DNA of 64,000 bases, taken from NCBI GenBank assembly GCA_964016885.1, contig OZ024759.1, positions 22,258,001-22,322,000 on the forward strand, read 5' to 3'. Shown here piece by piece: positions 1 through 64,000 of this stretch (position 1 is its first letter; each line of letters starts with the position of its first letter). This DNA comes from Eledone cirrhosa (lineage: Eukaryota). Both the position numbers and the translations under genes were made by a program. Below the pieces are notes generated by a model that was not told where the DNA came from, searched no databases, and saw only the letters and a list, made by a program, of their open reading frames with translations.

Positions 1-115
1 TGGTGATAGGGAATGAGGGAGAACATGAGGTGGGGTGAATTTATGAGAAGTGAGTAATGCTTGGCACTATTGTGATATCCAGACGCGTGCTCCCTTCCGC
101 CTCATTTATATCACT

Positions 116-196
<81 letters not shown>

Positions 197-262
197 AGAT
201 GTATATATATATGTGTAGATGTATATATATATACACACACACACATGTATATACATATATAT

Positions 263-293
<31 letters not shown>

Positions 294-408
294 CACATAC
301 ATACATACACATATATATATACATACATACACACACACATATATACACACACACACACACACACATATATATATGTATATATATATATAGATCGATAGAT
401 AGATACAC

Positions 409-451
<43 letters not shown>

Positions 452-759
452 TGTATACATACATGTATATATATATATATATAGACACACACAGACACAT
501 ACAGGCATTAATAGCCTGTTATCTGACACTACGTAAACATGACAACATGTTGTTCTTTAATATCAGATTTTGTCAAATCATTTATCTGCAGCAATATACG
601 CATATACATTCAATTATAAACACACACATACTTCCCTTATCTGTCTGTTTTTCTCTTTATAAAACACACACACACACATATATATATATATAAGTTAAAA
701 CAATGAAATAAAAAAATCAAGTCATTAGAGATATACTTCACTGCTTTACGATCGTTTCT

Positions 760-802
<43 letters not shown>

Positions 803-1146
803 TTAATACAATAACAGAGATAGTTTAAAGCTAAACTCTGACTGGTAACCATCTCACTCAACAAACATTAGGTTATATTAAAATATAAACCCAATTTAAG
901 TGTTTGGGGTGCTAACAATATGTATAATGTGGAAAAACCAGTTGTATTATTTTATGAGATATAATTAAAGTTAAAGTATATCTCTCTTTCCAAACAATTG
1001 TTTCATTATAAGTTTTCTACAAGTTTGGGAGAATATTTCCAGTTTATGTAGAAGCCTAATATATATTCATGTAAGAATATATTTAGGTGGGCACTTATAA
1101 ATCGTCAGTGGAAGCCCATTAAACATTGATATAAGAAAACAAATTT

Positions 1147-1290
1147 CTTACCGCTGTCAAAAATCATGTCCGTACAGTAGCTCTCTCTCACCTCGAATGA
1201 CCGCCAAATTTGAAATTCCAGCAGTTTTTGACTGAGGAAGTATCATAGTGACACGAAGCGGGAAGGGGAGACAACCCACGAAATGAGGAA
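1147..1290 (-). other. Possible first exon/promoter of a divergent minus-strand gene
   Basis: Locally CpG-rich unique sequence; minus-strand donor GCG|GTAAGA at 1152/1151; possible second exon about 503-585. Confidence 0.3.
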
Positions 1291-2072
1291 AAAATAATAT
1301 ACACGCGGGTTAATTAGTTTTTTTGAAAACATTATCAATCCGACGTGTTTAAGAACTCAATTGAAAATAAAAAAATAAATATATGCTTGTATAAATTACA
1401 CACGCATATAGATATTTTCTTAGGCTAAATCAGAAGTTGTACCCGAATAAGAACCGCTTCTCATAACCGCAGTAAATGCAGAAAGTTATGCTATAAAGGG
1501 CAAATGGGAATATAATTCTCCGGCCGAATTAAGAGTAAAATATAAAACACACGCGGGTTAATTAGTTATTTCAAAACCAATATCAATTCCTCGTGTAAAG
1601 AACTCAATTAATAAAAGAAAATAAATACATATATGCGTGTAATTATATACGTAGGCATATATATATATATTTTCTTAGGCTAAAAAACAGAGAAGTTACA
1701 ACCAAAAAAAGCCACAATATTTCACAACGGTAATAAATACGGAAAGTCAAATTCATAAGGTACCTGGAAATAAACACCTCTGGCCAATCAAGAGTAAATA
1801 TTTAATACAATAACAGAGATAGTTTAAAGCTAAACTCTGACTGGTAACCATCTCACTCAACAAACATTAGGTTATATTAAAATATAAACCCAATTTAAGT
1901 GTTTGGGGTGCTAACAATATGTATAATGTGGGAAAACCAGTTGTATTATTTTATGAGATATAATTAAAGTTAAAGTATATCTCTATATATATTTATATAT
2001 GTGTGTGTCTCCCACCCTTGCAAGCAGGGAAAAGCGGATGTAAAATGATAAACATGATATACATATATGTTC

Positions 2073-2166
<94 letters not shown>

Positions 2167-2181
2167 ACATATATGTATATA

Positions 2182-2212
<31 letters not shown>

Positions 2213-3624
2213 ATATGTGTGTGTGTACACACACTGATATAGTCTCTTATGTATTTCCTCCTTCACGTTTTTACTCTTCCTCTTTCTCCTCACACTATCC
2301 TTCATCTGAAATCATTCTCTTTCCTCATTAAACAGTGTTTAGGAAATCATTACAGTTGTAATGTCAGATATATATGTAAGGATCTACCTAAAACCACATC
2401 CTCCATAACAGGTAAAGAACTTAGTTCCTTTTTTTTGAAAAAAAAAAAATTTATGTAAAGGCTTATGTGTGGCCTATGCTAAATGTGTTGGACTTGGGAT
2501 CGTTATGTTGTGGGTTCAATTCCTGGACTGGGTTGTGTGTTGTGATCTTGAGCTACAGTATACTCAGCTAAAAATGAGTACCAGCAATAGCTGGTGACTT
2601 AACCCTGCAATGGACTGGCGTACTGTCCAGGAGTGTGTCTTATACTTTTAGTTGCTTAAATGCCATGGAAACTGGGATAAGCACCAGTCTGATGAAACTC
2701 TGGGTTTGAGACAGACTTTAGACTACATGTAACCATATCATCATCATCATCATGTCCACACTTTCTCCATCCACTCTTGCATGGGTTGGATGGGTCCTTT
2801 TCAGGTCAGCACCTCTCCACACATCACGTTCCTTTGTCATCTTCTCTGTGGGTTTCAGTGATTTGAGATTAGCTCTCACCACCTCTGCCCAGATCTTCCT
2901 TGGTCTACCTCTACTTCAGCTTCCTTCTACTTGGATTTCCTGGCACTTCTTCACCCAGAGATCATTATCCATACACATCACCTATCCAAACCAATGCACA
3001 CTACATCTGATTCCTCTTATACCCAGTTCATCCAAGCTCTGCCTTTCTCCCACATTTACATTGCTCACCTATCGAAGCATGTTTGCTTCATTTTTCCAGC
3101 CTTCTCACGTCCTATGTATTCAATGCAAATGTTTAACTACCATGCAGCATCACACTTCATACACAGGCATCATACAGCCATCCATTCATTCATAGGGAGA
3201 AACTTTTTGTTGACAACAGAGTGTGCAACTCCTTGAACTTCTTCCAGCCTTTCCTTATTCTTAGTTATTATGCTCTCAGTTAAATATATCACCCATCTAG
3301 CAGATGCTATAAACCACTTCTATGAATCCTTTATGTGGTTGGAGAAGGATTATATCTCTGCCCCTCACACTATGAATTACCCCTGTACATCTATTACTTA
3401 CAAAATCTATCTTTCCTTTCAGGATCCTACTTTAAATGTAAATACCTAATTGCTTAAAAAAATACTTTTGGTATAATTGGCAAATAATGATCCCAATAAT
3501 TAAATGTCATAAAACTTAATAATGTATGATGAGAATATCACAGATATAATTGAGAAAGTAGATAGTTTTAATTTTAAAAAATTAGAAATATTTCCTTTCT
3601 TTAAATTGATTTGCTATTGAAGCA

Positions 3625-3942
3625 TCATCATTATCATCCTCATCATCCTCATCACCATCACCATCACCATTATCATCATCATCATCATTATCATCATCAT
3701 CATTATCATTATCATTATCATTATCATTATCATTATCATTATCATTATCATTATCATTATCATTATCATCATCATCATCATTATCATTATCATCACCATC
3801 ATCATCACCATCATCAGCGGCAACATCATCATCATCATTATCACCAGCAACATCACCTCCACCACCACCACCACCACCACCACCATCATCATCATCATTA
3901 TCACCAGCAACATCACCGCCACCACCACCACCACCATCATCA
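3625..3942. repeat. (CAT)/(CATTAT)/(CAC) compound microsatellite
   Basis: Seen directly. Confidence 0.95.
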
Positions 3943-4322
3943 TGTCTGTAATACAAGTTGGACTGTAGTTGTAATTCAAAAGGTCAGCTTTGTCATACAA
4001 TGTTTCACATTGTCACAACGTAATTCTCTTTGAGAATTATGCTAAGGATACACGTGCCTATGGAAGGAATGTTCAGCCACTTACACATTGATTTCATAAG
4101 CATACCATACTGGTCATGAAACAACTGGAACACTCATCATAGAATTTCCTGAAGATGACAAATTGATCCAGAATTTACTATTGTCTAACTATAAAAATAG
4201 GCATTATTATATATATATATAAGTATTGAAGTTTCTGTTGAAAATTGAAAAAGTCATAGGAGTGAAGAGTGCTCTATGTAAGTACCAGAGCTAAATTTAA
4301 TGTATAATAAACAATACTATAT

Positions 4323-4400
4323 AATTACCTCATTACCAGAGGTTTCCCGAATAAGACGAATACGAAAAACGTCCTCATTCGTTCATCGGACAAGGCAATT
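4323..4400 (-). ncRNA. Type I hammerhead motif (U4C core variant)
   Basis: AATTGCCTTGT-CCGATGA-stem II-GAAA-CC tct GG-TA-ATGAGGTAATT on the minus strand. Confidence 0.65.
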
Positions 4401-4494
4401 TAAAACATAGTGAAATATTTGAAAAATCTCCTCAAGAAAGGCAAGAGTTTAACTGGCAAAAAAAAACATATATATATATATGTATATACATATA

Positions 4495-4538
<44 letters not shown>

Positions 4539-4884
4539 TCATCATCATTCATCATTTCATTTTACGTCCGCTTTTTCCTTGCTTGCAAGGGTGGGACGGG
4601 AACTGATTCTGGCTTGATTTCTACAGCTGGATGCCCTTCCTAACACCAACCTCATTTACAGTGAGTGCTGGCTGCTTTTTTGCCGTGGGACCTCCACGAC
4701 CACTTTGCAGTGGAATGATATGGACCCCAATCCCTATCATCTCATTTCTACAGCTGAGTAAACTGGAGCAATGTGAAATAAAGTGTCTTGCTCAAGGAAA
4801 CAACACATCACCCGGTCTGAGAATTGAACTCACAACCTTTCGATTGCAAGACCAATGCTCTAACCACTAAGCCATGTGCCTCCA
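4539..4884 (-). mobile_element. tRNA-head SINE with RTE-like 3' end and (TGA)n tail
   Basis: Box A TGGCTTAGTGG and box B GTTCAATTC; near-identical to the copies at 5078 and 11779. Confidence 0.85.
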
Positions 4885-5029
4885 TATATATATGATCAAT
4901 AGCAAAATGCGCGCCACTACTCAATAAATGTAATGAAGACTCAACAAATCTTCCTTTTTATTATATATTTATATATATATAATAAAAAGGAAGATTTGTT
5001 GAGTCTTCATTACGTTTATTCCTTTTTAT

Positions 5030-5063
<34 letters not shown>

Positions 5064-5077
5064 CATATATATATAAT

Positions 5078-5430
5078 GGTGGAGGCACATGGCTTAGTGG
5101 TTAGAGCATTGGCTTTGCAATCGAAAGGTTGTGAGTTCAATTCTCAGACCGGGTGATGTGTTGTTTCCTTGAGCAAGACACTTTATTTCATGTTGCTCCA
5201 GTTTACTCAGCTGTAGAAATGAGATTATAGGGACTGGGATCCCGATCATTCCACTGTAGAGTGGTCGTGGAGGTGCCACGGCAAAAAAGCACCCAGCACT
5301 CACTGTAAATGAGGTTGGTGTTAGGAAGGGCATCCAGCTGTAGAAATCAAGCCAGAATCAGTTCCCGTCCCACCCTTGCAAGCAGGGAAAAGCGGACGTA
5401 AAATGAAATGATGATGATGATGATGATGAT
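5078..5430 (+). mobile_element. tRNA-head SINE with RTE-like 3' end
   Basis: Same family as 4539-4884, opposite orientation. Confidence 0.85.
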
Positions 5431-5756
5431 AATAAAAAGGAAGATTTGTTGAGTCTTCATTACGTTTATTGAGTAGTGGCGCGCATTTTGCTATTGATCT
5501 GTATCGATCTAGCTTGACTCTGGAATCAAAAGCTCGTTGAACCTTTGATGTGGTTATGACAGAATGAACCTCTTAGGGCATAGAAAAGGTATATAACGAT
5601 CCACATTCATTTATGGTGGTCAGTTAAAGTTTGTTTTGATTGGTTGTTTTGCTAGAAGGAATATTTTGGTATGTGTGAGAGGTGGGTAGAAGCATTATAA
5701 TGAAGAGGTGGTGGCGAGGACGTTACATTCCTAATATATTTATATATACATACATA

Positions 5757-6068
5757 CAGTTCTTCCCCGATATTCCTAGATCACCCATGAAGAGTGAAAA
5801 ACCTCGAATATTGGACGTGATCCATAAAAATGCCCATAAATGTCTAAACATAATGTAAAATATAGGCCAGCAAATACGGTATATTGTTGTTAATATTTTA
5901 GCGTTAAAAAGCGTGGAAAAATATATATTGTCACGAAAAAAGCCATAAAAAATCGCAGAAGATATTTACAATTCTGCAAAATAAATGGTGATTTCCATGA
6001 ACAATTATTGGTTAGGTTCTATGGAAAATTTTGTGAATATCAGGACTGCGAATGCTGGATGTACACTG
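5757..6068. mobile_element. Decayed Tc1/pogo-like MITE
   Basis: TA|CAGT...ACTG|TA ends with weak TIR. Confidence 0.35.
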
Positions 6069-6493
6069 TATATATATATATATATATATATATACACAAT
6101 ATATTAATAAATGGAATTTATAAACCCATAATTATTTTATTATATATATTTCAAGGGCAACCAAGGCAAATTATAAATATAGTTTCCATTTATTAATATA
6201 TTGAATATTTACTCCACTAATCTGTAGAGTGCTTTATATCAGTTATAACATTTTTAAGCTTGTTGAATCCCAACAAATTAAATATAACCTCTGCATAGAT
6301 ATATACATATAGTTTAGGTGTTGTAATGTCCAATTACTGTAGGTTCACCAGAGTGAGCACTTGATGCGTAGTTTCAAGTAGTATATTGGTGTTGTACTAA
6401 GTAGGGTGTAATACTACTAATAATAAAAAGAACGAAGTGTTAGATTATCATTACCTTTATTGAAGTGTACACACCTCAATAAATATATATATA

Positions 6494-6810
6494 TATAAAA
6501 TGGAAAACAAAGAATCAGTGATGCATCGGAACTCAATTTATTGCGTATTACAATTGTTTTCCCGGCGAACAGCTTGAGGTGCGATCTGTTGGTGGATTGA
6601 ACCTGACTCTTGCGAATCCAGAGTCAGGTTTGATCCACCAACAGATCGCACCTCAAGCTGTTCACCGGGGAAACAATTGTAATACGCAATAAATTGAGTT
6701 TCGATGCATCACTGATTCTTTGTTTTCCATTTTATAATACTCTGCTCTGTAGGAGCATAGAGTGCTCAACCGGCATATCGCCTATGGACGCATCTTAACT
6801 ACCATAAGAC
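6494..6810. mobile_element. Palindromic Penelope-like pLTR remnant in (TA)n
   Basis: About 117-bp inverted arms (6494-6736) with a 9-nt loop; GAAACAATTGTA + AATAAA in the arm; one-sided tail to about 6810. Confidence 0.55.
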
Positions 6811-7805
6811 ATATATATATATATATATATTGAATACTCTGTTGAAAAATGCTCCAACTAGTTTAATACTGGTTTAATGGTGGTGAACCTACAGTAACTG
6901 GACGTTTCAATCCTTATATATATAGATATATATCCATTTGTAGTTGACGGCTAAGAGAATAGGAGAAAGAAATACTCAGTAATGAAGTAGAGTTTTAATA
7001 GGCTGCATAGTGAGTCTCGTTACTTTGGAGATTCGTCTGTTTATCACAGGGTCATCAGACAAGAACAGTTCTTTTGTATGATGACTCTGTGATAAACAGA
7101 CAATTGGAAGTTTTGGCAGAGTGTTGGACAACATGCTGTGCAGCATAGAGTTTATGGCCCTTTCTGTTCTGAGTTCAAATCCTGCTGAGGTTAGCTTTGC
7201 CTTTCATCCATACGGATTCGATAAAATAAAGTACCAGTAATGGACTGGGTCGATCTAATCAATTTTCTCCTCCCCTCAAATTGTGGGCCTTGTGCCTAAA
7301 TCAGAATTCATGGACATGTGATGCACATGGACAATGACTGATAGGTGAAGGGATACCAGGAAATCCCAGTGTAAGGAAGCTTGCAATAGAGGACAACCAA
7401 GAAGGATATGAGCAGAGGTTGTGAGAGCTGACCTCAAATCGCTAAGATTGGCAGAGTAGATGACGAAGGAACACGACAAGTGGTGAGATGACGTGCTGAG
7501 AAGGATCCGTCCAAGACATGTAAGCATTGAAAAGAGGATATAAAAATGATGATGATGATTATAAAGGCACTACGTGTGTGGATTGATATTAAAATTAGAA
7601 GCATGTGGAATTTTGTAATGCAAACAAATCCACTCAGTAAGTAGTTATGTCCTGTATATATCCGGTTAATAAATATTGACAAAAGTGAGTGGAGTAGGGT
7701 GGAATGAATGCTATCTGGCATCATACTGCACCCACACCTTCTCTCTTTCTCTCTCTATATATATGTGTTTGTGTGTGTGAGTATGTATATATATACATAT
7801 ATATG

Positions 7806-7849
<44 letters not shown>

Positions 7850-7853
<4 letters not shown>

Positions 7854-8163
7854 TGTTGTAGTTTGCTTGAATCATTGTTGAATAGTAAACACAAATGTAA
7901 ATAATTTAGAAAACCATACAATGCACTAGAAACAAAATTAAAATTGCTAAGATAACAAAAGAATCTTACCTTAGCAAATTTAATAATCCGAAATATTTTC
8001 GGGTTTAAGTCTCTCACATGGATACTCCATTGATAATGGGTTTTTAAACCCGAAAATATTTGGGATTATTAAATTTGCTAAGGTAAGATTCTTTTGTTAT
8101 CTTAGAAATTATAATTTTCTTTCCAGTGCATTGTATGGTTTTCAAAATTATTTAAATTTGTGT
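7850..8163. mobile_element. Palindromic Penelope-like pLTR remnant in (TA)n
   Basis: About 120-bp inverted arms (7889-8163); decayed hammerhead near 8025-8070. Confidence 0.5.
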
Positions 8164-9254
8164 ATATATATATATATATATACATGTGTGTGAGTGGATA
8201 ATAATGAAATAATTGTTTCTACTTAAGGCACAAGGCCAGCAATCACCCAGTGCATTACTGGTACTTTATTTTATCGACCTCGTAAGGATGAAAGGCAAAG
8301 TCAACCTCGGCGGGATTTGAACTCAGATCGTATGAAATAATGAAAATTATTGTGTACAGATATATATATCATCATCATCGTCATTTAACGTCTGTCTTCC
8401 ACGCTAGCATGGCTTGAGGCAAGATTGATCGGGTGACCGTGTCTCACTCGTATAGGACTGTTGTATCTGGCAGGTTTTCTAAGGCTGGATGCCCTTCCTA
8501 ACACCAACCACATTTACAGCGTGGACTGGGTGCTTTTTGTTGTGACACCTACACAACCTCTTTAGTTTGGACTGGATGTTCTGTGGTACCAACAGGTGTG
8601 GGAGGATGGAGTAGGGATAGTGGGTTGGGGTGTATATTTGGTTAAAAGGTACCTACCGACTATAGTTTTAACTTTGTATGTAAGGGAAGGAGGGTCTTCT
8701 GTATTACTGCGTAGCGCCAAAGGTTTTGATCCAGTGGCATTGTCTTAGAGAGGCGTAAGTGTGCAAGGTCAGATTTTATCATGTCGTCCCAATAATGATT
8801 TGGCAGAAAATATCTAAAATCATCATCATCCTCATCCTAGTCATCATCATCATCATCACCATCTCTTATAATCATCATCATCATCCTTGTTATTATTTTT
8901 TTTTTATCATTTTTTTTTTTTTTTTTTTTTTGTTACACCCTCTGTTTTTTGTTTTTTACACACAGAAATGCCCATTTGTACCGTCCTGTTTTGTCCTGCA
9001 CTGTCCTTAATGTCTACTTTATGTAAACCCTTGTGGTTAATAAAGAAATCATTATAATCATCATTATAATCATCAACACCATCATCATTTTCGTCATTGT
9101 CATCACAATCATACTCATCATCATCATCATCGTCATTATCGTCATCATGATCATCACCATCACCACTATCATCATCGTCATCATCATCATCGATTTTAGG
9201 CCCACTTCCCTCACTGTCATGGGTTGAGAGAGAGAATGATGACCCATGATAGGT

Positions 9255-9411
9255 GACAGGACAGAGAGAAGGAGAGAGTGGGGGGGAGAAAGGGGAGAAA
9301 GAGACAGAGAGAGAGAGGGGTGAGAGAAAGATACAGAAGGAGAGAGGTGTGAAAGAGACAGAGAAGGAAAGAGAGAAAGAGTGAGTGAGTGAATGAAAGA
9401 AGGAGAGTGGT

Positions 9412-9454
<43 letters not shown>

Positions 9455-10065
9455 TCAAAAGGAGGGAGGTGAAAAAGAAAGAGAGAAGGAAAGAGAGACA
9501 AGTGAGTGAGTGAATGTGAGAGAGAGAAAGAGAAAGAGAGAGAGACAGAGAAGGAGAGAGAGGTGAGAAAGAGACATAGAAGGAGAGAGGTGAGAAAGAG
9601 ACAGAGAGAAGGAGAGAGGTGAGAAAGAGACAGAGAGAAGGAGAGAGGTGAGAAAGAGACAGAGAAGGAGAGAGGTGAGAAAGAGACAGAGAGAAGGAGA
9701 GAGGTGAGAAAGAGACAGAGAGAAGGAGAGAGAGAGGTGAGAAAGAGACAGAGAGAAGGAGAGAGGTGAGAAAGAGACAGAGAAGAGAGAGAGGTGAGAA
9801 AGAGACAGAGAAGGAGAGAGAGAGGTGAGAAAGAGACGGAGAAGAGAGAGAGGTGAGAAAGAGACAGAGAAGGAGAGAGAGAGGTGAGAAAGAGACAGAG
9901 AGAAGGAGAGAGGTGAGAAAGAGACAGAGAAGGAGAGAGAGAGGTGAGAAAGAGACGGAGAAGGAGAGAGAGAGGTGAGAAAGAGACAGAGAGAAGGAGA
10001 GAGGTGAGAAAGAGACGGAGAGGAGAGAGAGGTGAGAGGGAGAAGGAGAGAGGTGAGAGGGAGTG
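9255..10065. repeat. GA-rich polypurine minisatellite
   Basis: gagaggtgagaaagagacagagaagga units. Confidence 0.95.
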
Positions 10066-10239
10066 AGCTATGAGTGGGAGAGAATGCTAGGATACAATGT
10101 CAATGTCAAACATGCTATCTGCAGAATATGTGTGTAATGTGTGCGTGTGTGTGTGCGTGTGTAATGTGTGTGTGTGTGTAATGTGTGTGTGTGTATGTGA
10201 TAGATTGATAGATAAAGAGACAGACAAATAGAACTATTG

Positions 10240-10274
<35 letters not shown>

Positions 10275-10699
10275 AAGCAAGAAAGAATGAGAGGGAGATT
10301 GAGAGGCAGAGAGAGAGAGAAATAGGGAGTGAGAGAGGCAGAAAGCAAGAAAGAATGAGAGGGAGATTGAGAGGCAGAGAGAGAGAGGGGGAGAAATAGG
10401 GAGTGAGAGAGACAGAAAGCAAGAAAGAATGAGGGAGAGAGAGAGAGCAAACCAAAAGGAGAAAAACCAACTGGACTTTGTACTTAGTGCCTATTTATAA
10501 ATACAGAAAAATATTTTATTTAATACTGATGTAAACAGATAATAAAGTTATATCAAGTGGAGTTATTTGTTAGCTTGGACAGCTTTTAATATTGTGTATA
10601 TTCAAATATAATAGAAAGGCAAGATTCTTATTATTTTTTTTATATTTTTCAAAAAATGATTCCCCAGTCTGTCATTCACAAAAAAATTTAGATTTTTAC

Positions 10700-11030
10700 C
10701 CTATTATGTCAACTGTTAAATTTAGACATTTTCACTAATATATCAACAACTGTTAAATTAAAACTATTTCCTTACTATATCAACAATTGTATAATTTAGA
10801 CTATTTCCCTACTATAACATCTGTTAAATTAAGACTATTTCCCTACTATGCCAACTGTTAAATTAAGACTAGTTCCCTACTATGGCAACTGTTAAATTAA
10901 GACTAGTTCCCTACTATAACAACAACTGTTAAATTTAGACTATTTCCCTACTATGCCAACCGTTAAATTAAGACTATTTCCCTATTATATCAACCACTGT
11001 TAAATCAAGACAGTTTTCTGTTCTATATCA
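10700..11030. repeat. About 37-40-bp minisatellite, about 8 units
   Basis: aactgttaaattaagactatttccctactat units. Confidence 0.9.
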
Positions 11031-11143
11031 AACAATAAACTTGTTGAATCGTTTCAAAATTCTGTTGTATTTTGTCTGGACTTGTCCTAAAAAAGCTTTA
11101 TGGATAATAATTTTAACTTTCATGAAAAAAAAACAATTCCTCG

Positions 11144-11189
<46 letters not shown>

Positions 11190-11354
11190 ATAGAATATGC
11201 TTCAATCATTCCCGGTAGGAGCTGTTTAAGATATATATATATATTTGGGCTCGAAAATATTATTAACTGCCAATATTAATTCTTTTTGGTTACTCCACAC
11301 ATATATATATATTTGTGTGTATATGTATATATATATATATATACACACACATAC

Positions 11355-11386
<32 letters not shown>

Positions 11387-11564
11387 AGTTGACAGACAAG
11401 AGACAAGAGTATTCAATATGGAAGTAGAGTTTAAATATTCATTTATTATGGCTAAGCAGTGAGTCTTGCTACTCCGGAGTTTCATCTGCACACTCACAGG
11501 ATCATTAGTCATGTCTGATAATGTGTGTGCATGCCATAATAAATGAATATATATATATGTATAT

Positions 11565-11761
11565 AATGAAGCAGGTGTGGTAAGGAACCAGATGGACCAT
11601 AACGCACCAGAGTACTCAATATTTAGGGTAGTAGAGTGGGTAATAGGAAAATGTTTAACCCCGACGGCAGAGCTGAAGCCGTTTCGATGGCTATTTCTGG
11701 AGTCTAGAAATAGCCGTCGAAACGGCTTGAGTACTGCCGTCGGGGTTAAACATTTTCCTAT
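11565..11761. mobile_element. Palindromic Penelope-like pLTR remnant in (TA)n
   Basis: Near-perfect palindrome 11643-11761 with GAAACGGC-loop-GCCGTC; tail 11565-11642. Confidence 0.55.
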
Positions 11762-11778
11762 ATATGTATATATATATA

Positions 11779-12112
11779 TGGAGGCACATGGCTTAGTGGT
11801 TAGAGCATTGGCCTTGCAATCGAAAGGTTGTGAGTTCAATTCTCAGACCGGGTGATGTGTTGTTTCCTTGAGCAAGACACTTTATTTCACATTGCTCCAG
11901 TTTACTCAGCTGTAGAAATGAGATGATAGGGACAGGGGTCACTATCATTCCACTGCAAAGTGGTCGTGGAGGTGCCACGGAAAAAAAGCACGCAGCACTC
12001 ACTGTAAATGAGGTTGGTGTTAGGAAGGGCATCCAGCTGTAGAAATCAGGCCAGAATCAGTTCCCGTCCCACCCTTGCAAGCAGGGAAAAGCGGACGTAA
12101 AATGAAATGATG
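11779..12112 (+). mobile_element. tRNA-head SINE with RTE-like 3' end
   Basis: Same family; further partial heads near 19250-19370(-), 26772-26890(+), 45112-45261(-). Confidence 0.85.
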
Positions 12113-12301
12113 TGTGTGTTTGTGTGTATTATTATGTGAGTAACTTGTGGTTACTAGCGGCAACGCTGGTCAAAGCACTTGAGGTTATTATGGGGTCCAT
12201 CTCTCATTGGGTTGTGCTCCAAGTTTAAGGTGGATGTAGTTTCCAGAGTGTGTATATACAGAGTGATAATAAGAATTGCAGCTTTTTGTGAAACTTTATT
12301 G

Positions 12302-12373
12302 CATATTACAATTGTTTCTATATTGATCAGCTCAGGTTTAATCAGGCAATTGGATCCAGACTCTTCAGACATG
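12302..12373 (-). ncRNA. Minimal hammerhead motif with palindromic stem III, followed by AATAAA
   Basis: CATGT-CTGAAGA-43 nt-GAAA-CAATTG-TA-ATATG-c-AATAAA on the minus strand. Confidence 0.6.
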
Positions 12374-13460
12374 GGTGGTCCCATCCAAACTGTTGACATA
12401 TGTCCCATGTTCCCTCAAGCAGTTGGGGTGAATTGATGTACATAAGTTGGGGGGGAATTGATATACATAAGTTGGGGGGGAATTGATATACATAAGTTGG
12501 GGGTTAAGTGAGATACATGGAAAGGGGTCAGGTAAGATTGATGAATAAGGTGAATATATGAAGTGAAATGGATTGAAACAAGTGGGCCAACCTTATATGC
12601 TTGTGGTGATGCCAACACAACATTCTCAGCCATATCCTTCAGGCATATCAACCCAACAAATGCACAGTGTTAACTACCAATAACGGACTACCCTATTGCT
12701 CTACCGATACCACCAATCCACCGAAAACTGATCATTTACACCTCTCTAAGACAATGTCACTAGATCGAGATCTTTGGTGCTATGCAGTTATACAGAGGAT
12801 CCACCTCCCTTGCATACAAACTTAAATCTAGTCAGTAGGCACCTCTTAACCTAATATACACCCCACCCTACACCCTACTCCATCCTCCCATTTCTGTCCA
12901 CTGTAAAGTGGTCGTGTAGGTGACATGACAAAAAGCACCCTGTTCACACTGTAAAGTGGTCGTGTAAGAGACACGGTAAAAAGGCTCCCAGTCCACACTG
13001 TAAATGTAGTTGGTGTTAGGAAGGGCATCCAGCCGTAGAAAACCTGCCAGAAACAGTTCTGTACAAGCAAGAAACGGTCTCCCAACCAATCTCACCTCAA
13101 GTGGGACAAAACCGTCTAACCCATGCTAGCGTGGAAGATGGATGTTAAACAATGATGATGATGATTACTCTATATACACTATTGTATTTTTGTGGTAAAG
13201 GCTTTATCTTACATAATTACATAATTATCTCACATAATATCGAATCTGCGAGATTTTGATGTCATTTATTTAGAGAGCAATACCTTAACATTGGTATGAG
13301 TGGCCAGTTACAGCCAGTTTGAACAGAAAATGGTGAGAGAATCCTGGCCGGATACAGCCGGTTTAAATGCTAAAGGGTTAATAATAGTGATAATAATTTT
13401 TTTTTTTTTTTTCAGATTTCAAACCTTTAAAGTTTGTGTGAAGATAGTGGAGCATATATC

Positions 13461-13595
13461 ATGAAGTCATTGTTCAAACAACATTGGGCAACTATTATAA
13501 GGAACCATATCTCACCGTTCCATAGTAATATGGGGCCTTGTCCATTGAATTGCTCAGGGCATGGCATTTGTGATGACGGCAAATGCCTTTGTTTG
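13461..13595 (+). CDS. Receptor-ligase coding exon 1 (start, EGF-like part)
   Basis: [45 protein letters not shown] then gtaagt. The exon begins at 13416 after poly-T/ttcag, so a non-coding exon probably lies upstream. Confidence 0.85.
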
Positions 13596-16336
13596 GTAAG
13601 TTCTTAAGTTCTACTTCTTGTTCATGTTGTTGTTGTTGTTGTTGTTGTTGTTCTTGTTCTTCTTCTTCTTCGTCCACTTATTCCTGGGAGGGTCGCTGGG
13701 GGCAGTGTCCTAAAGTACACCATCACTACCAATACCACCACCACCACCACCACCTCAACCACCGCCGCCACCACCTCAACCGCCGCCGCCACCACCACCA
13801 CCACCACCACCACCTCCTCAACCACCACCACCACCACCTCCTCAACCACCACCACCACCACCTCAACCACTGCCACCACCACCATCACCACCAACTCAAC
13901 CACCGCCGCCACCACCACCACCACCGCCGCCTCCTCAACCACCACCACCACCACCTCCTCAACCACCACCACCACCACCACCTCAACCACCACCACCACC
14001 ACCACCAACTCAACCACCGCCGCCACCACCACCACCACCACCACCACCACCTCCTCAACCACCACCACCACCACCACCTCCTCAACCACCACCACCACCA
14101 CCTCAACCACCACCACCACCACCACCTCAACCACTGCCACCACCACCACCACCACCAACTCAACCACCGCCGCCACCACCTCAACCACCGCCGCCACCAC
14201 CACCACCACCACCACCTCCTCAACCACCACCACCACCACCTCCTCAACCACCATCACCACCACCTCAACCACCACCACCACCAACTCAACCACCACCAAC
14301 TCAACCACCACCACCACCACCACTATTCAATTATTTAACAATAATTTTCCAGGTCCAGTTCCGTGGAGGCTCCTGTAAAGAAACCAACAAGGATTACTAT
14401 TTGGCTTTTGGTTCCATCTTTGTTGGTCTGGCAGTGGTCTGTTTGGTGCAGCTGGTAAGTATCATCATCATCATCATCAGTACCATTATCACCATCACCA
14501 TCATCGTCATCATTATCATCATCATTGTCACCGTTATCATTACCATCATCATTATCATCATCATCATTGTCATACTATCATCACCATCACCATCATCATC
14601 ATCTTGTTTTGATTGCAATGAAAGACAGGAGAGCATTGCTAAAATGTCAGTGATCATAGACAGGTGTTCTGGATATGGACCAGCCTAGAGTTAAACAACA
14701 ATAATACTACCAATAGCAACACTACCAACAACACCCTCACCTCTATCACCACCACCACCACCACCATCACCACTAACACTACCAACAACACCCTCACCTC
14801 TATCACCACCACCACCACCACCACCATCACCACTAACACTACCAACAACACCCTCACCTCTATCACCACCACCACCACCACCACCATCACCACTAACACT
14901 ACCAACAACACCCTCACCTCTATCACCACCACCACCACCACCACCACCATCACCACTAACACTACCAACAACACCCTCACCTCTATCACCACCACCACCA
15001 CCACCACCATCACCACTAACACTACCAACAACACCCTCACCTCTATCACCACCACCACCACCACCATCACCACTAACACTACCAACAACACCCTCACCTC
15101 TATCACCACCACCACCACCACCACCACCATCACCACTAACACTACCAACAACACCCTCACCTCTATCACCACCACCACCACCACCATCACCACTAACACT
15201 ACCAACAACACCCTCACCTCTATCACCACCACCACCACCACCACCATCACCACTAACACTACCAACAACACCCTCACCTCTATCACCACCACCACCATCA
15301 CCACTAACACTACCAACAACACCCTCACCTCTATCACCACCACCACTACCAACAACACCCTCACCTCTACCACCACCACCACCACCAAAACCACTAACAC
15401 TACCAACAACACCATCACCACCATCATTACCAGCAGCACCACTAAAAAACCACTACCACCGCAACCACCAGTAGCAGTAGCAACAGCACCACCATCACTA
15501 GCAACAACACCATCACCGCCATCAGCACCAATACCAACACCGCCACCACCACCTTAATCATACAGTGCTATTTCTCTATTACAGTGTGTCTGCATTTGGT
15601 CGCAGTACATCCGAGAGCAGAAACGATCATTGTGGAGTGCTTTTAAAATAACTACACAGAAGATGCTGTATGTTCTCACGCTGTGTGCCACAGCCATCAG
15701 AGCCATCTATTTCTTTACAAAGGTACGTAACTCTGTTTCTCCCTTTTAACCCTCTCATTAACTTATTTTTAAGCTGTAACTCCTCATTGAGTCCTGGCTG
15801 GAGGAAAAGGGAGGAAGGGCATATGCTGCTGTTTGGTGAACATTTTTCTGGTAGTAGAGCCCATCTCCTCTCCAGGTCTGAACACAGCCTATTTAATAAT
15901 TATAATATTATAATGAAAATTATTGTGTACAGTGCTCAGGTACACTACAACTCAACAAAGGTGCATGTATAGTACATAGAATAATGTACAAATGTCAGGA
16001 AAGTGAACAGTGATGAATCATGATATACACACAGATACATGCATGCATGTGTATGGAGGGGGAATATCTAATGTAGTGTCGTTCTATGTACTATACATGC
16101 ACCTTTGATGAGTTGAAGTGCCCCTGAGCACTGTACACAATAATTTTCATTATTATTATATATATATATCTATATATTTCTATCTCTCTCTATTGTTTGT
16201 CTAATTTAGTTCCAGTTCCAACTTCCAGACCAAATCTAACATTTCTATCTATATATATTTCTATCGCTCTCTATATAGTTGGTCTAATTTAGTGCCAGTT
16301 CCAACTTCCAGACTAAATCTAACATATCTATATCTA

Positions 16337-16396
<60 letters not shown>

Positions 16397-16873
16397 GAAG
16401 GGCATCCAGCCATAGAAAACCTGCCAGATAGTCCTATACAAGCGAGACATGGTCACCTGACCAATCTTGCCTCAAGTGGGACAACTCCCGTCTAACCCAT
16501 GCTAGCATAGAAGATAGACCTTAAACGATGATGATGATGATGATATCTATATATCTATATCTATTTTTTTTTTCTAGGGCGGGTAAAATTCCCGAGATCC
16601 ATGGACGAGTTCTCTCCAGCGGTCTCTGTCCCTCATTATCGCTGCCATGTCCTGCGTCTCCAACAGACCAGTGTCTGTCCTTAGGGCATCAACATACGTC
16701 AACCTTGTTCTTCCTCTTCCAGTGTGTCCATGTAGGGGCTCCCACAGAATCACCGAGTGCAATGTCAACTCTGGATGTCGGTGCACATGTCCAGCTAACC
16801 TCAGTCTCCTCTGTGTCACTTTTGCTCCCAAATACAGGAAGTCCTCAACCAATTCTAGCGGCTTCCCGCCTAC

Positions 16874-16912
<39 letters not shown>

Positions 16913-17169
16913 ATTTGCAACCACGCAGCACGCCATGTTTTCATATTTTTTATATATATATATATATATTTATCTCTCTTTATTGTTTGTCTAATTTAGT
17001 TCCAGTTCCAGCTTCCAGACCAAATGTTCTCAAACTTGTGGTGCGCTTATTACCCATTACTTCTCACAGGTTTCACCCTGATTGTTTGTTACTGGGCAGA
17101 GGTAGGTAACTGTTATGTATAAACATCACCATCTCCATCATCATCACCACCTCCATCATCATCATCACC

Positions 17170-17201
<32 letters not shown>

Positions 17202-20200
17202 CATCATCATCACCATTATATTTTGTATCATATTTTGGGGCTATTTCAGGCTTTTCACCTGTACAACCTTCCAGTTGAACAACCGAGGTTCCTCAGCAAA
17301 TCATTTGTTGGATTCATAGTATTCAATGTCTTCATATACATGTTGTTTGGTGCCAGGTTCTTCTTTACCGATATCATCAACAACCAGCAACAGGCAGTAA
17401 GTATTTCTCTGATAGACACACACATATACACACACACACATACATACACATATATACACACATATAGACACACATACAGACATATACACACACATGCAGA
17501 CATATACACACACATATACACACACATACACACACATACATACACATATACACACATATATATACACACATATACACTCACATATACACACACATACAGA
17601 CATATACACACACATATACACACATATACACACACATACAGACATATACACACACATAGACACACATATACACAGACATATGCAGACATACACACACATA
17701 TACACACACATATACAGACATATATACACACATATACAGACATATACACACACTGACACACATATACACACATATATATAGACATATACAGACACATATA
17801 CACACACATTTACACACATATATTCACATATACACACACACATATACACACACATACAGACACATATACATACATATACAGACACACATATACACACACT
17901 GACACATACATATACAAACACATTGACAAGGACATACATATATATACACTCACATATACACTCACTGACACACACTTACACACACATATACGCACATTGA
18001 CACATATTCTCACTCTTGTATACACACCAACACACATATAAACACATATACACATACATTCACTCACACATACACACCCACCTGGCCCCAGGGTGGTAAA
18101 CTTAAACTATTGCCTAATTTAACACCTCCACCTGGCCCCAGAGTGATCCTGGCCCCAGAGGGGTAGACTTAATCTATCACCTAATTTAATACCACCACCA
18201 CCTGGCCCCAGGGTGGTAAACTTAACCTATTGCCTAATTTAACACCTCCACCTGGCCCCAGAGTGGTCCTGGCCCCAGAGTGGTAGACTTAATCTATCAC
18301 CTAATTTAATACCACCACCACCTGGCCCCAGGGTGGTAAACTTAAACTATTGCCTAATTTAACACTTCCACCTGCCCCCTGGCCCCAGGGTGGTAGACTT
18401 AATCTGTCGCCTAATTTAATACCACCACATGGCCTGTTTTTGTTCAGTTTCTTACAAATGTTATATTTCCATTTACCACTTTTGCCATTTTTAATCATTA
18501 ATAATTAATTAATTAATTTTGGCAGGACATGATTAACAAGATCTTTGATGCATCTTTTGCATTTCTTATGTTCCTGGTTGTGGTTTTCTTCCTCATCTAC
18601 GGTGTTGAAGTATATTTCAAGGTTAGTGACATTTCCTTATACCTCCATTCAGTGGTTTTTAACCCTTTATCATTTACATTACTCTATATTTACTATTATA
18701 TTTTCACAGTAAAGGCTTTATCTTACATAATTACCTCACATAATATTTAATCTACAAGATTTTGATGTTATTTATTTTGAGAATGATACCTTAATGTAGA
18801 TATGAGCAGCCAGTTACAGTCGGTTTGAACAGAGAGAGGTGAGAGAATTCTGGCCGGATATGGCCGGTTCAAATGCTAAAGAGTTAAAAAAAACTTTTGT
18901 CCTTTCTTTGCTTTGTTGTTATATCTGTCGATCTGGAGATTGTAGTCTATCATTGTAGATCTATTGATCTGGTTATTGTAGTCTACTATTGTGTGATCTG
19001 TTGGTCTGGAGATTGCAGTCTACCATTGTAGATCTTGTGATCTGGTACTTACAATCCATCATTTATATCTGTTGATTTGGTGATTGCAGTCCATCATTCT
19101 AGATCTGTTGATCTGGAGATTGACAAGATCCCAGACCTCATTTGCTTACCAAGTAGGGTGGAACTCATCAAATTGGACCAAAGAAACGTTTCCATAGGTC
19201 TTTCCATTGCTGATACTATCTAATAGTCACAATGCCTGACAGAAAAAGCAACGTGAAATAAAGTGTCTTGCTTGAGGACATAACACAGCACCCAGTCTAG
19301 GAATCGAACTCACAACCTCCTGATTGTGAATCCAATTCTCTAAACACTAAGCCCTACACACCTTCACTAACAATTATTTTCTTGGGTTTTATTTTTTTCT
19401 TTTGTTCAGGTAAGAGGAGCATTTGCCCAATCAGAAAGCAATGTCAACCAACATCAGTTACATATGTCAAGGCTAGGATTAGTCATTCAGGCTCTTCTTC
19501 AGCTCATAACAGCTTTGTTTCTTTTGTCTGATGTCCTTAAAGAATTCTGGAGAGATAAGTAAGTAATTATTTCTATTTAACTATGCATGTCTGGGCTCTT
19601 GACTTAACTTTTGATGGATCCTTAGAGACGCTGTAGTGATATATGACACGTCTTGGGCATTTTAAACCTGACTGAATGTCTGAACACACCCAATTTCTTC
19701 TAGGGAAAGACAGTAAGGAAGGGAGAAATAGAGTAAAGCAGTGAGAAAGAGAGTGTATATATAAATCTATGTATATATGTGTGAATGCATATGTATGTGT
19801 GTCTACCTCAGTATACATCTATTTATGCATGTATGTGTGTATGTAAGTTCTTCTGGTTTTATAATTTTATAAATTTTTGCCAATAGAGAGAGTTGGTTTC
19901 TAACATAGATACAAGACTCTCTCATTGGAATTTAAACAACATCAACTAGGTATATATGTATGCGTGACTGCATGCATGCGTGTGTGTGCAAGTATGGATG
20001 TTATTGTATGTGTCGATGTGTACGTTTTGAGTTATATGTCTGCATGTGTGCTTTGTATCTGTTCATGTGTACATGCAGTTATTACATACAGAATATTTTT
20101 ACGCCTGTATATATGTACATATGCTGTTTTGAAGCATTTACTTCGTAAGTGGGACTCAAGTGCAATGCCTGCAAAAATTTAGCAAGAATTGAGGTGCAAT

Positions 20201-21046
20201 CTATGTGGCCGATTTCTTCAAACAAGAGCTGGTTTTGATAACCATCTGAAATCACAAGAGCTGGGGAGAAATCATGTCAACTGAGAGATGGTTCTACTGC
20301 CACACACTCCATGGTACATTTAATTTGCAAGTCAGTGGGTGGACTGACGAGACATGGTAAAATTAATGAAGACACGCCCCAGCTGGTTTTACCAGGAGAC
20401 AGACAGTTCAAGTGTTACATCTGTGAACGTATCTGCAAAACAAAAGCAAGTCTGAAAGCAAGTCGCCTGCATGCCCATTACCATGCACTGTTCAATGAAG
20501 AGATGGCACTCGTGTGACAAGAAGCAGCAATCAACAAGTATGTCTGAATACAACAAATTTCTCACCCAGAAAGATTGAGAGAATGAAAGGGTAAAAGATA
20601 TAGAGGAAGAAAATTATTATTGTTGCAGTTGTTTTCTTTGGTGCTATTTGTTTGCTTATTTATAATCATTTTTTAATTATTAATTTATTTATTTATTATT
20701 TTTATTGTTATGTATTTATTTATTTATTTATTTATTTAACAGACTTCCTGTCCTCAGTCAGAATGTTTATGATATTGGATTCAGAATCATTGAGTTTGGA
20801 GTTTCTCTTTGGTTTCCTTGCGTGCTCTGGAACTGTTGTAGGTAAATATTGTATTTATATATACACTAGACCACCCATGACCCGTTAGGTCACGTTCACT
20901 TCAAAATATTTTTAAAAAATGATGTTCACTTAAAAATAATTTTTAAATAATTAAAATATACACAGACATATAATGTGAAATGAAACTGGAAGGCCCATAT
21001 ATACACATGTGTATATGTATATATATAAATGTGTGTGTTTGTCTAC

Positions 21047-21100
<54 letters not shown>

Positions 21101-24100
21101 GTGGATGTCTGTGATCTATATACACTGGTCATAGACACACACATATACACACATATATATACACACACTCACATATATATATACATATATATATATATGT
21201 GAGTGTTATATATAACAACACCAGCTCTCTCTTTCTCTTTCATTCTCCTTCTCTGTCTCCTCTCCCTCTCTCTATGTCTTTCTTTCTCTCTCTCTCTCTC
21301 TTTATGAAGGTACCCGGCAAAACCCCATATCTCGGGAACCTATGGTCCGATTTACACGAAACTTGTTTTATTCCATTTGTATTCCCATTTCAGGGTCAAC
21401 TTCCTTTCAAAGTATTTTCCCATTATGCGCCCTTTTGGCTGTATTACATTACAGACAAGCAAGCAAGCAAGCAATCACAGACTTTTAGTATTATATAGAT
21501 TATATCATCATCATCATCATTATTTAACATCCATTTTCCACGCTAGCATGGGTAGGACGGGCTGTCCTTTGTGAGAGATCAGGTTTCGCTCACACAGAAC
21601 TGATTTTGGTTTGGTTTCTATGGCTGGAAGTTTTTCCTAACACTAACTACTTTTACTGTGTGGACTGAGTGCTTTTTGTCGTGACACCTACATGACCACT
21701 TTACAGTGTGGGTTGGGCACTTTTTGTCGTGACACCTACATGACCACTTTACAGTGTGGGTTGGGCACTTTTTGTCGTGACACCTACATGACCACTTTAC
21801 AGTGTGGGTTGGGCACTTTTTGTCGTGACACCTACATGACCACTTTACAGTGTGGGTTAGGCACTTTTTGTCGTGACACCTACATGACCACTTTACAGTG
21901 TGGGTTGGGCACTTTTTGTCGTGACACCTACATGACCACTTTACAGTGTGGTTTGGGCACCTTTTGTCGTGACACCTACATGACCACTTTACAATGTGGG
22001 TTGGGCATTTTTTGTCGTAACACCTACATGACCACTTTACAGTGTGACTTGCCCTCACTGATGCTGAAAAGAAGGTAGTATGGAAATGCCACTATGAAAG
22101 ATTACTGAATGAGGAGAATGCATAGAAAGAAAATAGTTTGCCCCATGTCGACCCAACACAGGGATTGGCTGTACAAATCAGCAGTAGTATAGTAAGTAAG
22201 ATAATGAAGGTATGAAGACAGACAAGGCAGATGGACCCTCAGGGATAGTTGCTGAGATGCTGAAAGCGTCAGGAATAGTAGGCAATACCATAGTCCCTTG
22301 CATTGTAAACCAAGTAATACAAAATGGTGTCATACCTAATGACTGGTGTAGCAGCATCATTGTCAACTGCTACAAGGGCAAAGGTGTTGCTCTAAATAGA
22401 GAAAACTATAGAGGCATTAAGTTGGTTGACCAGTTTATAAAGGTCACTGAAAGAATTACCGCACAGCTGATTAGGGAACGAGTTAACCTAGATGAGATAC
22501 AGTTTGAATTTGTTCCAGGTAAAAGTACCACAGGTGCCCTTTTCAGATGCAGTGTGCAGGCGAGGAGATTACATTGGTATAGATTTAACCCATTAGCATT
22601 TAAGCTTGCTGTATCTGGCCAGAATTCTCACACCTCTTTCTGGCCATAACTGGCCATTCATATTGACATTTAGGTATTGTTCTTAAAATAAATAACATCA
22701 TCAAAATCTCATAGATTCCAGATTATGTGAGATAAAGCCTTTATAATCATGACTCATACACTGTTCATTTTCCTGACACTTTATTATTCTATGTACTATA
22801 CATACACCTTTGATGAGTTGTAGTGCACCTGAGCACTGTACACAATAATTTCATTATATTATTATAATAGTAGCGTAATGTAAATGCTAAAGGTTTCAAT
22901 AAATATTATGGTTCAACAATATTAAAACTCTTATTAACCCTTTAGCTTTTAAACCAGCCAGTATTCTCTCACCTCTTTCTGTTCAAAATGGCCGTAACCA
23001 GCTGCTCATACATATGTTAAGCTTTTAAACCGGCCATATCCGGTCAGAATTCTTTCACCTCTTTCTGTTCAAACTGGCTGAAACCACTCATACCAATATT
23101 AAGGTATGGTTCTCAAAATAAATAATATAAAAATCTTGTAGATTCGATACTATGTGAGATAAAGCCTTTACCATGAAAATATAATAATAAATATAGAGTA
23201 ATGTAAATGCTAAAGGGTTAAATTATTGTTCAACATTAAAACTCGTATTAATGTTCACTGGGAGAGTCAAAATAAACATTATTTCAACAAATTATGAAAG
23301 TATGTCTATGATTAACAAATATTTTTTACCAACCATGTAGCAACAGGTTAACGACCTTTGAATAATAGTAATAATAATAACAAAGAGAAAAAGAAAAACT
23401 CAGATTACAATAATAATGATTTTTTTATTGAATAATTGTTTCTGCTTTTGGCACAAGGCCATCAATTATTCCAGTACGTTACTGGTACTTTATTTTATCG
23501 ACCCTGTAAGGATGAAAGACAAAGTTAACCTCAGCGGAATTTGAACTCAGACCGTAAAGGGATGCAACTCTATGCTGCAAAGCATAGTGTCTGACCCTCT
23601 ATCGATACTGCTAATCCACCACCACCACCACCACCAACACCAGTACTGTCAACACCAACACCGTCAACACCACTACCACCAACACCACTACCACCAACAC
23701 TAACACCACTGCTGCCAACATCACAACCATCACAACAACAACCACAATGACATCGTCAAAACAACCACAACACCACCACGACTAACAACAGCAGCAGCAG
23801 CACCACCACCACCACCACAACAACAACAATAACCACATTGCCACCACCACAATAATAATATTTGTTGTTGTTGTTGTTATTGCTATTAACAATATCATTG
23901 TTTTTACTGCTACTATTACTACTACTACTATAACAAGAACAGCAATAACAACTATTGCAACATCTACTACCACCACCACCACCACTACCAACACCACCAC
24001 CACTACCACAACAACAACTACACTGCCATCACCACAACACCATCATCATAACAACCACAACACCACTACCACCATTACCACCACCACCATCACCAGCAGC

Positions 24101-27100
24101 AGCTTCACCACACCACCACTGACAGTATCATCATCACTATCACCACCACTGCCGCCACCACCACCACAACAACAACAACCACTACCACCACCACAACCAC
24201 CATCACCAACACCACTACTACTACCACCACCACCACCACCACCACCAATACCACTGCAACAACAACCACCACCACCAATACCACCACCACCATCAACACT
24301 ATCACCACCACCACCATCATGTAATTACTTGAGATAATCAGCCTTATTAATATTTTAACTTTTCACATTCCGATGAACCTTATATTCCACTTTTGTTAAT
24401 GTTTTTGTCATTTTAATCTGGTGATAACAATGGAAGCTGCTTCACCCCACACCTTCCTTTACCCCCCCCCCCTGCCGTAACACACACATACACATATACA
24501 TTCACACACACACAAACATTCTCACACATTCACATACACATACACACATTTACACGCATACACACATTCACACACACACACACACACAAATACAAGTGAA
24601 ACTGCTTCTCCCTCCTCTCACTCTACACCTTACTTTATCCCCTCCCTGCCATAACACACACACATACATATTCACACATACATTCACACATGCACACATT
24701 CTCATACATTTACATACACACATACATCCCATAATACACACATACACACACACACACAACAGTTTTAAAAATTAAAAAAAAAGCCTAAAAAACATGTTAA
24801 ATATCTTATAACATTAATCTACTTTGCCAGGATTTAGTAACACAAACATAAGTGAAATCCTTACAGATATAATGTACCCTTCTCTCAATCAGCTGTGTAT
24901 TTCTCAACACAACCACTGTACCTAAAACAGGGTCTGATAAACCTGGAATTCCTACAAACAGCATGTACCCTCTTCTCAACCACCCTTGTATTTCTCAACA
25001 CAACCACTGTACTTGAAACGGTCTGATAAACCTGGAATTCCTACAAACAGCATGTACCCTCTTCTCAACCACCCTTGTATTTCTCAACACAACCACTGTA
25101 CTTGAAACGGTCTGATAAACCTGGAATTCCTACAAACAGCATGTACCCTCTTCTCAACCACCCTTGTATTTCTCAACACAACCACTGTACCTAAAACAGA
25201 GAATGACAGACCTAAAACCCTTACAGATATAAATGTACCCTCTTCTCAACCACCCCTTTATTTTTCAATACAACCACTGCGCCTAAAACAGAATGACAAA
25301 ACTGAATCCTACTGTGAGAAATTTAATATTTCTACCATTACACTCCTGTCGGTAAAGATTCATCAAGGATACTCTTAGGACATGAAACTTCAAGTAATGG
25401 ATTGCTAAACTGGATTATTACTTAACATTAAATCTTCACCGTACCCACATATGGACCAGTTTTTATATTAACTAGTTTTGCTTCAGTCACAGTGAGTGAG
25501 ACATTACAAAATATATAATTGTCTTTTGTTTTGTAATACTCCAAAATTGCTTCACTTCCACTACAACAAAAACAGCCACACATTCTACAATCTATACAAA
25601 AATTAACCCTTTCGCATTTAAACCAGCTGTATCCAGCCAGGATTATCTCACCTCTTTTTGTTCAAACTGGCCATAACTGGCCACTCATACTGATGTTAAG
25701 TTGTTCTCAAAATAAATAATATTAAAATCTCATATTATGTGAGATAATTATGTGATAATTACTGTGAAAATATAATAGTAAATATAATAGAATATATAGA
25801 GTAATGTACTTGCTGTATCCGGCCAGAATTATCTCATCTTTTTTGTTTGAACCAGCCGTAACTGGCCACTCATACTGATGTTAAGGTATTGTTCTCAAAA
25901 TTAATAATATCAAAATCTTATAGATTTGATATTATGTGAGGTAAAGCCTTTACCGTGAAAATACAATAGTAAATATAGAGTAATGTGAATGCTACAGGGT
26001 TAACTAGTTTTGTTTTAGTCACAGTGAGTGAGACATTACAAAATATATAAATGTCTTTTGCTATGTAATACTTCAGAATTGTGACATTCCCACTACAAAA
26101 ACAGCCACAATTTAGACATAATCATCATCATCGTTTTTTTTTTTTCGTTTCTTTTATGTTGGTTTTTCCACTCTTGCATGGGTTAGACAGATCCTTTTCA
26201 GCACAAACAACATCTCTTCACACGGTCATGTTCCTTCGTCATCTCCTCTGTGAGTCTCAGCAAGTTGAGATTAGTGCTCTTACCACCTCTGCCCAAGTCT
26301 TCTTTGGTCTACCTCTTCCATGGTTTCCTTCCACTGGAATTTCCTGGCACTTCTTCACCCAGTGATAATCTCACCATTCATGTTCATCACATGTCTGTTC
26401 TTCCAATACCGTTGCCGTAATATGTATTTTACTAAAATACCCCTCTCCGTTCTTTCTCTCTCTCTTTCCTTTTGGTTATTTTCCCTGTCAACTCTCATCA
26501 TCTCCACCACCATGCAGTCCTGAAGAATTATGGGTTTTAAATCCGAAAAAGATTTTCTTCTCATTTGATCGTGGTAAAAGTTTGCGAAGCAGATTAAAGA
26601 TTGATACCAAAGATCAGAAAGGCTCAGAAGCCTCTAGAAACCCCACTGGTAAGTAGTCTACTATACAATTATATAGAGTACTTAACCCCCCCCCCCCCCC
26701 CCAAAAGGGGGAGGGGAGAATTAATTATTTCTACTTTTGGCACAAAGCCAGCAATTACCCCAGTGCATTTGTGAAGGCATGTGGCTGAGTGGTTAGAGAA
26801 TTGAATTCATAATCATGAGGTTGTGAGTTCGATTCTCCGACTGGGCGATGTGTTATGTCCTTGGGCAAGACACTTTATTTCACGTTGCTCCTTCTACCTG
26901 GATTTGCGACCGATAGATAGTATTAACAATTGGAAAGACCAACGGTAACATTGTCTCTTCAGTCAGATTTGACGAAAGTCGATCAACTGTCGATTACTGG
27001 AAATAGGGTTGGGAGTGCTGAGGGTGTTATGTGGCCATGAAGGGGGGTGGTGGGTCCAAAAAGTTTGCAAACCTCTGCCCTAACCACTAAGCCATGTGCC

Positions 27101-27379
27101 TTCACTAGAAACCACCAAACTGATGATATAGTTATTTTGTTTGTTGATATTATATTACAGGAGTTGGTGATCAGAGTCTCCTGTGTTGGATTTGTTATGA
27201 CCCAGAGAATTTCAGCTGTGGACCTCTTATTCAGGCCTGTAAATGTAAAGGGGATATGTCTGCAGTACATCATGATTGTCTACGACATTGGTTAGTGGAG
27301 GTAAGTAAATCAGATATGTAGAAATATCTAATATATATATATGTGTATGTATATATATATATATAAATAAATATATATG

Positions 27380-27457
<78 letters not shown>

Positions 27458-30400
27458 AGTGTATGTATATATATACATAAAAACAAAACCTGTCAAAGGA
27501 CAAAGGAGCTCTTAAGAGTCAATGGCCATCCAAAATCACCGGGAGAGATGACCCCTTAGCCTTTGTCAAGGCAGAATTCTAGGAGAAGGAAAACTCTGAT
27601 ATAACACCTGCAACCCTGATGGTATCCAATGATGTTGACTTGTTCTTCTTTTTGGTAAATATCATCTTGGTTAAGAGAGTGGGACTGGCTCTGTGCAGTG
27701 CCTTTGTTCACTATAAACGCTTCACGGCACAGGCATTGCTTTATATCTGGAAATCTCTCTGCACTTGTCATCACATGGTACCATGAGCCCAGCACTATGT
27801 GTCAATAATTGTCACAAGTGTAGTGTTTGTACCAGAGTTTTCAAGTCGCTGGCTGGACTAAAAAGTCGGCGCATCGGTAGGGGTTCTCCTACATGGATAT
27901 AAAGTAGTGGCTGTACTCGAAAACGAGTTGGCAGCCACCATATATGTATGTATGTAAAAGGTAAACAGAAATAACAACACAATCACTACAGTATATGGAA
28001 GGAATATATTAGTTTAATGCTTGAAATAGCAGGAAGAGGGTCCTTAACATTTCAGATGCTAGTCCTTCTTCATAGAATGAGAAATTAGAAAGTAATATAT
28101 ATATATATGTATTTGCGTCTACATTGAAATACGTTCCCGTTCGTATTTCCATGTAGACGCAAATACGCTTATGTGAGAAAGTATATGTCTACGTACTATT
28201 ACGTATATGCGCATGGTTGAGTTTGTGTATGTTTATGTTCTGGATATTTATTTATATATTTTTTCCCCCTAATTCCTTTTTGTCCGTTTTTTCAGCCTTA
28301 CTTTCATATTTCCTAAATTTTGTTTTCAAATCCATATTTAATAAAAACACCATGTTATTTATTCATTCTGATGACTGAAGACAGACATAACATCTGCCTT
28401 CAAGAAACCACTAGTAAATGAAATAATTATCTTATGTTGTTTATTACATAACTAATAAGCTCTGTAGCCTACATAGAGCACTTTTTTTTCCTGTACCTTT
28501 CCGACGGAAATACTACATATATATGTATATATGTGTATATATATATATATAAGTATATATGTATCATCATCATCATCGATTTTATGTCTGTTTTTTATGC
28601 TTGCATGGGTTGGACAGGTCCTTCTCAGTACTTGTCTGTACACACACACGCACACATACACACATGCATATATATACATAAAGCTACTTAGAATAAAGCC
28701 TTCTTGAAAAGAATGGAATATTCCGAGAGGAATAAAGAACATAGAAGCAAGTACGTGATAGACTTAGCCATCTTTAGAATTGTTAGATAGATTTTATGAG
28801 TAAAGCCAACTGGCAGGATACTGAGAGGTCGTCCCTGAGCAAAATAGTTGGATAACATCTATGAGCTCAGTTAGTCTTGCTTGGGGACAGTTGCTTCTGA
28901 TAGGACCTGCAGGAAGGAATGCTTGAGGACTCTGCCCCAACGACCCTCCCAAGTATAAGTAAGCAAATAATAATAATAATATTGATGATAATAATATTAA
29001 TCATTTGTATAGCCATTGCTGCTGACACAGCAACAACAACAATAATAAAAATGGTTTCTACTTTAGGAAGAAGGCCAGCAATTTGAAGGGGGAGAGGAAA
29101 GTCGATTAAATCGACCCCAGTGTGTTACTGGTACTTTATTTTATCAACCCTGGAAGGATGAAAAGCAAAGCTAACCATAGCAGGATTTGAGCTCAGGGCG
29201 TAAAGGGCCATAACTCTATGTCATGAAACAAGTTGTCCGACGCTCTATAATAATCTAATAATAATCGTTTGTATTGTCATTGTTGCTGACACAACAACAA
29301 TAAGAAGAAGACTATTATTATATTGAATTCTTATAAAACTATTTCTATTTCTTTTATTTATCAGAGTGAATCTACGACAGCAAATGCGACTTGCAGAGTT
29401 TGCTTGGAAAAGGTGAGTTCTTCTTCTTTATCTCTTCATGTTCACCTCTTCAGATCTTTTCTTTTTTCTGGAGTATCGTCTGGTCTAGTCATGGTCTTGG
29501 TCTCTTCCCATCAGAGGCATAACTAGGGAAAATAGTGCCTATGGCATACAGTGAAATTGTGCCATCCTTTTGTCCTAGTGGTGACAGGGAAACAACCAAC
29601 AATATTGTTTCTGGGTTATTGTCCTTTGTAAAGATTGTGTATCTATCTTTTGTCACTCATGGCTGTTTGCTTGCAAATGAATCAAATATTATTAGTATTT
29701 GATATAAAACTCATGTATATTAGATTATTAAAAGACAAAGGAATAGCCCAATCTTATTTCTTTTGCAGTATTCCCTGGAAGAAAGTCATTACTGGCTGCC
29801 AAAAGGTACCAAAATCAAACACTGGATCCAAGTTTCCTTCGTTTTGATAGCGATGGTGGTTTGTCCATTTGGAACATATGCAATCTCACGCAAGATCGTG
29901 CCAACCTATGTACAGGCATTAGTTATTGGATTCACAGCTATATTTGAAATAATAAGCATGAAGTAAGTAATAATGATCTTCTTCTTCTTCTTTTTCACAT
30001 CCTCCTCCTTATTGTTGCCACCATCTCTATAAATGATATATATGTAAGTTGATAATATGTAAAAATAAACTCTGATGATGCCAATTTTCAGCCTATTCCC
30101 ATTGGCTGCAGTATAAAATCATAAGGAAATTTGGATAATTCTTTAGAAAAAAAATTTTTAAAAGAATTTTTAAAAGTATTTAAAAAGTTTTCCTAGTATA
30201 TTACAAACGCTGTGTATAATTTTAATCAGTTTTTCCGATGATTTGATTAGGCATACATTGTATTTAAAATTGAGAGACACAACTTCAAGTGATTAGCAAA
30301 TTTTAGACAACCTAATCAATGAAACAATTGTTAATACTGTAAATAAAACTCTTTTTGTACTGTTGACCATGTTATTCTTCACTCTTTCACTATTATTACT

Positions 30401-30864
30401 CCAAGATTAACCTGCATAGGAATTCCCAAGAACTCACAACCTAACTAAGGAAACCTCTTGTTGAGTCAAACAACGGCGTACGTTAAAACTATCCACAATA
30501 TGGAGTGTTCACAACCTATAACGATAATTTGTTATCCCATATATATATATATGAAATATAAAGACCTATAAATAATTGCAAAGTAACATTCCAATACCAT
30601 TGTTATTATATTTTTAACATTTACTGTCCATTTTACATTGTGGTAGCCTTCAAACAAAACATTATTTTCTTCTCTTTTTTTTTTGTTATTTTCAGGATTC
30701 TAGCAGTTAATGCTGTTAGCATGTACAAACGTGGAAGGCTTTCATCTGTTAATATAATCGGCAAACAAATACCGCCGGAAATTCCTTCAACTAGCACACA
30801 AAACATCGACAATGAAAACCTTTCCACAGCCAGTAATAACAAAACTGTTACTATTCCAATGTGA
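13461..30864 (+). CDS. Uncharacterised EGF-like + 7TM + RING-CH (MARCH-type) + 2TM membrane protein, 13 coding exons, about 549 aa (547/545 with alternative exon-4 acceptors)
   Basis: Exons 13461-13595, 14353-14454, 15585-15722, 17000-17101, 17250-17396, 18526-18621, 19410-19558, 20743-20841, 26518-26648, 27161-27300, 29365-29412, 29769-29962, 30696-30864. All introns are GT-AG with compatible phases; total 1650 nt, open from ATG (in-frame TAA upstream) to TGA. Confidence 0.9.
13720..14325. repeat. (CCA)n/CTCAA compound repeat (intron 1)
   Basis: Seen directly. Confidence 0.95.
14353..14454 (+). CDS. Receptor-ligase exon 2 (6th EGF Cys, TM1)
   Basis: ttccag|[34 protein letters not shown]|gtaagt. 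Confidence 0.9.
14700..15400. repeat. About 57-63-bp ACC-rich minisatellite (intron 2)
   Basis: actaacactaccaacaacaccctcacctctatc(acc)n units. Confidence 0.95.
15585..15722 (+). CDS. Receptor-ligase exon 3 (TM2)
   Basis: ttacag|[46 protein letters not shown]|gtacgt. Confidence 0.9.
16576..16875 (-). mobile_element. RTE-type LINE 3' fragment (inverted relative at 32090-32260)
   Basis: [11 protein letters not shown]...[12 protein letters not shown]...GRTRLTYVD...RDRWRELV. Confidence 0.75.
17000..17101 (+). CDS. Receptor-ligase exon 4 (TM3); start could be 17000, 17006 or 17012
   Basis: (FQFQ)[30 protein letters not shown]|gtaggt; three in-frame AGs 6 nt apart. Confidence 0.8.
17250..17396 (+). 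CDS. Receptor-ligase exon 5 (TM4)
   Basis: tttcag|[49 protein letters not shown]|gtaagt. Confidence 0.9.
18078..18432. repeat. About 120-bp higher-order tandem repeat
   Basis: ccacctggccccagggtggtaaacttaa...cctaatttaa subunits. Confidence 0.85.
18526..18621 (+). CDS. Receptor-ligase exon 6 (TM5)
   Basis: tggcag|[32 protein letters not shown]|gttagt. Confidence 0.9.
19410..19558 (+). CDS. Receptor-ligase exon 7 (TM6)
   Basis: gttcag|[49 protein letters not shown](K)|gtaagt, phase 2. Confidence 0.9.
20743..20841 (+). CDS. Receptor-ligase exon 8 (TM7)
   Basis: taacag|[32 protein letters not shown](S)|gtaaat. Confidence 0.9.
21660..22045. repeat. 48-bp minisatellite, about 8 units
   Basis: Unit tttttgtcgtgacacctacatgaccactttacagtgtgggttgggcac. 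Confidence 0.95.
22050..22575 (+). mobile_element. Decayed RTE LINE RT-region fragment
   Basis: [15 protein letters not shown]...[18 protein letters not shown]...NYRGIKL...[11 protein letters not shown]. Confidence 0.8.
24860..25310. repeat. 89-bp tandem repeat, about 5 units
   Basis: cctggaattcctacaaacagc recurs at 24942, 25031 and 25120. Confidence 0.9.
26518..26648 (+). CDS. Receptor-ligase exon 9 (cytosolic linker)
   Basis: atgcag|[43 protein letters not shown](G)|gtaagt. Confidence 0.85.
27161..27300 (+). CDS. Receptor-ligase exon 10 (RING-CH ligands 1-6)
   Basis: ttacag|[46 protein letters not shown]|gtaagt. Confidence 0.92.
27478..27945. repeat. About 470-bp dispersed repeat with an inverted copy at 32985-33460
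   Basis: Direct reverse-complement match by eye; the ORF track gives near-identical peptides on opposite strands. Confidence 0.9.
28362..28422 (+). ncRNA. Type I hammerhead motif, paralogue of the 35485 copy
   Basis: TTCATT-CTGATGA-stem II-GAAA-C cacta G-TA-AATGAA. Confidence 0.65.
29365..29412 (+). CDS. Receptor-ligase exon 11 (RING-CH ligands 7-8)
   Basis: tatcag|[16 protein letters not shown]|gtgagt. Confidence 0.9.
29769..29962 (+). CDS. Receptor-ligase exon 12 (TM8-TM9)
   Basis: ttgcag|[64 protein letters not shown](K)|gtaagt. Confidence 0.9.
30696..30864 (+). CDS. Receptor-ligase exon 13 (C-terminal tail, stop)
   Basis: tttcag|[55 protein letters not shown]. Confidence 0.88.
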
Positions 30865-33751
30865 ATTGCATTTTCTCCCCTTACAAACTAAGAATTAAAA
30901 GAGGGGAGGAATTAAAGCAATTCCAAAATTGCTACTTAATATAGAATAGTAATGGTAAAAAAAGACTCTACCAGAAAAAAACAAAACAAAAAAAAATCTC
31001 TGCTGCTGCTCCAGTATGGCCTCAGCCTATATATAATATTTATTTTTCATTTCATTTTATTTTTTAGCTTTTATAATCTCCAGTTATACAGATATTCTTC
31101 AAACTGCCTTGGAGGTTAAGAAGAAGAAGCAAAGACTGATAAACTATTCTTAAACATTGCAAAGCAATGTGAGAAAATATATTTTTTAACCCTTTTATTG
31201 CCATATTTCTAATGAAAATCGTTGCTTATTATTTCACGGGTATTTTTTTACCTGACTTCCTTGCTGTTGATATCATTGACAGCATTCGGCTGTTTCAACA
31301 GCTGTTTCTCGCCCCTCCCCCGAGTCTTCAAATTTTACTTTGAATTTCATATATTCTCAATGCTTCATCTCAATAATTTTTGATACACCCAATCTTTGTT
31401 TAATTTAGAAAATATTGAAGAATCTGGAGGGGGTCATTGATGTCATTCGGCTGTTTCAACATTCCTTGCGTTTGAGTTTTAAAATTTTTCTATGAATTTC
31501 ATATAATCCCAATGCTTCATCTCAATCTCAATAATTTTTGATACACTCAATGTTTGCTTAATTTTGAAAAAAAAAATCTGGAGGGATCTAATAATTGTTT
31601 CTACAATAGGCACAAGGCCAGCAATTATTCCAGTGTATTACTGGTATTTTATTTTATCGACCCCCGTTAGGATGAAAGGCAAAGTTAACCTCGACGGGAT
31701 TTGAACTCAGGATGGCAAGGGCCGTAACTCTATGCGTCAAAGCATGGCGTCCGACCCTCTACCCATACTGCCAATTCACCATAACCATATAACTAAGATT
31801 GTATATGCCTCAACACCAGCATAAACCAAACCCGTGCTATCCATGAACTCAAGCAAACACAAATCATAACCTCTTACCCACAAAACCATTCCACATCAGC
31901 CACAAACTAAATTCAAACACATCCTTCAAATAATCCCCTATTTTTCCTCACCTTCAGCCCAACACTATAATACGAGAATGTTCCATTTGAGTTTTCTACC
32001 AATAATTTTTTGATCTTGCATTTTTTAATTCATTTGACAACCTTTTTACTGAATTTAAGTAAATTTTAAATTATATACGTACATACTCCTTTGGGAGCCC
32101 CTACATGGACACACTAGAAGAGGAAGACCAAGGTTAACATATGTTGATGCCCTAAGGACAGACACTGGTCTGTTGGAGATGCAGGATATGGCAGCGATAA
32201 TGAGGGACAGAGACCGCTGGAGAGAACTCGTCCATGGATCTCGGGAATTTTACCCGCCTTAGATAGATACGTACATAGACATACCTGAGAAGAGGATTGC
32301 AGCATCTCCACAGTTGATTGTCGTCTCTTATTGATTCTTCGTTGTCATCCCATCTGTGTCCATGACTTCGTAGATGACTTTGTAGACCAGCTGTAGATCT
32401 GGATGGTTTATGACACAAGTGACAAAAGCGAGTTAAGCTTTACACAGGACTGGTGGGGGTCATCCTGTGGGACGTAATTTTGATGCACCACCATGTGTTT
32501 TTTTAGCCCAGAACTACACATACCAACCTACATACATACATACATACATATAATGACTGCATCTTGGTCTTGAGAAATGCCATCCCTTGATCTTTTTCTC
32601 ATACAAGGATGGGAATAACATGACTTTTTAGCCCCTCCAAGGACTTAGATTCTTTTCTGCACATGCTACAGCAAAAGAAAGAAAATAAAAAGCCTTTATC
32701 AGCTATAACCAGCCGTGTTCACGCAACACACATGAAAGTCGTTTAGATAAAGTGATGCCTGTGTTTGAAACTTTTTTAAAGTAAAAAAAGGCCTTGAAAT
32801 AGACCAATCCCACTCTCTGAATAACACTGACAGGTATCCCAAAAAAACAAACAGGTTAACATCATTGGCTACCATCAAGTCGCAAGTTTTATATCAGAGT
32901 TTTCCTTTTCCTAAAATGATGTCCTAACAAGAACTAGGGGTCTCTCACTCCCAATGGGCTAACTGATATATATGTATATTATACATATGGTGGCTGCCAA
33001 CTCGTTTTCGAGTACGGCCACTACTTTATATCCATGTAGGAGAACCTCTACCGATGCGCTGAATGAGTGTGACTTTTTAGTCCAGCCAGCGACTTGAAAA
33101 CTCTGGTACAAACACTACACTTGTGACAATTATTGACACATAGTGCTGGGCCCATGGTACCATGTGACGACAAGTGCAGAGAGATCTCCAGATATAAAGC
33201 AATGCCTGTGTTGTGAAGCTTTTATAGTGAGCAAAGGCACTGCACAAAGCCAGTCCCACTCTCTTAACCAAGATGATATTTACCAAAAAGAAGAACAAGT
33301 CAACATCATTGGATACCATCAGAGTTGCAGGTGTTATATCAGAGTTTTCCTTCTCCTAGAATTCTGCCTTGACAAAGGCTAAGGGGTCATCTCTCCCAGT
33401 GATTTTGGATGGCCATTGACTCTTAAGAGCTCCTTTGCCCTTTGACAGGTTTTGTTTTTAGTCCTGCAGGATGTCCAAAGTCATCCTCCTCACCAAGAAA
33501 CATTGGTGGGGTTGCCAGTTTAGTCGCCAACGACCCGACCATGAGACAGGTTGTACTGGGATACATGTTACCAGTAACACCAACTGGTGACCTCACATAC
33601 ATACACACATGTATGTTTAAGAATATATATACATTTGTTTTGTGTGTATGGCCAGTCTTGGAGGTCAGTAGACCCACTTCAGTACTGACTCGATCTGTGA
33701 AAACCTGTTCAACACTTGCTAGCTAGGAAAGCAGACATTAAATGATGATAA

Positions 33752-33798
<47 letters not shown>

Positions 33799-33873
33799 CC
33801 ATACACTACTACTCCAAATATCGAGTACTCTGTTGAATAATGGTCTAACCCGTTTCAAACTGTTTCTATCCTG

Positions 33874-33918
<45 letters not shown>

Positions 33919-35484
33919 CTATATATGATGTTTTTATTTTTATGAATTTATTTTTTCTTTAAAAGTGTAAATAAAATATACAAGAACTTTAATAATTAAA
34001 GTTATTATTTATCATTCCATTACAACATTTCTGATATAATATGAGGGTATACTGAATAGTTCATAGGCTGACAATGGAGTGATGCTAGAGCTGTGAAATC
34101 TTGCATGCATTAATTTCAAATCTTCTTATCAATAATTGCATTGTTTCTTTTCAGGGACTATGTTGACAAATAAATCTCATTTGGTCATTCCATGAGAGTA
34201 CCCTGGTCAGCCTATGAATTTTTCAACTGACCCAAATGTGAAACAGAAATGGTTCAAAACAAAACAAACACTTGACCTATGTGTCTGAAACATGCATGAA
34301 GTCGATATAGTAGCCAATCTGCTGCTTGTATTTCTAATTTATTATTTATCTGTGGGTTTTCTGGTTGATGATAATGGCTTCTTTGATTCTTAAATTGCCC
34401 ACATTCTTTCTGTAGCCTCTATGGAGTCCTCAATATCTTGGCTGCAGATGTTTTTTAACAGAAGAAGCTCTTGTCATCATGTGTTCCTTGATCTGTATGG
34501 CTGCATCCAGACAATACTTTCGATGTACAAGGAGCTACATTTTTTTTACCTGTGACTTTGTAGACCACCTATGCTCTCATGTACACTTCTACTTTGTTGA
34601 TGGGACAATTAGGAAGTGTGCACATATCGTTGTATGTAGGTTGGTGTTCTCATTTACAGTGAGTACTGGGTGCTTTTTGCCGTGTCACCATCACGACAAC
34701 TTTACAGTGTTTGCTGGGTGCTTTTTGTTGTGTTGTCATCACGACCACATTACAGTGTGAGCTTGAAGCTTCACTAGATGTATGCTTCAGTCAGTCCTCA
34801 TAGGAGATGTATGGGAGGGTGTGTTGCATTCTATATATATGCTTCAGCTTCAGCCTGTGCCTGTGGGAAGGCAGGCCTTCTGTACTATGGCGTGTTTTAT
34901 ATATATATATATATAATAAAATAAACAAACAAGCAAATAAATAAATAAATATATAGACAGACTGAATAAAAATGGCGTAGACATACAATACAACAGGAGG
35001 AAAAGATAGCACCACTGACGATATTGCAGATGTGCAACGAAAGATTTATGATAAACTATATATATGTGTTTGTGTCTATATTGTATCTGTATTATTTTTG
35101 ACCGTCGGTCAGTCAATGGCAACATTGAGGACCGAGTAAGTTAGATTACCGATATAAAAGACACAGAAGCGAGAAGCGAAAACCAACCAAACAGTGAGTG
35201 TGTTCTGTTATTAATTCTGGCAATATTACACAAATATGACCCTCCCCAAGTATAACAATATATATATATACATATATTGTATATAGATAATGTATTATAT
35301 TATAAAGAATCAAGGGTCCTGACTCTTTATAATATAACCATACTCTACTACCCCAAGTATCGAGTACTCTCGTAAGTAATGGTCTAACCAGTTTTAAACT
35401 GAACCCATCCTGATTAATGTATATATATATATATATATATATATAGGTTTTCAAATCCACATTTAATAAAAACACCATGTTTTT

Positions 35485-35544
35485 TTTCATTCTGACGACT
35501 GAAAGCAGATTTATTTGCTTTCAAGAAACCACTGGTCAATGAAA
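35485..35544 (+). ncRNA. Type I hammerhead ribozyme motif
   Basis: TTTCATT-CTGACGA-c-TGAAAGCAGA ttta TTTGCTTTCA-a-GAAA-CC act GG-TC-AATGAAA: intact core and three stems. Confidence 0.8.
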
Positions 35545-37726
35545 TAATTATCTTATGTTGTTTATTACATAACTCATCATCATCATCATCATCACCGTTT
35601 TACGTCCGTTCTTCCATGCTAGCATGGGTTAGACGGGTTGTCCTGTTGTTGGCAGTGTCTGGTCGGCTGACCATGCCATGTTCATACAGGAACTGATTTT
35701 GGCTTGGTTTCTACAGCTGGATGCCCTTCCTAACACCAACCTCATTTACAGTGAGTGCTGGGTGCTTTTTTCCGTGGCGCCTACACGTTCACTTTACAGT
35801 GTGGGCTGGGTGCTTTTTTGCCGTGGTACCTCCACGACCACTTTGCAGTGGGAGGGTGTCGGGGCATATTGTCTATATGCTTCAGCTTGTACCCATGGGA
35901 GGTCGGGTACTCTGTATTACTGCATTATATATATATATATGTTGTAATATCACTGGACAACATCGGTGGTGTAGAGGGGAGATTGGTATGTATGGGTGAT
36001 TGCTAGTCTCCCACAAACAATACCTTGTGCCAATGATATTCCAGAAGAGAACAAACATTACAATTGAAAGAAGAAAAAGGAGGAGGAGAAAAAGAAGAAA
36101 ACAAAAAAAAAGAAGAAAAAGAAAAAAAAGAATGAAAATATGTCCAAAGATAAAAGACATTATAAAAGATATTATCTTCAGTAACATTTTCAAATTAAAT
36201 AAAATTGATTTCACTTTCAATTAATGTTGAGTTTTTATTTAATAAACTTGAAATTTGGTAAGTGCCCGAGCAGGCAGAAATTGTGAATTCATTTCTGTGG
36301 AGGATGGCAAGTGAGATATGCTGAAAGAGTCTGTCAACAGTGAAACTTGCTGTGATTCATTCTTGTCAGTGACCAACTCATTCCATCCCAATAAGGCGGT
36401 AGCTCAGAGATCCAGGACACCAGAAGTTGCCATGTCTATGAGTTCAATGGAGGACAACTGTGTGAGATTTCAGTGAATCTGGCTACTATTTCTAGCTATT
36501 TCGGTAAGCATGTATGACATGACACTACTACATCTTGTATGGCTTGTTAACTCAATTCTGAAGATAGTGATGTTGGTGTTTTTATTTTGCATATAGCGAA
36601 CTAACAAGCAGAGGCATAACCAGGGAAAATAGCAGCTATGGCAAGCAGTGAAATTGCACCCCTGTCCAGCACTGTATTTTTACCTATGGGCCTAATAATT
36701 TATATAAATGGTTTTTAATGATCCAGCCACCATAGTGTTCTCAGCCATGATAATCAGAGACAGATCATACATCTGAAGGAGTTTCTTTTTTCACTCTCCG
36801 ACGAGGCTTATTTGACTTTAATAGAATGTGCTGCTAGTCCGAGTGGTGCGCCTAGTCCATGTGATGCTGGCATGTGCCATGCTTGTCACACCCTAGTTGC
36901 ACCTCTGCTAACAAGGGTCTATACAATATAAATAAAATACAAGTAAATCTATTCCACATGCCACCACCATAAATGAAACTTAAAGGTCAGTCCCTTTCGT
37001 AGTCCCGGCTGACAGGATGGAGAAGACATTGCCCTGGAGGATGGCGACAAGACAAAAAGTGTCCAGCCCACACTCTAATGTGGTTGTGCAGGTGACACAA
37101 CAAAAATCACCCAGCACACACTGTAAATGTGGTTGGCATTAAGCTGTAGAAACCAAGCCCAAATAAGCCCTGGGTGAGTGAAAGACCGTCCACTGACTAG
37201 ATTCTCTCCCAAAGGGTCAGCCCGTCCTACCCATTCTAGTGTGGAAATGGACTTTAAACGATGATGATGTTGATTATATATATATAAAATCATCATCATC
37301 ATTCTCATCATCATCGTTTAACGTCCATTTTCCATGCTAGAATGGGTAGGACAGGTTGACCATTTGGGAGAGAATCAGGTCATATATATATATATATATA
37401 CAGCTTACAGATGCTAGAAAAACCACAAACTCTCCATCTCAATTCTACTTTTGAAAAGCATAAGAACCGTGAAACCCGTAAAAGAAACAAATAAATATTC
37501 TCAAAAGACTCCAGTTGCATTTTCGATTTCTTTTCCTAATACTCTCATTTGTGTAGGACATCTCATTTTTTTTCATTTGAAAAAAACAACTCATTTTTTA
37601 ATACACACACATATATATATATAGAGAGAGAGAGAGAAGTAGTAACACAACAGTTAGTTCACCATACCGAGAACAATTGTTTCACCTTAACGGATCTTCA
37701 GCTCGCATTACCTTCCAGTGTTCTAC

Positions 37727-37759
<33 letters not shown>

Positions 37760-38834
37760 CTGTATATTATTAATAAGCAATAATCATGCACAATTATTTA
37801 ATATTTTTTACCCAAATTGTTTTAGAGAAGGGCCTCAAATCTCATATAGCTTTGGGCCTCAGCAGGTGAAAGGCTGGCCCTGCTTGTAGAATGACCCTAG
37901 TCCTACAACTATTTGCTGAAGCGCAGCCTGGCAAAGCTGCTTAACTGATAGCAGTTAAACTTTAATTTAATCCAGTACAGCTTGGATTAAACAGATTATT
38001 TGATTAACCTGACTGAGGAATGAGCTTCTTCAAGATGAATCAAACTAGAGAAAAAGCTATTACTTTGTTAAGCATAGCATTTCATAGACACTTGCAGCTT
38101 ACCATAATTCTCAGGGAGATTCAGCATGACACAGTGTATGACAAAGCTGGTCTTTTGAATTACAGATATAGACCATCTTGTAAATTTAATGTAAGTGGCT
38201 GACATTCTATAGTCACTTCCAGCTTACCATAATTCTCAGGGAGATTCAGCATCACACAGTGTCTAACAAGGCTAGCCCTTTGAATTACAGGTACAGTTCA
38301 TCCAAACATCTATAATTCAAAAGGCTGGACTTGTCACACTATGTGTCATCCTGAATCTCCCTGAGAACTACGTTACGGCTACGTTAATGTCCATGGAATG
38401 CTCAGCCACTTATCCTATATTACCAGATGGACTGTACCTGTAATTTAAAGGACAAGCCTTGTCACATACTGTATGATGATGAATCTCCCTGAGAATTACG
38501 TTAAGGCTGCACCTATCTATTGAATGCTCAGCCACCTAAACGTTCATTTCATGTGCCGACTGTTCCGTTGATCGAACGATTGGAACACTGATCGTCGAAA
38601 CCGACGGAGGCCCATTTGGGATTTGAACTCAGAACGTAAAGGGCCATAGCTTTATGCTGCAGAGCATGATGTCTGACGCTCTACCGATTCTGCCAATTCA
38701 CCGTCCAAACAGCTATACACACACACACACACACGCTCGCGCATGCAACTCCCCTCCGCATCCACACAGACACAAATAAACTGACACAGACACATATAGA
38801 CACAAACATATACACAAATAAACACCCAGGGACA

Positions 38835-39006
38835 GCCAATCTGACACAATCTGTTCATTGATGTAAGCGGCCCTACATCTGACACAATCTGTTCATTGTT
38901 GTAAGCGGCCTTACATCACTCACTCTCGCCATGTTATGTGAGGAGTGAGTGGAGACATAATTAAACTTATAATTCTATTATTTATTAACATTACTAATTG
39001 GTCAGT
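38835..39006 (+). promoter_or_regulatory. Probable SNRNP200 promoter/5'UTR
   Basis: Immediately upstream of the ATG; YY1-like CGCCATGTT at 38927-38935; about 38-bp tandem duplication. Confidence 0.45.
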
Positions 39007-63001
<23,995 letters not shown>

Positions 63002-63439
63002 GTAAGCAATTCAGTGCTTTTATTGCATTTGTTTTTTCTCCTACCTTGTAGTTAGTCCACACTGTAAAGTGGTTGTGTAGGTGCTATGACAAAAAGCACC
63101 AAGTCCACACTATATGATGCAGTCATGGTGATGTTTTGTACTTATCAAAAAAATGTCTTGCTAATGTAGTTTCCATGTGATACAGGATGTTAAGAATTAA
63201 CGATAAACACCACTGCAAATAATTACTATAGTGCTTATTTTATTTCTCTTCAAACCTAGCATGCCATTTCCACTGCTGCTGCTGCTACTACCTGCCTAAC
63301 TAACTCTCTCCTCCTCTGGCGCATCCCAACACACCCTGCCATTACCCCACCACCACTGTCCTTCTAGCCCTCAATTTTCCCACCGTTAGGGATGGATGAG
63401 CTGGGAATACACGAGCAACTCTGAATCAATAGATGAAAT

Positions 63440-64000
63440 ATGAATCTGCGAGCTACCAAGCACCCACGTGAAGCGCCAACCCAGAGACCCTCCCCTACGA
63501 GTGTCGACAAATGCCCAAAACTCCGAGTTGGTACCATCAATGTAGGCTCAATGAAAGGAAGAGCAGGAGAAATCGTAGAAATGCTAGAGCGAAAGGAAGT
63601 TGATGTATGCTGTGTGCAAGAGACTAGATGGAGAGGAGGGTCTGCTAGAGTCCTTGTAGGAAAAAGCCAGTGCTACAAATTTTTCTGGGTGGGAAATGAC
63701 GATGGGATGGGTGGTGTAGGTATACTATTAGCTGACAAGTGGGTAGATAAAGTAATCTCAGTGTACAGGGTAAATGCAAGAATCATTAAACTCAGACTAG
63801 TCCTGAATAAGACAATTACCACAATAATATCAGCTTACGCACCCCAATCGGGGCTGCCAGACGAACTTAAGGATAGGTTTTACGAGTCCCTAATACACAC
63901 TACTGCTCTAACAGACGACAAGGACTTCCTAATCATTGCAGGAGATTTTAACGGACACGTAGGTAAACACTGCGACGGCTTCAATAGAGTACATGGAGGC
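63440..64000 (+). mobile_element. RTE-clade LINE, 5' part of ORF (APE endonuclease), open to the window edge
   Basis: ATG at 63440, no stop to 64000: LRVGTINVGSM...DVCCVQETRW...GVGILL...ISAYAPQ...IIAGDFNGHVG. Confidence 0.92.

Follow-up and report, generated by a model that had tools for sequence, protein, structure and literature searches.

In the 64,000-nt window analyzed from Eledone cirrhosa, 13 exons between positions 13461 and 30864 were spliced into a single open frame of 549 aa, with an ATG start at 13461, a TGA stop ending at 30864, and GT-AG borders at 12 of 12 introns. The product is one protein consisting of an EGF-like module, seven helices, a C4HC3 RING-CH finger (Pfam RINGv), and two further helices. 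The exons are as follows:

13461..13595, + strand: exon 1 (coding part), aa 1-45; short N-terminal stretch lacking a signal peptide, the first five EGF-like Cys, and a sequon at N30
14353..14454, + strand: exon 2, aa 46-79; sixth EGF Cys (C53) and most of TM1
15585..15722, + strand: exon 3, aa 80-125; cytosolic loop 1, which is basic, and TM2 with conserved R118 and Y121
17000..17101, + strand: exon 4, aa 126-159; TM3, with conserved C155, W157 and E159 at its end
17250..17396, + strand: exon 5, aa 160-208; cytosolic loop 2 and TM4
18526..18621, + strand: exon 6, aa 209-240; TM5
19410..19558, + strand: exon 7, aa 241-290; cytosolic loop 3 and TM6; a single match in its own genome
20743..20841, + strand: exon 8, aa 290-323; TM7 with conserved R304, E307, W313 and W319; the longest intron (5,676 bp) comes next
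26518..26648, + strand: exon 9, aa 323-367; the conserved motif L327-P332 followed by a variable cytosolic linker (sorting motif absent here, present in many orthologues)
27161..27300, + strand: exon 10, aa 367-413; RING-CH zinc ligands 1-6 (C375, C378, C393, C395, H403, C406) and W410; a single match in its own genome
29365..29412, + strand: exon 11, aa 414-429; zinc ligands 7-8 (C423, C426)
29769..29962, + strand: exon 12, aa 430-494; TM8 and most of TM9, a MARCH/K3-like hairpin
30696..30864, + strand: exon 13, aa 494-549 and the stop; end of TM9, a basic stretch and a variable tail

The frame at exon 4 stayed open with each of the acceptors at 17000, 17006, and 17012, and 17000 was chosen because it gave a gap-free alignment to the orthologue; an acceptor at 17070 was rejected because it breaks the frame. 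A candidate exon at 24831, closed by stops and lying inside an 89-bp tandem repeat, was also rejected. When random sets of AG-started blocks of the same lengths were drawn as a chance control, 0 of 20,000 were stop-free, which is a weak test because the exons were picked by hand; orthology is the strong test. The E. cirrhosa protein was 88% identical to the Octopus bimaculoides RefSeq protein XP_014777319.1 (483 of 547 aligned residues; 73-98% exon by exon), with no gap over aa 1-519 or at any exon junction. The initial annotation had joined 13 exons into one ORF, and its start, end, and exon count were all reproduced.

The longest intron separates the 7TM and RING halves, and the gene model was built from genomic sequence and orthology; both points would suit an artefact in which two neighboring genes were fused in the model across 5.7 kb, to which we give almost no credence. 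The octopus orthologue aligns gap-free, and a 549-aa member with 88% identity is encoded on a contig of 1,876 bases, which is too short for introns and therefore counts against such an artefact. EGF and RING patterns were found together in 111 of the 123 family proteins retrieved, supporting the earlier view of a single gene rather than separate 7TM and RING genes, and transcriptome ORFs of protists show the same domain order. Judged by these sequence comparisons, the two-gene artefact is already excluded at the family level. Three contigs from sequence runs over exon 9 and the next intron all ran into the intron, contained no splice joint, and were uninformative on expression.

Hydropathy gave seven peaks ahead of the RING and two behind it, and together with the predicted helices this agreed with the seven plus two hydrophobic segments described initially. 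When Pfam was scanned exon by exon, 9 of 11 exons were without a match, and only exons 1 and 10 matched. Exon 1 matched EGF-type families at or just below their cut-offs (PF23106, E 3.6e-5, 24.2 bits vs. 24.3), while orthologue P0001 scored above the PF23106 cut-off (six-Cys EGF of teneurin/tenascin type; 26.6 bits vs. 24.3); the module also matched reelin EGF. The six-Cys motif with an N-glycosylation sequon, as first reported, was present, with Cys 1-6 across exons 1-2 and the sequon at N30. All six Cys were kept in at least 90% of 78 orthologues, and 100 of 101 shared the same EGF-to-TM1 spacing. A search for signal peptides was negative (0 of 45), and the EGF module must therefore be translocated without such a peptide.

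Mean K+R was 2.4-4.4 in the six predicted cytosolic segments versus 0.3-0.9 in three of the four luminal loops; luminal loop 3 was basic (2.8), contrary to the positive-inside pattern. The N-out orientation with a cytosolic RING, as originally suggested, was favored by this pattern and by the predicted GPCR fold. On these grounds, the prediction is that the EGF module faces the lumen or the exterior, capping TM1 in a fixed position, and that the RING is cytosolic.

The seven helices of the AlphaFold model adopted a GPCR fold (Z 18.8 and rmsd 3.5 A against GPR6, 245 residues aligned), and among the matches listed in the fold search, 50 of 50 were receptors or designed GPCR-like folds. Foldseek gave a GPCR match with probability 1.00 and E 1.6e-3, and no PDB match at E<=0.001. 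By sequence, THH1/TOM1 (PF06454) was found in 25 of 78 members at E<=0.01; 4 of 8 members scanned exceeded the cut-off of 25, namely Diphylleia (47.6 bits), Rigifila (42.1 bits), Ischnura, and Porites. The ESM feature for the GPR137 / THH1-TOM1-TOM3 / PRRT3 family led with 0.82. Class A motifs were nearly absent from 104 orthologues (DRY-like 1, NPxxY 0, TM3-loop 2 Cys pair 0). The initial assignment to the THH1-TOM1/GPR137 type over the rhodopsin class thus held for divergent orthologues and for the missing class A motifs, but the expected PF06454 match by the octopus protein itself was not obtained.

The cytosolic halves of TM1-7 were more conserved than the luminal halves (0.72 vs. 0.58, p about 1e-4, the columns not being independent), and the strongly conserved cytosolic face included the ends of TM3, TM5, and TM7. 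The less conserved luminal half fits a scaffold as well as a receptor. Such a cytosolic face, the predicted fold, and the EGF-like domain that also adjoins TM1 in mGlyR/GPR179 receptors (PMC12716839) would be compatible with a true GPCR whose RING ubiquitinates only the receptor itself or its G protein as a built-in desensitization. We consider this quite unlikely, since the class A motif counts speak against it, the closest family is THH1/TOM1-GPR137, of which GPR137B is described as GPCR-like and binding Rag GTPases, and the additional TM8-9 hairpin points to clients in trans.

Exon 10 matched RINGv (PF12906) with E 1.3e-11 (44.9 bits vs. a cut-off of 21.6), RINGv was found in 77 of 78 orthologues, and each of the eight zinc ligands was conserved in 103-104 of 104, so that the proposed C4HC3 RING-CH finger proved correct. 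W410 and L407 were present in 104 of 104 orthologues and I377 in 95; we take these three to be the hydrophobic positions that face E2 in K3/MARCH. The PDB sequence matches of the RING exon (4 of 4) were the RINGs of K3, Doa10, and MARCH8. Two TM helices follow directly behind the RING by hydropathy and prediction (445-470 and 475-511). The Diphylleia model had two separate sets of matches, both weak (E >=1.8e-3): viral K3/MARCH-like RING+TM proteins, over 155-237 columns, and viral GPCRs. The predicted helices and the K3-like structural matches, at their weak E, sustained the earlier comparison with the two-TM hairpin of MARCH and K3/K5.

In the predicted octopus model the RING was poorly modeled (pLDDT <50 at 355-381, 386-392, and 398-401). 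Residue 392 is Ala in octopods versus Pro in 99 of 104 orthologues, and the position following the final RING Cys is variable (K 34, N 31, G 22, L 6 among 104). By the general RING mechanism, both may point to weak activity. A catalytically weak or inactive RING could serve as a scaffold, making the protein a trafficking adaptor; scaffold-only RING membrane proteins such as ZFPL1 offer a precedent (PMC4021871). We regard this as very unlikely, as ZFPL1 is missing one ligand, whereas in the present family the zinc ligands and I377, L407, and W410 hardly vary between protists and octopus.

Sorting motifs were counted in the TM7-RING linker of 55 orthologues of <60% identity and compared with 2000 shuffles. 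[DE]xxxL[LI] occurred in 12 of 55 (shuffle mean 1.9) and YxxPhi in 19 of 55 (shuffle mean 5.4), numbers reached by 0 of 2000 shuffles in either case, and the enrichment extended across sponges, cnidarians, molluscs, chelicerates, and amphioxus. Neither motif was found in the linker or tail of the E. cirrhosa protein, and even relaxed patterns were missing in 20 of 55 orthologues, including Diphylleia and Rigifila. Enrichment of PDZ tails was unconvincing: class II tails occurred in 3 of 55 (3.8 expected from shuffles) and class I tails in 7 (3.1 expected).

The gene model, the order of domains, the complete set of zinc ligands, and the spread of the family are shown; as to function, we lean slightly toward a MARCH-type membrane ubiquitin ligase acting between endosome and lysosome, whose clients are likely selected or gated by the seven-helix half. 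On the analogy of MARCH and K3/K5, the RING would bind E2~ubiquitin, the TM8-9 hairpin would touch client membrane proteins within the bilayer, and tagged clients would undergo endocytosis and lysosomal degradation. In the weakest step, the THH1/TOM1-GPR137-type bundle would read a luminal or membrane cue or bind a partner and thereby set the timing and targets of RING tagging, without classical G-protein coupling. The link between sensing and ubiquitination suggested initially belongs to this inferred step.

An ER/Golgi ligase for quality control or lipid sensing, comparable to Doa10/MARCH6, Tul1/Dsc1, or RNF145, whose bundle reads the membrane state or misfolded TM segments and whose clients go to the proteasome, seems unlikely to us. 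Multi-pass sensor-plus-RING ligases are known in ER/Golgi compartments and set a precedent, Doa10 is among the RING matches alongside K3 and MARCH8, conservation lies within the bilayer and on the cytosolic side, and the endolysosomal motifs are missing in the E. cirrhosa, Diphylleia, and Rigifila proteins. Against it stand the motif enrichment from sponges to amphioxus, a C-terminal half of the two-helix MARCH/K3 type rather than the Doa10 multi-helix type, and the lysosomal location of GPR137-type relatives (GPR137 is so described in PMC12716839 and PMC7429791).

The putative endolysosomal ligase resembles several known systems in part. The two-TM MARCH ligases (MARCH1-4, 8, 9, 11) and viral K3/K5 (MIR1/MIR2) share the C4HC3 RING-CH and, about 22-26 residues further on, the two-helix hairpin. 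In MARCH proteins the RING precedes all TM helices, within the cytosolic N-terminal region, whereas here it is internal, preceded by the EGF module and the seven-helix GPCR-fold domain. GPR137 / THH1-TOM1-TOM3 / PRRT3 proteins (PF06454) are related in sequence to the seven-helix domain of some members, share its predicted fold, and likewise lack class A motifs. GPR137 is a stand-alone 7TM protein, described without any domain outside the 7TM (PMC12716839), whereas in the present family EGF, RING-CH, and two helices are added. Tul1/Dsc1, RNF145, RNF139/TRC8, and Doa10/MARCH6 also combine a multi-pass membrane domain with a RING in a single polypeptide, which allows membrane sensing to control ubiquitination. 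Tul1, RNF145, and TRC8 have a C-terminal RING-H2 and Doa10 an N-terminal RING ahead of many helices; to our knowledge, none of these ligases has the EGF-7TM-RING-CH-2TM order. PA-TM-RING ligases (RNF43/ZNRF3, GRAIL) wire a luminal recognition module to a cytosolic RING (PMC4021871), but are single-pass with RING-H2. GPCR-PIPK and GPCR-TKL/K fusions join a 7TM to a catalytic output (PMC12716839), although these are kinases where the present family has a putative ligase.

Full-length members were found in sponges, cnidarians, protostomes, amphioxus, and the non-animal protists Diphylleia and Rigifila, and the family tree follows the species tree. Read from these sequences, the fusion is kept as one gene in vertical descent from CRuMs protists to amphioxus and predates animals. 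The uncharacterized invertebrate homologues anticipated earlier do exist, and the layout is older than supposed, reaching protists. Initially no vertebrate gene of this architecture had been recognized, and homologue searches likewise showed no vertebrate member, which does not prove absence. Some members are automatically annotated as MIR1, MIR2, or MARCH5 because of the C4HC3 RING-CH and two-helix hairpin. The last homologue search returned 12 matches from 8,000 scored candidates, among them a partial midge member; the searches as a whole identified no Drosophila or nematode orthologue. Drosophila CG13442 was rejected as an orthologue, being described in 10.1101/112243 as a two-TM MARCH of another layout, and CG10761 yielded only methylation-probe matches in the literature. 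Orthologues in tractable animals include those of insects, Daphnia, sea anemones, and amphioxus.

A further reading, which we hold tentatively and as somewhat improbable, is a pre-animal receptor class with a ubiquitin output: a ligand, proton, or lipid in a conserved polar site under the EGF cap (R118, Y121, Y143, R304, E307) would move the bundle and switch on the RING-CH, within one gene that spans CRuMs protists to amphioxus and seems to have been lost in vertebrates. Two-TM MARCH ligases are controlled mostly via expression and self-turnover. If a MARCH-type ligase carried a built-in GPCR-fold module, luminal or membrane signals could lead directly to the down-regulation of receptors.

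Both halves are of known kinds; their fusion, kept since before animals arose, is one for which no description was found in the mostly open-access literature covered. The GPCR catalogues in the supplements of PMC12716839 could list members with the EGF-7TM-RING-CH-2TM architecture. Through this family the orphan GPR137/TOM1/PRRT3 fold becomes more accessible to study, since ubiquitination, the likely output here, sits on the same chain and can be assayed easily. If the vertebrate loss is true, the family would be a lost branch of the membrane ubiquitin system.

The gene under study was resolved as one continuous model; residue numbers refer to its 549-residue product. The motifs named in the initial annotation were located on the forward strand at 13539, 14356, 27184, 27268 and 29392, and the 13 exons proposed there did splice into a single 1,650-base frame of 549 residues across 12 GT-AG introns, with the stop ending at 30864. 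The RING exon (exon 10) and one seven-helix exon had at least one match each in the 3.0-Gb genome. The RING exon query yielded two full-length proteins, from Octopus bimaculoides and Argonauta hians, to which the spliced model was identical at 483/547 and 448/545 aligned positions, respectively; the O. bimaculoides alignment was gap-free over residues 1-519, a stretch covering all 12 junctions. One protein in the same cluster, also of 549 residues and identical to the model at 484/547 positions, lay on a 1,876-base contig; we infer that this contig is a transcript, already spliced, of a related octopod. Set beside these alignments, an artefactual origin of the fusion is extremely improbable. 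The gene and other features of the window are as follows.

13461-30864, + strand: gene under study
16574-16969, - strand: short open frame
22200-22649, + strand: short open frame
24872-25291: 4.7 tandem copies of an 89-bp unit, within the longest intron (exon 8 to exon 9)
26688-27135: very high-copy repeats in intron 9, summed contig depth near a million across runs
46314-46919, - strand: short open frame
51397-51615, + strand: exon of the U5 snRNP 200 kDa helicase (Brr2/SNRNP200), E 1.9e-14 to the human chain

The gene that follows downstream, Brr2/SNRNP200, has the same orientation, and we take the three short open frames to resemble LINE reverse-transcriptase fragments. Exon 4 has three in-frame AG acceptors at 17000-17012, spaced six bases, possibly yielding alternative short versions of luminal loop 1. 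Short copies of its acceptor and first codons at 16191-16240 and 16274-16323 (+), with 45/50 and 41/50 identical bases and a stop within 10 codons in each, are decoy acceptors within intron 3.

In an orthologue, Pfam assigned residues 27-55 to a teneurin-type EGF and residues 375-426 to RINGv. The anticipated seven plus two helices were borne out by AlphaFold2 (78 sequences; mean pLDDT 75.8, pTM 0.62), with seven long helices spanning residues 58-318 and a further pair spanning 445-511, and low confidence in the cytosolic linker between TM7 and the RING and in much of the RING. The orthologue from the protist Diphylleia rotans was modeled with the same layout and a better RING (pLDDT 80.6, pTM 0.70). 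Foldseek of the model against the PDB gave no match at E<=0.001, and all 49 matches listed were GPCRs or GPR155. VIA-align of the predicted model with GPR6 gave a Z of 18.8 (rmsd 3.5 A over 245 residues), exceeding the value of roughly 13 given by the tool for generic helical bundles, and no one receptor class stood out among its matches. A GPCR fold would place the N-terminus outside, and the RING is thus predicted to be cytosolic; basic residues fitted this topology in 9/10 hand-set segments, the exception being luminal loop 3. EGFs of the teneurin type often bear an N-C-S/T sequon, and one was present within the EGF of 69/78 members. No signal-peptide-like stretch was seen in 45 members, in which a median of 24 residues precedes the EGF. 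The EGF-to-TM1 distance was fixed in 100/101, which suggests that the EGF acts as a rigid cap.

A true GPCR with built-in desensitization would share the predicted fold. The initial annotation had reported no DRY or NPxxY, and across the family the hallmarks of class A were absent: a DRY-like motif occurred in 1/104, NPxxY in 0/104 and the cysteine pair joining TM3 and loop 2 in 0/104. We consider such a receptor unlikely. Near-invariant polar residues were found in the luminal half (R118, 99/104; Y121 and Y143, 97/104 each; R304, 94/104; E307, 102/104), with overall conservation of 0.72 in the cytosolic versus 0.58 in the luminal halves. THH1/TOM1 (PF06454) was matched at E<=0.01 by 25/78 members, and its Pfam cut-off was exceeded by 4/8 chosen members, the two protists scoring highest; the octopus protein gave no match to it. 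ESM features of the domain pointed, as a lead only, to PRRT3, THH1/TOM1 and GPR137_N clusters at 0.82.

In the ligase half, the eight zinc ligands were kept in 103-104 of 104 members and W410 and L407 in all 104. The RING exon had four matches among PDB sequences, solely the K3, Doa10 and MARCH8 RINGs, and the Diphylleia model gave weak structural matches to viral K3/MARCH-like proteins and, separately, to viral GPCRs. Two features count against full ligase activity: the usual Pro392 is replaced in octopods, and the residue following the last RING cysteine is variable. An inactive scaffold, which these two features would suit, is nevertheless very unlikely given the retained zinc ligands.

Textbook sorting patterns were sought in the TM7-RING linkers of 55 members below 60% identity and compared with 2,000 shuffles. 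Acidic dileucines occurred in 12/55 linkers (shuffle mean 1.9) and YxxPhi in 19/55 (mean 5.4), neither count being reached in any shuffle; at 50% identity the values were 12/40 versus 1.6 and 13/40 versus 4.0. The relaxed patterns were picked after viewing the linkers, and homologues are not independent. Neither pattern was found in the linker of the window protein, Argonauta, Diphylleia or Rigifila. GPR137 is reportedly lysosomal and lacks further domains (PMC12716839), and GPR137B is reported to bind Rag GTPases (PMC7429791). A quality-control ligase of the ER or Golgi, which the lack of such motifs in the window protein and both protists would suit, is somewhat unlikely.

A search with the 7TM region matched 334 proteins; among the best 120, those with a named source came from molluscs, arthropods, a priapulid, amphioxus, hemichordates and cnidarians and were nearly all auto-named or "uncharacterized"; EGF and RING patterns occurred together in 111/123 proteins examined. 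When 1.84 billion representatives were searched with a profile, 165 matched at E<=1e-30. Twenty among the best 150 were looked up, and the 11 with an organism on record were four sponges, an octocoral, a sea star, a nemertean, a springtail, a mite and two protists of the CRuMs group, Diphylleia rotans and Rigifila ramosa. Three ESM Atlas clusters, mostly arthropod, scored >0.9. The topology of a quick IQ-TREE (41 rows) largely followed the species tree, and the two protists and one further row branched outside every named animal (SH-aLRT 98), although the tree carried a long-branch warning. The Diphylleia protein was 24-35% identical to every other aligned sequence and so appears not to stem from contamination by any of the animals sampled. 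P0218 (609 aa), full-length but very divergent, grouped with the two protists on a long branch and may represent an additional non-animal lineage. Atlas clusters from ciliates and haptophytes (ranks 5 and 7, scoring 0.75-0.77) may, as a lead only, be EGF-7TM relatives that lack the RING; in one of them 17% of members have EGF_2. No vertebrate name appeared among the named entries in the best 120 of the 334 matches, and on this coverage loss in vertebrates is graded only as likely. To our knowledge, none of the 11 human MARCH proteins has the EGF-7TM-RING-CH-2TM layout. According to a review, these are all the human RING-CH proteins (PMC4021871).

A literature search found no paper on this architecture. 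Database annotations already show its constituent domains, RING ligases with multi-pass membrane domains are an established type, and there may be a fly or worm orthologue for which data exist; fly CG13442/dMARCH8 is reported to be a two-TM MARCH (10.1101/112243). The product is predicted to work like MARCH proteins, yet it departs from their N-terminal-RING layout, and its bundle is similar to GPR137/TOM1 but is not stand-alone. The fusion is real, ancient and apparently undescribed. We lean modestly toward a MARCH-like ligase acting in the endosome-lysosome route: its RING would recruit E2~ubiquitin, the TM8-9 hairpin would engage membrane clients, and the GPCR-fold half would select or gate those clients.
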